Positions 1 to 64,000 of a DNA stretch of 64,000 bases are shown here, piece after piece. The notes under the pieces were generated by a model. That model was not told the DNA's origin and searched no databases. It saw nothing but the letters and a program-made list of their open reading frames with translations. Position numbers and translations under genes: made by a program. Each line of letters starts with the position of its first letter. The first letter of the stretch is position 1. The stretch is from Candidatus Shapirobacteria bacterium GW2011_GWF2_37_20 (GTDB lineage: Bacteria > Patescibacteriota > Microgenomatia > UBA12405): the NCBI GenBank assembly GCA_000989305.1, contig LBTB01000006.1:2448-66447 (forward strand), written 5' to 3'.

Positions 1-754
1 CCTTTTCGTCCACAATACCAATTCGGTCACCATCAGCGTCAAATGTGAAACCAATGTCGGCACCTGCCTCAACAACCTCGGAGGCTAATCTCTTGGCAAC
101 AATTGATTCAGTTGGATCAGGAGTACCTAAGGGAAAGGACCCGTCAATATTACAATGTTTTTCGATTACTTCAAATCCGGCTTGTTTAAATAAAGCTGGA
201 GCCATGATGCCGGCTGTAGTGTGACTGGGATCAATTAATATTTTTAATTTTGAACGATTGGGTAATCTAGTTAATATGTCTTTAAAATAATCCTGCGTAA
301 TATCTTTATTCTCGACAGTACCAACTGTGTCCGTTTCAAAATAATTTTCTGTTTCAATAATTTGGAGAACCTCTTGAATACCATCAGAAACAAGGGTTTC
401 TGAAAAATCGGCGGCTAATTTAAATCCGTTATATTCTGCTGGATTATGTGAAGCGGTAATAAAGGCCCCACCTTTAATATTTAGAAAATACTGTGACCAA
501 TAAAAAGTACCGACCATGGTTAGTCCAATATCTACGACTTTGACTCCAACAGAGCTTATACCTTTGATAAAGGCGCTGCTGTACTCCTTCGAAGTTAGGC
601 GACAATCACGACCAACGACGGCCTGTGATATCCCCTTGTTTTGAAGATATGTACCATGAGCTTTACCAATATGTTCGACAATTTCCGGAGTTAAATCTGT
701 ACCGGCAATACCACGAATGTCATAACCACGAAAAATTTGTTTGTTAACAATCAT
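1..754 (-). CDS. phosphoglucomutase/phosphomannomutase (alpha-D-phosphohexomutase), N-terminal part; the gene runs off the window start
   Basis: Reverse-strand translation from ATG (rc of 752-754) gives MIVNKQIFRGYDIRGIAG...FITASHNPAEYNGFKL... with the TASHNP active-site serine loop of phosphohexomutases. It is not in the ORF track because it is truncated by the window edge. Confidence 0.7.
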   Translation of the reverse strand, partial: MIVNKQIFRGYDIRGIAGTDLTPEIVEHIGKAHGTYLQNKGISQAVVGRDCRLTSKEYSSAFIKGISSVGVKVVDIGLTMVGTFYWSQYFLNIKGGAFITASHNPAEYNGFKLAADFSETLVSDGIQEVLQIIETENYFETDTVGTVENKDITQDYFKDILTRLPNRSKLKILIDPSHTTAGIMAPALFKQAGFEVIEKHCNIDGSFPLGTPDPTESIVAKRLASEVVEAGADIGFTFDADGDRIGIVDEK

Positions 755-823
755 AAAAATTACTTTTTAATGATTAACTGTATTCCAAGATAACATATTA
801 AGCTTTTTTGGTAAAATAGCCTC

Positions 824-1162
824 ATGGGTCAAATATCATACGATGATTTTGCAAAAGTGGAATTTAGAATTGGGGAAATTGTGGAGGCAAAAAATGTTGA
901 AGAATCAGATAAATTGATTAAGATGATAGTTGATTTTGGTGAAGAATTAGGACAAAAGATAGTCTATTCGGGAATTAGACACTGGTATTCCCCTACCGAT
1001 TTATTAAACAAAAAAACTATTTTTGTTGTAAATATTATCCCAAAAAAAATTATGGGGGAAGAAAGTGGCGCGATGATATTTGCGGCTGAAGATGAGGCCA
1101 ACGACAAGCTGTCAATTTTGGAGATAGAAAAAGATTTACCCTCAGGCACGAAAGTATTTTAA
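824..1162 (+). CDS. tRNA-binding domain protein (CsaA/Trbp111/MetRS C-terminal-like OB fold)
   Basis: 112-aa product whose N-terminus (DFAKVEFRIGEIVEAK...VDFGEE) is typical of EMAP/CsaA-type tRNA-binding domains. It lies directly upstream of argS. Confidence 0.65.
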   Translation: MGQISYDDFAKVEFRIGEIVEAKNVEESDKLIKMIVDFGEELGQKIVYSGIRHWYSPTDLLNKKTIFVVNIIPKKIMGEESGAMIFAAEDEANDKLSILEIEKDLPSGTKVF

Positions 1163-1181
1163 ATATCTGCTAAAATTAGGC

Positions 1182-2762
1182 ATGATTAAAAAGGATTTGG
1201 AAAAGTGGTTAAATGAGAACAAGATTGAGGAAAAGGTTGAACATCCTTCGATAACCAAGTTTGGTGATTATGCGATTAGAACAGGTAAAGCGGTAGAAAA
1301 TTTAACTAAAAATGATATTGTGGAAAAAACCGAATTTATGGCTGGGTTTACCAATATTTGGCTGAATAAAAGCATTTTGATTGAGGAAACTGAAAAAATC
1401 GGGACAGAAGAATGGAGTAAAAATCTAAAAGAGAATGGAATTGGCAAAACGATGGTAATTGATTACAGTGCACCCAATATTGCAAAACCCTTTGGAATCG
1501 GACATTTAAGATCGACAAATATTGGACAGGCAATTTATAATATCTATCAAATTTTGGGTTGGAAATGCATTGGCGATAATCATTTAGGTGATTGGGGAAC
1601 TCAATTTGGAAAATTAATCGTGGCTATAAAAAAGTGGGGTGAAAAAGCAGTAGAAGAAATGACCATCGAAGACTTGGAAAATCTCTACGTCAAATTTCAC
1701 TCAGAGGCAGAAAAGGACGAAAAACTAGATGATGAAGCGAGGGAATGGTTTTCGAAGTTAGAAAATAAGGATTTGGAAGCGACTGAAATGTGGCAAAAGT
1801 GTATTGATATTTCCATAAAAGAGTTTGATAAAATTTACGGATTGTTGGGGGTAAGAATTGATTATGCGTTGGGAGAATCATTTTATTTAGACAAGATGGA
1901 CGCGGTTGTTAAATTAATGGAGGATAAAAACATTATTAGGGAAAGCGAAGGGGCAAAGATCATCGAATTCAAGACCATGCCACCAGCAATGGCGATTAAA
2001 TCAAACGGGACAACCACTTATTTTCTAAGAGACATGGCAACAGTGAAATATAGAATGGAAACATGGAATCCGGATTTGATTATCTACGAGATTGGAGCAG
2101 ACCAAGAATTACACTGTCGCCAGGTGTTTGAAACATCAAAAATGCTTGGATGGACGCCACAATTTTATAACGTAGCTCATGGAATGATTAGATGGAAAGA
2201 TGGTAAATTTTCAACAAGAAAAGGACAAACAATTCACTTATCAGAAGTAATTGATAAGGCAATGGAGGAGGCAAAAAAGATAGCTCCGGATAATGATGAG
2301 AAGAAAATAAAAGCAGTGGCAATTGGAGCGATAAAATTTAATGATTTAAATCAGGATCCAAAAAAAGATATTATTTTTGACTGGGAAAAAGTGATGTCGA
2401 TGGAGGGAAATTCCGGCCCTTATTTGCAATATACTTATGCCCGATGTCAAAGCGTATTAAGTAAAAGTCAAAAAAATGCAGGAATTAGTGGTGAGACTAA
2501 GTTGGAATTAGAAGAAGAAAACCTATTACGAGAATTCTATAAATTTGAGGAAAAAATTATTGAAGCGGCTGAGAGATTTAGTCCGGCAGTGGTAGCAGAA
2601 TATTTAATAAATCTTGCCAGAAAATATAATGAGTTTTATGCAAAATTCCGGGTAATCGGTGAGGAAGCAGAGGAACAAAGACTCTTTTTAACCGAAAGAA
2701 CGGCAAGTATACTGAAGCTGGGGTTGACTCTTTTGGGGATAGAAACAATGGAAAAGATGTAA
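1182..2762 (+). CDS. argS: arginine--tRNA ligase
   Basis: 526 aa. SAPNIAKPFGIGHLRSTNIGQA matches the class I HIGH region of ArgS, and the C-terminal DALR anticodon-binding region ends in a terminal Met as in ArgS. Confidence 0.9.
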   Translation: MIKKDLEKWLNENKIEEKVEHPSITKFGDYAIRTGKAVENLTKNDIVEKTEFMAGFTNIWLNKSILIEETEKIGTEEWSKNLKENGIGKTMVIDYSAPNIAKPFGIGHLRSTNIGQAIYNIYQILGWKCIGDNHLGDWGTQFGKLIVAIKKWGEKAVEEMTIEDLENLYVKFHSEAEKDEKLDDEAREWFSKLENKDLEATEMWQKCIDISIKEFDKIYGLLGVRIDYALGESFYLDKMDAVVKLMEDKNIIRESEGAKIIEFKTMPPAMAIKSNGTTTYFLRDMATVKYRMETWNPDLIIYEIGADQELHCRQVFETSKMLGWTPQFYNVAHGMIRWKDGKFSTRKGQTIHLSEVIDKAMEEAKKIAPDNDEKKIKAVAIGAIKFNDLNQDPKKDIIFDWEKVMSMEGNSGPYLQYTYARCQSVLSKSQKNAGISGETKLELEEENLLREFYKFEEKIIEAAERFSPAVVAEYLINLARKYNEFYAKFRVIGEEAEEQRLFLTERTASILKLGLTLLGIETMEKM

Positions 2763-2820
2763 GTGATATAATAAACATTATTATTATATAGTTATATAAA
2801 TAATTATTAACAAAAAAGAA

Positions 2821-3222
2821 ATGAGTGTAGAAAAATATGATGATATGCCAAGAGCTTTGAAAACAAAAGCCAATAAGTCTGAGAGAGTAAAAACTAGTCT
2901 TAATATTCAGACATTAAATTATTACGGAATAATTGATTTATTTGATGAATTTAAGGAACAGATGCTTCCAGAACATGGTGACGTTAAGGTTGAACATGAA
3001 AATGATTGGTCAGCTGTTACTATTGGATGGGATTTTAAAACACATGATGGAGCTGAAGGGCCATACACGGTTGGAAGGGGTATTTTTGCGACAGTAGAAG
3101 ATGAAGATGTTCTTATTTCTTATTCCGGCCTAGACAGTCAACTTTACATGGTATCCCAAAGTAATATACATGATCTGATACGCGATGGGATAAAAAGAGC
3201 CCAATTACCAGAATCGATATAA
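2821..3222 (+). CDS. hypothetical protein (133 aa, acidic, no recognisable domain)
   Basis: Clean ORF preceded by a 58-nt extremely AT-rich spacer (2763-2820). It converges on lon with a 5-nt gap. I recognise no motifs. Confidence 0.4.
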   Translation: MSVEKYDDMPRALKTKANKSERVKTSLNIQTLNYYGIIDLFDEFKEQMLPEHGDVKVEHENDWSAVTIGWDFKTHDGAEGPYTVGRGIFATVEDEDVLISYSGLDSQLYMVSQSNIHDLIRDGIKRAQLPESI

Positions 3223-3227
3223 TTTAA

Positions 3228-5576
3228 CTATCTAAAAATCTTTTTATAGATTTCGGAATAGTGGGAAACGGGAATAAATTTGATGTCTTTTTTTACTTCC
3301 TTGGGAATATCAACCAGAGACTTTTGATTGTCTTTGGGGATAAAAATAGTTTTCAAGCCAGCGCGATGGGCGGCAATTGATTTTTCCTTTAACCCGCCAA
3401 TTTCTAAAATATTTCCTCGAAGAGTAATTTCCCCGGTCATACCAATATCATGAGAGACCGCATGGCCTGTAAGAGCTGAGACCAGGGCCGTGGTAATAGC
3501 GCCACCGGCACTGGGACCGTCTTTGGGAGTGGCACCCTCGGGAACATGAATATGAATGTCAATTTTATGGAAATTTTGTTTAATCCCCCACTTTAGGGAT
3601 TGAGAACGAACAAAGGAGAGAGCGGCCTGACATGATTCTTTCATGACTGAACCCAATTTTCCGGTCAAAATTAACTGGCCTTTTCCCGGCATTATATTGA
3701 CTTCAATAAAAAGAATATCGCCACCGACGGAAGTCCAGGCTAAACCGGTAGAAACGCCAACTTCATCTTTTTTACCCTTAAGTTGGGAAGTAAATTTTTC
3801 AGGTCCTAAAAATTTTTGCAAAAGCTTTTTATTATTGACGTCAACTTTTTTAGTTTTTCCTGAAACGATTTTTTTGGCTGATTTTCTGTAAATTGAAGCA
3901 ATAACTCTTTCTAAGTTTCTGACACCAGCTTCCCGGGTATATTTATCAATAAGATAAAGGAGAGTCGAATCATTAAACTTGCTAACCTGAGTAACTTTGA
4001 GGCCGTTTGATTTTAATTCTTTGGCAGTCAAATATTTTTGAGCAATATGAAATTTTTCATCCTGAGTGTAACCAGGAAAAGTAATTACCTCTAAGCGATC
4101 ACGAAGGGCGTAAGGAATCGAGAAAAAATCATTACCAGTAAGAATGAAAAAGACTTTGGAGAGATCGAGAGGAAAATCAAGATAATGATCGGTAAAGTTA
4201 TTGTTTTGTTCAGGATCAAGAGCTTCAAGAAGAGCGGCGGAAGGATCACCACGATAATCAGAACCAATTTTGTCAACTTCGTCGAGCATAAAAACAGGAT
4301 TCATGGAGTTGGCATCTTTAATTCCATTGACGATACGTCCAGACATAGCTCCGACATAAGTACGTCGATGACCTCTAATTTCAGCTTCATCACGAATGCC
4401 TCCGAGGGATGCCCGAACAAATTTTCTTCCCATAGCATTGGCAATAGATTTACCTAAAGAAGTTTTTCCAACACCCGGAGGACCAATAAAACAAAGGATG
4501 TTGGTGGTTTTGGTGTCAGCATCTTTTTGCTGATTTTTTAGTTTTATAACAGCCAGATATTCCAGGATTCTTTCTTTGATTTCTTTAAGACCATAATGGT
4601 CTTTGTTTAACATGTTTTCGGCTTTCTTTAGGGATATATCTGAATTGTCATATTTCCCCCAGGGAAGCTCGATAATACTTTCAAGATAAGTTCGAATGTA
4701 GCTGGCTTCCGGGGCCATGGAACCCATTTCAATCATACGGTTATATTCTTTGAGAAGCTTTTTTTTGATAAGTGTCGGTATTTGAGCCTTTTTTAGCTTC
4801 TTTTCCAGCTCGTCAGTTTCTGCTCCGGAACTTTTACCCATCTTTTTTAGTTCCTGTTCAATTTGATGTTTACGTTCTTCTAAGATATTGCGCTTCATGG
4901 CGCTATTAAATTTTTCCTGAGTTTTTTCTTCAATACTTCTTTCTAAGTCAGCAACTTTCATTTCTCGAATTAATAGCTCGGTGGCATGTTTTAGGCGTTT
5001 TGAAACTAGAAGGGTTTGCAATAATTGTTGTTTTTCAGAAATTTTGGTATTAACGGCAAAAGAAACCTGGTCGGCTAAATCAGAGGAAGAAACTCCGGTA
5101 CTAAGCTGCATCATGGCCGGAAGATCAAATTGGCGGCCAAGAGCAAAAGCCTTTTTTAATTGAGACAAAATGGCCTCGGCGGCCTGTTGGACATCAGTTA
5201 CAGGTTCATCAATAATGGGTAGTTCTTCGTATTCGGCTAAAATATGGGGTTCAGTTTGAATAAAATTGACAATGCTAATTCGGGAAAGCCCCTTGACAAT
5301 GGCGTGCATGGAGCCGTCCGTTTGCAAAACATGTTCGATTCTGGCAATAACACCAATATTATAGATATCGTTTATGCCCGGTTTTTCAGTACTGGAGCTT
5401 TTTTGAGCAGTAATAATAACCAGTCGATCATATTTATCATAAGCCTCAAGTAATGAGTTGCTTGATTCTTTTCTCCCGAAAAATAGGGAAGTTTCGACCG
5501 AAGGAAATAAAACTACGTTACGTAAAGGGATAAGGGGAAGAATCTTTTTAGTTTTGGTCGGTATGGTATCTGACAT
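3228..5576 (-). CDS. lon: ATP-dependent Lon protease
   Basis: 782 aa. Lon N-domain, AAA+ Walker A GPPGVGKTS and the proteolytic serine motif PKDGPSAG near the C-terminus. Confidence 0.95.
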   Translation of the reverse strand: MSDTIPTKTKKILPLIPLRNVVLFPSVETSLFFGRKESSNSLLEAYDKYDRLVIITAQKSSSTEKPGINDIYNIGVIARIEHVLQTDGSMHAIVKGLSRISIVNFIQTEPHILAEYEELPIIDEPVTDVQQAAEAILSQLKKAFALGRQFDLPAMMQLSTGVSSSDLADQVSFAVNTKISEKQQLLQTLLVSKRLKHATELLIREMKVADLERSIEEKTQEKFNSAMKRNILEERKHQIEQELKKMGKSSGAETDELEKKLKKAQIPTLIKKKLLKEYNRMIEMGSMAPEASYIRTYLESIIELPWGKYDNSDISLKKAENMLNKDHYGLKEIKERILEYLAVIKLKNQQKDADTKTTNILCFIGPPGVGKTSLGKSIANAMGRKFVRASLGGIRDEAEIRGHRRTYVGAMSGRIVNGIKDANSMNPVFMLDEVDKIGSDYRGDPSAALLEALDPEQNNNFTDHYLDFPLDLSKVFFILTGNDFFSIPYALRDRLEVITFPGYTQDEKFHIAQKYLTAKELKSNGLKVTQVSKFNDSTLLYLIDKYTREAGVRNLERVIASIYRKSAKKIVSGKTKKVDVNNKKLLQKFLGPEKFTSQLKGKKDEVGVSTGLAWTSVGGDILFIEVNIMPGKGQLILTGKLGSVMKESCQAALSFVRSQSLKWGIKQNFHKIDIHIHVPEGATPKDGPSAGGAITTALVSALTGHAVSHDIGMTGEITLRGNILEIGGLKEKSIAAHRAGLKTIFIPKDNQKSLVDIPKEVKKDIKFIPVSHYSEIYKKIFR

Positions 5577-5678
5577 GATTAGCAGTCTATCACTTTTACT
5601 GCTAAGAGTAAAGAGGAAAAAGTGAGGAAATTTTTTTTATTAACGGAAAAGTTTGGTGTTTTAGGGTAAAATATAGCC

Positions 5679-6587
5679 ATGAAAGATGTGATTACTAAAA
5701 AATATGGAATGGTGGTAATTTTGGGTAGACCAAATACCGGCAAGTCTACCTTACTCAACGCCATCATGCAACAGAAGGTGGCCATTACTTCCCCATTGCC
5801 TCAAACTACCAGAAAAAATATTTTGGCGGTGTTTGAAGATGAAAGGGGGAAGATTTTATTTACCGACACTCCGGGTGTATTAGGAAAAGTAAGCGACTTG
5901 ATGGGGAAAAAAGTGAATCAGGAAGCACCTAAAACCCTGAATAAGGCTCAGTTAGTTATCTGTGTGGTGGATATTTCCAGACCTAAAAGTGAAGAGGAAA
6001 ATAAAGTTATCGGGTTAATCAGAAAAGTGGATGTAAAAAAGATCTTGATTTATAACAAAATTGACAAGGCTATTGGAAGTAAAGACCATTTAGCTGATTA
6101 CAATTATTTGGAAGAAGAATTTGATAAAACCCTGTCAATTTCGGCTTTAAAAGAGAAAAATGTTAAAGGAGTAATTAACGCCGTTTTTGAAATGCTGCCG
6201 GAGAAGAATAATAAAGAAATAGAAGCTGAAATTGGCGCCCGACAAGAAGAAAATAAGCCAGTAATCGGAATGGGGTCAAAAGAATATGTTGAAGAAATTA
6301 TTAGGGAAAAGGCTTATTTATTTTTGAGAGAAGAAGTGCCCTATACCATTTTTGTGGGAGTAGACAAAATAGACGATAAGAAAAAACTAATTGTAATTTC
6401 AGCAACAATTTATACTAATGCCGATCGTTATAAAAAAATGATAATTGGTCGCGAGGGGCAAAAAATAAAAGAAATTGGCTATAATGCCAGAAAAGAATTG
6501 GAATTAATGTCGGGGCGAAAAATTTTCCTTGAATTAACTGTCAAAACCGATAAACATTGGATGGAGAGAGTCAACGAATTAGGTTGA
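5679..6587 (+). CDS. era: GTPase Era
   Basis: G1 GRPNTGKSTLLN, the QTTR motif and a C-terminal KH domain (IGREGQKIKEIG). Confidence 0.9.
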   Translation: MKDVITKKYGMVVILGRPNTGKSTLLNAIMQQKVAITSPLPQTTRKNILAVFEDERGKILFTDTPGVLGKVSDLMGKKVNQEAPKTLNKAQLVICVVDISRPKSEEENKVIGLIRKVDVKKILIYNKIDKAIGSKDHLADYNYLEEEFDKTLSISALKEKNVKGVINAVFEMLPEKNNKEIEAEIGARQEENKPVIGMGSKEYVEEIIREKAYLFLREEVPYTIFVGVDKIDDKKKLIVISATIYTNADRYKKMIIGREGQKIKEIGYNARKELELMSGRKIFLELTVKTDKHWMERVNELG

Positions 6588-6636
6588 CAGTGCAAGCTAA
6601 TTAATTTAAACTGAATTAGTTATAATTTTTAAAAAT

Positions 6637-7065
6637 ATGGGAAAACAAACAGGAAAATTCTTTTTAGCCAGTATTATTGGTGCAGCTGCCGGAGTCATAG
6701 GTGGCTTATTATTGGCCCCACAAAGCGGAAAGAAGACCAGACAAGAAATTAAAGCTTTAGCCGAGGAACTGACTTTAAAAGTAAAAACAAAGGCCGATGA
6801 TACCAAAAATCAAGTTAAAGATGTCTTTGGTAAATACACAGAAGAAGGAAAAGCAAAATATTTAGAAATAAAAGACGCGGTGGTGGAAAAAGTAGCGGCA
6901 GTAAAAACAGCCGGAGTGGAAATTGACAAAGACAAATATGGAAAAGTGGTTGAAGACGTAGTGGCCGATTTCAAAAATGATTTGAAAGCGACTAAAAGCG
7001 GCAGTAGCAAAATAATTAGTTATCTGAAGAAAGACTGGGAAAAAATTAAAAAAGCCTTAGGTTAA
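6637..7065 (+). CDS. YtxH-like small membrane-anchored protein
   Basis: 142 aa. N-terminal GxxxG-rich hydrophobic segment followed by LLAPQSGKKTRQEIK, typical of the YtxH family, then a long charged helical tail. Confidence 0.5.
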   Translation: MGKQTGKFFLASIIGAAAGVIGGLLLAPQSGKKTRQEIKALAEELTLKVKTKADDTKNQVKDVFGKYTEEGKAKYLEIKDAVVEKVAAVKTAGVEIDKDKYGKVVEDVVADFKNDLKATKSGSSKIISYLKKDWEKIKKALG

Positions 7066-8007
7066 GCTTTTAGTTATTAAATCACTTAGTTTTTTTAGAC
7101 TCTCGGTGTCGACAATAGATACCGAGAGTTTTGCGTTAAGAGATTTTTGTAATTTTTTTACTTGAGCCGGTTCCAAAATATCTGATTTGGTAAGAATCAA
7201 GATCTCCGGTTTCTCGGCTAAAACTGAGGAGTAATTTTTTACTTCCTGGCGAACTATTTCATAATCAGCCTGGGGATCCTGAGATTCACAGGAAAGACAA
7301 TGAACTAAAATTTTGGTTCTTTCGATATGTTTTAGAAACTTAATTCCCAGACCCTTGCCATCACTGGCACCTTCGATAAGCCCCGGGATATCAGCAATGA
7401 TTTTGCCGCCTTTAGTAACACCTAAGTTTGGTTCAAGGGTAGTAAAAGCATAATTGGCAACCCGGGCATTGGCTGAAGTAAGTTCGTTTAATAAACTAGT
7501 TTTGCCGGCGTTGGGTAGACCCATTAAACCAATTTCAGCAATAAGTTTTAATTGAATAAAGACATTTCTGACAGCGGTTTTGTAGCCTTTTTGAGATTGA
7601 CGGGGAGTAATGTTGGTGGAGGAACGAAAATGATAATTACCCCAGCCACCATTGCCACCCTTGGCCATCAAAATTGTTTCTCCGACCTTGGAAAACTCAA
7701 CACTAGTGCCATTGTCGTAACGGACAATTGTACCTACTGGGACTTCAACAATCAGATCGCGGCCGTTTTTGCCGGTTTTTTGGTTAGGACCACCATTCTC
7801 TCCGGACTCGGCTTCTAGTTTTTTTAAATAGCGGAATTGGGAAAGGCGACTGATGTCAGAAACTGCTTTAAAATAAATAGCTCCACCATCACCACCCTTG
7901 CCACCGTCGGGCCCACCCTTAGGCCTAGAACCGTCGGAATAGAAATGGACGATACCATTTCCACCATTACCCGCTTGAATAGTAATATTGACTTCATCAA
8001 TTAACAT
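7057..8007 (-). CDS. obg: GTPase Obg (short form lacking the C-terminal OCT/TGS-like extension)
   Basis: Gly-rich Obg fold (GGNGGNG, GGDGG), the G domain, DIPGLIEGAS and GKTSLLN. At 316 aa it ends right after the G domain. Confidence 0.9.
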   Translation of the reverse strand: MLIDEVNITIQAGNGGNGIVHFYSDGSRPKGGPDGGKGGDGGAIYFKAVSDISRLSQFRYLKKLEAESGENGGPNQKTGKNGRDLIVEVPVGTIVRYDNGTSVEFSKVGETILMAKGGNGGWGNYHFRSSTNITPRQSQKGYKTAVRNVFIQLKLIAEIGLMGLPNAGKTSLLNELTSANARVANYAFTTLEPNLGVTKGGKIIADIPGLIEGASDGKGLGIKFLKHIERTKILVHCLSCESQDPQADYEIVRQEVKNYSSVLAEKPEILILTKSDILEPAQVKKLQKSLNAKLSVSIVDTESLKKLSDLITKSLT

Positions 8008-8020
8008 AATTGATTATACC

Positions 8021-9007
8021 TTAAATTCCAGTGATTAATTGGCCACAAGCAGAATTAATAGATTGACCAAAAGTTTGACGTAAAGAAAAATTTACATGGG
8101 CCTTTGTGAGTGCCTGAGTAAAAACTTTCATTTTCGAAGAAGGGAGGGAGCCGCCTTTTACCGGATTTAAGGGAATTAAATTTAGATAAAACAAATCATT
8201 ACTTTTTAATAGGGCGATTAGTTCGCTCAAATGAGAACTAGAATCATTAACATCTTTAATGAGAGCATATTCCAAAAATATCTGACGGCGGGTATGGGAA
8301 GTGTAATAGTTCAATGACTTTATTAGCTCGTCTAAGGGGTAGAGTTTAGCGATAGGCATAAGATCCTGTCGGGATAATTGGTTGGGGGCGTGGAGAGAGA
8401 TGGCTAAATTGATTTCCGTATCCAAAGAAGCAAAATCATAAATTCGGGGAACTATGCCGGCAGTTGAAATGGAAATTTTTCGGGAACCGATATTCAGATC
8501 TTCTTTGATAATTTTTAAGGCGGCCAATAGGTTATCCCAATTCAAAAATGGTTCGCCCATTCCCATAAAGACAATTCGTCCAACATATTTGGGGGAAATT
8601 TTACTATTCCAATAGATAATTTGATCAACTATTTCAGCCGCAGTTAAGTTACGCTTGAAACCCATTTTACCAGTAGCGCAAAATTTACAGTTTAGAGGAC
8701 AACCAACCTGGGAGCTAACACAGGCGGTAATCCATTGATCATATTCCATTATTACCGATTCAATAGCCAGACCGTCGCTTAGTTGAAGGGCGGCTTTTTG
8801 AGTGCCAGTCCCCGTCTGAAGATTGATTTCTGAAACAGATAAAAGAGGAAACTTATCTTGGAGAAATGTGCGTAAATCTTTTGGTAAATCAGTCATTTCC
8901 AAAAATGATTGAAAGCGCCCTGAATAATAGTTTTTTTTAATTTGGCGATGACGAAACGAAGGTAAATTCAGGGAATTGAGATAGTTGTCAACAGCAATAA
9001 TGTCCAC
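8021..9007 (-). CDS. rlmN: 23S rRNA/tRNA adenine C2-methyltransferase RlmN (radical SAM)
   Basis: CPLNCKFCATG radical-SAM cysteine triad, MGMGEP and the C-terminal conserved Cys (NSACGQL). Confidence 0.85.
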   Translation of the reverse strand: MDIIAVDNYLNSLNLPSFRHRQIKKNYYSGRFQSFLEMTDLPKDLRTFLQDKFPLLSVSEINLQTGTGTQKAALQLSDGLAIESVIMEYDQWITACVSSQVGCPLNCKFCATGKMGFKRNLTAAEIVDQIIYWNSKISPKYVGRIVFMGMGEPFLNWDNLLAALKIIKEDLNIGSRKISISTAGIVPRIYDFASLDTEINLAISLHAPNQLSRQDLMPIAKLYPLDELIKSLNYYTSHTRRQIFLEYALIKDVNDSSSHLSELIALLKSNDLFYLNLIPLNPVKGGSLPSSKMKVFTQALTKAHVNFSLRQTFGQSINSACGQLITGI

Positions 9008-9010
9008 GCT

Positions 9011-9331
9011 CTATTTTAGCGCGTTTAAATAGTCCTGTTTTTGATGAAAGCCAATAAGGCTATCTTTAAGCTCAGCCTTTTCAAAAACTAAAACGGTAGG
9101 AATTGAAGAAACGTTGTATTTACCAGCTAAATCTTGATTTTCATCAACATTAATTTTAACGACTTTAACTTTATCTTTTAGTTCGTCTCCGATTTCATCA
9201 ATGATTGGACCCAACATTTGACAAGGACCACACCAGGGAGCCCAGAAATCAACGAGAACTTTAATTTCAGAATCTAAAACTTCTTGTTGAAAATTATTTT
9301 GATCAACGATTAGGTGCATATTATTAGTCAC
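9011..9331 (-). CDS. trxA: thioredoxin
   Basis: 106 aa with the WCGPC active site. Confidence 0.9.
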   Translation of the reverse strand: MTNNMHLIVDQNNFQQEVLDSEIKVLVDFWAPWCGPCQMLGPIIDEIGDELKDKVKVVKINVDENQDLAGKYNVSSIPTVLVFEKAELKDSLIGFHQKQDYLNALK

Positions 9332-9725
9332 TTTTTTTAACTAGTTTGGCAGTGTAAACAATGGTTCGCAAAACTCCATCAGAACCTTCAATCTGATTTA
9401 TGCCCGAAAGGGTGACATATTGGGCTAAATAATCGGAGAGGGCAACACGAAGTTCTTTAACCTGAGCCTGATAATCCTTGATTTTCTCAACCAGAGCGGC
9501 TGACTCAGAACTTTTTAGAACTTTTTGTTTGGCAATCATTTTTAGTTTAGCGGACTTACTGGCTTCAGTGGCCAGGTCGCGATATTCCTGATCGTTGTCC
9601 AAAATGGCGTCGAGCATGCTTTTGTGAGTTCGAAGCTCTTTGCTAAGGGTATCAAGACGTTGATCGTGACTCTTTATCAGAGACTCAATACTTAAAAGGT
9701 TTCTGGCGGCATCGGAATCGGTCAT
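9324..9725 (-). CDS. hypothetical coiled-coil protein
   Basis: All-helical charged sequence. The track start at 9779 overlaps dus. I place the start at the internal ATG (MTDSD..., rc of 9723-9725), which leaves a 10-nt gap to the dus stop. Confidence 0.4.
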   Translation of the reverse strand: MTDSDAARNLLSIESLIKSHDQRLDTLSKELRTHKSMLDAILDNDQEYRDLATEASKSAKLKMIAKQKVLKSSESAALVEKIKDYQAQVKELRVALSDYLAQYVTLSGINQIEGSDGVLRTIVYTAKLVKKSD

Positions 9726-9735
9726 ATCGTTTAAT

Positions 9736-10776
9736 TTAACAATTGAGGAGTCGCTCTTCAAGAGCATAAAGTTGGTCAATACTAGTCAACTTAACAATTT
9801 CCATCCTTAATTCCTTGGCGGCAGGGTGACCGGAAACATAAAGTAAAAAGTGGCGACGGAGAGGATCGAAACGGCGGGCAGGAAAAATATCAGTAAAGTT
9901 TTTGGCGTGTAAAAGCATGGCACTAAACTTTTCCCTAAGGTCCGGTTTTTTGTCATTAAAAGCCCAGGGATTACCCATAGCGGCCCGACCAATCAAAACC
10001 CCGTTAACTCCATATTTTTTACAATAATCTAAAGCCTGAGACCGGGATTCAACATCGCCGTTACCAAAAAAAATAGTACCGGCTTTTTTGGCTAATTTGG
10101 CGGCTTTAGCAATTGAATCCCAGTTGGCAGTGCCACTATAGCCTTGTTTAAGGGTGCGACCGTGAAGAGTCAGAAAATCTAAATGATGAGAAAGTAAAAA
10201 GGGAATCCAGGTATCGGTAGTATCGGCAGAAATTCCCAAACGGGTTTTGACAGAAATAGTAGGAATTATTTTACCGGAAAATTCGGAGTATTTTAGATTT
10301 CTCTCAATGACTTTAAAAACTTTTTCCTTAAGTTTTAAATCTTTTAAAGAAACCTTCTCTTTAGAAAAATCTGAAACCGCTTTTTGAACGCTTTTTATAA
10401 TTTGGCCAGCCAATTCCGGTTTATCAATTAAGGAGGCTCCGGAGCCATGTTGAGTTACAGTTTTGGCCGGACAGCCAAAATTAACGTCGATACCATCAAA
10501 GCCTAAATAACAAAGAATTACCGCAGCGGTATAAAAACTATCAGGATCCTTGCCAAATAATTGGCCTATAATTGGGCGTTCTTGGTTTGAATAAAGCAAA
10601 GTGTCAAAGAGTTTTACCGCAGAGTGAGCCAGACCTTCGGCGCTAACAAACTCAGTAAAGATTAAATCAGGCTTGGCAATTTGACATTGAGTAATTCGAA
10701 AGGCTTCGTCAGTAATGCCGTCCAGTGGAGACAAGGCCACAATTTTTTGAGATTTTAACAAATCACGTAAAGACAT
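9736..10776 (-). CDS. dus: tRNA-dihydrouridine synthase
   Basis: TIM-barrel Dus family with DVNFGCP and the FMN-binding region. The C-terminal helical tRNA-binding domain is present. Confidence 0.85.
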   Translation of the reverse strand: MSLRDLLKSQKIVALSPLDGITDEAFRITQCQIAKPDLIFTEFVSAEGLAHSAVKLFDTLLYSNQERPIIGQLFGKDPDSFYTAAVILCYLGFDGIDVNFGCPAKTVTQHGSGASLIDKPELAGQIIKSVQKAVSDFSKEKVSLKDLKLKEKVFKVIERNLKYSEFSGKIIPTISVKTRLGISADTTDTWIPFLLSHHLDFLTLHGRTLKQGYSGTANWDSIAKAAKLAKKAGTIFFGNGDVESRSQALDYCKKYGVNGVLIGRAAMGNPWAFNDKKPDLREKFSAMLLHAKNFTDIFPARRFDPLRRHFLLYVSGHPAAKELRMEIVKLTSIDQLYALEERLLNC

Positions 10777-10828
10777 GAAAGATTATACCAAAATAGATAT
10801 TATAGGCTTTTAATGATAAAATCCGCTT

Positions 10829-11290
10829 ATGGGTGGAATTGAAAAAATTATTGATCTTAGTAATAAAAATGTAGCCACTAAAGAACTTGGTGAATATTTT
10901 GATACTTATTCAAAATTTCCCTCAGCAGCAGTGGCTTGTCCCGGTGGGGCATACAGATCGTGGATAATTTCCATTTATTTGGCGGCAAATAATATGGCAA
11001 TGTGTCCTCTGAATTTTGAAACAATTAACGGCAAAAAGAAAATTTCAGCGATAGACTACCGTGATTTATGGTTTACAAGCAGAGAAAACGGCAGAATCTA
11101 TTCAAGCAGTAAAGATGGACAAATCAATAGCTCTATAGACGTGGCAGTGTTGTGCGACGATCCCGAAAGGAATCGTTCCGATAAAATAGACAGAGTTGTT
11201 AACCGGGTTGCCGGAAGAATTCCAATTTTACTACTAGAAGGAATGGAAGGAAATTTTGTTTATTTTTGTCAAAGAGTCACGATTGATTAA
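10829..11290 (+). CDS. hypothetical protein
   Basis: 153-aa ORF with no motif I recognise. It is divergent from dus. Confidence 0.35.
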   Translation: MGGIEKIIDLSNKNVATKELGEYFDTYSKFPSAAVACPGGAYRSWIISIYLAANNMAMCPLNFETINGKKKISAIDYRDLWFTSRENGRIYSSSKDGQINSSIDVAVLCDDPERNRSDKIDRVVNRVAGRIPILLLEGMEGNFVYFCQRVTID

Positions 11291-11809
11291 TCATTTTTTC
11301 TTGTTCCTGGCAGCAAATTTAGCACCGACTTTGGCGTGATGAAAACGTGATTCAAAAACAGACTGGCGTTGGTGTTCAAAATCTTTTGAAGAATGAAAAT
11401 GTTTTAAAGCTGGATGACCGCTCTTGTCCTCTTCTGGTTTATTAATAGTTTTAGGTGGTCTGTAGGTTGAAGAAAGAGCCTGAGCGCGCTGGGGGTGACG
11501 TTTTAGGGCCTCTTCGCGTCTGGCTTGACCTTCCGGGGTTAAAAAGGGATCGGGCTCAGCATAGTCAACAATGATACCCAAATCACCAAGTTTATATTTG
11601 TGCATTTTTTCCTTGGCGGCAACTGCTGATTCTAAAGTATCAAATTCAATAAAGCCCATACCCCGGCTTTTACCCCAGCGGTTGTGCATTATTTTTAATG
11701 AGATTACTTTTCCAAAAGGGACAAAGAGCTCCAGTAACTCCCCTTCTGAATAACGAAAAGGTAAAGAGCCTATAAATAGGCGTTTATTGGGCGAACGTTT
11801 TTGATCCAT
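11291..11809 (-). CDS. RNA-binding protein with N-terminal RRM domain and a basic C-terminal tail
   Basis: RNP-2-like LFIGSLPF and RNP-1-like RGMGFIEF define an RRM. The C-terminus is Arg/Lys/His-rich. Confidence 0.7.
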   Translation of the reverse strand: MDQKRSPNKRLFIGSLPFRYSEGELLELFVPFGKVISLKIMHNRWGKSRGMGFIEFDTLESAVAAKEKMHKYKLGDLGIIVDYAEPDPFLTPEGQARREEALKRHPQRAQALSSTYRPPKTINKPEEDKSGHPALKHFHSSKDFEHQRQSVFESRFHHAKVGAKFAARNKKK

Positions 11810-11833
11810 ATAAGGGTATTATATAATATCCAA

Positions 11834-12463
11834 GTGTTTAAATACGAAGTTTTAGTTTTAGGAGAGTTGCAAACCAATTGTTACCTGCTTTGGGATGAAG
11901 AGAGCAAAGAGGCAGTAGTGATAGACGCGGCTGACGATGGAGTGGCAATCTCTGAAGAAATCGAAAGATTACAATTAAAACTAAAATATATTTTGGCGAC
12001 ACACGGACATTTTGATCATAATTTAGGAGTTTTGGATCTAAAACTTATCTATAATATCCCCTACGCTGCCAGCCAAAAAGATTTGTTTTTACTCAAAAGA
12101 CAACAGGAAACGGCTAAGCATTTTTTAAAAATGGAGATTAAGGTGCCTAATTTAAAAAAAATTGATGTTGATTTAGATCAAAGGGATGAAATAGAAGTAG
12201 GTGGAAAAAAAATTAAAATAATCAAAACCCCCGGACACACGCCGGGCGGATTAGCATTCTTGGCCGATAACTTGTTATTTTCTGGAGATATAATTTTTGC
12301 CGAGGGTATGAGAGGCCAGACAAGCTATGGCTACTCTTCATCAAAAGAAATATATGAAAGTATTGATAAGGTACTTTGCCTACCGGAGTATACGGAAATA
12401 TTGCCAGGACACGGAGAAGAAACAACAGTGGGTGAAGCAAGAGAATTTGTTAAGAAAACGTAA
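11834..12463 (+). CDS. MBL-fold metallo-hydrolase (glyoxalase II-like)
   Basis: HGHFDH metal-binding motif and downstream conserved H/D residues. The track TTG start at 11801 overlaps the divergent RRM gene start. A GTG at 11834 (VFKYEVLVLG...) gives the typical short N-terminus. Confidence 0.7.
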   Translation: MFKYEVLVLGELQTNCYLLWDEESKEAVVIDAADDGVAISEEIERLQLKLKYILATHGHFDHNLGVLDLKLIYNIPYAASQKDLFLLKRQQETAKHFLKMEIKVPNLKKIDVDLDQRDEIEVGGKKIKIIKTPGHTPGGLAFLADNLLFSGDIIFAEGMRGQTSYGYSSSKEIYESIDKVLCLPEYTEILPGHGEETTVGEAREFVKKT

Positions 12464-12469
12464 AATAGT

Positions 12470-14137
12470 TTGTGTTATTGTTATGTTGTGATTTGGAATA
12501 TTTTTAACAAAAAAATTTATTTCAAGGTTAAAAGATCAAGTTTTACTCTCATTGAAATATTGATTGTTATGGCGACAATCGGGTTAATTTCCACTTCTGC
12601 TGTTGCCGTTATTGATCCTATAAATCTTAAAAATAAAGCCAATGATTCTGAAAGATTGGCTGATATAGAAAAAATTAAGATTGCTCAGGAAGAATATGTA
12701 AATGATAAAGGGTGTTATCCAAGTACAAATCCAGTATTAACTCAAAACTTTGATTCTAATTCATTTCTTTATGTCACTGACGGTTCAAGTTGTCCAAAAT
12801 GGTATGTGTTATTTTCGGAAATAATTTCCTATAAAAAAACAACAAATGCTTGTGATTTAGACCTGAGTTGTCTGCCTCTAAACTACCAATCAAACTGGAG
12901 TTGTTACATTGCTGGAAATTATAAATGTGACATTATTGCCAATACTCTTTTGCCAGGAATTTCAATACCAACAAGTACTCCGGTGCCAATACCAACAAGT
13001 ATCCCAGTGTCAATACCCACAATAACAGTACCAACAAAGAGTGTTGGATCAACGGCAATTATTGCCAATTGCATCCCCATTTGGGGTAAAGGTTGCACCA
13101 GAAATCAGGATTGTTGCACCGGACACTGTTTAACTTATAACAACGGCCTATGTAGTGTTCCGTTAAACCCAACGGTGACACCGGCATGGAATAATGCCTG
13201 TAAAACAAATGATTCTTCGTGTACAAACAGTAATCAGTGCTGTTCCGGAAGTTGTTCTAATTTAGACTATTGGCCGATTACAGGTAAATGTTGCGGAGGA
13301 AAAGCGGGTGCCACATGCACTACAGACACAGAATGTTGTTCCTATCTCTCTCTTTTCTGCGTTTCCGGAACATGTCAAAAAAATAATACAACAAAATTAC
13401 CCATTGGATCTACTTGTCGTCAAAGTAGTCAGTGTAGTACTGGAATTTGTGATTATAATAAATGCATTCCCTGTAAAAGTTACGGAGAATCGTGTGTTTC
13501 CAGCCGTGATTGTTGCGACAATAATTCACTAACAGGAGGGAGCTGTAGTTATTATTTAGACGGTCCCATGACCTGTATACCAAGACCTTCCCCGGTGCCA
13601 ACATTGGTGTGGCCTGAACATTGTCTGGCTCCCGGTAGTTCTTGTTATCATAGCGATGATAGTTGCTGTAACAATTACGTCTGTAAGGACAAAAAATGTA
13701 TTAGCCCTCTATCAACACCAACTCCAGTAATACCAAAAGATAACGGATCAGCTTGTACGAGAGCGGTTGAGTGTCGTTCATCGATTTGTAGTCTTGGTAT
13801 ATGTAGTCCATGTGCCGCTATTGGGGAATACTGCAGATACTATCCGCAGCCATATAGAGACGATGGTGATTGTTGTAATGGTGGCTTTTGTTATTGGGGA
13901 AGATGTAAACCAAGCGGATGGCTGTCGCCAACTCCGGATCCTGACCGTCAACAATGGGGTTCATCCTGTACCATGGATTACAGCGACACTATTGGAATAT
14001 GTAAATGTGACAATCAAAGATGTGCCAAATATGTAGATGGGGTTTTGGTGAATTGTGTACCAGCAGGTGGAGGTCCAATCGGTGGTGAAGTATCCCGTTG
14101 CTGTAGCGGGAGTGTAAGCGACGGTAAATGTTTGTAG
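12470..14137 (+). CDS. type IV pilin-like protein with a C-terminal array of knottin-like cysteine-rich modules
   Basis: N-terminus ...KVKRSS/FTLIEILIVMATIGLISTSAV is a class III (prepilin) signal with Glu at +5. A ~120-aa pilin-like head (DKGCYP...C) is followed by a PT linker (PGISIPTSTPVPIPTSIPVSIPTITVPT). About 9 Cys modules follow, most with spacing C-x6-C-x5-CC-x3-C-x4-11-C. The start codon is uncertain (ATG 12470 or GTG 12488). Confidence 0.6.
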   Translation: MCYCYVVIWNIFNKKIYFKVKRSSFTLIEILIVMATIGLISTSAVAVIDPINLKNKANDSERLADIEKIKIAQEEYVNDKGCYPSTNPVLTQNFDSNSFLYVTDGSSCPKWYVLFSEIISYKKTTNACDLDLSCLPLNYQSNWSCYIAGNYKCDIIANTLLPGISIPTSTPVPIPTSIPVSIPTITVPTKSVGSTAIIANCIPIWGKGCTRNQDCCTGHCLTYNNGLCSVPLNPTVTPAWNNACKTNDSSCTNSNQCCSGSCSNLDYWPITGKCCGGKAGATCTTDTECCSYLSLFCVSGTCQKNNTTKLPIGSTCRQSSQCSTGICDYNKCIPCKSYGESCVSSRDCCDNNSLTGGSCSYYLDGPMTCIPRPSPVPTLVWPEHCLAPGSSCYHSDDSCCNNYVCKDKKCISPLSTPTPVIPKDNGSACTRAVECRSSICSLGICSPCAAIGEYCRYYPQPYRDDGDCCNGGFCYWGRCKPSGWLSPTPDPDRQQWGSSCTMDYSDTIGICKCDNQRCAKYVDGVLVNCVPAGGGPIGGEVSRCCSGSVSDGKCL

Positions 14138-14164
14138 GACTGCAAATTATTGAACAGGATCCAA

Positions 14165-14329
14165 TCAGGATTTACGAATCGAATTAATGGTTTCTTCAAA
14201 GTTTTGGAGATTGTCCTGTTTTAGAGATTCTAAAAGTTCGACAACCAAATCCTCAAAATAGTTTTTGACTACAAGAGACTGTTGGGGGTTTAATTTTAGT
14301 TCAGTAACAAGTTGATCAATGGTTTTCAT
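14165..14329 (-). CDS. possible small acidic helical protein (54 aa)
   Basis: Uninterrupted ORF MKTIDQLVTELKLNPQQSLVVKNYFEDLVVELLESLKQDNLQNFEETINSIRKS on the minus strand, in the gap between the pilin-like gene and tRNA-Gln. It is not in the ORF track (<60 aa) and has no clear Shine-Dalgarno sequence. Confidence 0.25.
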   Translation of the reverse strand: MKTIDQLVTELKLNPQQSLVVKNYFEDLVVELLESLKQDNLQNFEETINSIRKS

Positions 14330-14376
14330 GGCTATATTGTATAATATTGACGACTAGAATAGCTAATTTTAAACGA

Positions 14377-14447
14377 TACCCCATCGTCTAATGGTAGGAC
14401 ACTACGCTCTGAACGTAGGAATTGTGGTTCGAATCCATGTGGGGTAA
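14377..14447 (+). tRNA. tRNA-Gln (anticodon CUG)
   Basis: Manual fold: 7-bp acceptor TACCCCA/TGGGGTA, D-arm GTCT/GGAC, anticodon stem CTACG/CGTAG with loop CTCTGAA (anticodon CTG), T-arm TGTGG-TTCGAAT-CCATG. No encoded CCA. Confidence 0.8.
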
Positions 14448-14480
14448 CTTATGTTTTAGTGGTGAAGTACGAAATTAAAT

Positions 14481-15314
14481 ATGAAAAGCCCCGATCATCA
14501 GAAAAGAAGCGTTTCAGAGTATGTCGAATTAGAGGCGGAGGGTGAAAAGGTTAAGCGAGCTGAAAAAGTGTCCTCTGAGAAAATTTTCGATACGACACAT
14601 GACATCTGGGATGTTGAAACGAATAAAGACCACTATTGGGTTATAACTGAACCAACAAACCTATACCCTCATTCAGATTTTCCCAGTATGGATTATGCCT
14701 TATCATTCCATGTTGGATTAATGAGCCGGATGAGTGCAAGTCAACATACAAACGCAACGGATGAAGATATTTATCGAGCACCGAAAACCTGGAGACAGTG
14801 GAAACAAGCTCACGAAGCGTTAAAATTAGCTGAAGAGGCAGAAGATTTTCAGGCCATTGGTGCCAGATGCCGAGAAGTGCTCATAACTCTAGTTCAGGAA
14901 TTAGAAACAAGCAAGCTGGTAAGGAGCGGTGATCTAGATATTAAGAAATCAGACGTTAAAAACCAGCTTGCTGCTACATATGATTTACTTGCTTCTGGAA
15001 ATGAGATGAGGAAAATTAGGGCACATCTTAAAACAAATTCTGATTCAACATGGGAACTTGTTGGTTGGTTAACACATCACAAAAATGCTGTGTTATATGA
15101 CGCAAAGTATGTTATGGATGCTACAGAACAATTAATGTTAAATACTTTAAGTATTGTAATTAGAAATGAAAAGCCAAGGCCAAGAAGATGTCCAAATTGC
15201 AAATCATATCGAGTAATTTCAGATTTTCGTTCGGAATTAATGTTTAAAGTTAAACATCCTTATGTTGAACTTTGTGAAGCTTGTGGGTGGGAGGGAGACG
15301 AACCCGAGTCTTAA
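14481..15314 (+). CDS. hypothetical protein with an Rx4H motif and a C-terminal CxxC...CxxC zinc ribbon
   Basis: 277 aa, predicted all-alpha. Contains RKIRAH (Rx4H, HEPN-like) and a C-terminal CPNC...CEAC zinc ribbon. It lies immediately 3' of a tRNA gene. Confidence 0.4.
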   Translation: MKSPDHQKRSVSEYVELEAEGEKVKRAEKVSSEKIFDTTHDIWDVETNKDHYWVITEPTNLYPHSDFPSMDYALSFHVGLMSRMSASQHTNATDEDIYRAPKTWRQWKQAHEALKLAEEAEDFQAIGARCREVLITLVQELETSKLVRSGDLDIKKSDVKNQLAATYDLLASGNEMRKIRAHLKTNSDSTWELVGWLTHHKNAVLYDAKYVMDATEQLMLNTLSIVIRNEKPRPRRCPNCKSYRVISDFRSELMFKVKHPYVELCEACGWEGDEPES

Positions 15315-15382
15315 GCGCTATAAGGGTCCTGACCTGTGTGTTCAGCGGTTTTTTATAATCAAAGGATTGTTATAATCCCACT

Positions 15383-15955
15383 ATGACAAAAGAGGAGATT
15401 GTAGAACTTATAAAAAGTGACAATTGGATGATGGAAATTCTGAGAACTACAAAAACATTGGATCTTCCTGATTGGTATATCGGAGCTGGGTTTATCAGAA
15501 GTAAGGTTTGGGATACTCTTCATGGATATTCAAAAAGGACATCACTTCCAGATGTTGACGTTATATATTTCAATAAAACAGATTTTACTGCCAATGAAGC
15601 CAATAACGAATCAACAAAAGCGGAAATTCTTTATGAGAAAAGACTAAAAAAACTATTGCCTGAAGTTGAATGGTCGGTGACGAACCAAGCCCGGATGCAT
15701 TTGTTTCACAAAACTACACCCTATAAATCGTCAGAAGAGGCACTGAGTGAATGGGTCGAAACGGCTACTTGTTTTGGAGTTAGATTAGACAATAACAATC
15801 AACTAATCCTGTCTGCTCCAAGAGGCGTTGACGATTTGGTTAATTTAGTTCTTAGACCAATTTCAGACACACCTGAGGCAGTATCTAAATTTCACCAGAG
15901 AATAGAGGATAAAAAATGGCTAGAAAAATGGCCTAAGTTAAGGGTAATAACTTAA
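15383..15955 (+). CDS. nucleotidyltransferase family protein (PF10127/YgxA-like)
   Basis: 190 aa. LPDWYIGAGFIRSKVWDTLHG...PDVDVIYFN matches the conserved core of the predicted nucleotidyltransferase family PF10127. Confidence 0.55.
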   Translation: MTKEEIVELIKSDNWMMEILRTTKTLDLPDWYIGAGFIRSKVWDTLHGYSKRTSLPDVDVIYFNKTDFTANEANNESTKAEILYEKRLKKLLPEVEWSVTNQARMHLFHKTTPYKSSEEALSEWVETATCFGVRLDNNNQLILSAPRGVDDLVNLVLRPISDTPEAVSKFHQRIEDKKWLEKWPKLRVIT

Positions 15956-16012
15956 ATAATAATTTAAAAAGTACCACTGAGATAACAGAGTAAATAGAGG
16001 TAGAATTAAGAT

Positions 16013-16321
16013 ATGATGCAAACACAAAATATTGGTCAAACCATACAGTATCAGGATAATTCGGTTGTTAGTAAGGAGATTGTGAACAAGCCCATGGGGA
16101 CGGTGACCCTTTTTGCTTTTGATAAAGGCCAGGGGTTGAGTGAGCATAGCGCTCCATATAATGCATATGTTTCTATCTTAGACGGAGAGGCAGAGATTAC
16201 CGTTTCCGGGATAAAAAATGAGGTAAAAACCGGTGAAATGTTGTTGATGCCAGCAAATGCACCACACTTACTAAAGGCAATAAAACCATTTAAAATGATG
16301 CTGACAATGGTTAAATCTTAG
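16013..16321 (+). CDS. cupin domain protein
   Basis: 102 aa. G(x)5HxH-like and downstream PxG...H elements of a cupin_2 barrel (LSEHSAPYNAYVSILDGEAEI...GEMLLMPANAPH). Confidence 0.55.
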   Translation: MMQTQNIGQTIQYQDNSVVSKEIVNKPMGTVTLFAFDKGQGLSEHSAPYNAYVSILDGEAEITVSGIKNEVKTGEMLLMPANAPHLLKAIKPFKMMLTMVKS

Positions 16322-16865
16322 TTATTGGTTTTGATTTCTGTCCACCGAAGTTATATAAGAAGATTTGGTGATGACGTTTTACTGGTTTTAGTTTTGTAAA
16401 AGGATAATCATTGACTACAAGTCGAGTCGAATGCTTAATTTTTTTCTCGAGCAATAATTGGAGACGATTCATTAAATGAGGGAATAGATAGACAGTGACA
16501 ACATTGGCCCGGGAGAAATCAGCCGTCCAAAAACTTTTACGATACACTGTGGCTAATTTTTCAAGCTTAGCTTGACGGATGAGACAACGAGAGCGACGGA
16601 CCAAAAAGGGATTAATTTCGTAACCTATTGCGGCGGCTCCAAGTTGGGCGGCGGCAATAAGAATTCGACCATCACCGGAACCAAGATCAATAAGAGTATC
16701 CCCTGGCCCGACACGAGCAAGTTTTAACATGCGGACAATGGTTGAATTTGCACTGGGATAATAGACGGCTCCCGGATGAAAAATCTTGATATAGACCTGA
16801 TAGGTAATAAAGGAGATTAAGAAACTTAATAATAAAAATACCAGTAAATAAAGTAGGGTTAGCAC
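16311..16865 (-). CDS. class I SAM-dependent methyltransferase with N-terminal TM anchor
   Basis: LIDLGSGDGRILIAAAQLG is Rossmann motif I of SAM methyltransferases. The track ORF extends to 17177, across the divergent permease start. I trimmed it to the GTG at rc 16863-16865 (VLTLLYLLVF... TM helix). The start is uncertain. Confidence 0.6.
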   Translation of the reverse strand: MLTLLYLLVFLLLSFLISFITYQVYIKIFHPGAVYYPSANSTIVRMLKLARVGPGDTLIDLGSGDGRILIAAAQLGAAAIGYEINPFLVRRSRCLIRQAKLEKLATVYRKSFWTADFSRANVVTVYLFPHLMNRLQLLLEKKIKHSTRLVVNDYPFTKLKPVKRHHQIFLYNFGGQKSKPITKI

Positions 16866-16914
16866 TTGTCTAAATATAACATTTTGAAAACAGGCAACTG
16901 TGTATAATTGAACT

Positions 16915-18414
16915 GTGGATTTGATTCGTTTAGTTTTGGCAATATTACCATTTTTATTGTTTTGTATTCTTTTGATTTTTCGCCGGTCAACATCCTTGAT
17001 TAAGATTTCGTTTGTGACTTTAGTTCTTACAACGGTTATTGCCGTTGTTTTCTGGTATTGTTCATTTTCAACTGTACTTATTTCAACGACCAGAGGCTTG
17101 ATAATTGCAGTTGATATTTTGCTGATTATTTTTGGAGCAATATTTTTTCTAGAAATTCTTAGAAAGAATAAAGTCACGGAAAGCCTGGCTGTTCACTTGG
17201 ACCATTTTTCCTCAGACATCCGGGTTCAAGTAATATTGTTAGCTTGGTTTTTAGAGAATTTTTTGGAAGGAATAGCGGGCTTTGGAACTCCCTCAACCGT
17301 GGTTGCACCCTTGCTAATCGTTTTAGGTATTTCTCCCTTAAAAGCAGTAATTATAGCCTTACTGGGAAACAGTACTTCCGTGCCTTTTGGTGCCGTGGGT
17401 ACTCCAATCCGGATTGGTTTTGCCGGTATTGACATTGATCTAATTTCAATTGCCTCAACAACAGCGTTATATAATTTCGTGGGGTTGTTGGTTCCCACAT
17501 TCATGCTTTGGGTACTGGTTTCATCAAAAGAGAATCGTTTTGCATTGTTTAAGCAGGCACTGCCCTTTGCCCTATGGTCGGGAATTGCTTTCGTTGTTCC
17601 CTCTTATTTGGTTTCGCTGTTTGGAATTGAATTTCCTTCTATTTTGGGATCAATAATAGGAGTTATTTTGGTTATTATTACCGGACGTTTGGGTATTTTT
17701 ACCCCAAAACCCATATATCGTAACGCAAAGGACATAAAAAATAGTTCTAGTCCCTTGAGCTTGAAGCTGTCAGTTTTACCCTATGCTCTATTTATTTTTT
17801 TATTAATTTTGGCTAAATTTTTATTATCAAACTCAACCATTTCGGTCCCCTGGTTATCATATAGCATAAATTTATTTAATCCTGGTTTTGTTTTTATTGT
17901 TTCAACTCTGGTTGTGGCATATTATTCAAAAATTCATTGGTCACAAATTAGCAAGGTGGCTCGATTGGCACTTAATAAATCAATAGAGCCCTTCCTGGTT
18001 ATTTTTGCCATGTCGGCAGTTGTCCAATTAATGAATAACTCAGCAAATATTACCCACCAACTTCCCTCCATTACTCAAACACTGTCCATGTTTTTTAGAA
18101 CGCAATTTCTGCCAGCTTTGGCTCCCTTTATCGGTGCACTCGGAAGTTTCATCACCGGTAGTGCAACAGTTTCAAACTTGATGTTTGCCCCGTCAATTTA
18201 TTCTTCGAGCTTATTCCTAGGTCTCGATCCAATAAAGATTCTGGCTTTAACTGTAGTGGGGGCTGGAGCGGGAAATATGATTGCGCTGGCTGATGTCTTG
18301 GTAGCAAAAACGGTTGCCGGAGTAACCAATAGTCTGAGAGATATTATTCTTTTACTTTTGCCTTACTGCATAATTTATTTGGTTTTAGTGGCTTTACTTG
18401 GTTACTTTACGTGA
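16915..18414 (+). CDS. L-lactate permease family (LctP) transporter
   Basis: Polytopic membrane protein. FLEGIAGFGTPSTVVAPLLIVLGISPLKAV...VPFGAVGTPI matches the LctP signature region (compare E. coli LldP FLEGAAGFGAPVAI). GTG start. Confidence 0.7.
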   Translation: MDLIRLVLAILPFLLFCILLIFRRSTSLIKISFVTLVLTTVIAVVFWYCSFSTVLISTTRGLIIAVDILLIIFGAIFFLEILRKNKVTESLAVHLDHFSSDIRVQVILLAWFLENFLEGIAGFGTPSTVVAPLLIVLGISPLKAVIIALLGNSTSVPFGAVGTPIRIGFAGIDIDLISIASTTALYNFVGLLVPTFMLWVLVSSKENRFALFKQALPFALWSGIAFVVPSYLVSLFGIEFPSILGSIIGVILVIITGRLGIFTPKPIYRNAKDIKNSSSPLSLKLSVLPYALFIFLLILAKFLLSNSTISVPWLSYSINLFNPGFVFIVSTLVVAYYSKIHWSQISKVARLALNKSIEPFLVIFAMSAVVQLMNNSANITHQLPSITQTLSMFFRTQFLPALAPFIGALGSFITGSATVSNLMFAPSIYSSSLFLGLDPIKILALTVVGAGAGNMIALADVLVAKTVAGVTNSLRDIILLLLPYCIIYLVLVALLGYFT

Positions 18415-18415
18415 A

Positions 18416-19960
18416 TTAGAAGTATCCCTCTTTTTGCAGACGTTCTAATTTTTGGGGAGAAATATTGGTTTTTTGAGGGCTAGTTAGAATTTCTGCATCA
18501 GATTGTAAGCTGTCATAGTAACGCAAAACACTTATCTTTTTGTAAAGTGATTGGGTCAACTCGGGGTAAAGATTGGCGACGTTGTTTTTTTCGTCCGGAT
18601 CGATAACTTTGTTGTAGAGGAAGGATTGCTCAGAACTGCTGGCAATATTGGGCAAATAGTATAGCCAATTCTGGTTTAGAAGAAGCTGTCCTTCAAGGTT
18701 TTCACTATAAATAAACCTTTCGTTGTCATCTATTTGAGAATCCAAGTTCGACAAAAGCGATTTTCCTTGCAGATTTAATGATAAATTTATGCCGACTAAT
18801 TCTAAGATGGTGGGAAAAATATCAATATTGCCCGTGGTTGACTTAATAATTTTGGGTGAAACTTTGGGGTAATTAACGATAAGCGGAGTGTAATAGAGAT
18901 CAGAATGGTGGTTGCTATCATGACCCAAAGTACCGTATTCTCCAAAAGATTCTCCATGGTCGGACATAATGATAGTTACGGTGTTTTTCAAATATCTTCT
19001 TTCATTTATTTTTTTAAAAAGTGGAGCTAAACTTTGATCGACCTGACTTACCATGGAGTCATACATCATCCGAAGGTAGATTAAATGAGAAGGGTTCTTT
19101 ATATCAAAAGTTTCCAGATAAGAGTTATAGATGGGCATCCAATTATCAATGAAAATATTTTCCCGGTCGGAATATTGATCGTAAAGTTTATAAAATAATT
19201 GAGAAACACTGGTGTCATTTGGCTTATCAGGAGAAAGGAAGATTGAACTATACTGATCGATTACTTCTTTTTTAAATACTTCGGAAGAATGTTTCTTTAA
19301 ATAATCGTTGAATATTGGCTCAAACTCTAGTTGATTAATCGGCATTTTTGGAGGGGCAGTAAGGGTGTTGTCGATAGGTTTAGCATCATTGCTGATTAGA
19401 TAGGGAAGATGTAAGTCGTCTCGGTAATAGTGAATAAACCAGGGTTTAGGTTTTTTTGATAATTGAGTAATTACCTCTGTTACATTTTCGGTGGTAATCA
19501 GATCATAGCCAACCAAGCCACCGTTTTCTCTGGTTAAGGTTGAGGTGTTATCGTCTTTACCTATAAACACCGTGTAGTAACCCTGGCCTTGAAGAGTTTT
19601 GGCTAGAGTGGCTTTGGAGTCATCGAGTTTGTGAACATAAGGAAAACGCACCCGATGGAAGGTAGGATAAAGCGAAGTGATGGTTGAGAAAATGCTTGGG
19701 AGCGTCCAATTTGCTGGCGAATAATTGTTTTTAAAAAGAAGGGATTTGTTGGCAAAATCGCAAATGTTGGGGGTAGTATTTCGATGATATCCGTAACAAG
19801 GTAATTCATCAGCCCGTAAAGTATCGATATCGATAAGTAAAATATTGCAATGATCACAGACCTTTTCCGGTACTTGCTTATTTATCCGATGGTTTATGTA
19901 AAAAAACCCAATGACTACTAACCCAAATAAAATAAAAATTTTTTTGTTTGTCGGGCTCAT
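18416..19960 (-). CDS. sulfatase-like (alkaline phosphatase superfamily, LtaS-type) membrane-anchored hydrolase/transferase
   Basis: N-terminal TM, the LIDIDTLRAD metal-binding motif and MSDHGESFGEYG. Nucleophile position SPANWT has Thr/Ser rather than the Cys of the CxPxR motif. Confidence 0.7.
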   Translation of the reverse strand: MSPTNKKIFILFGLVVIGFFYINHRINKQVPEKVCDHCNILLIDIDTLRADELPCYGYHRNTTPNICDFANKSLLFKNNYSPANWTLPSIFSTITSLYPTFHRVRFPYVHKLDDSKATLAKTLQGQGYYTVFIGKDDNTSTLTRENGGLVGYDLITTENVTEVITQLSKKPKPWFIHYYRDDLHLPYLISNDAKPIDNTLTAPPKMPINQLEFEPIFNDYLKKHSSEVFKKEVIDQYSSIFLSPDKPNDTSVSQLFYKLYDQYSDRENIFIDNWMPIYNSYLETFDIKNPSHLIYLRMMYDSMVSQVDQSLAPLFKKINERRYLKNTVTIIMSDHGESFGEYGTLGHDSNHHSDLYYTPLIVNYPKVSPKIIKSTTGNIDIFPTILELVGINLSLNLQGKSLLSNLDSQIDDNERFIYSENLEGQLLLNQNWLYYLPNIASSSEQSFLYNKVIDPDEKNNVANLYPELTQSLYKKISVLRYYDSLQSDAEILTSPQKTNISPQKLERLQKEGYF

Positions 19961-20003
19961 CTATTGTCTTTACTATAACATTGCTATTTAGTATAGTGAA
20001 AAT

Positions 20004-21395
20004 ATGAAAACAAAAGTACTAATAGCTGTAATTTTATTAACCATAGTAATTATATTTTCAAAGTATTTACCGCAGAAGGCGACAGAGTCAAATAAAAAAA
20101 GCAACTTGATAATAATCTCTTTAGATGGCTTGCAGGCAAAACATCTAAATAGCTACGGATATACCTTGAATACCACCCCTAATTTGGATGCTTTTTTAAG
20201 TCAGTCAACTTTGTTTACAAAAACGATAAGCCCATCATCCTGGACAGTACCGACTCATATGTCAATTTTTACTTCAATGTATCCATCTGAACATAAAGTA
20301 ATAAATAAATTTAGTGACTATGATATGAAAACTAAAAAAGGGGTAATTGCTAACTTAAAAAAACTTTCACCTGACGCAGTAACACTGGCTGAGGTTCTCA
20401 AAAATGAGGGTTATGCCACCGGAGGTTTTACTGGCGACGCTGGAGTTGGTCCCCAGTTTGGTTTTGACCAAGGTTTTGATACTTATTTTGAAACTGAAAC
20501 TTTTGGTGGAATGGATGGGAGTGTTCCAAAAGCAATTGAATGGTTGACCCAAAACAAGGACAAGCCATTTTTTCTATTCCTTCACGGATATGATGTTCAT
20601 GGTCAACATGAACCAAAAGATGGTTTTGATTATAGATACGTTAATAAGCCATACACCGGGAAATATACCGGAAGTAAGGTCGAACAGGGAAAACTGCGGG
20701 AGGAAGCATTGGCTAATGGCGGAATGTTGAAAATGTCGGATGAAGATGTGGCATTTTGGAGGGCAATTTATGATGAAAAAATAAATAAGATGGATTTGGA
20801 GTTTAAGAGTTTTATGGACCAGATAAAGGAGATGGATATTTTAGATAATACGGTGGTAATGATTATCAGTGATCATGGAACTGAATTCTTTGAACATAAA
20901 AGCATTGACCATGGAGCTACGTTGTATGGCGAACTCGTGAACGTGTTGTTTGCAATTCGTCAACCTAGGCAGGAAGAAGGTAGAAAAGTTGATCAACTAG
21001 TCAGTACTTTTGATATCATGCCGACCGCTTTGGATTTACTAGGTATCAATAATCCGGTTCCTCAACAAACAAAGGGGGCGAATATAGTCCCAGCCCTAAA
21101 GGGAGAAAATGTGGCCCACGACATTTATATTGAAACCGATTACCGACTATATACCTTTAAGAGGAGCCTGCAGACACCAGATAACTGGAAACTTATTTTA
21201 ACCTTAGACAGTGGAAAAAAAGAACTTTATAACCTTAATGACGACCCTAATGAATTGAAAAATTTGATAGAGGAAAATCCAGAAAAGGGGTTCGAATTAG
21301 AGCAAAAATTATTGACTCATATCGAGGCCACCTCAGGTCAAAGAAATGCTAGCCAATTAGGATGCTCACCTGTTTATGGTGATCAGTGTAAATAA
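20004..21395 (+). CDS. sulfatase-like (alkaline phosphatase superfamily, LtaS-type) membrane-anchored hydrolase/transferase
   Basis: Paralogous to 18416-19960 and divergently transcribed. ISLDGLQAKHLN, SPSSWTVPTHMSIFTSMYP and ISDHGTEFFEHKSIDHG. Confidence 0.7.
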   Translation: MKTKVLIAVILLTIVIIFSKYLPQKATESNKKSNLIIISLDGLQAKHLNSYGYTLNTTPNLDAFLSQSTLFTKTISPSSWTVPTHMSIFTSMYPSEHKVINKFSDYDMKTKKGVIANLKKLSPDAVTLAEVLKNEGYATGGFTGDAGVGPQFGFDQGFDTYFETETFGGMDGSVPKAIEWLTQNKDKPFFLFLHGYDVHGQHEPKDGFDYRYVNKPYTGKYTGSKVEQGKLREEALANGGMLKMSDEDVAFWRAIYDEKINKMDLEFKSFMDQIKEMDILDNTVVMIISDHGTEFFEHKSIDHGATLYGELVNVLFAIRQPRQEEGRKVDQLVSTFDIMPTALDLLGINNPVPQQTKGANIVPALKGENVAHDIYIETDYRLYTFKRSLQTPDNWKLILTLDSGKKELYNLNDDPNELKNLIEENPEKGFELEQKLLTHIEATSGQRNASQLGCSPVYGDQCK

Positions 21396-21399
21396 GACT

Positions 21400-22416
21400 T
21401 TATCCGGTAATCTTGGAAAGGTGGGGTATTTTAGAAACTAGAAATGCTAGTAGGTATGAGGGAATTAGGGTGGCTAATAAAAAAAAGAAGGGATGGGAAA
21501 GAAACGGATGGGGAATAAGTATCCACGTAATTTCGATAATAATCACATGAACCAGATAAACAAAGAATGAGTAAGAAGCTATTTTATTAATAAAAACTGT
21601 CTTATGTTTAAAGCGACTGAAAATATAGAAAAATAGAGCTGAAAAAACAAGAGTATAAATAAAATTGACGGGACGCCAATTGGAATAAAATGAAAGATAA
21701 TTTTGGTTTTGCAGATAAAGATTTCTTCCCTCCAGGGTAATGTAGCCCGCCAAAATTAGAAAAACTGAAATAAATAATATCTGATATTTTTTGACAAAAT
21801 CCAATATTTTTACCTGATGATGGCTGGCTAAAATTCCTAAAACAAAAATATTAAAATTTAAGAGAAAAACAGAGACAGGGTGAGGAAAAGGTAGGGGTTG
21901 AAAATAGTAATCAAGAGACAGGAGCGATAGTTGAACAATAAGCAGAAAAATAAGAATAAATTTACGGGCAAAGAACTTAATGTGGCGATGAAGAAAAGGA
22001 AATACTAAATAAAAAATAAATAGTGAGGGAACAAAATAGAGTTGGTATGAGGCGTCACCTAAAAGAAAAGCGGTAAAAAAACTTTTGGTGTTGATGGTAT
22101 AAACAAAGTAATAATATATAAGGCTCCAAAAAAGATAAGGTAAAAATAAACGGGAAAAGCGTTTTTTTAAATAAGAAAAATAGTTGAAATCCTGGGGATA
22201 ATTTAATTCCAAAACAAAGGCAGAAATAAAGAAAAATAAGGGAACAGCAAAACGAAAGGCTTGGTTTAAAAATAAGGTAAATGTTTGATTTACCAAATCG
22301 TAATTATAATATTCAAGAATTTTGGTAGAGGTGTGAATTAAAACAACAGAAAAAATAGAAACAATCCTTAATAAGTCGATTGAAGGGTTGTATTTTTTTG
22401 AAATTGGCACCGACAT
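21400..22416 (-). CDS. acyltransferase family 3 (OafA/YrhL-like) membrane O-acyltransferase
   Basis: IDLLRIVSIFSVVLIHT near the N-terminus and about 10 TM helices. Confidence 0.75.
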   Translation of the reverse strand: MSVPISKKYNPSIDLLRIVSIFSVVLIHTSTKILEYYNYDLVNQTFTLFLNQAFRFAVPLFFFISAFVLELNYPQDFNYFSYLKKRFSRLFLPYLFWSLIYYYFVYTINTKSFFTAFLLGDASYQLYFVPSLFIFYLVFPFLHRHIKFFARKFILIFLLIVQLSLLSLDYYFQPLPFPHPVSVFLLNFNIFVLGILASHHQVKILDFVKKYQILFISVFLILAGYITLEGRNLYLQNQNYLSFYSNWRPVNFIYTLVFSALFFYIFSRFKHKTVFINKIASYSFFVYLVHVIIIEITWILIPHPFLSHPFFFLLATLIPSYLLAFLVSKIPHLSKITG

Positions 22417-22461
22417 AGGGAAGTTTAACAGGTGAGAGGTGAAAGTTGGTATTATTAATTA

Positions 22462-23538
22462 GTGATCAATACGCAAAGAAAAACAAAAATTGTGGCGACG
22501 CTTGGTCCGGCAAGTGAAACGGAAAGTAAGATAAGACAATTAATAGAAGCGGGAGTAAGTGTTTTTAGACTAAATATGAAATACGGAGAGAGAAAGTGGC
22601 ACGAGAAAAGAATTGAACTGATCCATAAAATCGGAAAGGGCCAGATACCGGTATTGTTAGACCTGCCAAGAAGTGATTTTGAAATAATTGAAGGAGCTGA
22701 TGTTTTGGCCTTGTCTTATGTAAAAAGCGCAGAAGAAATAAAAAAATTAAGAGAAAGGTTGAAGAGGAAGAATCAAGAAAAAACAATTATTGCTAAGATC
22801 GAAAATATGTCTGCAATAAGAAACCTAAAAGAAATAGTGGCTGAGGCCGATGGAATAATGGTAGCCAGAGGCGATTTGGGACGAAAAGTTCCAATAGAGG
22901 AGTTGGCTTTTTTACAAGAAAGAATTATTGACGAGTCAAGAAGACAAAATAAAGCAGTAATAGTGGCCACAGAAATGTTGTTGTCTATGACAAAAAACAG
23001 AGAACCGACCAGAGCAGAGGCCTCGGACGTGGCTCATGCTGTTTTTGACGGAGCTGATGCTCTGATGCTATCAGAGGAAACGGCAATCGGAAATTACCCT
23101 GAGGAATCGGTAAATACTATGTCCAAAATCGTTAAATTTAGTGAAGAAAATGGGCAAATAAAAAGTATTTTAAGTAAAAGTACCAGCTTTGCCGATAATC
23201 TGATAGAGGCGGCGGTTGGGGTGGCAACTCAGAGTGACAGGGTGATTGTGTTTACAAAATCTGGAAATTCGGCCAGGAAGTTAAATAATTACCGTCTAAA
23301 ACAAAATATAATTGCCGTGACCGATGAAGAAAAAACGGCCAGTTTATTGGCATTTTCCTTTGGAGTAATCCCCTATTTTAAGAAATTTAATGAGGGTAGT
23401 TACAGTCGTGAAGATAAATTTTTTACGGAGTTAATTGAAAAAAAATTGATTAAAAAAGGACAAAAGTTATTAATAATCCACGGCAACAACTGGTTAGAAA
23501 GCGGTTCAATTAATAACTTAAGTTTACTGGAACTTTAG
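22462..23538 (+). CDS. pyk: pyruvate kinase (short form, no C-terminal regulatory domain)
   Basis: [13 protein letters not shown]-terminal signature, MVARGDLG and the K/T catalytic region. At 358 aa it ends after the A domain. Confidence 0.85.
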
Positions 23539-23978
23539 TTTTTGTAATAAGACTTGATTTGAAAGAGGATATAAAAGGAAATAATTCCGTTGATAATAAC
23601 TGAAGCAAGTTTTAAATCTAAAAGATAACTGAGCAGAGAAAGGAGGGAGGCATAAAACATATATTTCCAAGACATTTGGGTTCTTTTAAAAAGACCAGGG
23701 ATAGCCATGGCACCCAAAACCAGGGCGGCAAGTGAAATTAAAGCGGTAACAGAAAAAGAAAATCCGCTTTGAAAGCCACCAACATAAGCCAAAGGCATGG
23801 CGACAGCAGTTAAACCAAAAGCCAACAGTATGGCTGGAATTGTAAGTATTAAAACAAGCAGATAAAGATAAGGACTATATTTGACAATAAATTCCTTAAC
23901 ATTTTCCGGCATAGCCGGAGCTTTTTTTCCGAAATATAAATCTAATTTTTTCTCGATTTGACCAAGATATTTGTTCAT
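23535..23978 (-). CDS. hypothetical membrane protein
   Basis: 147 aa with 3-4 predicted TM helices and no recognised motif. Its stop overlaps the pyk stop by 4 nt (convergent). Confidence 0.4.
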
Positions 23979-23993
23979 TTTATTTGATTAAAA

Positions 23994-24725
23994 TTATAAT
24001 TTTTTATCAGCTATTTTTTGAAAATGAGCAACCTCATTACTGACCCGAAGGAGAGATTCAAAAGTACCGGCATCTTCCCAGGTTCCAGTAAAAGTGTTAA
24101 CTTTTAATTCACCTTTATTTAAATAAAATTTATGCAAATCCGTGATTTCTATTTCTCCTCTGGCAGAGGGAACTAAATCTTTGGCCGCCTGACAAACACG
24201 GGAATCAAAGGTGTAAAGACCAACAATGGCATAGTTACTTTTGGGGTTAACTGGTTTTTCTTCAATGCTTAGGACTTCCTGCTTGGGACCAAACTCAACT
24301 ACACCATAACGTTCCGGATCCGGGACTTCTTTGGCAAAAATCATACCACCACTCTTAAAAGACTTGATACTTTCAGAGAAATTTTGATTGATAAAAATAT
24401 TGTCACCTAGAATCATGGTAACGTTGTCACCGTCAATAAAGTGTTCGCCGATAACAAAGGCATCTGCCAAACCACGAGGTTCTTTTTGAACAATATAACT
24501 AAAATGAACACCAAACTCGGAGCCATCACCCAAAAGATTTAAAAATTGGCCGGAATAATCCGGAGCGATGATTATTAAAATATCCTTGATGCCGGCATCA
24601 ATTAAGGTCTGGAGAGGATAATAGATCATGGGTTTATCGTAAACCGGCAGGAGTTGTTTGCTAGTAACTGAGGTTAGTGGACGTAAACGGGTGGCTCGTC
24701 CACCAGCTAAAATAATACCTTTCAT
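23994..24725 (-). CDS. sugar-1-phosphate nucleotidyltransferase (RmlA/ManC-like)
   Basis: MKGIILAGGRATRLRPLT N-terminal signature of NDP-sugar pyrophosphorylases. Confidence 0.85.
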   Translation of the reverse strand: MKGIILAGGRATRLRPLTSVTSKQLLPVYDKPMIYYPLQTLIDAGIKDILIIIAPDYSGQFLNLLGDGSEFGVHFSYIVQKEPRGLADAFVIGEHFIDGDNVTMILGDNIFINQNFSESIKSFKSGGMIFAKEVPDPERYGVVEFGPKQEVLSIEEKPVNPKSNYAIVGLYTFDSRVCQAAKDLVPSARGEIEITDLHKFYLNKGELKVNTFTGTWEDAGTFESLLRVSNEVAHFQKIADKKL

Positions 24726-24743
24726 AAATATATTAATTAATAA

Positions 24744-25919
24744 CTATTTGGATTTTTTCCAAATAAATTTGTTGTACATTAACCAATTGTAGGGTAAAAC
24801 CAGAAAAAGAATAATAAAGGGCAAAAGGAGTTGTCGATACTGAGCTCCAAAAATAGCGACACCTAAACTACCAACCACTGTTTGGATTAGAAGGGCACCG
24901 GCAGAAGTTAGGTTGAATTGGAAAAATTTGCCAATTAGCTGGGTGCCGGAAATGGTGGTGGACTTGAAAGTCCAAAGATTGTTTAAAGTGAAATTGCTAA
25001 TAATGGCCAGTTCAGTTGAAAGAAGCCAGGAAAGCCATTCGACACCCCAAAGCCGGGAAAATAGAGCCAAAGTACTGGCATTGATTAAATATCCGACAAA
25101 ACCAACAGTACCAAATTTAAGGAATTTTTGGGTGAATTCATCAAACCAACGAAGTTTAATCGCCACGATAAAAATGTCTTTGGCAGTTTTTGATTCAATC
25201 TTTGATTCACCGGCATTTCTAACTTTAAATTCAAGCGGAACTTCTTTAAATTTGGCACCCATTTTTAAGGTTTCAAAGAGAAGCTGAAGCTTATAACCAA
25301 AACTCTTGGTTAAAAGATGATTTTTGTAATCTAAACTCATTTTGTCGACATAACCCTTGACTCGGGTAACCTTAAGGCCGGTAGTGGGATCGGTTACTTT
25401 AAAAAAGTTTTTAAAAGGGAAAAACATAATAAAGCGGGCAGTAAAACCTCCAAACTCAGAAAAGAAAACTCGTTTAAAACCCCAGCCCTTGGGGTTACTA
25501 CCGCCTTTGATTTTGCGGGAGCCGATAACATAGTCATAACCCTCATCCATGGCTTGGAGCATGCTTGGAATGGTCTCAGGAGGGTGTTGAAAGTCACCAT
25601 CAAATTCAAAGACGTAATCAGCTTTTAATTCTTCCATGGCATATTTGAAACCCTTGAGATAGGCGGCACCGATACCGTCTTTACTGGTTTCTGTGTAAAG
25701 GTGGGTGTTGGCATATTTTTTAGATTTATCTTGTACAACTTTTCCGGTACCATCGGGTGAATTTCCATCAACTACCAAAATTTTCATATCCCACTTTTTT
25801 GGCAAAGAGGGAAAGGTTTTGGTATTTAAATATTCAATCATTTTGCCGATATTGTCGGCTTCATTATAGGTGGGAATAACGATGACAGCAGTTTCTTTTG
25901 TATTTTTTTTGGTCAACAT
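24744..25919 (-). CDS. GT2 polyprenol-phosphate glycosyltransferase (DPM1-like) fused to a C-terminal GtrA-like membrane domain
   Basis: VIVIPTYNEADNI and VVDGNSPDGT GT-A motifs, followed by 4 TM helices resembling GtrA. Confidence 0.8.
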   Translation of the reverse strand: MLTKKNTKETAVIVIPTYNEADNIGKMIEYLNTKTFPSLPKKWDMKILVVDGNSPDGTGKVVQDKSKKYANTHLYTETSKDGIGAAYLKGFKYAMEELKADYVFEFDGDFQHPPETIPSMLQAMDEGYDYVIGSRKIKGGSNPKGWGFKRVFFSEFGGFTARFIMFFPFKNFFKVTDPTTGLKVTRVKGYVDKMSLDYKNHLLTKSFGYKLQLLFETLKMGAKFKEVPLEFKVRNAGESKIESKTAKDIFIVAIKLRWFDEFTQKFLKFGTVGFVGYLINASTLALFSRLWGVEWLSWLLSTELAIISNFTLNNLWTFKSTTISGTQLIGKFFQFNLTSAGALLIQTVVGSLGVAIFGAQYRQLLLPFIILFLVLPYNWLMYNKFIWKKSK

Positions 25920-25936
25920 AGATTTATCTTAACACA

Positions 25937-26593
25937 ATGTTAAAATACATTATGAAATTTGACATTATTACCCTATTTCCCGAAATGTTTGCGGGTGTTT
26001 TTGACGTGAGCATAATTGGTAGAGCTAAAGAAAAAGGGTTGGTGGAAATTAATTTTCATCAAATGAGAAAATGGGCTTGGAATTCCTACGGGGCAGTGGA
26101 TGACCGACCTTACGGTGGAGATGTAGGTATGCTGATAAGAGTAGACGTAATCGACAAGGCCTTAAAAGAGATTAAGGGGGAGAAATCACATATCATTTTG
26201 ACGTCGGCACGCGGTAAAAGATTTACACAAGAAGATGCAAAAAGATTGGCTAAAGAAAAAAATCTTATAATAATTTGTGGCCACTATGAAGGTTTTGATG
26301 AAAGAATCTCCTCTTTGGTGGATGAAGAAATTTCGATTGGCGATTATGTGTTGACTGGTGGTGAAATCCCAGCAATGGTAATTACAGATTCTGTGAGCCG
26401 ATTATTACCGGGGGTACTGGGTAAAGATGAGTCAAGTCAGGTAGAAAGTTTTTCCGATCCAGAAAAAAACATCGAGTTTCCTCAATATACCAGACCAGCA
26501 GAATATAATGGACAAAAAGTTCCGGAAGTATTAATGTCGGGAGATCCAAAAAAAATTAAAGAGTGGCAGAAAAAGTTTACGGAGAAAGGGTAG
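25937..26593 (+). CDS. trmD: tRNA (guanine37-N1)-methyltransferase
   Basis: MKFDIITLFPEMF N-terminus and the SPOUT knot region (GGEIPAMVITDSVSRLLPG). Confidence 0.9.
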   Translation: MLKYIMKFDIITLFPEMFAGVFDVSIIGRAKEKGLVEINFHQMRKWAWNSYGAVDDRPYGGDVGMLIRVDVIDKALKEIKGEKSHIILTSARGKRFTQEDAKRLAKEKNLIIICGHYEGFDERISSLVDEEISIGDYVLTGGEIPAMVITDSVSRLLPGVLGKDESSQVESFSDPEKNIEFPQYTRPAEYNGQKVPEVLMSGDPKKIKEWQKKFTEKG

Positions 26594-26849
26594 TCAGGGC
26601 GATAATAACGGCAAATAAGGCTAGAAGAAAATATTCCAAAATAATTGAGAACTGAAGATCGCCACGACGGTAGTGATGGTAAAGACTCCAAATCAAATAG
26701 ATGCCAGAGGTAACATAAACAACCCGACGCTGATCATGGGCATCAAAATTCTGACGGAAATAAAAAAATACAAAAGCGGCTATTATTAATATTACTCCCA
26801 AAATAAGGTAGTTTAGAGGATGTTTTTTGATTTCCTTGAAAATAACCAT
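26577..26849 (-). CDS. small membrane protein (90 aa)
   Basis: Two predicted TM helices and no recognised motifs. Its stop overlaps the trmD stop by 17 nt (convergent). Translationally coupled to the upstream CAP-domain gene. Confidence 0.3.
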   Translation of the reverse strand: MVIFKEIKKHPLNYLILGVILIIAAFVFFYFRQNFDAHDQRRVVYVTSGIYLIWSLYHHYRRGDLQFSIILEYFLLALFAVIIALTTLSP

Positions 26850-26852
26850 AAT

Positions 26853-27725
26853 TTAGAAAATGGTCCCCTGACGACCAAAAATTAACAACATTAGGATAAT
26901 TAATAAGAAGCCAATATGACTGGCTGAAGAACCGGTTAAGCGAGGGGTGTTATTTTTGAGGGTGATATAAGAATCAATAATCAAAACACCAAGAATTAGG
27001 GTAAAAATTATGGTACCAATAATTTTACTGATTAATAGCGGGCTGATCAGAGACGGGGTAACAGCACTGGTTCCGAGAGATTGAGTGGAAATAAGTGGCT
27101 CGGGAGCAGTTACGACGTCTGGGCTTGGGGCAGTAGTTTGTTTTTTGACGGCAACTTGGGTATTGAGGGGGGTAGCAAAATGTTGGACAACAAGGGTGGT
27201 CTTTACACCACTTAAAACTCCATTAATCACGGCAATACCAATTTCCTGGTATTTATCGTTAATAATATTATCCCGGTGAGTCGGAGAATTCATCCAGGCT
27301 TTTATAAGTCCATCGGTATCATAGAAATCTTTAGCCAAATTCTCTCCGGCAATGGAATACTTATAGCCAGCAGATTTGAAAAAATCCCAAGGGGTCTTAC
27401 CGGCAGGAGAATTGTGAGACCAATAGTTGTTGCTAAACATGTCGTTGGCTTTGGCGGCAGCAGACTGTGAAAGAGTGTCATTATATTCCAGGACAGGAAG
27501 GCCCAATTTTTGCCGTTCACTATTGGTTTGGTTGAGAACCTTTTGGGCAGTGATTTCTGAAGAATAACCCAAAATTCCAGGCTTTAAGACAGTCAGGGAT
27601 TGAATAATGGATTGATTGAGTAAGTAAAGAGCAATAAAGATGCCTAAAAATGAAGGTCGAAGTAGCAGAGCCCGGTGATTATTTTTTTCCTGAGGAATAA
27701 AGAGTAAAGATAAAAATCCGGCCAT
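26853..27725 (-). CDS. CAP/SCP/PR-1 superfamily (YkwD-like) domain protein with flanking TM segments
   Basis: ITAQKVLNQTNSERQKLGLPVLEYNDTLSQSAAAKANDM...HRDNIINDKYQEIGIAVING corresponds to the CAP domain core. Hydrophobic segments lie at both ends. Confidence 0.7.
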   Translation of the reverse strand: MAGFLSLLFIPQEKNNHRALLLRPSFLGIFIALYLLNQSIIQSLTVLKPGILGYSSEITAQKVLNQTNSERQKLGLPVLEYNDTLSQSAAAKANDMFSNNYWSHNSPAGKTPWDFFKSAGYKYSIAGENLAKDFYDTDGLIKAWMNSPTHRDNIINDKYQEIGIAVINGVLSGVKTTLVVQHFATPLNTQVAVKKQTTAPSPDVVTAPEPLISTQSLGTSAVTPSLISPLLISKIIGTIIFTLILGVLIIDSYITLKNNTPRLTGSSASHIGFLLIILMLLIFGRQGTIF

Positions 27726-27814
27726 AAAATTAGTATAGCCGTAAGAGGAACTTTTTTAAAGGGAAGTTACTAATTGATGCTAATGGTGTAACTTGTTACA
27801 CTTATTTTATAAGT

Positions 27815-29227
27815 ATGAAAAAATTAGTTTTAGTGCTAGTTGTTTTGTTTGGATTTTGGTTGTATGTTTCAAAAAATTCTCGGGCTCTGTCCTCAACCAA
27901 TGTTAAAGATGTTTTGTCAAACTCTCAGTTTTCATATTACGCAGAAGTCGGTGTGGGAAACTCGGTAAACTCAACAATAATTACCATAAATACTGGTTCT
28001 TTATTTCCATCAAAGACAACAAATAATCTGTTTGTCGGTGATACTGTTGCCATTGGAATCGGCGGAAGTCAAAGTATTTATTATGTCAGGGGAATAGGAA
28101 ATACGGCAAGTTTTGCCATAAATACCGGAATATCGGAAATATCAGCAGTGGCCGGAGGAAGTATTATTTCCACCCGCTCAGCAATACACACAGTTTCTTT
28201 TGAACCTCAAACAAATTCAACCGGTGGATATTGGCAATTTTTGATAAAGGCGGCATCGGGAGGCGGAGAAAAAAGCAGTGACAACATCCCTGACCAACAA
28301 GGTTTTGATTTGGGTAATTTGACAGTGGATGCAGTGACTTGTCCCTGGGGGGCAACGGCTTCCATAGGAACAACTACTGCTGTGGCTTTGGGTAGTCCCG
28401 CGGTGACTTCTTACTACCATGTAATTCAATGTGCATTGGGAGCTGGTGTGACAAATCCAGCCGGTACCGGTGAAACGGGAACCATAATTGTCGGAACAGG
28501 AAATACAATGATGATCAATCCCAGTCCTTCTAATACTGCATCTCAGGAAGGGACAGCAAATATTTTTAGTTATTTAGTACGACAATTGAATTCTTCAAGT
28601 CAAGTGTTAGATCAAACATACGGAAAAATTGCATTAGTGGAAGCAGTCAGGGTAACAGCCACAATTGATCCATCAATAACTTTTTATATAGACGGCATTG
28701 GGGCCACTGATGTTGGCTCAACAGCATGTGGCGTCGGGACAACTTTGAGCCCCGGAGCCGCTTATACTACCGGCAGTCAGGTTGTTTTTGGATCATTGGC
28801 TCTAAGCGCTTTTAACCAATTGTCTCAGCGATTATCTTGTGTGACCAATGCGCCTGGCGGTTATGTGGTAACGGTACATGAGGGAGGGTTGATGAGTAAT
28901 GTCAGCACGGGAACAACTATTCCGGACACTTTGTGTGACGGAGCAAATTGTACAACAACAAATGAAACTCCCTGGACAACGGTAAGTTCCAGCAGATCTG
29001 AGTTTGGATACTCAATGACTAATGTCGGAACAAGCTTACCACTAATTGAAGGTTACTTTAAACCATTTGGAATCGGAGCGGAAAATGCTCAAAAAATAAT
29101 GGAACGAATAACCTTGCCGGGAGGAATTGAATCAGCTTATGTTTGCTACCGTCTGACGGCAACAACTTCCCAAGAGGCAGGAGATTACGAGGGTAAAATT
29201 ATCTACACAGCCACCGCAACGTTTTAA
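27815..29227 (+). CDS. secreted Gly/Thr/Ser-rich hypothetical protein
   Basis: Signal peptide MKKLVLVLVVLFGFWLYVSKNSRA, then 470 aa rich in G/T/S/N. I recognise no sorting signal or domain. Confidence 0.5.
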   Translation: MKKLVLVLVVLFGFWLYVSKNSRALSSTNVKDVLSNSQFSYYAEVGVGNSVNSTIITINTGSLFPSKTTNNLFVGDTVAIGIGGSQSIYYVRGIGNTASFAINTGISEISAVAGGSIISTRSAIHTVSFEPQTNSTGGYWQFLIKAASGGGEKSSDNIPDQQGFDLGNLTVDAVTCPWGATASIGTTTAVALGSPAVTSYYHVIQCALGAGVTNPAGTGETGTIIVGTGNTMMINPSPSNTASQEGTANIFSYLVRQLNSSSQVLDQTYGKIALVEAVRVTATIDPSITFYIDGIGATDVGSTACGVGTTLSPGAAYTTGSQVVFGSLALSAFNQLSQRLSCVTNAPGGYVVTVHEGGLMSNVSTGTTIPDTLCDGANCTTTNETPWTTVSSSRSEFGYSMTNVGTSLPLIEGYFKPFGIGAENAQKIMERITLPGGIESAYVCYRLTATTSQEAGDYEGKIIYTATATF

Positions 29228-29231
29228 GTAA

Positions 29232-29846
29232 TTATCGGGCAGCAGTGACCACCAGACGATTTAAAGTCGTTCCCGGAGGCCAACAAGTCATTAAGGTAAG
29301 GGTTTGAATAGAAGTGAAACCAGTTAAATAACTAATGTCAGAACTTTTAACAATTTTTTTCTCGTTAACGGTATATAAATATTTACTACCCTCGTAATAG
29401 ACAGTTATTTCGTCACCAACAACAAGTTTGTCGGTTAGATAAAAAATAGCGTTGTATTGATTGGCCTGGTACCAAGAGTTGGCAGAGTGAGCAAAGATAA
29501 AGGTATTACCGGGAAAGCCAGGAAGGCCTGAACCCCTGGCATGAGCCACACCTTTGGTCAAAGCTTTTTGATACTCAGAAGAATTATTGGGGTCAACGTT
29601 TTTAATAACCCCGGAGTTGACATTAATTTTGGGAATAACAATAGAAAAGTCCGTATTAATCGGAACAACTTCTGGTTTTTTGGTAATTATTTTTGATGTT
29701 TGATAAGAAACTTCAGCCGAGAATACCGGGTAAAATGTTCTGACCAATATAAAAACTGCTGAAACTACCAGAAAATAACCGAGAAACCTGGACGCTTTAG
29801 TAACGAGCTCGTTTCTTTTTAAGGGCAACATAAATAATGCTAGCAA
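29232..29846 (-). CDS. sortase family transpeptidase
   Basis: N-terminal TM. Conserved His (IFAHSANS), catalytic-Cys motif TLMTCWP (TLxTC) and the downstream Arg (NRLVV). Its 5' end overlaps the 3' end of the LPXTG protein gene. Confidence 0.75.
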   Translation of the reverse strand: MLALFMLPLKRNELVTKASRFLGYFLVVSAVFILVRTFYPVFSAEVSYQTSKIITKKPEVVPINTDFSIVIPKINVNSGVIKNVDPNNSSEYQKALTKGVAHARGSGLPGFPGNTFIFAHSANSWYQANQYNAIFYLTDKLVVGDEITVYYEGSKYLYTVNEKKIVKSSDISYLTGFTSIQTLTLMTCWPPGTTLNRLVVTAAR

Positions 29847-32800
29847 TGATGATTAAAAATAGAAGTAGTAGCTTCCAGTATTTGGCAAAAAAAGTCGAAG
29901 TGAGGTTTTCGGTACCCAAGACTTGACCTTCTTCATTAGTGGCAGGAATATCTCCCTCCCCTACTATCTCTTCTTGGGGAAGATTTACTCCGGTAACGGG
30001 AATGGCAGCGGAAGTAGTGGTGGTAACAATCGTCGAATAAGAAGTGATGGTTACGCTGTCTCCAATGGTTCCTGAACCGTTTCCGGCGTCGTCAAATGCG
30101 CGGAGAACATAATAATATTCTTTATTACAATCAGGTACGGTATTGGTAACATCACGTTCTTGATTGGAACCAACAGGAATACTAGCAACCACAGAACCGG
30201 CGTCCAAGATAAAAGAAGTAACGTCGGCGCGATATATTTCAACCTTAACGGTCTTTCCCCCATCATCGGCAGTTTTAAAATGGATTTTATAATCACAAGT
30301 AGAGGGCCGATCTTTTCGGTAATCACTTGGGGTGCCGGGACCAGAGGTTTTGTAATCAACTGAAACAGTGTTACTGGATAATCCGTTGGCGGTGACATAA
30401 AATTGATAGGTACCTTCGGCATTCATAGTTGAAGAATCTGTGACACAGTCGTCGGTATTTCCGGGAGCTGACAGAGTAATATTGGATCCCATTTGACCAT
30501 ATCCGCTGTCTGAGGGACCTTTTTTGAAACATTTGACAGTAATTGGATTAACACCATCGATTTCTAAGGCAACGAAGGTGAGCTTAAGATTACTTATATT
30601 TGTTGGGGATATCGGTTGTTTGAGACGAACCGATAAGGGATTTACAACTGCCAGAGCATTGCTTGGGAATAAATAGAAAGCGGCAAAAAGGATAATAGCA
30701 ATCAGTTTTTTTGAAGATTTTTTGAGTAAAGTAAAACCTAAGAGGGCCATAAGAGTACTAATTATTAACCAGATATTGTTGGAACCGGTAGAAGGAAGTT
30801 CGGTGGAAGCACCGAGAACCTGACCTTCTTCATGTTTTTCAACACCGGCAGATATAGAATTTTGAGTACTGGCAACTATCGGAACTTCGGTGCCAACAAA
30901 ATTTTCATTAACATATTTAGAATCTTCACCTACAGCGTAAACAGGATCGTTAGTTCCGTAAGTAGTTTTACCCCGTGCGTAGGCTAAATCAGTATAAATA
31001 CCAGGTTGGTGATCGGAACTAATATCAGCAATATAGCTAAGCTCGACAGTGTCGCCAATACTAAGATTTCCCAAATTCCAAACACCGGGCGAATGATATT
31101 GAGGTTCAGTAATACCACCGGTAATATTGATACCATTTTTAAGAACATTATATGAACCAGATCGATATTTAAATCCGTTAGATAAAAGATCGGTTACTTT
31201 AAATTCATTAATATCGTTGCCAGAAATAATAACTTTGATTTTATAGCCAACTGAACCACCCGGAGGTATATTGCCTACGGCATCGTTTGATTTGGAAATG
31301 GTGGCAGAAGGAGGTGAAAGTTCTTCGATTTGACAAGTTGAAGAACATCCATCACCATTGACCGTATTGCCATCATCACAAGTTTCACCGGTTTCGACAG
31401 TTTCATTTCCACATACAGGAGCTGGAGTTTCACAACCATTTTCTAAGAAAGCGATATTGTCACCACTATAATTTTGTCCTGAATAAGAACAATCACCATT
31501 TATAAATGGAGGGATAATATCTAATGGTTCTAGTCCATGTCCTTTAGTTTCACATTCATCTTCACCCTCATTCCACTTATAAATACTGTTATATGAAACT
31601 TCTTGAGCTTTTTTATAAGCATTATTTCCTTCATCCCAGTGACAAATATCTACTTTTTTCTCTAATTTACAAGTTGAATCACATCCATCCTCATCGCTTG
31701 TATTTCCATCATCACATTGCTCACCTCGGTCAATATTTCCATCACCACAATAAGGTAGGTTTTCAAGCTTACATTGATTAGTACAAATTTGATGTGCCCC
31801 GACACCCAGAGTACCGTCGCATTCCTCAGTTGTTTCATCAAGGAAACCGTCACCACAGGGTGTAATGATTTTGGAATTATAGATATTACAAACGCCATCC
31901 CAGACAGTAATTTCATTGACAGCGACACCAACTGTGACACTAGCACACCCATTAATGTCTTGCTTCCAACCATCTGGAAGGGTTTCACTTACGGAATATG
32001 TTCCCGGTGTAACCTCAAAGGTTACTGAAACGGAAGATGAAATTGATCCGGTTGTACTTCCTGTTATTTGTCCGTTTCCACTAATACTTATTGGGAAGAC
32101 GGTTTGATCAGCATCACCAATGTTGGTAAATTGTTTTATAACTTTTATTGTTGCCTTTCTTTCGGGTATTTCACAATCATTGTTCCAAATCGCTTGTCCT
32201 TCAGTACTCCAATTTAAACCAGGATAATTTTTAACAACTCCACCATCTAAATAATTAAATGGAGGAATAATATCACCCCAGACCACTGTGATACCGGGAT
32301 ACCAAACAGGACCATTGTCACTAGCGTGGCCATTGAGATCTCCCGATTTGTTCGGAGTATTAATAACATAATAATTTGAAGAACTGGATGAGGAATGGCA
32401 AATAGTGACCTTGTCTTTTACTAACTCCAATTCGCATTTTTTACTACATTTGAAGTCAGACAATGAAGCATTCCCTAAATCGGTTCCATCACATTGTTCA
32501 CCATCTTCTTTTATGTCGTTTCCACATACCGAATCCGTAAACGTGGTGGTAGCCAGAACTAGACCAGCGAGACTGGTTAATTCAACCTTGTAGTCGGGAA
32601 TATAGGTGTCGAAAAGTTGGTAGCTATATGTAAAATTACCCGTAGAATCGGAAGTAATATTGTATGTTTGAGAGGGTTGTTTTTCTCCTGTTATTACTAA
32701 TAGATAGTCGGTGTTAACGGCAAAACCGCCGCCGGTGATGATGGCTATTTCAGCAGGAGCATAGTCGGCTTTGTCGGAAGAAATAATCGGATTAAGCAAA

Positions 32801-33357
32801 TCAGTGCGACAAGAAGTATTTTCAACAACCATTGTTTCGATTATTCCCCCATCAACGTTGGCACCCAGAACTAGGGGTAGAATTGTCGGAGTTGCCACCG
32901 GCGCTGTTGGTTCTGGTGAGCGGAGAGGAGTTGGAGAACTTGAAGAATTATTTCCAGAAGGCTGATTGTTATCTTCTGCGGGAGGAGTAGTTACTTCAGG
33001 GATAATGGTTGGAGTTATGGTTGGCTCAGGAGTTACAATGGGTTCTTCAGTAGGAGTAGCGGTTGGCTCTATGGTTGGCTCAGGAGTTACAATGGGTTCT
33101 TCAGTAGGAGTAGCGGTTGGCTCGGTTGGTGTTTCAGTAATAGTTGGCTCGAGGGTAGGAGTAGGTACTTCTTCAACAATCGGTGTAGGAGTTGGTTCCT
33201 CAGCATAGGCAGGAATGGCAACAAAATAGGGCAAAAATATATTTAGAAGAAGGGAAAAATTACACAAGACGGAACAAATGTTTTGAAAAAGTTTTCGACT
33301 ACGGAATAACTTGCTAACAGGGACAAATAGCGAAGACAAGGAATGTTTATTACTCAC
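29797..33357 (-). CDS. giant cell-surface protein: signal peptide, PT-rich repeats, 4 Myxococcus-type cysteine-rich repeats, DUF11-like region, LPSTG sorting signal; a second signal-peptide-like segment and membrane-anchored domain continue in frame
   Basis: 1186 aa. Signal ...IPAYA/EEP. EPTxTPTEEPIVTPEPTI repeats. CGDGxxDxGExCDDGNTxxxDGCxxxC repeated four times. HEEGQVLGASTELPSTG followed by a hydrophobic stretch and KKSSKK at residues ~854-886. Then LIAIILFAAFYLFPSNALA/VV, about 300 more residues, and ...EEGQVLGTENLTSTFF + TM + KKKRARY. Confidence 0.7.
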   Translation of the reverse strand: MSNKHSLSSLFVPVSKLFRSRKLFQNICSVLCNFSLLLNIFLPYFVAIPAYAEEPTPTPIVEEVPTPTLEPTITETPTEPTATPTEEPIVTPEPTIEPTATPTEEPIVTPEPTITPTIIPEVTTPPAEDNNQPSGNNSSSSPTPLRSPEPTAPVATPTILPLVLGANVDGGIIETMVVENTSCRTDLLNPIISSDKADYAPAEIAIITGGGFAVNTDYLLVITGEKQPSQTYNITSDSTGNFTYSYQLFDTYIPDYKVELTSLAGLVLATTTFTDSVCGNDIKEDGEQCDGTDLGNASLSDFKCSKKCELELVKDKVTICHSSSSSSNYYVINTPNKSGDLNGHASDNGPVWYPGITVVWGDIIPPFNYLDGGVVKNYPGLNWSTEGQAIWNNDCEIPERKATIKVIKQFTNIGDADQTVFPISISGNGQITGSTTGSISSSVSVTFEVTPGTYSVSETLPDGWKQDINGCASVTVGVAVNEITVWDGVCNIYNSKIITPCGDGFLDETTEECDGTLGVGAHQICTNQCKLENLPYCGDGNIDRGEQCDDGNTSDEDGCDSTCKLEKKVDICHWDEGNNAYKKAQEVSYNSIYKWNEGEDECETKGHGLEPLDIIPPFINGDCSYSGQNYSGDNIAFLENGCETPAPVCGNETVETGETCDDGNTVNGDGCSSTCQIEELSPPSATISKSNDAVGNIPPGGSVGYKIKVIISGNDINEFKVTDLLSNGFKYRSGSYNVLKNGINITGGITEPQYHSPGVWNLGNLSIGDTVELSYIADISSDHQPGIYTDLAYARGKTTYGTNDPVYAVGEDSKYVNENFVGTEVPIVASTQNSISAGVEKHEEGQVLGASTELPSTGSNNIWLIISTLMALLGFTLLKKSSKKLIAIILFAAFYLFPSNALAVVNPLSVRLKQPISPTNISNLKLTFVALEIDGVNPITVKCFKKGPSDSGYGQMGSNITLSAPGNTDDCVTDSSTMNAEGTYQFYVTANGLSSNTVSVDYKTSGPGTPSDYRKDRPSTCDYKIHFKTADDGGKTVKVEIYRADVTSFILDAGSVVASIPVGSNQERDVTNTVPDCNKEYYYVLRAFDDAGNGSGTIGDSVTITSYSTIVTTTTSAAIPVTGVNLPQEEIVGEGDIPATNEEGQVLGTENLTSTFFAKYWKLLLLFLIIIASIIYVALKKKRARY
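33010..33125. repeat. tandem direct repeat (~54-nt unit, 2 copies plus partials) encoding the PT-rich linker EPTATPTEEPIVTPEPTI
   Basis: atggttggctcaggagttacaatgggttcttcagtaggagtagcggttggctc occurs at 33017-33069 and again at 33071-33123. Confidence 0.8.
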
Positions 33358-33406
33358 TTTAAACGTATCATAATATGAGATATTCTCAAAGTCAAGATAT
33401 ATAGTT

Positions 33407-33751
33407 TTACGTAAACAACCGATTGATTGACCTAATCTTTTTTAATTGTCTTAATATTAAAAGACCTATAAAAATTCCCAATAAATCAAAAAGTGTATCT
33501 TTGAGACGACCACTGCGGCCAAGAACAAAGGTTTGATGAATTTCATCACTTAATGCGTATAAATAGGCAATAATAATAGTTGATTTATTTTTTAATAAAG
33601 CATAAAAAATTAAGATAGCTAAAAGGGCAAATTCTAAAATATGAAGAGTTTTAAAAAATAGAAAACGGGGTAGCGGATCGGCAACAACGCTGTCGGTGGG
33701 ACCTGAAGAAAAATAAAAAATGACTCCCATCCAAAGAAGGGCGGGAATCAA
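33407..33751 (-). CDS. VanZ-like family membrane protein
   Basis: 114 aa, 3-4 TM helices. DEIHQTFVLGRSGRLKDTLFDLLG matches the VanZ-like conserved region. Confidence 0.6.
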   Translation of the reverse strand: MIPALLWMGVIFYFSSGPTDSVVADPLPRFLFFKTLHILEFALLAILIFYALLKNKSTIIIAYLYALSDEIHQTFVLGRSGRLKDTLFDLLGIFIGLLILRQLKKIRSINRLFT

Positions 33752-35169
33752 GCGGGGTAAAGTTTTGGAAATAAAATTGGTGATAAGAAAAGAATACTAC
33801 CCCCAAATAAGAATGGCCAGGAGAAAAAATTAGTGTCAGGACTAACACTGTTTAAAGTGGTGACTGAGGAACAGGAAGCAGGAGTGGATGAGAGGCTGGA
33901 GGAAAAGGTCGAAAGACCTAAAACCTGAGATTTTGGAATTGAAACTTTCTTGGGAACAGTAGTAACTTTTGCAGGAGCACTTTTAACAATTAAGTCACCC
34001 GGTTCAAAATCGATAAGTTTACTGCTGGTGTCCTTTTTTAAATGAAAATGAAGTAGATGGGTGCCTGTGGCTAAGGTTTTGGGGACCGTCAGTTCCATAT
34101 TTAAATAGGAGAAGCCGTCGTGGAAATCACCAAAAGCGGAATAGCGGTTACCGAAAGGAGAATTAAGCCGAAGTGAATAAGGTTCGGAAGAATTTAGTCT
34201 GAAAGTTAGGTTGAATTTTTGTCCAGGAAATACCGGAGACAAAGTTGACTGAAGATCTAAGACCGGCGAAGTATTGCTATTACTTGACGGGCTTGAAGTT
34301 GGGGTAGGAGTAGAAGACTGACAGTTATTATTAAATAAATTTTGACTGGGAGAAGTAAAACACCAGCTGTTATTTTCCTGAAGAGAGTATGATGAATTTT
34401 TGGGAGAAGAGGGATAAGTGACAATGGTGTCAAGAAAATGAACCGTATCACCACCATTATTTAGAAAGCCAGATGAAAAACTATGAGAATAGAAAGAAGT
34501 AGCACCGATATTCGTATTATCGTAAAAGCAAAGCTTATCTATTAAAATGGCCGAGGCACTAGAATTTTTGATTTCAATCCATTCATCCTGTCCACTTTCC
34601 GGATTGGCAAAGATTTCGTTGAGAATTAAATAATTTTTTAAGGTGGCTGAGGAAGAGGCTGTGGGAGTGGCGGTGGGAACAACCGTAGGAATGGTTGTGG
34701 GAATAATCGTAGGGACTGATGAGGGAGTAGCAGTGGGAGAAATAATAATAGTAGGTGTTAGGGTGGCACTTGGGGTGGCAATAATTGAAGCGATACTGAC
34801 ATATTGACTATCGTAGGTACTGGCGTGCTTATCACTTTGAGCCAAGCGGATTTTTATATTATTCAATGTCTGAGCTAAATTAATTTTTAAGGTAGCAGTG
34901 GCGGAATTAGTGGCAGGGTCAGAGATAATAAGATTAAGACAGTCGTCGTAGCGGCTGGCACAGGCGGGAAAAATAGAGATATCAGTATTGCTGTCGCCAA
35001 CCGCCTTAAAATGATAGGTCAGACCATTATCTAGAGAGGAAACGTTAAAGTCGAGAGAAAAAGTGTCTCCCACAATTACAGTTTGGGGAAAGTTAATTAT
35101 CGTAATCTCCGGGGCAGCAAAAGCTGTTTTTGGACAAAAGACAAAAAACAGCAATATTAGAAATATCAC
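33748..35169 (-). CDS. secreted protein with Pro/Thr-rich linker and lamin tail domain (LTD)
   Basis: Signal peptide MIFLILLFFVFCPKTAFA. PT linker (TPTIIISPTATPSSVPTIIPTTIPTVVPTATPT). LILNEIFANPESGQDEWIEIKNSSASAILIDKLCFYD fits the LTD consensus (NE..NP.G.DxEWIEL.N...). Confidence 0.6.
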   Translation of the reverse strand: MIFLILLFFVFCPKTAFAAPEITIINFPQTVIVGDTFSLDFNVSSLDNGLTYHFKAVGDSNTDISIFPACASRYDDCLNLIISDPATNSATATLKINLAQTLNNIKIRLAQSDKHASTYDSQYVSIASIIATPSATLTPTIIISPTATPSSVPTIIPTTIPTVVPTATPTASSSATLKNYLILNEIFANPESGQDEWIEIKNSSASAILIDKLCFYDNTNIGATSFYSHSFSSGFLNNGGDTVHFLDTIVTYPSSPKNSSYSLQENNSWCFTSPSQNLFNNNCQSSTPTPTSSPSSNSNTSPVLDLQSTLSPVFPGQKFNLTFRLNSSEPYSLRLNSPFGNRYSAFGDFHDGFSYLNMELTVPKTLATGTHLLHFHLKKDTSSKLIDFEPGDLIVKSAPAKVTTVPKKVSIPKSQVLGLSTFSSSLSSTPASCSSVTTLNSVSPDTNFFSWPFLFGGSILFLSPILFPKLYPA

Positions 35170-35188
35170 TAAAATAGTGTAACAAGAA

Positions 35189-36616
35189 TTACTTTAATTT
35201 AGTGAGGGCCAAATCTAGTTTTCGAATAGTCCCCTCTTGTCCCAGGGCCGGTAAACATTCGACAAGGGGTGGAGTAAAAGAGGAACCACAAATAGCGACA
35301 CGAAAGACCATGAAGAATTCGCCAGTATTCCAAGAGTTTTCAGAAATTAAATTCAAGATTCTGGAACTTAGATTAGTGAAATCAGAGAGTAACTCTTTGG
35401 TTTTGTTAAGCATTTCGGCGGCTAACTCCGAACTAGTTCCCTTTTTTAGCAATAAATCTTTATCATAGTCAACATCCTCAAATAAGAATTTAACTTGCTC
35501 TGACAAGTCACTGAATTTTATTAACCTTTCTTTTAAGACTGGAATTAAAATTTTAATTTGTTCGTCTGAGGCTTGAGGTAAGAATTTTTTGAAATAAGGG
35601 AATAATTCTTCGTCGCTTTTTTGGCGAATATAAAGACCGTTAAAATAATCTAACTTTTTACGGTCAAAAATAGGAGACTTTTTGTGGAGGTGTTCTAGAT
35701 TAAATTCTTTGATAAATTCATCAAGGGTAAATAGCTCTTTGTCGGTACCGGGATTCCATCCCAAAAGCATCAGAAAATTAAGCATGGCTTCGGGTAGATA
35801 ACCATCATCTAAAAAAGCGCGGGCGTGAGTAGAACCGTGGCGTTTGCTCATTTTGCCATGACCGCTTGGGTCTAGTAAAACTGTTAAATGGGCAAAATTT
35901 GGAACTTCCCACTTAAAATATTTGTAGAGTAAAATTTGTTTTGGAGTTGATGAAATCCATTCTTCGCCCCGAAAAATGTGAGTAATCTTCATGAGGTGGT
36001 CGTCAACCACAACGGCAAAATGATAGGTGGGGATGCCGTCAGATTTTATTAAAACCTGATCATCCAGCTCATTGGTATTGAATTTAATTTCACCTCTGAT
36101 TAAATCTTTAAAAACAATATTTTCATTGTCGGGCATTTTTAAACGAATGACATATTTTTCACCGTTTTCAATTTTTTGTTTAATCTCCTTTGAACTTAGT
36201 TTTAGACAATGGCGATCATATTTAGGAACTTTATGAGCCGCTTTTTGAACTTCACGCATTTCCGTAAGCCGTTGCTCACTGCAAAAACAATAGTAAGCCA
36301 GGTCTTGGTCTAATAATTCTTTGATATATTTTTGATAAATATTGAGACGCTTTGTCTGAACATAAGGACCGTAGGGACCACCGATATCTGGACCCTCATC
36401 CCAGGAAAGTCCGTAATCTTTTATGACTTGAAAAATTCTACTTTCGGCACCCTCGACATGACGTTTTTGATCTGTATCTTCTAGTCGGAGAATAAACTGA
36501 CCATGATTTTGACGAGCCAGGGCATAATCGTAGAGAAGAGTTCTGAGTCCTCCAATGTGCAATTCCCCGGTAGGAGAAGGAGCCATGCGGGTGCGAACAA
36601 TATTAGTGTCGGACAT
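35189..36616 (-). CDS. gltX: glutamate--tRNA ligase
   Basis: MAPSPTGELHIGGLRT (HIGH-type motif of GluRS) and the KMSKRHG KMSKS motif. Confidence 0.9.
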   Translation of the reverse strand: MSDTNIVRTRMAPSPTGELHIGGLRTLLYDYALARQNHGQFILRLEDTDQKRHVEGAESRIFQVIKDYGLSWDEGPDIGGPYGPYVQTKRLNIYQKYIKELLDQDLAYYCFCSEQRLTEMREVQKAAHKVPKYDRHCLKLSSKEIKQKIENGEKYVIRLKMPDNENIVFKDLIRGEIKFNTNELDDQVLIKSDGIPTYHFAVVVDDHLMKITHIFRGEEWISSTPKQILLYKYFKWEVPNFAHLTVLLDPSGHGKMSKRHGSTHARAFLDDGYLPEAMLNFLMLLGWNPGTDKELFTLDEFIKEFNLEHLHKKSPIFDRKKLDYFNGLYIRQKSDEELFPYFKKFLPQASDEQIKILIPVLKERLIKFSDLSEQVKFLFEDVDYDKDLLLKKGTSSELAAEMLNKTKELLSDFTNLSSRILNLISENSWNTGEFFMVFRVAICGSSFTPPLVECLPALGQEGTIRKLDLALTKLK

Positions 36617-36650
36617 GGGATTATTTTAGCATTTTAATGTAGAATAATTT

Positions 36651-37697
36651 ATGAATTCGTTAACTCAGGTGGCACATATTAGCCGGAGAGTAATAAAATT
36701 TGGAGGAATCGGATTAATTGTTTTTTTATTTTTTTGGTGGGGATTGACAGCGGCAGTAAAGAGTTACCAGGCAGCTCATCCACCGTATGTGGCACCGACG
36801 GTTAGGTTTGGAACTCTGGGAAAAATTGTGTTTCCAGAAAAAATTTTTGAGAAGAAAAATTTTACAGCAGAATTGGCTAATGATAGATTTCCAAAATACA
36901 AAGATCAGGCTAATGTTTATGTTATATACCGGTCAAAAAGTGCTTTGGGGGCCTTGGAAGAGGGTAAAAAAACGGCAGCTTTGATGGGCTTTATTAACGA
37001 ACCCAGAGAGGTGGCAACCGGGGTATATTTGTTTAATGATTTGAGTAGTGGACGAAGCCTATCGATGAACGTCTTAGAAAGTAGTTTTAAACTAAGTTAC
37101 CCCTATCTTTCTGACCAAATGTTGTTAAATCCGGAGCAAATGCCCAGCCGGGAAGAAGCAATAAACGCGGCAAAAAATTATATTCAACAAGCGGGAAAAT
37201 TGAGTGCTGATTTAGATGCGGGAGAGAAAAAAGTCACTTATTGGAAAATCAATTTTGATGGTCTGAAGCCGGTGGACGGTTTATCGGAAGCAAACTTAAT
37301 AAGAGTTGATTTTTTTAGGAAAAATTTAGGGGATGATGTTCAGGTAGTATCGACTGAAGTTGAAAAAGCATCAGTTTCAGTCTTAGTTTCTGGATCGAGT
37401 GTGGCGGCTAAAAGAATTGTGGAAGTAAATTACCGTCACGTGGATGTAGACACCTCAGCGGCCTCTTCTTCAACCTATCCGATTAAAACAAGTGAAGAGG
37501 CGTTTGCTGATTTAAAAAATGGTGATTATTGGCCGGCCAATGACAATGCTTTGAAAGAGGTGGTTATAAGAAAAATATATTTGGCATATTTCGAGCCGGT
37601 AAACTTAACTCAATTTCTACAGCCGGTTTATGTTTTTGAAGGTGACAATGATTTTGTGGCTTACGTTCGGGCAATTACTGATAAGTACGCCAAGTAA
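36651..37697 (+). CDS. membrane-anchored extracytoplasmic hypothetical protein
   Basis: N-terminal TM (GIGLIVFLFFWWGLTAAV), then 310 aa with no recognised domain. Its 3' end overlaps the convergent D,D-carboxypeptidase gene by 23 nt. Confidence 0.4.
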   Translation: MNSLTQVAHISRRVIKFGGIGLIVFLFFWWGLTAAVKSYQAAHPPYVAPTVRFGTLGKIVFPEKIFEKKNFTAELANDRFPKYKDQANVYVIYRSKSALGALEEGKKTAALMGFINEPREVATGVYLFNDLSSGRSLSMNVLESSFKLSYPYLSDQMLLNPEQMPSREEAINAAKNYIQQAGKLSADLDAGEKKVTYWKINFDGLKPVDGLSEANLIRVDFFRKNLGDDVQVVSTEVEKASVSVLVSGSSVAAKRIVEVNYRHVDVDTSAASSSTYPIKTSEEAFADLKNGDYWPANDNALKEVVIRKIYLAYFEPVNLTQFLQPVYVFEGDNDFVAYVRAITDKYAK

Positions 37698-38574
37698 GAT
37701 TGGTTTTTGCCCAATCGATAAGAGCTTTTGTATCATTAAAACGATCTTCACTTTGGGCCACCACAGAAATTAAATAATGACCATTGATGTTAAGTAAACC
37801 GATAAAGGTACCGCTGGCTTCAGGCGTCCAGCCGGTTTTTAAACCTTCAACTTCCGGAACAACACCTAATAATTCATTGGTGCTGGTAACACGATGAATA
37901 ATTTGACCATTGATATCACTCAGGTCAATTGATTTAGTATTAACGTATTGACGGAGAGTGGGATTTTGAAAAGCTAGGCGACCAAGCTGGGCCAAATCAT
38001 AAGAAGTTGAATAATGATTTTCATCATGTAAACCATCAAAGTTAACGAAATGGGTATTTTTTAAACCATACTTACCAACTAAATTATTCATCTGGCCAAC
38101 AAATCCACTTATCCCCCCGGGATAATGAGAAGCCAAATTAAAAGCGGCATCATTGGCAGAATAAATTAGCAAACCAGCAACCAAGGTTTTAATAGTAACT
38201 CTCTCGCCGGCTTTTAGTTCCATAATTTTCCCATCGATATAGTCTTGAGAAATAGTGACTACTTCCCCAAGAGGGTAAATATTTAAGGCAGTCAGAGCGG
38301 TAGCTAATTTGGTGGTTGAGGCTGGAAAGATTCTTGAATTTTCGTTTTGAGAGACAATGATTTGATTGGAATCATTGTCAAGAAGTATATAATAATTAGT
38401 GGAAAGTAGGGGTTTATTTTTCCCTGTTACCACCGGTTGAGGAGGATGTTTGAAAGAAAAAATATCATTTGTTTTTGTAAATCTAAATGAAAATGGGAGA
38501 AAAGCCAAACACAATCCTATTCCAAAAAGAAGACCGTAGTAAAAATGCCGGGAACGGATTAATTTAGAAAACAT
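37675..38574 (-). CDS. D-alanyl-D-alanine carboxypeptidase (peptidase S11, low-MW PBP)
   Basis: N-terminal TM. SxxK motif PASTTKLAT, SxN motif YSANDAA, and a KTG-like LKTGWT motif. Confidence 0.8.
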   Translation of the reverse strand: MFSKLIRSRHFYYGLLFGIGLCLAFLPFSFRFTKTNDIFSFKHPPQPVVTGKNKPLLSTNYYILLDNDSNQIIVSQNENSRIFPASTTKLATALTALNIYPLGEVVTISQDYIDGKIMELKAGERVTIKTLVAGLLIYSANDAAFNLASHYPGGISGFVGQMNNLVGKYGLKNTHFVNFDGLHDENHYSTSYDLAQLGRLAFQNPTLRQYVNTKSIDLSDINGQIIHRVTSTNELLGVVPEVEGLKTGWTPEASGTFIGLLNINGHYLISVVAQSEDRFNDTKALIDWAKTNLTWRTYQ

Positions 38575-39911
38575 TATTTTTTGGCTTTTTCAATTTTAGG
38601 TAATCTTTTATCAACTCTTTCCATGTCGCGGGGAAAAAGAGTAGCCTGGCGTATGTTTTCCAGACCTAAAATATTTTGAGTAATACGTTCCAGGCCGATA
38701 GCAAAACCGCCTTCCGGAGGCATACCGTATTTAAATGCCTGACCGTAGGGAATTTCAAAGTCAATAGGGTTTTGACCACGTGATTTTATTTTTTCTTGTA
38801 AATCAGCATAATTACTAATACGCTGACCTCCTGAAATCCATTCAACTCCCCTACCAATTAAATCAAGAGTCAGGGTTTCTTGCGGATTTTTTGGATCGGC
38901 ATAGGAATACCAGGCCCGTTTTTTGGTGTAAAAATGGGTAATAAAAACTAATTCACTACCATGTTTTTCCATAGACCAGCGACAAATTTCCCGCTCTCCC
39001 TCAGGATCCATATCTAATTCGTTTCTAACATCACGACCAGTGCGTTCATAAATAATTTGCAGAGCTTCTTTTAATTTTAGACTGGGAGTGTTTTCACAGG
39101 TCTTGGGAATAGTAACTCCGTATTCGTCTAAAATATCCTGGTGTTTTTCAGAGACAGCTTTAAAAATAGCTTTGACTGTAGAATCGGCCATTTTAACAAG
39201 GTCTGTCCAATCTTCAATAAAGCCCATTTCACAGTCCAGACCAACATATTCGGTCAGGTGACGCGTGGTAACTGAGGGCTCAGCCCGATAAGCATGGGCG
39301 AGGGTAAAGACGCGTTCAAAAATTGAAACCATGATCTGTTTATAAAGCTGGGGACTCTGAGCCAAAAATGCTTTGTGGCCAAAGTAGTCGACAGGGAAAA
39401 CCTCAGAGCCACCTTCAGTTGAACCAGTAACAATGGTGGGGACTGATATTTCAGTAAAATCATTGGCATTTAGGTGATCGCGGAAAGCCTTCATAATGGT
39501 GGCTTGAACCTTAAAAACATCGGTTACCTTTTGGTGACGGAGAGAGACGGCCCGATTATCAAGAAGAACCGGTAGGCCAACGTTTAGATCGGGTTGATGA
39601 ATATCAAAAGGCAACTCTTCAGAAGCTTCCAAAACTTTTAATTCCTCTACTTCCATTTCAATTTTGCCAGTAATTATTTTATCGTTAAAATATTTTTCGT
39701 CCCGGGGGCGAATAGTTCCACTTATTTCAACAACGGACTCTACTTTAACGCCACCCAAATCCTTACCACCAACTACCTGAATAAGACCAGAACGGTCACG
39801 GATATCGGCAAAGGCTAACTTACCGTAACTTCGGACAGAATTTACCCATCCTTTAATAATAATTTTTTTACCGATTTCTGAAATTGAGTCTTTGATTAAT
39901 GTTCTTGTCAT
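38574..39911 (-). CDS. class IIb aspartate--tRNA ligase of the archaeal/eukaryal type (AsnRS not excluded)
   Basis: 445 aa. N-terminal OB fold. Motif 2 region AHAYRAEPSVTTRHLTEYVGLDCEM and motif 3 GMPPEGGFAIGLERITQNILGLENIRQATLFPRD. Confidence 0.8.
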   Translation of the reverse strand: MTRTLIKDSISEIGKKIIIKGWVNSVRSYGKLAFADIRDRSGLIQVVGGKDLGGVKVESVVEISGTIRPRDEKYFNDKIITGKIEMEVEELKVLEASEELPFDIHQPDLNVGLPVLLDNRAVSLRHQKVTDVFKVQATIMKAFRDHLNANDFTEISVPTIVTGSTEGGSEVFPVDYFGHKAFLAQSPQLYKQIMVSIFERVFTLAHAYRAEPSVTTRHLTEYVGLDCEMGFIEDWTDLVKMADSTVKAIFKAVSEKHQDILDEYGVTIPKTCENTPSLKLKEALQIIYERTGRDVRNELDMDPEGEREICRWSMEKHGSELVFITHFYTKKRAWYSYADPKNPQETLTLDLIGRGVEWISGGQRISNYADLQEKIKSRGQNPIDFEIPYGQAFKYGMPPEGGFAIGLERITQNILGLENIRQATLFPRDMERVDKRLPKIEKAKK

Positions 39912-39920
39912 GGGCTAATT

Positions 39921-40086
39921 TTACAGCTTAAATATTTCCTTTACCACTAATTGAGGGAAAGTATGGCCCTGCCAGGTATTGGCGTCGAGGTAAGCAATTA
40001 GATTAACAGACTCCCCGACTTTTAAATCAGGTTCCAGATCGGCTTTTTTAAAAGCGATGGCGTCCACGCCGCTGACTTTTAATTTT
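39921..40086 (-). pseudogene. recJ: out-of-frame C-terminal tail of recJ (…KVSGVDAIAFKKADLEPDLKVGESVNLIAYLDANTWQGHTFPQLVVKEIFKL*)
   Basis: The -1/+1 shifted frame directly downstream of the recJ stop encodes a RecJ-like C-terminal OB-fold tail ending at the stop codon (rc of 39921-39923). Confidence 0.55.
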
Positions 40087-41535
40087 ACCAAGTATTTTTT
40101 TTGATTCTATTTTTAAATTTTTGAATAAAAATAAGGGTTGTGGGTTGCCAATACCAAAAGGCTCTAAACTTTTAATCAATTTAATATTTTTTAGATTGAT
40201 AGCATTGGTATCCATTTTGGCATCGATGGTCACCGATTTTTGAGCAGTATATTTGGCTAATTTTTTGGAAAAATAGGTATTTAATTTTTTTTGTAACTTG
40301 GAAATATTCTTATCTTTGATAGAAAAACCGGCTGCACCAGGGTGGCCACCTAAATCAACGAAAAGATCTGAAAATTTTCGAAGAACCTCAATAATATTTA
40401 CCTCGGGGATGGAGCGGCAGGAACCTTTGGCAACTTCACCGTTTTTGGCGATAATTACGGAAGGCAGTACATATTTTTCAGTTAGGCGACCGGCAATTAA
40501 GCCGATAATGCCGGGATTAAAATCATCAGAAACAAAGATGACTTTATTTTTAATGTCAATGTTTTTATCGGCGACATCAAGAGATTCTTTTTGTAAGTCC
40601 TGACGCTGTTGATTATATTTATTTAAAACTTGAGCATATTTACCGGCTTGGATAGAATTTTGACTACAGAGAAGTCGAAGGGCGTCGGTGGGATCTGACA
40701 AACGACCAACTGCATTTAAGCGAGGCCCTAAAAGAAAACCTAAATCGTAAACTGACAACTGATCTATTTTTACACCAGAGATGTCCATTAACTTTTTAAG
40801 ACCAGGAGAGGGATTTACTTTTAATTCACTTAAACCATGAACGACGACAGACCGGTTAATACCCAGAAGCGGCTGGCAATCAGCAACTACTCCGAGGGCC
40901 GCCAAAGAAAGAGGTGCGGTTTTAGAAAATTCACGGGCCAAAAACCAGGCCAGTGCCGAGGCAGAAGTATCAACAGAATGAAACAGAGCATCGGTGTTTT
41001 TTAATTTTCCCGAAGGCAGATGGTGATCGATAACTAATATTTTAATTTTGGGATATTTTTCCTTAATTTTGGCAAATTCTTTATCGGCAACGATGCCGTT
41101 GTCAACGGTAATCAGTAAATCAAATTTTAAGTTTTTTTCTGTTTGAATCCGGGAAAACGAAGACTCTTTAAAACCATAACCATCGGTTTCCCGATGAGGA
41201 ATAAAAGGAATGGTGTTTTTATTTAAAGGATAAAGTGAAAGCCATAAAATGGCAGTTGAAGTCAAACCATCAACGTCATAATCGCCATAAATCAAAATAT
41301 TTTTTTGACCATCGATAAATTTTTGAATTAATTTAACTGCCTTTTGAGAATTTAAATTAAATTCAGGAAAGGGCGGTTTTAAGAAAGGGTCAGAGTCGGT
41401 GATTTGGCGATTTTTTAGGAGTAAGTCCAGAAGCATTTCAGACGGAGTTTCCCGAGTAATAGTGGTGTCACTCAAAAAGTTTAATTTGACTTGCATATGC
41501 CTATTGTATGCTATACTTTGGAGATCAGAAAGCAT
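40048..41535 (-). CDS. recJ: single-stranded-DNA-specific exonuclease RecJ-like (DHH/DHHA1), truncated by a frameshift near its 3' end
   Basis: DHH motifs IYGDYDVDGLTS, VIDHHLP and DHHA1 GGHPGAAG. The frame ends ...KIKSQRRGRHRF* inside an A-rich run. Confidence 0.8.
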   Translation of the reverse strand: MLSDLQSIAYNRHMQVKLNFLSDTTITRETPSEMLLDLLLKNRQITDSDPFLKPPFPEFNLNSQKAVKLIQKFIDGQKNILIYGDYDVDGLTSTAILWLSLYPLNKNTIPFIPHRETDGYGFKESSFSRIQTEKNLKFDLLITVDNGIVADKEFAKIKEKYPKIKILVIDHHLPSGKLKNTDALFHSVDTSASALAWFLAREFSKTAPLSLAALGVVADCQPLLGINRSVVVHGLSELKVNPSPGLKKLMDISGVKIDQLSVYDLGFLLGPRLNAVGRLSDPTDALRLLCSQNSIQAGKYAQVLNKYNQQRQDLQKESLDVADKNIDIKNKVIFVSDDFNPGIIGLIAGRLTEKYVLPSVIIAKNGEVAKGSCRSIPEVNIIEVLRKFSDLFVDLGGHPGAAGFSIKDKNISKLQKKLNTYFSKKLAKYTAQKSVTIDAKMDTNAINLKNIKLIKSLEPFGIGNPQPLFLFKNLKIESKKILGKIKSQRRGRHRF

Positions 41536-41551
41536 TACCTAGTTTCTGATC
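41523..41551 (+). promoter_or_regulatory. perfect 9-bp inverted repeat (GATCAGAAA-n11-TTTCTGATC) in the leader of the RRM-protein gene
   Basis: Seen directly in the sequence, 43 nt upstream of the ATG at 41594. A TATACT -10-like box lies just upstream (41510-41515). Confidence 0.3.
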
Positions 41552-41593
41552 ATATTATTAGTAAGGTTAAGGAATCTAAAAGATTCGAAAAAA

Positions 41594-41857
41594 ATGGCAA
41601 AAAAGCTTTTCGTAGGAAACTTATCCTACAACATGACAGATGAGCAACTGAATGCGGTGTTCGCACCCTTCGGTACAATCATCTCCGCAAATATAGTTTT
41701 CGACAAATTCTCTCACCGAAGCAAAGGTTTCGGTTTTGTAGAATTCGAAACTGAGGAAATGGCACAAGCCGCTCTATCTTTAGATGGCAGCGAGCAAGAC
41801 GGTAGAAATATCGCCGTAAAAGAGGCTCTTCCTCGTCCCGACAGACCACAAATGTAA
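41594..41857 (+). CDS. RRM-type RNA-binding protein (single RRM, 87 aa)
   Basis: RNP-2 LFVGNLSY and RNP-1 KGFGFVEF. Confidence 0.8.
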   Translation: MAKKLFVGNLSYNMTDEQLNAVFAPFGTIISANIVFDKFSHRSKGFGFVEFETEEMAQAALSLDGSEQDGRNIAVKEALPRPDRPQM

Positions 41858-41877
41858 GTTACATTTTGATTTGAATC

Positions 41878-41906
41878 AAAACCCCGTCGCAAGGCGGGGT
41901 TTTCGG
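41878..41906 (+). terminator. rho-independent terminator
   Basis: AAAACCCCGTCGCAAGGCGGGGTTTTCGG: a GC-rich 5-7 bp stem followed by a T-run, directly after the RRM gene. Confidence 0.6.
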
Positions 41907-41918
41907 TTATAATCGGGC

Positions 41919-42326
41919 ATGGAAAAGATTGTAAGCAGGGCGATAATTTTGGGAGAAAAGGGAAGTATTTTACTTGGCAAAAGAGCAAATGGTTCACTGG
42001 CCGGGCGATGGGCATTAATTGGGGAAAAACCTAATCAAGGGGAAACAGAAGAACAAGCGGTAGTTCGGGAAACTGGTGAAGAAATTGGGGCAAGGTTATT
42101 GAAGCCAATTTTTTGGAAGGAAGTTTTGCAGGAAGCAATCACACCAGGTGATTTTTTAAGAGAAAGTTATTTTTTTGGAATTATAGCTACAAATATTGAG
42201 GAGCTAAACCTTAATTTAGAAGAAATTTCGGAAGTAGGATACGTTTCCAGATCAAATTTAGAAAATTTTGATATAGTACCTATTCACAAAAAGATAATAG
42301 AAGAGTTATTTAGCCAAAAAGGGTAA
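41919..42326 (+). CDS. NUDIX hydrolase
   Basis: Nudix box GEKPNQGETEEQAVVRETGEEIG (Gx5Ex7REUxEExGU). Confidence 0.8.
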   Translation: MEKIVSRAIILGEKGSILLGKRANGSLAGRWALIGEKPNQGETEEQAVVRETGEEIGARLLKPIFWKEVLQEAITPGDFLRESYFFGIIATNIEELNLNLEEISEVGYVSRSNLENFDIVPIHKKIIEELFSQKG

Positions 42327-42335
42327 AATTAAGTA

Positions 42336-43664
42336 ATGGGGAAAAGACAATTACCGGAAAAGGTTAAGGTTGTGATGCAAAAGGTCCTGGATAAAGGCGG
42401 GGAAATTTACGTGGTTGGCGGAGCGGTTCGTGATTGGCTTTTAAAAAAAGAAACTAAAGATTGGGACTTTGCCACCAATTTAACCCCGGAAAAGATGAAA
42501 GAAATTTTTCCTAAAAATTCTTTTTGCGAAAATAAATTCGGAACTTTTAGTGTAATTTTAAGGGACGGAGAAATTTTTGAAATTACCACTTATCGAAGCG
42601 AGAAAAACTATAGCGACAAAAGACATCCTGACGTGGTGGAATGGGGACAAAGTTTGGGTGAGGACGTGGAGCGACGCGACTTTACGATTAATGCTATGGC
42701 CATGGATATTAACGGGAAAATAACTGACTTAAATAATGGCCAGGAAGATTTGAATAACAGATTAATCCGAACTGTAGGGAATCCAGATGATAGATTTTCT
42801 GAGGATGCCCTGCGAATGATTCGGGCAATTCGAATTGCGGCCCAAATTGGATTTTTAATTGAAGAAAAAACTTTTGAATCAATTCAAAAAAATGCTCACT
42901 TAATTTCTGAAATTGCCGGAGAAAGAATTCGAGATGAATTGTTTAAAATATTATTGTGTAAAAAACCAGGAGACGGAATGAGATTGCTGAAAAATTCGGG
43001 TTTACTGGCAGAAATAATGCCTGAATTGTTACCGGGTGTAGGAATGGGACAAAAGGGTCACCATATCTATGATGTGTGGGATCATGAGCTGGAAGCCTTA
43101 AATAATTGTCAAAGTGACAATTCGGTAACCCGACTGGCTACCCTACTCCACGATGTCGGAAAACCAGCTGCCATGAAAGAAGTTAACGGAGAAAAAACCT
43201 TTCATAATCATGAGGTGGTTGGGTCGAGAATAGCTGTAAAAATAGGAAAAAGGTTGAGATTATCAAATAAAGAGCTGGAACAATTGTTTATCCTGGTTAG
43301 GTGGCATATGTTTACGGTCGAGGATACTCAGACAGACAAGGCGGTGCGAAGATTCATCCGCAATGTTACCCCGGAATATTTAGATGAAATGATTTCTCTT
43401 CGCCGAAGCGATCGATTAGGATCAGGAGCAAAAGAGAGCAGTTGGAGATGGGAATTATTTAAAAAACGATTAGTGGAAGTGCAAAAACAACCATTTACGG
43501 TCAAAGATTTAAAAGTTAACGGATTGGATGTCATGGAAATATTAAAAATAAAACCAAGCCGAAAGGTTGGGGAAATTTTGGATAAACTTTTTGCAGAAGT
43601 TGAAGAAAAACCAGAATTAAATGACAGAGAAATTTTGTTGGAAAAGATAAAAGAGAATAATTAG
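42336..43664 (+). CDS. cca: CCA-adding tRNA nucleotidyltransferase with HD domain
   Basis: Pol-beta head motifs IYVVGGAVRDWLL and DFTINAMA, plus an HD phosphohydrolase domain (LLHDVGK). Confidence 0.8.
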   Translation: MGKRQLPEKVKVVMQKVLDKGGEIYVVGGAVRDWLLKKETKDWDFATNLTPEKMKEIFPKNSFCENKFGTFSVILRDGEIFEITTYRSEKNYSDKRHPDVVEWGQSLGEDVERRDFTINAMAMDINGKITDLNNGQEDLNNRLIRTVGNPDDRFSEDALRMIRAIRIAAQIGFLIEEKTFESIQKNAHLISEIAGERIRDELFKILLCKKPGDGMRLLKNSGLLAEIMPELLPGVGMGQKGHHIYDVWDHELEALNNCQSDNSVTRLATLLHDVGKPAAMKEVNGEKTFHNHEVVGSRIAVKIGKRLRLSNKELEQLFILVRWHMFTVEDTQTDKAVRRFIRNVTPEYLDEMISLRRSDRLGSGAKESSWRWELFKKRLVEVQKQPFTVKDLKVNGLDVMEILKIKPSRKVGEILDKLFAEVEEKPELNDREILLEKIKENN

Positions 43665-43912
43665 GCGATGTGATTTTCTGTCTCGTGTATTTCTGTAAGT
43701 TCCTGTTCTTTGTTAACGAAGGAACCCTTTAACCAGCGCGTTCTTTTTTTAGGTATTTCTACCGGCGGAGTACTAACTTTTTCCTCGATATCATTTTTAG
43801 GAACTGCTTTAATACCCAACCTTGGTTTTAACTGTTCACCATTTTTGATGATTTCCCCATTGGGACCAATCTCAAAATTTTTTACTTTAGTTTGATTTTC
43901 TATTTTCGTCAT
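43661..43912 (-). CDS. hypothetical small protein (83 aa)
   Basis: Charged. Last gene of the secD-secF operon, overlapping the secF start. No motifs recognised. Confidence 0.3.
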   Translation of the reverse strand: MTKIENQTKVKNFEIGPNGEIIKNGEQLKPRLGIKAVPKNDIEEKVSTPPVEIPKKRTRWLKGSFVNKEQELTEIHETENHIA

Positions 43913-44765
43913 TCTTCTTTCTTTTAGTTAAAAGCATTAGAGGGATGGCAACGGCAATAGAAGAATAGGTACCGGAGATAACGCCGATAAGCAAAGCAGT
44001 GGCAAACCAACGAGTACTAGCGCCACCGAGAACCACTAGGGCCAATAACATGAAGATAATGGTCATGGAGTTGTTTATCGAACGGACAATGACTTCTGAA
44101 ACGGCTTTATTTGACAACTCGACCCAGTCGAGACGAAAGCTAAGACTTTTTAATTCCCGAATCCGGTCAAAAGTGACTACAGTATCGTGTACGGATGCAG
44201 ATAGGGTGGTTAAAAGAGCCGTGACAAAAAGAGCGTCAACTTCAGCACCAAAGAAATGACCCAGAATCGAAAAACTACCAACTAGAATCAGGGCGTCGTA
44301 AAACATGGCCAAAACTGCAGAAGCACCAAAACTAAGGTCCTTAAACCGACTACCGATGAAAAGCAATAAAGAAATGGAAGAAAGAACTATTGCCCAAATG
44401 GTTTTGATCATTAATTCTTTTCCTAAAATTGCCCCTAAGGTTTCAAACTGGAGATCGACAAAGCCAGGATCAAGAGTTATTAGCGCCGCGGTCAGTTGTT
44501 CTTTTTGATCGTTGCTAATATTGCCGAATTTTAGGAAATATTGATCCTGGTTAACAGATACAGTGAGTAGCTCTAATTGGTTTTTGGTAAAGATTTCTTT
44601 TAAATTTTCAGTACCGGGCTTCGAAGGCAGAGAAACTTGCCAGGATGAGCCTCCGGAAAAATCAACGGAGGGCTTGAAGCCCCAAAAGATTATCGAAAAA
44701 ACTGAGGCTAAAATTAATAGAGTGGAAATAATCAAAAATAGAGGTCGAAATTTCATAATGTTCAT
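43887..44765 (-). CDS. secF: protein translocase subunit SecF
   Basis: 292 aa, 6 TM helices. Conserved SecF region (VGSFSILGHFFGAEVDALFVTALLTTLSASVHDTVVTFDRIRE). Confidence 0.85.
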   Translation of the reverse strand: MNIMKFRPLFLIISTLLILASVFSIIFWGFKPSVDFSGGSSWQVSLPSKPGTENLKEIFTKNQLELLTVSVNQDQYFLKFGNISNDQKEQLTAALITLDPGFVDLQFETLGAILGKELMIKTIWAIVLSSISLLLFIGSRFKDLSFGASAVLAMFYDALILVGSFSILGHFFGAEVDALFVTALLTTLSASVHDTVVTFDRIRELKSLSFRLDWVELSNKAVSEVIVRSINNSMTIIFMLLALVVLGGASTRWFATALLIGVISGTYSSIAVAIPLMLLTKRKKNDENRKSN

Positions 44766-46105
44766 ATTTTTTTCCTGGCCAAAACTCGTAACAGGTTACG
44801 GGTAACGAAGACACCGGTAAACATACCTAAAAAGATTCCGATCAGTAAAGTAACAGCAAAACCCCGAACCATACCGGAATTATTTAAAAATGGCCAATTG
44901 AAAGGGTTAAAAAGAATTAAACCGGTGATAATGGTACATGTATTGGCGTCTTTTATGGAACTCCAGGCCCGACCAAAACCTAGTTCCATGGCATTGTTCC
45001 AGGTTTTTCCGGCCCGAAGTTCCTCTTTCATTCTTTCAAAAATTAAGATATTACTATCGACGGCCATACCGACAGATAAGATAAAGCCAACAATACCGGG
45101 AAAAGTAAGTGTAACCGGAATAAGACGATAGAGAGTGAGAGTAATTAGACCATAGATTATTAAACCAAAATCGGCAATAAGACCTAAAAATCCGTAATTT
45201 CCGATCATAAACAATGAAACCAGAGCCAGACCAACCAAGCCCGCTTTGACGCCATTACTAATAGAATCTTGACCCAAAGAGGCTCCAACCTGTGATTGTT
45301 GAATTAATTTTATGGGAAGAGGTAGAGCGCCGGCATTTAATTGGGCTGAAAGTGCTTTGGCAGATTTAATATCAAAATTTCCATTGATAACTGCCCTACC
45401 ATCAGCAATAATTACTCCAACTGAAGGAGCAGTGATGATTTGATCATCTAAAAGAATGGCCAATCTTTTATTGAGATAGTCAGTGGTAGCTTTCTCGAAA
45501 AGCTTGGCACCTTCGGAATTAAATTCAAGGGAAACTTCCATTTCACCGGTATTAGGATTTGGCTGAGGTACAGCCTTAACAAGATGTGAACCCATTAGAC
45601 CGGTATCTTTTAAATAATCAGCAGAAGTGGCAGTAGCCGTGGCTTCAGGGGGTAAATCAATAAGGCCCATAAAACTCAACTGAGCGGTTTGGCCAATTAG
45701 TTTGATGGCTTCATTTATGTCGGTAACTCCCGGAAGATCAACGCTGAGGCGATACGAGTCACCTCGATTGGCTAATTGAACATTTGATTCAGATACACCA
45801 AAAAGATTAACCCGACTTTCAATGTTGGATTTTAAAGATTCTAAGGCACTGGGCAAATCAGCTTTTGATACTTTTGAAGTGTCAACTTCAAAAAGAAGAG
45901 AGGCTCCACCGGCTAAATCGAGACCAAAACGAAGATCCAAATTTGGTTTTAGCTGAGACGAACCTAAATTTAGAGAAAAATCCGGCCGATAAAAGGTGCG
46001 ACCAAATAAATTAAATTTAGCAGGAAGATTGATGATAATACAGAGAAAAGTCACGGCAATAATAGACCAAAAAATAGTTAGAACCCGACGATTATTTCTT
46101 AACAT
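44762..46105 (-). CDS. secD: protein translocase subunit SecD
   Basis: 447 aa. N-terminal TM, periplasmic P1 head and a C-terminal 5-TM RND-like domain (MAVDSNILIFERMKEE). Confidence 0.85.
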   Translation of the reverse strand: MLRNNRRVLTIFWSIIAVTFLCIIINLPAKFNLFGRTFYRPDFSLNLGSSQLKPNLDLRFGLDLAGGASLLFEVDTSKVSKADLPSALESLKSNIESRVNLFGVSESNVQLANRGDSYRLSVDLPGVTDINEAIKLIGQTAQLSFMGLIDLPPEATATATSADYLKDTGLMGSHLVKAVPQPNPNTGEMEVSLEFNSEGAKLFEKATTDYLNKRLAILLDDQIITAPSVGVIIADGRAVINGNFDIKSAKALSAQLNAGALPLPIKLIQQSQVGASLGQDSISNGVKAGLVGLALVSLFMIGNYGFLGLIADFGLIIYGLITLTLYRLIPVTLTFPGIVGFILSVGMAVDSNILIFERMKEELRAGKTWNNAMELGFGRAWSSIKDANTCTIITGLILFNPFNWPFLNNSGMVRGFAVTLLIGIFLGMFTGVFVTRNLLRVLARKKI

Positions 46106-46283
46106 AGCCTAAGGAAAGTTGACGAGGATGACCCGTAAAAGTATAAGTTATAGAGGTTTTTGAAGACTTCACCTTATATTGGGCAAAATCCCCTTCTTTA
46201 ATGTCAAAGGATTTGATAACTTTATTGGGCAAGGTAAGAGCCAGGCTGTTGCCGGTTTTAATGACTTTTCTAATTTTGTCCAT
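46092..46283 (-). CDS. AbrB/MazE-family (SpoVT/AbrB swapped-hairpin) small DNA-binding protein
   Basis: 63 aa. IKTGNSLALTLPNKVIKSFDIKEGD matches the swapped-hairpin barrel motif. Confidence 0.5.
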   Translation of the reverse strand: MDKIRKVIKTGNSLALTLPNKVIKSFDIKEGDFAQYKVKSSKTSITYTFTGHPRQLSLGYVKK

Positions 46284-46853
46284 TTAGTTTTCTAATAGAG
46301 CAGGGTTGCCAATTATAACAAGAGGAGAAGAAAGGAAAAAGTCGACAATAAAGGGGTCCCTCTTGTTTTGACGAAGTTTTAACTCAGATTGATCCATAAC
46401 CATATAATTAATTTCTGCCTCGCGCTTTTTTTCTTCTGAGGCAATGGCGTTTTCAACCTCCCGAATCGGTAATTCACCAACTATAATTAAATCGATAGAA
46501 TCCGGGCGGGCTTTTTCCCAAAGCAAAAAGTGAAATGAAACTAAGAGGAGTTTGGCTTTATCCAATTTTTGAGCTAAATCAGAGTTACGATATGCCATAA
46601 GTAAAAGGCTATTAAATAGATGGTGACGAGGGTTGGTAGTGTAATAAAGACGGTTGCCGCGGGCTTCAGAAACTAATATGTTGGCTTTTTTTAGATTGGC
46701 CAATTCCCGACGGACTGAGTTTATTTCTTCACCACTGAGACGAACCAATTGTCGGACATAAAATAATTCCTGAGGGTTGCCAAAAAATAAGCAGATTAAT
46801 TTACATCTGGTCTTAGATGTTAGAACAGCATTGAGAGATGTTTCAACCTTCAT
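46284..46853 (-). CDS. putative winged-helix transcriptional regulator
   Basis: LICLFFGNPQELFYVRQLVRLSGEEINSVRRELANLKKANIL looks like a wHTH. The track start at 47003 overlaps the upstream gene. The internal ATG (MKVETS...) at rc 46851-46853 abuts the upstream stop. Confidence 0.4.
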   Translation of the reverse strand: MKVETSLNAVLTSKTRCKLICLFFGNPQELFYVRQLVRLSGEEINSVRRELANLKKANILVSEARGNRLYYTTNPRHHLFNSLLLMAYRNSDLAQKLDKAKLLLVSFHFLLWEKARPDSIDLIIVGELPIREVENAIASEEKKREAEINYMVMDQSELKLRQNKRDPFIVDFFLSSPLVIIGNPALLEN

Positions 46854-48069
46854 AGCTGATTTTATTACCGATAGGTAAGATTTCGACCCAAATTTGGCCG
46901 GGTACAAAATTAATTTCTTTTCCGGTAGCACTATCTTTGAAAACGGTTCTACCCTGACGGGCAGTTTTGGTCCAGGTAATTTCAGTTTTTTGCCCATTGG
47001 CAAGGTAAACTCCGGTACCGGAACCGATTAGTCCATATAAATTATGGGCGTGTTCGTCGATGGATCGGGATTCTTTGGCAAATTGAATAACTAAATTTTT
47101 GGTACTAACGACCTGTTGATAATTGAAATCAACAGCAGGTTGCCCACCATTGGATCGGAGATATTTATTGGTGCTTGGATCATATTTCCAGGAAACCGTA
47201 TAAGCTTTGTCACCCCAGAAGTCAAAGCTAACTGCGGAGGCCGTTGTGGAAAGCGATTTGTCTTCGGCTTTAAAAGACCAGGGACGGAAAGTCTTGTCCC
47301 AGGAGCTATTATTGATTTCGGTCATATTGGTTAGGCCTCGGCTGGCGGCCACGTTCCAGAGTTCGGTGGTGGAACAGTACATAGTGTGTTCAGTAGCCAC
47401 GTCAACACCGACACGATCCGGTTCGCGACGACAGGCTTTATAGGAAAGAGAAAACTGAGAAAGATCACCCCAGGTACCCTTGTTGTTCCAGCCATATTTA
47501 GCAATTTGTTCAATAGCCTGAGCTTTGACATTGGTGGTACAGGGTCCGCCGACAGTAGCCGCAGAACAATTGGCTCCACCAACGTGGGCGTAGAGAGGAT
47601 AATCAGAATATTCGGAAGCCAAATCAAGGAAATAAGTTCTGGCGGAACGGACCGGACCAACATCATATTTATTAGCGGCGCTACGAGTGGCATTACAATA
47701 GAAAACTCCCATAAATCGAGTGATGCCACCTTCAGCCACAGCTTCATAAACAATATCAGCGTTGGTTAAACCAGATTGAGGACGGGAATCGGCGTGATTT
47801 TCGATCATAACTAAGAGAGGTCGACGGGTAGACCAAATTTTTTGCTCCTCGACGGTGAATTTTTCGCCGTTAATAGGACAGACTTCAGTTTTTGGACCCT
47901 GAAAGGTTAGGAAACCGGTTTGGAGACCAGGAGAAGGAGTTGGAGTGGCGGTGGAATTTTTACTTCGACCGTCAACTGGAAAAACAGTACCGGACAACCA
48001 ATAAGAAGCGAAAGCACCGAAAACAAAAATTAGAGTATAAAGACTTGATTTAAGGATTTTAGGGTTCAT
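46843..48069 (-). CDS. DUF3048 (YerB-like) domain secreted protein
   Basis: N-terminal signal/anchor. RPLLVMIENHADSRPQSGLTNADIVYEAVAEGGITRFMGVFY matches the DUF3048 core of B. subtilis YerB-type lipoproteins. Confidence 0.6.
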   Translation of the reverse strand: MNPKILKSSLYTLIFVFGAFASYWLSGTVFPVDGRSKNSTATPTPSPGLQTGFLTFQGPKTEVCPINGEKFTVEEQKIWSTRRPLLVMIENHADSRPQSGLTNADIVYEAVAEGGITRFMGVFYCNATRSAANKYDVGPVRSARTYFLDLASEYSDYPLYAHVGGANCSAATVGGPCTTNVKAQAIEQIAKYGWNNKGTWGDLSQFSLSYKACRREPDRVGVDVATEHTMYCSTTELWNVAASRGLTNMTEINNSSWDKTFRPWSFKAEDKSLSTTASAVSFDFWGDKAYTVSWKYDPSTNKYLRSNGGQPAVDFNYQQVVSTKNLVIQFAKESRSIDEHAHNLYGLIGSGTGVYLANGQKTEITWTKTARQGRTVFKDSATGKEINFVPGQIWVEILPIGNKISYEG

Positions 48070-48075
48070 AAAATA

Positions 48076-48462
48076 TTAACGACTAATAGCTTTTAATATA
48101 GCTGATTTTTCCTCTTTTGACAAAGTAATATTATCACCTTGACCGTTTTTTATGGCCTTGGCATAAATTCGACTAAAAGAGCGGTGATGAAGAGAAGTAA
48201 GTAAAAGTCCGGAATTTTCCTTGTTTAATAAAACTAAAATAAAACTCTGATCGCCACCAACATCATCAAAAGGATTGAAACGAACCAATTTCATCTTTTC
48301 AATTGTACCGGAAGTTTCCGCCACTTTTCCGTTTTTTGTCGGGAGATGACGATACTTGGTTAAAATTAAAAATAAAAGGTATAAAAAACCTAAAAAATTT
48401 AAGATTGTGAGCAAATAAAAGATGGACGGCATGGCTTGAATAATTTTACCAAAAGAGCTCAT
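48076..48462 (-). CDS. hypothetical membrane-anchored protein (128 aa)
   Basis: N-terminal TM helix. No recognised domain. Confidence 0.35.
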   Translation of the reverse strand: MSSFGKIIQAMPSIFYLLTILNFLGFLYLLFLILTKYRHLPTKNGKVAETSGTIEKMKLVRFNPFDDVGGDQSFILVLLNKENSGLLLTSLHHRSFSRIYAKAIKNGQGDNITLSKEEKSAILKAISR

Positions 48463-48478
48463 GTTATACTGAAGTTGA

Positions 48479-48604
48479 ATGAAACAGGCACAAATTGATA
48501 ATCAGGAAAAGAGCCACTACTTACGCAAAGATTTGATCAAAAGTTTTTTGCTTAGCGTCGTAGCTATTGCAATCGTAGCTGTTTTGTATTATGTTTGGAA
48601 GTGA
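48479..48604 (+). CDS. possible 41-aa single-TM protein
   Basis: ORF MKQAQIDNQEKSHYLRKDLIKSFLLSVVAIAIVAVLYYVWK. Below the track size cutoff. Weak RBS. Confidence 0.2.
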   Translation: MKQAQIDNQEKSHYLRKDLIKSFLLSVVAIAIVAVLYYVWK

Positions 48605-48637
48605 GTTAGCTTTAATTTTTAAGGAGGTGAAAAAGTA

Positions 48638-48811
48638 ATGGCAGTTATTAAATTTTATTCCGTAAAATCTAGAAAGAGTGTGGAAGTCGATGTTTCCAAA
48701 GTTACTAAGGTCATGTTGAAAAATGGTAGACCAGCAGCTCAGGCAATTGATCCTGAGACCGGAGTCAAGATGTTCAAAATCTTATCCGCAGCTGATGCAG
48801 CCCTATTGTAG
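48638..48811 (+). CDS. small conserved-looking protein (57 aa) with canonical Shine-Dalgarno
   Basis: AAGGAGGTGAAAAAGTA precedes the ATG at 48638. Product MAVIKFYSVKSRKSVEVDVSKVTKVMLKNGRPAAQAIDPETGVKMFKILSAADAALL. A hairpin plus T-run follows at 48815-48858. Confidence 0.45.
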   Translation: MAVIKFYSVKSRKSVEVDVSKVTKVMLKNGRPAAQAIDPETGVKMFKILSAADAALL

Positions 48812-48867
48812 AAAGAATAAAAATCCCTCTAAGGTAAAACTTGGGGGGATTTTTTGGTAAAATTAGC

Positions 48868-49130
48868 TACTTCAAGGAGATTGAAGGGTTTACCCGCTCA
48901 GGCGGGAGGAAAGTCCGGACCACAAAAAGCAAGGAACTCAAATAGGTAGAGACTGCCGTAAGGTAGTGGCTATGCTACAGAGACGAGTAGGCGCAAGCCG
49001 AGATGAAACGAGCATCCTTCCTGTGGAAATCTCAAATCGAGGCGCTTGATCTAGCTTTTGAAAGCCTCAGGTAGAGAGAATAGATAGATGGCCCATAAAC
49101 AGAATCCGGCTTAACAATCTCTTTGAAGTA
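48868..49130 (+). ncRNA. rnpB: RNase P RNA (bacterial type, miniaturised, ~263 nt)
   Basis: P4 strands GGGAGGAAAGTCCGGAC (5') and ACAGAATCCGGCTTAAC (3'). P1 pairing between 48868-48883 (TACTTCAAGGAGATTG) and 49115-49130 (CAATCTCTTTGAAGTA). A GTAAGG element in between. Confidence 0.75.
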
Positions 49131-49135
49131 TTTTT

Positions 49136-50119
49136 TTATTTTTTAGCCAGGGTTTTGACGATTGTTTCAACAGTAAGGTAAAGAGGGACGGCAATGACAG
49201 CACCGACAATACCGCCAAGTTTAGCTCCAGAAGCAATTAGGAGAATGGTAACCAAAGGATTGATACCGACGGTTTCTTTCATAATCTTGGGAACAATAAA
49301 GTTGTTCTCCAATTGCTGAACAATTATTCCCCAAGCAACAGCTAAGAGAGCTATCAGGGGAGAAATGGTCAGACCAAAGAGACCGGCTAAAATTGAAGCA
49401 ATGGTAGGACCAATATTGGGAACCATTTCCAATAAACCGGCTATGATAGCCAAAGGTAGGGCATAATTCACACCAATTATTAAGTAACCAATATAGGAAA
49501 GAATGCCAATAATGAGCATTAGGAGCAACTCGGCACTAACCCAATGACCCAGGCGTTTTTCAAGCTCGTTTATAACTTCAACCGCTTTTGAACTCCTGTC
49601 TCCAAAGATCTCTATAAGATATTTATCAAAATTTTTCCTTTCTAAGAGCAGGTAAAAGGTAATGACAAAGAAGACAAAGACAGAAACGATGTTGGAAAAA
49701 ATTGACAGAGCCGTGGTGGCAATGTTTGAAGGTAAATTTTCTAGTATTTTTAATTGAGATGAAAAATCAGCCGGATTGAGGCCCCAGATACTTATATTTT
49801 GAACTATACCGGGAAGATTATGAATAAGATTGGTGGACTGTTCGACCAAGGCCGGAATAAGGCCGGCAAAAGAGAAAATTATAGCGGCAACAATTATGGC
49901 ATAAACAATTAATATGGCGACAACTCGTGGTAATTTAAATTTTTGGAGCCAGGTAACAGCGGGATTCAGACCTTCCATGAAGATGTAGCAAAGAAAAACC
50001 AAAAGGATTAAGCTACGGAGTTGCCAAACAACAAGAAGGGAAAGTATAAATAAGACAAAAAAGATAATAGTTTTGTAGGAAATCTCAACTTTTTGGGGTT
50101 TCATGACAAATTGTACCAT
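49136..50119 (-). CDS. AI-2E family (UPF0118/PerM-like) transporter
   Basis: 327 aa, about 8 TM helices. LEMVPNIGPTIA...conserved C-terminal region of AI-2E family proteins. Confidence 0.75.
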   Translation of the reverse strand: MVQFVMKPQKVEISYKTIIFFVLFILSLLVVWQLRSLILLVFLCYIFMEGLNPAVTWLQKFKLPRVVAILIVYAIIVAAIIFSFAGLIPALVEQSTNLIHNLPGIVQNISIWGLNPADFSSQLKILENLPSNIATTALSIFSNIVSVFVFFVITFYLLLERKNFDKYLIEIFGDRSSKAVEVINELEKRLGHWVSAELLLMLIIGILSYIGYLIIGVNYALPLAIIAGLLEMVPNIGPTIASILAGLFGLTISPLIALLAVAWGIIVQQLENNFIVPKIMKETVGINPLVTILLIASGAKLGGIVGAVIAVPLYLTVETIVKTLAKK

Positions 50120-51081
50120 TTTTTGACTAAATCAAGGGCAAGGAGCAGGTATTTTGGCTTGGTAATATCGATAAAATGGAGGTTTGTTTGTTTTTTAAAC
50201 CAAGTAAGTTGGCGACGGGCATATGAGTGCTCGTCAAAACGCCAAACATCAACACAATCTTTCAAAGATTTTTGGTGATTAAAATAATCTCTAAACTCTT
50301 TATAGGCCAGGGTGTTTAGTCCCGGATCTGACCAGGAATATTTTTTTAGTAAGTTTTTAATTTCATCTAAGAGGCCTATGTCCAGGCGTTTTTGAACACG
50401 GGTGTCAATGCGGGGATACAAGCATGAAGTAGGGGCGGTAAGAGAAAGGTGGAGAATATTAAAATTATTTTTATTTATTTGGATGTGATTAATCACATCC
50501 TTACCACTTAGTTTTATTTCTATTTTTCTGATTAAGCGATGGGGGTTGTGTTGTTCGGAGTTGTTTAGGGAATCAAAAGATTTTTTGTCCAACAAACGAT
50601 ATATTCTTTGAAGAGTTGATGTGGATAACTTGTTGAAAAAAAAGCGTAAAAATTTATTTGGTCGTATAAAATAAGTTGATTTGTCGGGATTAACAATACT
50701 ATCAATATATAAACCGGTACCGCCAACAATTATTGGGAGTTTGTTTTGAGAATGAATTTCAATAATTTTTTGAAAGGCTAGTTTTTGATATTGGACGACG
50801 GAAAAATCTTGATCCGGAGTAATTAAATCAATTAAATTAATTTTGAAACCTTTCGGATGGTCTTTGCCGGTACCAACATCCAAACCCTGATAAATTTGGC
50901 GGGAGTCGGCAGAAATCAAAACGCCGTTGAATTTTTTGGCCAAAGAAATGGCTAGGTCAGTTTTACCAGTAGCAGTGGGGCCGGAAATGATGAGGATTCT
51001 ATTTTCTGTTAAAGACACATTCGGTTGAGTCACAGTTTGGGGTACGACATTCAATTTTTTTGATAAGACTTGCTCCATCAA
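50101..51081 (-). CDS. miaA: tRNA dimethylallyltransferase
   Basis: P-loop ILIISGPTATGKT, then DLAISLAKKFNGVLISADSRQIYQGLDVGTGK. The N-terminal ~20 residues may be over-extended. Confidence 0.9.
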   Translation of the reverse strand: MMEQVLSKKLNVVPQTVTQPNVSLTENRILIISGPTATGKTDLAISLAKKFNGVLISADSRQIYQGLDVGTGKDHPKGFKINLIDLITPDQDFSVVQYQKLAFQKIIEIHSQNKLPIIVGGTGLYIDSIVNPDKSTYFIRPNKFLRFFFNKLSTSTLQRIYRLLDKKSFDSLNNSEQHNPHRLIRKIEIKLSGKDVINHIQINKNNFNILHLSLTAPTSCLYPRIDTRVQKRLDIGLLDEIKNLLKKYSWSDPGLNTLAYKEFRDYFNHQKSLKDCVDVWRFDEHSYARRQLTWFKKQTNLHFIDITKPKYLLLALDLVKKWYNLS

Positions 51082-51290
51082 TATTGATTGTACCAGCGAT
51101 ATCTAAATCGCACTCTGGTCGATCAATCACGTATCCTTGTTTCTGGTCGGCGACAATTTTTCTCAAAAAAGCTACGGGGGGTTTGTTTTCTCCGCCAGAA
51201 GAATAATTTCCTTGGACAACATCAATACTTTTTGGCATATTGATACGTGGAGTATACAACAATCTTTTTGAAAGATAAATAACAAACTAC

Positions 51291-52352
51291 TTAGACGTTA
51301 AATCTAAACTCAACAATATCGTCGGGGTGCATTTGATAAGTTTTACCTTCGTGACGAAGTAGACCTTTGACCTTAGCGCCTTCCCAGCCATTATTAGCCA
51401 CAAAATCGGCATAAGAAACAATTTCAGCCATGATAAAACCATGTTGAAAATCGGTGTGAATGGCTCCGGCGGCCTCCGGGGCAGTCGCGTCTTTTTTGAT
51501 AGTCCATGCCCTGGCTTCTTTAACACCGGCGGTATAAAAAGACTGAAGACCTAAAGTTTCATAGGCCTTTTGGATGACCCGCTCAAGCCCTGATTTTTCC
51601 ATACCCAATTCCTTTAAATAATTTTTTCTGTCGTCCAGTGATAGTTCTGATAATTCAAATTCGGTTTTAGCACAAACGGGAATAACATTTTCTAAAGATG
51701 TTTTAAAATTTTGAGTATCAGCGTAAGTTGATTCATCGACGTTGGCAACAATAAAATAGGGTTTGGCAGTTAACAAAAAGAATTCTTTTAATATTAGTTT
51801 TTCGTCGTCGCTTAAGTCCAAATTAATAGCTAATTTGCCTTGTTCCAGGCCAGATTTTAGATTTTTGGCCAAAGCAAACTTTTTGGTTTTCAATTCAGCT
51901 GCATTATTTTTATTACTATCAAGATACTTGTCAATGCTTTCCAAGTCTTTAATTATTAATTCGGCACAGATGACTTCAAAGTCACCCTGGGGATCAACAC
52001 TTCCTTCTTTGACAACACTGGGGTCAGAAAAGTGACGGACGACATGACAAATAGCATCACAATCACGGATGTTGGTCAAAAATTTATTTCCCAACCCCTC
52101 ACCGGTTGAGGCACCTTTAACCAGACCGGCAATGTCAACAAACTCGACAATGGCGGGGACAATTTTTGTGGTTTTAACAATGTCGGCCAAGACTTGTAAT
52201 TTATCGTCGGGGACCTCAACCACTCCAACATTTGGATCGATGGTGCAAAAGGGATAGTTACTGGCGTCAGCAACCTGACGACCTAAAAGCGCGTTAAATA
52301 AAGTCGATTTACCAACATTTGGGAGTCCGACAATGGCAATGCTCAATTTCAT
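51291..52352 (-). CDS. ychF: ribosome-binding ATPase YchF
   Basis: [23 protein letters not shown]1 motif and a C-terminal TGS domain. Confidence 0.9.
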
Positions 52353-52424
52353 ACTTCTGGATTATACCGTGAATAGGATAAATTTTGGTATATAAAAACA
52401 TATAATTTTATTTTATAATCCCCT

Positions 52425-53084
52425 ATGTCAGGAAATATTGAAAATAAAGGACTTTTAATAGTGTTGTCCGGCTCCTCTGGAGTGGGAAAAGATGTGATAA
52501 TGCAAAGAACAATCGAAAGACAGCCATCTTTAAAAAGAGTCATAACGTATTGCGCCGACAGAGGGCCAAGACCGGGAGAGATTGACGGAATTCATTACCA
52601 TTTTATTTCCGAAGATAAATTTGATGAAATGATTTTGAATGGAGAATTTATTGAATTCAACAAAACACCCGGGATAATAAAAGGAACTGCCAGAGGCGAT
52701 TTGGAAGAGGCTCTAAGCGGAGAAAAAGTAATTTGGAGAATAGATCCGGACAGGGCGTCGGGGGTTAAAAATTATTTAGCACAAACGGGAGCTGAAAATT
52801 TAGTACCCCTAACCAGAACCATCTACTTGGGGGTTCCAACCATCAGGGAGCTTTGGAGAAGAATAAACGAAAGAAAATCTAGTGAAAGTAAAGAAAAAAG
52901 AGTGAAAAGACTAAGGTTCGATTGGGAAACCTGGAATGAGCAACGAGATAGATTTGACATCATGATAATGAACGAAACCGGAAAAATAGAAGAGACTGTT
53001 GATCAAATTTTAGAGTTTATTGACAAAGAATCAAAGACAGCATGTCTTCCTGAGAGCCGCAATCTGCCTTTTACGAATAATTAG
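52425..53084 (+). CDS. gmk: guanylate kinase (divergent)
   Basis: P-loop LIVLSGSSGVGKD, then ...RPGEIDGIHYHFISEDKFDEMILNGEFIEFNK, comparable to the Gmk TTRxPRxGEVDGVDYHFVS...GEFLE region. Confidence 0.7.
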   Translation: MSGNIENKGLLIVLSGSSGVGKDVIMQRTIERQPSLKRVITYCADRGPRPGEIDGIHYHFISEDKFDEMILNGEFIEFNKTPGIIKGTARGDLEEALSGEKVIWRIDPDRASGVKNYLAQTGAENLVPLTRTIYLGVPTIRELWRRINERKSSESKEKRVKRLRFDWETWNEQRDRFDIMIMNETGKIEETVDQILEFIDKESKTACLPESRNLPFTNN

Positions 53085-53699
53085 TCGGGGGTCGGAGTCA
53101 ATAATTTTTTGAGCTTCTAATAAATATTTTTTATTTTTTGTCAATTCCCCTAGCCTCATTAGACAGCCGGAACGCCAGACATGATAGACAAAGGAATCGG
53201 TAACGGATTCATATTTTTCAATAAGTTTTAAGCCATCTAAAAGATTTCTTAGACCCTCAGTTTTTTTACCGGCACGATATTGGGCTTCACCTAAATGATA
53301 CTGAAAATCCCCTTTTTCCGCTTCTTCTTTTGGATATTTTAAAAACGCTTTTAAATAAAATTTTTCAGCTTTTAGAAAATTGTTGGCCAACATTTCCATT
53401 TCTCCAAGACGAAAATAACATCGGTGAATTTTTGGGGAAATTTTAAAATATTTGGCAATTTCAAGGGAGGATAGGGCTGAGTTATAAGCAAGGTTTCTGA
53501 AACTATAATCGTTACTTAGTAAAAATAAATGTTTATAAGTTAAACAGCGACCACCAAGAGTCTCGACCAAGTCGAAATGATTTTTTTCCTGTTGATATTT
53601 ATAAATAACTTCTTCGTAAAGTTTTAGAGCGTCTAAAAGCTTGTCACTCTCACGAAGTTTTTCAGCTTTTTGATGAAGGGGACTAATCGGACTTATCAT
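53031..53699 (-). CDS. tetratricopeptide-repeat (TPR) protein
   Basis: Repeated 34-residue helical units with W/LG/Y/A/F/A/P-like spacing (ALKLYEEVIYKY..., AEKFYLKAFLKY...). Convergent 54-nt overlap with gmk. Confidence 0.5.
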   Translation of the reverse strand: MISPISPLHQKAEKLRESDKLLDALKLYEEVIYKYQQEKNHFDLVETLGGRCLTYKHLFLLSNDYSFRNLAYNSALSSLEIAKYFKISPKIHRCYFRLGEMEMLANNFLKAEKFYLKAFLKYPKEEAEKGDFQYHLGEAQYRAGKKTEGLRNLLDGLKLIEKYESVTDSFVYHVWRSGCLMRLGELTKNKKYLLEAQKIIDSDPRLIIRKRQIAALRKTCCL

Positions 53700-53702
53700 A
53701 AT

Positions 53703-54302
53703 TTATTTTTGTTTAATACTCTTTAACCACTTGTTAGTTTTTAAGTGCCACTGTCCATATTTTCTTTTTAATTTTATCAAATCAGGTAATCCAAATTTAT
53801 TTTTGAGACGGTCGATAATGATACTGTCACTGGGACGGTATATTACGAGCATTTTTTTAATATCTACCAGGGTTTTATAGTTTGGATAACTTTTGCTGTG
53901 GAAACAATCGGCATAAGTAACAATTTCTTCTTCGAGAGTAATGGGAATATTAGGATAGATACCGATACCATTATGGACTAAACAAAAACGGGCTAAATTT
54001 TCTGGAATATTCTCCTGATGACAAAGTTCGTATCCAAATTGGCTGTGTAAAATATATTTTTCAGTCTTATTGAAATCGTCGTCAAAACATTTATAAAAAC
54101 CTAGATCATGAATAAGGGCTCCGGCTGTTAATAAGTCAGAGTCGAGATTAATCTGATATTTACTTTTTAAATTGTGAGCAATTTGGAGAGAAATTTCTTT
54201 AACAATAAGACTATGGGTCCAAACTAAATCTAGTAGTTCTTCTCTATATTTTCCGTGAGAATATTTTTGATGAAGTGAATAAATTTGTGATTCATTAAAC
54301 AT
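53703..54302 (-). CDS. HD domain phosphohydrolase
   Basis: H...HD motif (HSLIVKEISLQIAHNL...GALIHDLG). Confidence 0.6.
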   Translation of the reverse strand: MFNESQIYSLHQKYSHGKYREELLDLVWTHSLIVKEISLQIAHNLKSKYQINLDSDLLTAGALIHDLGFYKCFDDDFNKTEKYILHSQFGYELCHQENIPENLARFCLVHNGIGIYPNIPITLEEEIVTYADCFHSKSYPNYKTLVDIKKMLVIYRPSDSIIIDRLKNKFGLPDLIKLKRKYGQWHLKTNKWLKSIKQK

Positions 54303-54317
54303 GGCTTATTTTACAAC

Positions 54318-54349
54318 TAAAAAGCCCCTGACGAATCAGGGGCTTTTGA
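54318..54349 (-). terminator. rho-independent terminator (perfect 9-bp stem AGCCCCTGA-CGAA-TCAGGGGCT, U-runs on both sides)
   Basis: Seen directly. It lies just 3' of the hup gene on the minus strand and is bidirectional in form. Confidence 0.7.
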
Positions 54350-54352
54350 AAT

Positions 54353-54607
54353 CTAGAGAAAATTAGGAATGTAGCGAGGCATACGTCGGGCCATGATTTT
54401 TTTGGATTCTTTAGAACCAATGGCTTTGATGGTTTTTGCCTTGAACATTTTGGTTTTGAAGGTGCCGAAACCCGAGAGTTTGACAACCTCACCAGAAGCA
54501 AGTGCCTTCATGATTTCATTTAAAAAGGTTTCGACAGAAACCTTGGCAGCTTTCTTGGACAGTTTAGCTTTTTGAGCTACGACTTCGATTAGATCTTTTT
54601 TGGTCAT
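54353..54607 (-). CDS. hup: DNA-binding protein HU
   Basis: 84 aa. MTKKDLIEVVAQKAKLSKKAAKVSVETFL...GFGTFKTKMFKAKT...RMPRYIPNF is a typical HU/IHF fold. Confidence 0.9.
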   Translation of the reverse strand: MTKKDLIEVVAQKAKLSKKAAKVSVETFLNEIMKALASGEVVKLSGFGTFKTKMFKAKTIKAIGSKESKKIMARRMPRYIPNFL

Positions 54608-54667
54608 TTTTTATTGAATTTATAATTCAGCTATCATTATTAGCTACTTTCCACTAAATTTCAAGTA

Positions 54668-56293
54668 TTACCCTTCGTTTTTAACCGCACTTTTATTGAT
54701 TTTACTACCGATAATGGTCGAAGATGTCCTAAGTTCCCGGATAACTGTCACTTTTATCTGACCGGCCCATTTGGCCTCTTCTTCGAGTTTATCTGCGATA
54801 TTTTGGCTAAGGACTGTGGCTTCTTCGTCGTTAACAGTAGAGGGTTCGACAATAACCATGACCTCGCGACCAGCTTGATAAGCAGCAACACTGGTAACAC
54901 CAGGAAAGCCCTTGGCGACTTCTTCAATGTTTTGCATTCTCTTGAGATACTCCTCATGAACCTCATAACGGGCTCCAGGACGAGCTCCAGAGGCCGCATC
55001 ACCTAAATAAACTAATACTGACTCCACTGAAGAAAAAGCTTTGTCCTCGTGGTGCTCAGCGACGGCATTGATAACTGCCTCCGGCATTTTATAGTGACGT
55101 AAGAGATCAACACCCAATTCAACGTGAGTTCCTTCCTGATCATTGATGACTTTACCAATATCATGAAGAAGGGTACCCAGGCGAACAGTATTGACATCAG
55201 CCTTTAGGTCAAAAGCCAAAGCGACAGCAATTTTAACTGCCTCAACGGTATGTTTGGCCAAATTTTGACCGTAGGAAAAGCGGAATTTGAATTTACCAAT
55301 TTCTTTTATTAATTCGACAGGTAAGCTATAAACACCGACTTCCTGACAGATTCTTTTACCTTCGTTTAGTAAAATTTTATCCATATCGGCGCGGGTCTGG
55401 GCGACCAATTGTTCTATTTTTACGGGTTGAATACGACCATCTTTGATTAATTTTTCCAAGGTTAAGCGGGCTACCTCGCGGCGAGTAGAATCAAAAGAAG
55501 AGATTCGAATATCGTTGGTTTCATCAAGTTCTAGTTCAACACCGGTAGCTTTCTCGAAAGCACGAATATTGCGGCCTTCGCGGCCAATAATTTTGCCCTT
55601 AATTTTTTCATCGGGAAGGGTAATGGTAGAAACGGTGTACTCAGCCACATAATCGGTAACACCGTGGGTGAGAGCTTCGGAGAGAATTTCTTTAGCTAAT
55701 TCGTCTTGACGGGTACTGAGATCATCCTTGCTTTCTTCGATTTTTTTGGCAAGCCAGGAGGTCATTTTCTTTTCTACACTACTCATTAAAAGCTGTTTGG
55801 CCTTGTCAACATCAAGTCCGGAAATATTTTCAAGCTTTTCCAGTTGTTTTCGATAAAGCTCATCAATTTGATCAGCTTTTTTCTTGATATCAACTTGTTG
55901 GGTGTCAAGAGATTGCTCTTTTTGGAGAAAATATTTTTCCTTCTCATTGAGAGAGGACAATCTTTGGAAGATCTCGGCTTCTTTGGTCTTAGCCTCGGTT
56001 TCGATACGACGGGCATTTTCAATAATAATTTTGGCCTGAGCTTGAGCCTGGGCTTCAATTTGAGGATTAACAACCGGGGCGGCAGGAACAGAATCTGCGG
56101 TAACTTTTTTGGTTTTACCAACTTTTTCTGCCTTAGACGGGGAAAAAACTACCCGATTATTATCGGTATCGGTTTCGGTGACACTTTCAGTAACGGTGTC
56201 ACTTTTGACAACTTTTGAATTAAGCGGCGAAGCGGGAACCTCAGTCGTCCCATTTAAAAGACTTTTAAACTTCGAAAGAAATGAATTAAACAT
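54668..56293 (-). CDS. rny: ribonuclease Y
   Basis: Coiled-coil N-region, KH domain (IIGREGRNIRAFE) and HD domain (LLHDIGKV). Confidence 0.85.
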   Translation of the reverse strand: MFNSFLSKFKSLLNGTTEVPASPLNSKVVKSDTVTESVTETDTDNNRVVFSPSKAEKVGKTKKVTADSVPAAPVVNPQIEAQAQAQAKIIIENARRIETEAKTKEAEIFQRLSSLNEKEKYFLQKEQSLDTQQVDIKKKADQIDELYRKQLEKLENISGLDVDKAKQLLMSSVEKKMTSWLAKKIEESKDDLSTRQDELAKEILSEALTHGVTDYVAEYTVSTITLPDEKIKGKIIGREGRNIRAFEKATGVELELDETNDIRISSFDSTRREVARLTLEKLIKDGRIQPVKIEQLVAQTRADMDKILLNEGKRICQEVGVYSLPVELIKEIGKFKFRFSYGQNLAKHTVEAVKIAVALAFDLKADVNTVRLGTLLHDIGKVINDQEGTHVELGVDLLRHYKMPEAVINAVAEHHEDKAFSSVESVLVYLGDAASGARPGARYEVHEEYLKRMQNIEEVAKGFPGVTSVAAYQAGREVMVIVEPSTVNDEEATVLSQNIADKLEEEAKWAGQIKVTVIRELRTSSTIIGSKINKSAVKNEG

Positions 56294-56442
56294 AGAACCT
56301 CCAATACACTTTATTTGCTATCGAAAAGAGTTACTCTGAACACACAAGGAAGGAGAAAGAGAATAAATCAGAGAGCATTTTAATGTTGATAGTAAAAAAG
56401 TGAAATATATAAATTTAAAAATTGATTTTAAGTCTATGTAGT

Positions 56443-57081
56443 TTACCTGTTTTTTCCTAATTCGTCAATTGCAATTTTTATGTCAGAATAGGCAAAACCC
56501 TTTCTAATTAATGAGGCAATTAATTTGTTTTTGACTGAGTCTTCCACAAGATTTATTGATAAGAACTTTTTTTTGGCTAATAGATCTTTTATTTTTTGAA
56601 CATCATCACTCTGATAGTCTTGAGGGAAAGTAAGGTGATAGAAAGAAAAAAGACGAGAAAGATATTGACGAGAATGTTTTTTGTTTTTACGAAGAAGATA
56701 ATCGGAGAAGGTAGCTTCGTCAAGTAAGTTTAGGGATGATAATTTGGAAACAACCTGATCAATGAGAGAAGAATAGTCACCGCTTAATTTATATTTACGA
56801 AGATAGAAATATAATTTTTGTTTGATTTTAGGCGAAAGAGTTTGGGCAATTTTTGGAGAAAGGGCAATTTGGTTAAGGGAATAGTTATAGAGAAGATAAT
56901 AGAGAGAGGCGGTTTTTATTTTTTCGAACAACTCTTCACTTATATCTAGACCAGCCTTGAGACCCAGGGTAACGAGATCGTCAATATAGAAAGGCAACTT
57001 AGAAGAATCACTAAAGATGAGCCAAACCCGATTATTAGTCCTGCGACTAGGCAGAATCCGGAGTATTTGAAGTGGCATCAT
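56443..57081 (-). CDS. recX: recombination regulator RecX
   Basis: 212 aa, three-helix-repeat protein immediately downstream of recA and overlapping it by 35 nt. Confidence 0.65.
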
Positions 57082-58126
57082 TGGCTGCGCTTTTAACTTT
57101 TTCCCAAATAAGTTTTGTCAATTCTTTGGCAAGCTTCGGGTTATCTTTAAGATATTTTTTAGAAGCTTCGCGGCCTTGAATATTTTGGTCACCGATTTTA
57201 AAGAAAGCACCGGACTTGGTAACTAGACCGTAAAGAACAGCCATATCGATAAGTGATCCGTTAACTGAAATACCTTCGGTGTTCATGATATCGAACTCGG
57301 CTTCCTTGAAAGGAGGGGCAACTTTGTTTTTTACAATCCGGGCGCGATGTTGAGAACCAATCGACTCACCGCCAGAGGTCTTAATGTTGGCAATTTTTCG
57401 GACATCAATTCGGACTGAAGAATAAAATTTTAGGGCTAAACCGCCGGGAGTAGTTTCAGGATTACCAAACATAACTCCGATCTTTTGACGTAATTGATTA
57501 GTAAAGATAACCACCGCTTTTGATTTACTGATAGCACCGGTTAATTTTCTGAGAGCTTGAGACATAAGACGGGCTTGAACCCCCATCATTGAATCCCCCA
57601 TCTCCCCTTCAATTTCAGCCTTAGGAACAAGGGCAGCAACTGAATCAACGACAATAACATCAACCGCGTTGCTACGGACTAAAGTTTCCACAATTTCCAG
57701 AGCTTGCTCACCGTTGTCGGGCTGAGAAATCAATAAATTGTTTAAATCGACCCCAACGGTGGCGGCACGGACGGGTTCTAGGGCATGTTCGGCATCAATA
57801 AAGGCGGCAGTACCACCCATTTTTTGGGCTTCAGCAATAACATGGAGAGACAAAGTAGTTTTTCCGGAAGCTTCGGGTCCAAAGATTTCCGTAACCCGAC
57901 CACGGGGTAAACCGCCGATACCGAGGGCAATATCTAAAGTGAGACAACCGGTGGGGACCACCTCGATATCCATATCGGTTCGCTCACCCATTTTCATAAT
58001 AGCGCCATCACCATAAGCCTTGGTGATTTGTTCCATTGCCAGACGAACGGCTTCATTTTTTTTGTTTTGGAGACCAGAAGCACCAGAGGCGGCTGATACT
58101 TTTTCTTTTATTTTTTTATTTTTCAT
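57047..58126 (-). CDS. recA: recombinase RecA
   Basis: Walker [17 protein letters not shown], and the L1/L2 loop regions. Confidence 0.95.
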
Positions 58127-58206
58127 TGATTAAGTAATAGCAACCGCGACTATATCAAGTCAAGGAGTAAAACCGAAGAAAAGACGAAGCATGGATAGAT
58201 ATTTAT

Positions 58207-59634
58207 CTAATTAACTGATGGCCATGTTTCAGGACTTATGACGAGAGAATATTTGATACTCAAAAACACGCCTAAAATAAATAGGACATAAATTAGGATT
58301 TTTTGTATTTTAATTAAAGTTTTGTTTGAGCTTAAATAAGTCAAACAAACAAAAAATAAATAAAGAGTATATATAAAACGCCAAAAACTAGTAAAGTGGG
58401 GAAAAATATTGGTAACACCAAGTTTTGGAAGTAAAATTTGGATTGGTATTGAAATCAAGATGGAAAGGGCGGAAATGATATTGATATCGTCCAGGAAATT
58501 GAACATAACGGCGAGGGAAAGAATTAACCAAGGAAAAAAAGGGTAAATATACCAACCATAAGATTCGCTACCCAAAAAAAGGAAAAAGATCAGACAAACA
58601 AAAACCGGAGCACTTATAAGACATTTTTGGTAATTATTTTTGTTTTTTACAAGAAGAATTAACCAGGAAAGCCAGCCACATATTAACCAACCGTCGGTAA
58701 TTGAGAAAGATCCGGTAATTTTGGACTGATTAAGTAATTGGTAAAAAGCAGATATTCCTATTCCATATGTACGTTGGGCGTGAAAAAAAAGTACTTGAAA
58801 AAAAGCTTGAGGATTTAACGCCAATCCATAGACCAATAAAGGAATTACTCCAAAACTAATACTTATAAGGGTAAAAATTATTGCTGGTTTGAATCTTTTT
58901 TTGAATTGAACTGGTGACGAATATAAAATCAGTAAAAATCCGGAGGCGGTAATCATTAAAGCTGGTATCTTAAACCAAATGCCTACTCCAGCGATAAGTG
59001 CAGAGAAAAAGAGATAAATATAATTGCTCTTATTTTGAAATAACTTAATAAAAATAGTTGAGATAAGAAAAAGCGGAATAAATGCATTTTCGGCTTGAGG
59101 AAGACGGTTGGCAACAACTATTAAGGGGGAAACGGAATAAATAAGAGCAGCTATAATACCGGTTTTATAATTAAAATAAAGATAGCCAATTAGAAACAAA
59201 AGTAAAATATTGAGAGCACCCAGATAAACCATGGGTTTCCTGATAAGAACGGTGGTGGCATCTTCCAATACGCGGGCACCTTTTAGGTAAGCAAAACCGC
59301 CAGTTAAAATTCCCATCCCGGGAGGATGGTCAAACCAAGGAATGTGTAAATAAAATGGATTACCATGGGCAGTCCCGGTTTGATAAATATTGTCAACATT
59401 AATGTAACGGTGAATTGGTTGATAAGAATCACTTTCTAAATATGACCACCCGATGGGAACGCCCAATTCTATAAGACCTAAACCGCTCCAGGCGTTGGCA
59501 TATTCATCAGAGGAATCACCCGGTCGGGGAACAGAGCTGTAGTTTTGAAGCCTGAGCCTAAAACCTAAAAAACAAATTAATAAAATACTAATTATTTTGA
59601 CGGTATTAATTAACGATTTTTTATTTAATTCCAT
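58207..59634 (-). CDS. GT-C fold polyprenol-phosphate-dependent glycosyltransferase (ArnT/PMT-like, GT39/GT83)
   Basis: About 12 TM helices. The first periplasmic loop carries a DE motif (RPGDSSDEYANAW), as in ArnT/PMT family enzymes. Confidence 0.65.
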   Translation of the reverse strand: MELNKKSLINTVKIISILLICFLGFRLRLQNYSSVPRPGDSSDEYANAWSGLGLIELGVPIGWSYLESDSYQPIHRYINVDNIYQTGTAHGNPFYLHIPWFDHPPGMGILTGGFAYLKGARVLEDATTVLIRKPMVYLGALNILLLFLIGYLYFNYKTGIIAALIYSVSPLIVVANRLPQAENAFIPLFLISTIFIKLFQNKSNYIYLFFSALIAGVGIWFKIPALMITASGFLLILYSSPVQFKKRFKPAIIFTLISISFGVIPLLVYGLALNPQAFFQVLFFHAQRTYGIGISAFYQLLNQSKITGSFSITDGWLICGWLSWLILLVKNKNNYQKCLISAPVFVCLIFFLFLGSESYGWYIYPFFPWLILSLAVMFNFLDDINIISALSILISIPIQILLPKLGVTNIFPHFTSFWRFIYTLYLFFVCLTYLSSNKTLIKIQKILIYVLFILGVFLSIKYSLVISPETWPSVN

Positions 59635-60121
59635 AATATTGAATAAGGTAATTAAGAGTATATTCGGGATTGAGACAATCTATACTTCCCTTTTTTGTAG
59701 CAATGTCATCCCAAGTAACTTTGCTTTGATTATTTATTAAAATTTTTCGACCTAAATAACATGTCCATTTTTTTTCGTCAAATACTTCTGACGGAGGAAA
59801 ACCAATTATTCTGGCATATTCATTGATAGTGTTTTTCCAAGATTTTTCCCGAAGAACAGTAGTAGCAAAAGTACTGTTTTTTACTCCCTGAGGGCAATGA
59901 AAACTTATTTTTACCCAATTATCCCCAATGTTTGGATCACCACTAATAATGGCATCGCAGGGAGAAAGATATTTGGTCCGCCACTGGGAGGGGGTGGAAA
60001 TTATTGACTCTAAGGCTTTTGACGAAAATAAGTGATTTTGACGATAGCGGATAAAGAAATAGATAAAGACAGAAAATATAAAGAGAAAAATTAGATAGGT
60101 AATAATTACCTTTCGGGACAT
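59621..60121 (-). CDS. hypothetical membrane-anchored protein (166 aa)
   Basis: N-terminal TM, several Cys and Trp. No motifs recognised. Translationally coupled between two GT-C-like genes. Confidence 0.35.
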   Translation of the reverse strand: MSRKVIITYLIFLFIFSVFIYFFIRYRQNHLFSSKALESIISTPSQWRTKYLSPCDAIISGDPNIGDNWVKISFHCPQGVKNSTFATTVLREKSWKNTINEYARIIGFPPSEVFDEKKWTCYLGRKILINNQSKVTWDDIATKKGSIDCLNPEYTLNYLIQYYGIK

Positions 60122-60136
60122 ATAGTCGATTATAGC

Positions 60137-61531
60137 TTATCGTTTGTATAGTCGCGAGACAGACAAGAGATGAAAATCCTTTAAAATCTGGCGAGTAAGC
60201 ACTAAATACGTCAAAATATTGACCAACGAAAACAACCAGGAAAAAATTTGGTTGTTTTCTAAAAATGGTATTGGAATGGCTGGAAAAACCAAATACATAC
60301 CGATAAGGTAAATAGTCGATAAAACAATAAAATAGGGAAAATATTTAGATCTGTAAATTGATAAAAGTAGGAGTGAAGCAATGCCAATAAAGAGATAACG
60401 TTCATGCATACTAGTTAAAAACAACCATCCACCAAAAGCACTAATGAAGAGAGAAGCAAAAATCGACTGAATTTTTTTATATTTAACAACTGAAAATGAA
60501 ACGATTGAGACGAAAAAATAGGCGATATAACCTAATATGGTAATTTTTTGGATAACAAGATCGTCGGTAATGGCAGCGTCTTTTCCGGAGACAAATAGAC
60601 GCCAAAAATTTAAAGAATCAACAGTGATTATAGGTTTTAATGTTAAAAAAATACGAGTATACAATTCGTGAAAGATGTAATTGATGGGTGGTTTTGAAGT
60701 AAATAGTGAAACAATAAAAACGGTGAATAAGATTGCTATAGTTCCACCAAAAAATAATTTCATAATTGATTGTCGCTGTCTAAACCAAATCCAAAGATAT
60801 AGGGGGACTAAAATTAGTCCAGTAGGTTTTAGATTAATGGAAATTGCAAATAATAATGGTGACAGCCATGATTTTTTAGAACCGTTTAATAAAATAAAAG
60901 AAAGTATTAAAAAGATAAAAGAGAGTTGGTCTGACTGACCCCAAAGAGCCGACAAATACCAACTAAAAGGTAAAAATAGAAAGGCTAAAACATATTTCTT
61001 CCAATCTACATGATTTTTTTTACAAAGGTAGTAAACAATAAGGGCAATTATAATATCGGCAATAATCATGGGAAACTTGATGCAAAGTACAATTCCTTTC
61101 AGAAAATAACTATTTTCAAAATGAGCCTCACCAAACCATTTGGTGAAAGCAAAAAACCAAAGAAATTTGGTAGGAGCCAGACGATTTAGGGCAATAAAAT
61201 TACCAAGATTAGAAAAACACATCATCAAAAAACTGTGAAATTGATAGGCCCAAAGATAGACCAGGGAAATTAAAGGCGGATGGTTTGGCCAATAACCGGA
61301 TATCCATTGGTTCCAGTCGTATAAACCCATGGGGCCATTTTTATACATCCATCCACCCCATTCAGCCTGAGTAGTTAAATCACCGTGAGTACTCAAGGGT
61401 GAAATGGCTAAGCGAAAGATAAAAGCAATAAAGAAAAGGGAAATTAAGAGACGATGTTTTTTAAAAAAGGTCGATATTTTTATTGCCAACACAAAATTAT
61501 TATACAATTCAAAAGTTAATTGGGAAGACAA
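60137..61531 (-). CDS. polytopic membrane protein, probable GT-C-type glycosyltransferase
   Basis: 464 aa, 10+ TM helices, with a conserved-looking periplasmic loop (HGDLTTQAEWGGWMYKNGPMGLYDW...NHPPL). Confidence 0.45.
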   Translation of the reverse strand: MSSQLTFELYNNFVLAIKISTFFKKHRLLISLFFIAFIFRLAISPLSTHGDLTTQAEWGGWMYKNGPMGLYDWNQWISGYWPNHPPLISLVYLWAYQFHSFLMMCFSNLGNFIALNRLAPTKFLWFFAFTKWFGEAHFENSYFLKGIVLCIKFPMIIADIIIALIVYYLCKKNHVDWKKYVLAFLFLPFSWYLSALWGQSDQLSFIFLILSFILLNGSKKSWLSPLLFAISINLKPTGLILVPLYLWIWFRQRQSIMKLFFGGTIAILFTVFIVSLFTSKPPINYIFHELYTRIFLTLKPIITVDSLNFWRLFVSGKDAAITDDLVIQKITILGYIAYFFVSIVSFSVVKYKKIQSIFASLFISAFGGWLFLTSMHERYLFIGIASLLLLSIYRSKYFPYFIVLSTIYLIGMYLVFPAIPIPFLENNQIFSWLFSLVNILTYLVLTRQILKDFHLLSVSRLYKR

Positions 61532-61739
61532 AGATCTAATTCGTTTTAAATAGGACTGGGGAAAAATTAGAAGGGACTAAGTCACAGTTTACATTAAAGA
61601 AAAACAAAAATATATGTATTGTTTTCTAAACATAAGTCACTTATCATGAGTTTAATACAGGTGTTGGTAAATTAATATTTTTATCCTGTTTATAGTCATT
61701 TTTTATCTTGCCCCGATAAAAAATTGACAGATAGTTCAT

Positions 61740-63224
61740 ATGAAAAATTATCATGAACGAAAAGGGGCGCTTAGCAGTATTGGAACAAGCGGTATAGATT
61801 TGGTAACTTTTGGAGCCAGCGGAGGAATGGTAACAGGATCATGTGAAAGATTAGATATAAAAAACTCAAGTGTTTTGGTGGATTATGGTTTATTTCAAGG
61901 AAGAAATGACGAAAGATCGGAAAAAGGTGAAAGAAGAAATTTTACTCCAACAAGAGAAATTGCCAGGAATGTGAGAGATATTATGATTACACATCCACAT
62001 ATTGACCACACCGGTCGATTACCAAAGGCATATCGAGATGGTTTTACTCCTAGAGTATTGGCAACAGAAGTCACGGCAACATTTATGGAGCCATTGTTAT
62101 TCAATTCAGCTAAGATACAAAGTAAAGAGAACAAAGAAAACAGACTTTATGAAGCAAAAGATGTTGAAAAAGCTTTTAGATATTTAAAAATTGTTGAACC
62201 GTATAAAGAAATTCCTATTGGACAGGATCACAGTAAAATTACAGTGGAATTTCTACCAAATGGCCATGTAATGGGGGCAAATACAGTATTAATTAGAAGT
62301 AAAGAAGACGGGAAAAAACAAAATATTTTATTTACTGGTGACATGGGAAAACCAAACCAATCATTGAGTGGTGGATATTTAGACCAAGTAGCTAAATACC
62401 CAAATGATCAGATAAATACACTGATAGTGGAATCAACAAACTTTCTGAATGAGCCGGTAAGCTTTAAAGAAAAAGAAGATAATCTATTAAAAGAAATTAC
62501 TAACACATGGAAGGGCGGAGGAACTCCGATTTTACCAGTACTTTCTTTCCACCGTTTTCAAGAAATACTGGAAGTTTTACATAATAATCAGGGAGGCAGA
62601 ATACCAAATGATTGTCAGGTGATTATTGATGCACCACTGGGAGTAAGCCTGCTAGAAAGCTTTAAATCACTTAAACCTGAGGCATTAACAAGACGATATG
62701 GTGATGAGGCAAATTTCTACAGAACACTGGAAGATAGTTTGGATAGATTTACATTAAATAATGTGACCATTGTTGAAGAACATAAGACTTCTTTACAAAT
62801 TGCTGAATCAGATTTTCAAAGAAAGACAATAATTATTGCTGGCGGCGGTATGGGCCAACATGGACGGATAGTTAATTATTTCCATGGTGACTTTTGTAAA
62901 AATCCTAAAAACAGGGTTATTTTCACATGTTTTCAAGTGGACGGAACAAAAGGTCAAATGCTTGAGCATTTAAAAAGTGTCCCTGTTGGAAGCAAACAAG
63001 GAGCTCAGGTGGTAAAAGTTGAAGGTTTTACCAGTCATATTAGTGGACCAGAAGAAACTTTTGCCTTTCTTGAACGATTTAATTTATCAAAACTAGGGAT
63101 AATAATTATTAATCACGGAAAAGATAATGCTAGGGTAGAAATGGCCAACGAATTTAGACGAAGAGATTATGATGCAAAAATAATTATCCCTAAATATAGT
63201 CAAAAAATAACAATCGCGGGGTAA
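61740..63224 (+). CDS. MBL-fold beta-CASP family RNA-metabolising metallo-hydrolase
   Basis: HPHIDHTG (HxHxDH) motif, Asp/His motifs further on, and a beta-CASP-length C-terminal region. Confidence 0.7.
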   Translation: MKNYHERKGALSSIGTSGIDLVTFGASGGMVTGSCERLDIKNSSVLVDYGLFQGRNDERSEKGERRNFTPTREIARNVRDIMITHPHIDHTGRLPKAYRDGFTPRVLATEVTATFMEPLLFNSAKIQSKENKENRLYEAKDVEKAFRYLKIVEPYKEIPIGQDHSKITVEFLPNGHVMGANTVLIRSKEDGKKQNILFTGDMGKPNQSLSGGYLDQVAKYPNDQINTLIVESTNFLNEPVSFKEKEDNLLKEITNTWKGGGTPILPVLSFHRFQEILEVLHNNQGGRIPNDCQVIIDAPLGVSLLESFKSLKPEALTRRYGDEANFYRTLEDSLDRFTLNNVTIVEEHKTSLQIAESDFQRKTIIIAGGGMGQHGRIVNYFHGDFCKNPKNRVIFTCFQVDGTKGQMLEHLKSVPVGSKQGAQVVKVEGFTSHISGPEETFAFLERFNLSKLGIIIINHGKDNARVEMANEFRRRDYDAKIIIPKYSQKITIAG

Positions 63225-63248
63225 AACAGCTCTTAATTAATGTAGATG

Positions 63249-63322
63249 TCGGGAATACAGGATTCGAACCTGCAACCTCACGCACCCCATGCGTGCGCGC
63301 TAGCCAATTGCGCCAATCCCCG
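63249..63322 (-). tRNA. tRNA-Pro (anticodon GGG)
   Basis: Manual fold of the minus strand: acceptor CGGGGAT/ATTCCCG, D-arm GCGC-AATTGGCTA-GCGC, anticodon stem CACGC/GCGTG with loop ATGGGGT (anticodon GGG, G37), T-arm GCAGG-TTCGAAT-CCTGT. No encoded CCA. Confidence 0.8.
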
Positions 63323-63357
63323 AGGAAGACAGTGCTATTTTAACATTATTTTTACGA

Positions 63358-64000
63358 TTAGCTTCGGAATAGTAGGAAAAACAGAAGTGAACGTAAATAT
63401 AGAGCGGCGTATTTAAATTTAGGTAAGGGTTCGTAAGGAAGCGACCATTGGTCATAAACACTTTGGAGGTGTCCTGAAATTTGACGGGCATTATCTCCGG
63501 AAAAATCAGTAGCGTTTAGAGCGTCGGAAAACTCAATTTTAAATCTTGGTAAAACTTTGCTAACAAAAGGAACAATGCGAAGAAAGTCAAAAACAGAGGT
63601 GCCACTGACGTGGGCCATAACAATTTTTGTAGTTTCGGGATATTTTAAATTTTTGACAATATGACCAACACCAGGGAGAAAATCGCGACCATTTTTAGAA
63701 CCACCGGCAGGAAAAACAGCTAAAAGAGAACCTTCATCGATTTTTTGAGTAGCTAGAGTGATACTTTTAATATTTTTTTGATGAGCGACTTCCTGTGAAT
63801 ATTCCGGACTAAAATGAATTTTATTTAATAGTCTGACTTTCCAGTCTGGTCGGGAATCATTGTTGATACGATGACTAATATAAACGGGGATAAGATGTTT
63901 GTTGATAGCCGGCAAGATAGATAAAACACCGTGCATGATAACTAAAAATATTTTGGGGCGATGGGGAACTGCCGCCAAAAGAAGTAAAACATCAGATTGA
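63358..64000 (-). CDS. lysophospholipid (PlsC-like) acyltransferase, C-terminal part; the N-terminus lies beyond the window end
   Basis: The ORF continues in frame past position 64000. LAVFPAGGSKNGRDFLPG resembles acyltransferase motif III (FPEGTR). Confidence 0.45.
   Translation of the reverse strand, partial: QSDVLLLLAAVPHRPKIFLVIMHGVLSILPAINKHLIPVYISHRINNDSRPDWKVRLLNKIHFSPEYSQEVAHQKNIKSITLATQKIDEGSLLAVFPAGGSKNGRDFLPGVGHIVKNLKYPETTKIVMAHVSGTSVFDFLRIVPFVSKVLPRFKIEFSDALNATDFSGDNARQISGHLQSVYDQWSLPYEPLPKFKYAALYLRSLLFFLLFRS

Follow-up and report, generated by a model that had tools for sequence, protein, structure and literature searches.

Gene content and features of the locus

The window, by which we mean the whole 64,000-nucleotide stretch of DNA analyzed here, comes from an uncultured groundwater bacterium of the Candidatus Shapirobacteria. 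Its minus strand carries an uninterrupted open reading frame (ORF) at positions 29797-33357, which starts with GTG and has no stop codon after an internal LPSTG–TM–KKSSKK segment. The product is a 1186-amino-acid protein in which the frame of this tail carries 302 more residues past KKSSKK, 283 of them beyond LIAIILFAAFYLFPSNALA, up to the C-terminus ...NEEGQVLGTENLTSTFFAKYWKLLLLFLIIIASIIYVALKKKRARY*. A hydropathy scan gave four hydrophobic segments, namely, an N-terminal signal peptide and the segments TM1, TM2, and TM3. The features of the locus are as follows.

29797..33357, minus strand: complete fused ORF (adhesin, internal sorting signal, internal signal peptide, and FN3 partner); 1186 amino acids plus stop
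33202..33357, minus strand: N-terminal signal peptide, residues 1-52, ending in ...NFSLLLNIFLPYFVAIPAYA before EE (hydropathy, family conservation)
30826..33201, minus strand: adhesin passenger, residues 53-844 (domain matches)
30811..30825, minus strand: G-Q-V-L-G motif, copy 1, residues 845-849; V, L, and G invariant in 142-143 of 143 homologues
30784..30798, minus strand: LPSTG sortase motif, residues 854-858, with predicted cleavage between T857 and G858 (PF00746, TIGR01167, conservation)
30724..30774, minus strand: TM1, hydrophobic segment of the sorting signal, IWLIISTLMALLGFTLL, residues 862-878, predicted stop-transfer (structure model, hydropathy)
30706..30723, minus strand: KKSSKK, residues 879-884, predicted cytoplasmic loop (alignment)
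30649..30705, minus strand: h- and c-regions of the internal signal peptide (TM2), LIAIILFAAFYLF-PSNALA, residues 885-903, with a predicted SPase I site between A903 and V904 (homology, conservation)
30352..30636, minus strand: FN3-like domain 1 of the partner, residues 908-1002 (AF2 model, Foldseek, alignment)
30061..30327, minus strand: FN3-like domain 2 of the partner, residues 1011-1099 (AF2 model, Foldseek, alignment)
29929..30060, minus strand: stalk, Thr-rich and then acidic, predicted disordered (AF2 model, alignment)
29989-30009, minus strand: conserved AIPV motif in the stalk, AAIPVTG in the window (alignment)
29914..29928, minus strand: G-Q-V-L-G motif, copy 2, residues 1144-1148, before TM3 (alignment)
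29800..29871, minus strand: TM3, LLLLFLIIIASIIYVAL, residues 1163-1179, plus the KKKRARY tail; C-terminal membrane anchor of the partner (model, hydropathy)
29232..29831, minus strand: sortase gene, 199 amino acids from ATG (PF04203 profile; His120, Cys188 in TLMTC, Arg197)

A preliminary description of this DNA had reported the in-frame continuation past an internal sorting signal, which our analysis bears out. It had also placed LPSTG (30784-30798) and Met870 (30748-30750) correctly, whereas its other residue numbers were off by about 4.

Residues 1-52 are built like an N-terminal Sec signal peptide, in which a basic n-region precedes a hydrophobic core and AYA stands before EE, and they are conserved in the family; the real start of the protein may lie downstream of the annotated GTG. 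The adhesin passenger combines a Pro/Thr-rich N-terminal linker and an SpaA_2 prealbumin-like domain (residues 401-486) with Cys-rich DUF4215/myxo_disulf repeats. It also has a DUF11-like beta domain (about 684-827), whose conservation goes together with that of the junction module, and weak matches to RrgB and pilin-backbone models.

At the junction, residues 852-884 are recognized as an LPXTG anchor by both Pfam PF00746 (20.4 bits; cutoff, 20) and TIGR01167 (18.1 bits; cutoff, 15.9), and they show the pentapeptide, the hydrophobic segment, and the positively charged tail of a sorting signal. In the window, this signal lies inside the protein and runs on without a stop, whereas in split orthologues it occupies the extreme C-terminus with a stop after the basic tail. 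Residues 879-903, in turn, follow the Sec/SPase I pattern, with a basic n-region, an h-region within the usual 7-15 residues (13 here), and small residues at -3 and -1. This signal peptide is internal in the window protein, but the homologous segment is N-terminal in split and stand-alone orthologues. KKSSKK belongs to both signals, since the residues that form the basic tail of the first also make up the n-region of the second. TM1 is of moderate hydrophobicity (KD19 = 1.70), the TM1-TM2 loop has 6 residues, and copy 1 of G-Q-V-L-G falls within a segment of pLDDT <50.

An AF2 model shows the TM1 and TM2 helices, two 7-stranded sandwiches (pLDDT >90), a disordered stalk, and TM3. A Foldseek search with the partner model matched tandem FN3 pairs (E=7e-8), with RbmA (4be6) at rank 47. 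Conserved cysteines occur in FN3-like domain 1 (C943 and C971, which presumably pair in a disulfide) and in domain 2 (C1021 and C1077), where the near-invariant K1015 also lies. The anchors of the partner and the adhesin share G-x-VLG, a TM segment, and a basic tail. The likeness is limited to these anchor regions; the two halves are not paralogous, and the proposal of fused tandem paralogues does not hold. The preliminary description had also taken NLTSTF, before the C-terminal anchor, for a decayed LPSTG, a view that finds no support in the family, in which 0 of the 157 members with complete C-termini have LPxTG there.

The start of the downstream sortase gene overlaps the final 35 nucleotides of the fused ORF. 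The PF04203 profile scores 77.6 bits for 29232-29846 on the minus strand, and the catalytic H, C, and R are present. The protein falls far below every NCBIfam class cutoff, its best match being class C (NF033745; 57.3 bits versus 160). All 24 loci whose sequence extends far enough have a sortase homologue (46-71% identity) directly 3' of the module and in the same orientation. The neighboring gene at 27815-29227 has a sub-threshold match to CPR_Pam_pilin_C (21 bits; cutoff, 55) and is not conserved in related loci. The window also encodes a Peptidase_S11 (D-Ala-D-Ala carboxypeptidase family) protein; therefore, a wall acceptor is likely present.

Conservation of the fused arrangement

The identical 1186-amino-acid protein is found on 8 contigs from separate Ca. 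Shapirobacteria assemblies, including GCA_000992605.1 and three ENA assemblies, and also under three NCBI MAG accessions of Ca. Shapirobacteria. Since independent assemblies contain the same protein, the fused ORF is not a sequencing error. Nor is the feature due to chance, given that the junction is conserved across about 130 homologous proteins of 700-3050 amino acids and 25-65% identity. Their C-terminal layout consists of G-x-VLGAST-x-LPxTG, TM1, a basic loop, and a signal-peptide-like segment with a conserved A/V-x-A site, followed by an ectodomain of two FN3 domains in tandem, a stalk, another G-x-VLG, TM3, and KKK. BLAST alignments over residues ~670-1186 extend to the C-termini of 24 giant proteins.

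The VLG...TG segment was found in 143 proteins, about 130 of which run on into the partner in the same polypeptide; the other 13 are gapped past the sorting signal. Across these 143 sequences, V is kept in 143, L in 142, G in 142, P15 in 136, T17 in 138, and G18 in 143. The -1 position of the predicted SPase site is Ala in 117 of 128 fused forms, with V, A, T, I, or S at -3. Fused and stand-alone forms have the same median length, 18 residues, for the uncharged h+c run. One subfamily without LPxTG (VLGAATGSETYW) retains both the architecture and the sortase gene at the locus; thus, the motif recognized may not be LPXTG alone. Finally, in thirty-four stand-alone-like partners of about 306-344 amino acids, the N-terminal signal peptide aligns onto TM2. 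For one of these (L006), the upstream DNA was confirmed to contain a TAA in frame and an SD (AAGGAG).

Fused and split loci

At the DNA level, 19 of 23 species genomes (GTDB) have the fused form and 4 the split form; among 28 metagenome loci, these numbers are 21 and 7. Homologues, which the preliminary description had suggested looking for as one gene or two, are therefore mostly one gene, and two in the remainder. In the split loci, which occur in other Microgenomates (for example, Ca. Gottesmanbacteria UBA6580/UBA5942; L024, L025, L027, L029, L058, L060-61, and L065-67), the adhesin has a sorting signal of the canonical kind at its very end, ...LPxTG-TM-RRKYA*, and its gene shares 8 nucleotides (TATGCTTAA) with the partner gene. 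This second gene begins with M-L-K/N in the +1 frame, its SD (GGAGG or AAGGAG) lies inside the codons of the sorting-signal tail, and its product opens with a true signal peptide, which aligns with TM2. In fused loci, that of the window among them, the junction has neither an SD nor a Met; thus, the partner can be made only within the fusion. L028 keeps a possible GAGG upstream of an in-frame Met. As for Met870, its use as an internal start is implausible, as it has no SD and its position is not conserved.

Two origins had been envisaged for the fused ORF, namely, a joining of adjacent genes (by stop loss or sequencing error) and a bipartite protein. The split orthologues with their 8-nucleotide overlap uphold the fusion of adjacent genes, but a sequencing error is untenable, given the independent assemblies, and so is a one-off stop loss, given that the fused form is the majority state in Microgenomates and retains every topogenic signal. 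The bipartite protein is therefore the better functional reading.

A secretory polyprotein as the favored interpretation

We consider it fairly probable (roughly 0.7) that the fused ORF encodes a conserved natural secretory polyprotein, which arose by fusion of an LPXTG adhesin gene with the translationally coupled partner gene immediately downstream. With more than 100 related proteins of the same layout, the product seems to be a natural bacterial polyprotein and not an error. The N-terminal signal peptide would direct Sec export of the adhesin, and TM1 of the LPSTG sorting signal would halt transfer. KKSSKK would remain cytoplasmic and serve two signals at once, giving the sorting signal its positive tail and the next signal its n-region. 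LIAIILFAAFYLF-PSNALA would then reinitiate translocation, much as an ordinary signal peptide does, leading to export of the tandem FN3 partner, which TM3 and KKKRARY would finally anchor. The sortase encoded downstream would cleave between T857 and G858, within GQVLGASTELPSTGSNN, transferring the adhesin to an acceptor, presumably a cell-wall precursor, and signal peptidase I would cleave between A903 and V904. We infer this topology from hydropathy, the positive-inside rule, and homology, and we likewise infer both cleavages, the acceptor, and the role of the partner. TM1 is only moderately hydrophobic and the loop is short, so that insertion of TM1-TM2 as a hairpin is an assumption of the model. 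The invariant VLG motif and its copy before TM3 have no role in the model.

According to the preliminary description, cleavage at T857 would leave a 2-TM fragment in the membrane, but three hydrophobic segments would remain. Use of the conserved A-x-A site would divide this remainder into a 46-residue TM hairpin (G858-A903) and a single-pass partner with two FN3 domains on a Thr-rich/acidic stalk, while the adhesin would be linked to the wall.

Alternatively, the protein may persist as an intact three-pass molecule in which LPXTG and A-x-A are relics and the adhesin and the FN3 pair stand on the same side of the membrane. Its predicted topology would be identical to that of the polyprotein, the cleavages are predictions, and a subfamily does without canonical LPxTG. 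Yet we regard this scenario as unlikely: relics should decay, whereas LPxTG is kept in 136 of 143 sequences, T-G in 138-143 of 143, and the -1 Ala in 117 of 128; the h-region is still as short as that of a signal peptide, with the same h+c median as stand-alone forms; and a sortase gene adjoins the module in every one of the 24 loci.

It is similarly unlikely that the sortase, after cleavage at T857, takes the partner as its nucleophile, whether through the amine newly exposed at V904 or, for example, through the near-invariant K1015. Such a reaction would excise the TM hairpin, leaving the adhesin covalently on a membrane-anchored FN3 stalk and not on peptidoglycan. This proposal draws on the obligate trio of adhesin, partner, and sortase, on the conservation of K1015 (155 of 156), on the resemblance of the partner's long Thr-rich/acidic stalk to a wall-spanning region, and on the 1:1 proximity of donor and acceptor that a fusion ensures. 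However, it is purely inferential; a pilin motif and an E-box were not identified, the window protein has Ile in place of the EQPK lysine close to the mature N-terminus, the sortase is below all class cutoffs, and the Peptidase_S11 protein makes a wall acceptor likely.

We deem it very unlikely that ribosomal or transcriptional slippage on an A-run, or an internal start, yields separate adhesin and partner, with the full fusion rarely translated. The window junction does hold A6 and A7 runs, removal of one A from the A7 run gives a frame with an immediate TGA, and L028 retains its possible GAGG and in-frame Met. Nonetheless, these A-runs are Lys codons in DNA of 38% GC and are not conserved as runs in homologues, and slippage would still leave the partner startless at a junction that has neither an SD nor a start codon.

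That two ordinary genes were joined meaninglessly, whether by a sequencing or assembly error where the junction is rich in A or by a chance stop loss not long ago, is effectively refuted: although one A fewer would give ...KKSSKN-TGA, a canonical terminal sorting signal, and split orthologues exist, the ORF is identical on the 8 contigs, the roughly 130 fused homologues have differing junction sequences, and a fresh accident would leave the opposite of what we see, namely, all signals conserved and the internal SD and start lost.

Comparison with known systems

The split operon of other Microgenomates has the components of the polyprotein proposed here, with homologous sequences in the same order (adhesin-LPxTG, SP-FN3-FN3-TM partner, and sortase). 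It consists of two overlapping genes with an SD, whereas the window has a single frame in which the SD and start codon have been lost.

Internal signal peptides occur in Bradyrhizobium FbcH, the cytochrome b-c1 precursor, and in the envelope polyproteins of flaviviruses and alphaviruses. In these, a stop-transfer TM precedes a signal-like TM, and a signal peptidase cut on the outer face yields two mature proteins. They share no homology with the window protein, whose components are those of surface adhesins and whose upstream cut is predicted to be made by a sortase, that is, by transpeptidation and not hydrolysis.

Sortase-assembled Gram-positive pili resemble the locus in that class C is the best match of its sortase and the adhesin has SpaA/CnaB-like domains. 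In contrast, the class C score is under the cutoff, neither a pilin motif nor an E-box was identified, and, although each subunit of such pili has an LPXTG of its own and the major pilin a pilin-motif Lys, LPxTG is found in 0 of 157 partners and the window protein has not kept the EQPK lysine.

In the CPR Pam pilus, PamR is described as a tandem FnIII protein of the RbmA type that begins with a signal peptide and ends with a TM helix; it is the proposed tether of a surface filament to the membrane, in a system described as involving no sortase (bioRxiv 10.64898/2026.03.03.709456). The window partner has the same gross architecture of tandem FnIII and a C-terminal TM helix. No link was found at the sequence level, where the NCBIfam scan of the module gave the LPXTG model only, without Pam matches. 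PamR belongs to a pam operon with PamA/B pilins and PapD-like PamC/D chaperones; at the window locus, the sub-threshold CPR_Pam_pilin_C match of the neighboring gene was the only one to a Pam model, and no chaperone-like fold was found for the module. Donor-strand insertion into a pilin would call for an extra N-terminal strand; the partner AF2 model shows 7+7 strands and none beyond them.

Canonical Gram-positive LPXTG substrates (PF00746/TIGR01167) share with the window protein a signal peptide, LPSTG, a hydrophobic stretch, a Lys-rich tail, an adjacent sortase gene, and a passenger of SpaA, DUF11, and Cys-rich adhesin domains. The window family differs in its invariant G-x-VLGAST upstream of LPxTG and in an internal sorting signal that continues directly as a signal peptide and then a folded membrane protein of 283 residues. 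If the polyprotein reading is true, the leaving group of the sortase would be the whole precursor of the FN3 membrane partner, instead of the short, ~30-residue peptide released from canonical substrates.

The fused reading frame

In the preliminary description of this locus, a long surface-protein gene was read as carrying its sortase sorting signal inside the frame, followed without a stop by a second signal peptide and a second anchored domain; this layout was accurately seen. The fused open reading frame (ORF) joins an LPXTG adhesin, through an internal signal peptide, to a C-terminal membrane part with tandem FN3 domains, here called the partner. The sorting signal, the hydrophobic segments TM1 and TM2, and the partner make up the module; TM3 is the C-terminal anchor.

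Features of the fused ORF and its sortase gene
29797-33357, minus strand: fused ORF, a single uninterrupted frame with a GTG start, 1186 aa
30784-30798, minus strand: LPSTG, residues 854-858; peptide at the sortase-site junction GQVLGASTELPSTGSNN
Residues 862-878: TM1, IWLIISTLMALLGFTLL
Residues 879-884: KKSSKK basic stretch
Residues 885-903: TM2, the second hydrophobic segment, LIAIILFAAFYLFPSNALA
C-terminal end: ...EEGQVLGTENLTSTFFAKYWKLLLLFLIIIASIIYVALKKKRARY
29232-29831, minus strand: sortase (PF04203, 77.6 bits), directly downstream of the fused ORF

No in-frame stop codon occurs across the junction (...ctt cct tct acc ggt tcc aac aat atc tgg ... tta ctc aaa aaa tct tca aaa aaa ctg att gct...), and residues 852-884 are matched as an LPXTG anchor, slightly over cutoff, in Pfam and NCBIfam. 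The identical 1186-aa product is called on 8 contigs, including GCA_000992605.1 (LBUO01000009) and three separately assembled ENA metagenomes, and its neighbors are alike on all of them. The protein cluster has three NCBI MAG accessions (Ca. Shapirobacteria) and is named in UniRef only as "LPxTG domain-containing protein."

Fused and split forms of the locus

Whether homologs exist as one gene or two, a question raised at the first reading of the sequence, has both answers. When the DNA was checked in species-representative genomes of Shapiro-, Woese-, Roizman- and Gottesmanbacteria, 19 loci were fused through the junction and 4 were split, the complete fused ORFs spanning 1706-2771 aa. The same check of metagenome contigs, some of which duplicate species-genome loci, gave 21 fused, 7 split and 13 undecidable loci.

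In split loci, the adhesin terminates in a textbook sorting signal (...LPxTG-TM-RRKYA, then the stop), and the partner gene begins with M-L-K/N in the +1 frame. The stop and start overlap (TATGCTTAA), and a strong Shine-Dalgarno (SD) sequence, GGAGG or AAGGAG, lies within the basic-tail codons. Such an overlap has the sequence form of tight translational coupling; the insertion or deletion of one base would suffice to fuse the two frames. At L025, L027 and L029 (junctions near 10100-10150) and at L006:1-21, the Arg/Lys codons of the tail (cgg agg aaa or agg aga aaa) double as the SD of the partner gene.

Among database proteins, 34 of 306-344 aa resemble stand-alone partners, and their N termini (M-K/R-K...h-region...A-x-A) align onto TM2. 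This count is an upper bound, because one apparent stand-alone partner (L005) turned out to be a fused gene cut off at the edge of its contig; P0146 was rejected as a stand-alone partner, since the frame upstream of it is still open at the contig edge. The separate partner gene of L006 is a true one, verified by an in-frame TAA and an AAGGAG.

In a rough neighbor-joining tree built on the FN3 region, the split forms fall on one side with two fused ones, opposite a large clade that is entirely fused; this tree suggests at least one major fusion and two minor ones. Junction sequences vary by group: KKSSKK-LIAII in the window, KHDKITKS-MAKK-IFSIF, which keeps a vestigial Met-Ala-Lys-Lys, and MRR-VLLFALL. 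From the tree and these sequences together, we tentatively propose one major fusion event and probably two or three in all. The closest true relatives of the fused protein are split operons in sister lineages. Contigs L010-L012, L014, L017-L021, L023-L024 and L029-L031 carry a Microgenomates-type adhesin-partner-sortase cassette, yet the titles of their GTDB records, "uncultured Gammaproteobacteria" and "uncultured Pseudomonadales," point elsewhere and are probably mistaken for these MAGs.

Conservation across the family

Many Microgenomates proteins of 1300-2050 aa were found when the whole protein was used as a database query, and 24 of them align by BLAST from query residue ~670 across the junction to their own last residues. 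With residues 840-1186 as the query, an exhaustive HMMER search gave 616 cluster representatives at E≤1e-3, including 327 at E≤1e-30. The C-terminal ~350 residues of the family align end to end (alignment A1). Their order is G-x-VLGAST-x-LPxTG, TM1, a Lys/Arg loop, a short hydrophobic segment ending in small-x-Ala, ~190 well-conserved residues, a Thr-rich and then acidic linker with GAIPV, a second G-x-VLG, TM3 and a basic tail. All retrieved related proteins were scored with an HMM built from A1: the VLG...TG part was present in 143, with more than 100 residues upstream of it in 140 and same-chain continuation into the partner in about 130.

Within these 143 proteins, the V of the sorting motif and G18 are invariant (143/143 each), followed by L and G (142 each), T17 (138), P15 (136) and L14 (128); TM1 also conserves a Gly (137) and a Trp (126). 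The T-G dipeptide is thus universal but L-P is not, because a distant subfamily has VLGAATG-SETYW in place of ...ASTELPxTG. Judging from these sequences, the real sortase recognition motif may be broader than LPXTG. The subfamily without LPxTG (L032 and L033-L035; proteins P0076, P0030 and P0042) reads VLGAATGSETYW and keeps the fused architecture. Its sortase gene lies upstream instead of downstream, and the P0030 locus also has M10, S8 and M73 (camelysin-like) peptidase genes.

G-x-VLG is invariant ahead of the T-G site and recurs ahead of TM3 (window 30811-30825 and 29914-29928), and some homologs have third or tandem copies, e.g., SVLGAATSAVLGAATGSETYW. The upstream neighbor (33748-35169, minus strand) has SQVLG before a C-terminal hydrophobic stretch, 59 aa from its C terminus. 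Stand-alone partners end in V[LEQ]GA[SA]T..WW-TM-basic, the same anchor form without T-G. No known sorting-signal model matches G-x-V-L-G. A recent internal duplication of the EEGQVLG anchor was rejected on three synonymous differences between the two DNA copies. The proposed reading of NLTSTF near the C terminus as a decayed LPSTG was rejected as well, since LPxTG occurs at that position in 0/157 proteins. The partner stalk conserves G-A-I-P-V (window 29989-30009, minus strand), where the window protein reads AAIPVTG and so mimics a sortase motif; IPVTG (1119-1123) was dismissed as a second canonical sortase site because AIPV is conserved and Thr is not, with no TM directly after. An EQPK lysine was considered as a pilin-motif nucleophile and discarded, the position being Ile in the window protein.

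The N-terminal signal peptide of the adhesin family is unusually conserved (..CN[IF]SLLLNSFLPYFAA[IV]PAYA/EEP; window 33202-33357, minus strand; homologs P0002-P0008 and P0126) and is reminiscent of specialized types such as YSIRK. The adhesin part had zero matches among PDB sequences.

Predicted structure of the partner

AlphaFold2 with the family alignment (mean pLDDT, 77) predicted TM1 and TM2 helices, two seven-stranded sandwiches with pLDDT >90 (residues 908-1002 and 1011-1099), a disordered stalk and a long C-terminal helix (TM3). In a Foldseek search of PDB structures, the partner matched tandem FN3 pairs (integrin β4 1qg3, E=7e-8; neogenin; contactins), with RbmA (4be6) at rank 47; a Pfam sequence scan of the partner gave no match. 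No PapD-like chaperone appeared in that fold search, and a role as a PapD-like Pam chaperone was rejected. Two cysteines are conserved in each FN3 domain; K1015 (155/156) and S1095 (156/156) are also notable. A second model (residues 665-1186) contains a well-folded DUF11-like domain at ~684-827. There the G-x-VLG-LPSTG stretch has pLDDT <50, which makes it a linear motif within flexible linker sequence and not a domain strand; G-x-VLG as the final DUF11-domain strand fails on pLDDT <50 in both models.

The sortase and the flanking genes

The catalytic residues of the window's sortase are all in place (His, Arg and the Cys of TLMTC), and its gene, from the ATG on, overlaps the fused ORF by 35 nt. 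A homolog with 46-71% identity to it directly follows the module on the same strand in 24/24 related loci with enough sequence. The window's enzyme fits no defined class: its best NCBIfam match, to class C, scores 57 bits where the cutoff is 160. According to Méheust et al. 2019, nearly all Microgenomates have a sortase.

Adjoining the sortase on the opposite strand is a gene for a secreted 470-aa protein (27815-29227, plus strand). This protein has a full-length match to NCBIfam NF058581, "CPR_Pam_pilin_C," which at 21 bits stays under the cutoff of 55; by this likeness it may be a distant Pam-type donor-strand-exchange pilin. Related loci do not share this gene next to the cassette. The cassette is flanked by a CAP/PR-1 domain gene (26853-27725, minus strand), which recurs in L006, L009, L032 and L035, and a VanZ-like gene (33407-33751, minus strand), which recurs in L009 and L032.

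Export, processing and alternatives

Of 128 fused proteins, 117 have Ala at position -1 relative to the mature partner, and -3 is V/A/T/I/S, a pattern that reads as the signal peptidase I (SPase I) rule. Fused and stand-alone forms share a median length of 18 residues for the uncharged h+c run. From their sequence, the internal signals of fused forms still look functional. In fused loci, the window included, the junction has lost its SD and usually its Met; the partner can therefore be made only within the long chain and must depend on the internal segment for its export. KKSSKK appears to play two roles, as the positive tail of the sorting signal and as the n-region of the signal peptide; both need a cytoplasmic location, and the topology is therefore self-consistent.

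We favor a secretory polyprotein processed by sortase and SPase I, with a probability of roughly 70%. Sec would export the adhesin until TM1 stops transfer, leaving the loop inside; the internal signal peptide would restart export, and TM3 would anchor the chain. Sortase would then cut between T857 and G858, passing the adhesin to an acceptor, and SPase I between A903 and V904, yielding the adhesin, a 46-residue hairpin and the mature partner. The hairpin length has a median of 52 residues across the family (range, 45-67). Sequence and comparative evidence supports the steps up to the topology; we infer both cleavages, the acceptor and what the partner does.

An unprocessed three-pass protein, keeping TM1, TM2 and TM3 in the membrane, is unlikely: the window's h-region, only 13 residues, has the length of a signal peptide and not that of a stable TM. 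It is also improbable that sortase and signal peptidase excise the TM1-loop-TM2 hairpin and that sortase ligates Thr857 onto the partner, at what could be Lys1015 or the new partner N terminus. The G-x-VLG motifs flanking both anchors would then be enzyme docking sites, and the adhesin would be covalently rebuilt and membrane anchored, giving the leaving group of a sortase a function not described before.

Recoding or an internal start is very unlikely. A6 and A7 runs occur at the junction (window 30703-30725, minus strand), and removing one A from A7 recreates a canonical terminal sorting signal (...KKSSKN-TGA). In DNA of 38% GC such runs are simply Lys codons, and homologs do not conserve them as runs, on which ground slippage was rejected. 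Neither M870, which the preliminary description had offered as a start, nor another internal start has an SD or a conserved position. An artefact is barely credible, as the suggested sequencing error is ruled out by the same fused product in independent assemblies.

Relation to known systems

Annotation pipelines name the window protein only hypothetical or "LPxTG domain-containing" and, depending on the lineage, will either overlook the partner or annotate two genes at the locus. The comparison brings out a conserved adhesin-partner-sortase cassette in bacteria that are ultrasmall and probably host-dependent, and about whose surface biology little is known; the coexistence of fused and split forms of this three-gene cassette provides a natural control. 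It also exposes G-x-VLG as an invariant linear motif for which no current model accounts.

The Pam pilus of CPR bacteria includes PamR, an RbmA-like tandem FnIII protein with a C-terminal TM, proposed to tether a filament (bioRxiv 10.64898/2026.03.03.709456). The partner shares this gross architecture. We found no sequence link between the partner and the Pam system and no pam operon; the partner was thus rejected as PamR, and we keep the architectural analogy as a lead, not as a claim of membership. In the predicted structure, no extra donor strand was seen.

Literature searches on sortases, LPXTG, internal signal peptides, polyproteins and Microgenomates turned up no account of an internal sorting signal or of an adhesin-partner fusion. 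The fused protein is a real, conserved and apparently undescribed sortase-substrate variant, a bacterial surface polyprotein whose processing we infer. In the accepted picture, the sorting signal of a sortase substrate lies at the extreme C terminus, and the piece cleaved off is a disposable peptide. The window protein works like the classical LPXTG substrates, but its sorting signal is not terminal; in this family, which is widespread in Microgenomates (CPR), sortase would release an entire conserved membrane protein that has a signal peptide of its own. The window protein is predicted to be a rare bacterial secretory polyprotein organized by a stop-transfer/start-transfer hairpin, a design whose other known examples, to our knowledge, are mainly viral envelope polyproteins. 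Internal signal peptides occur in polyproteins such as Bradyrhizobium FbcH and the envelope precursors of flaviviruses and alphaviruses; the window protein is similar to these in logic.
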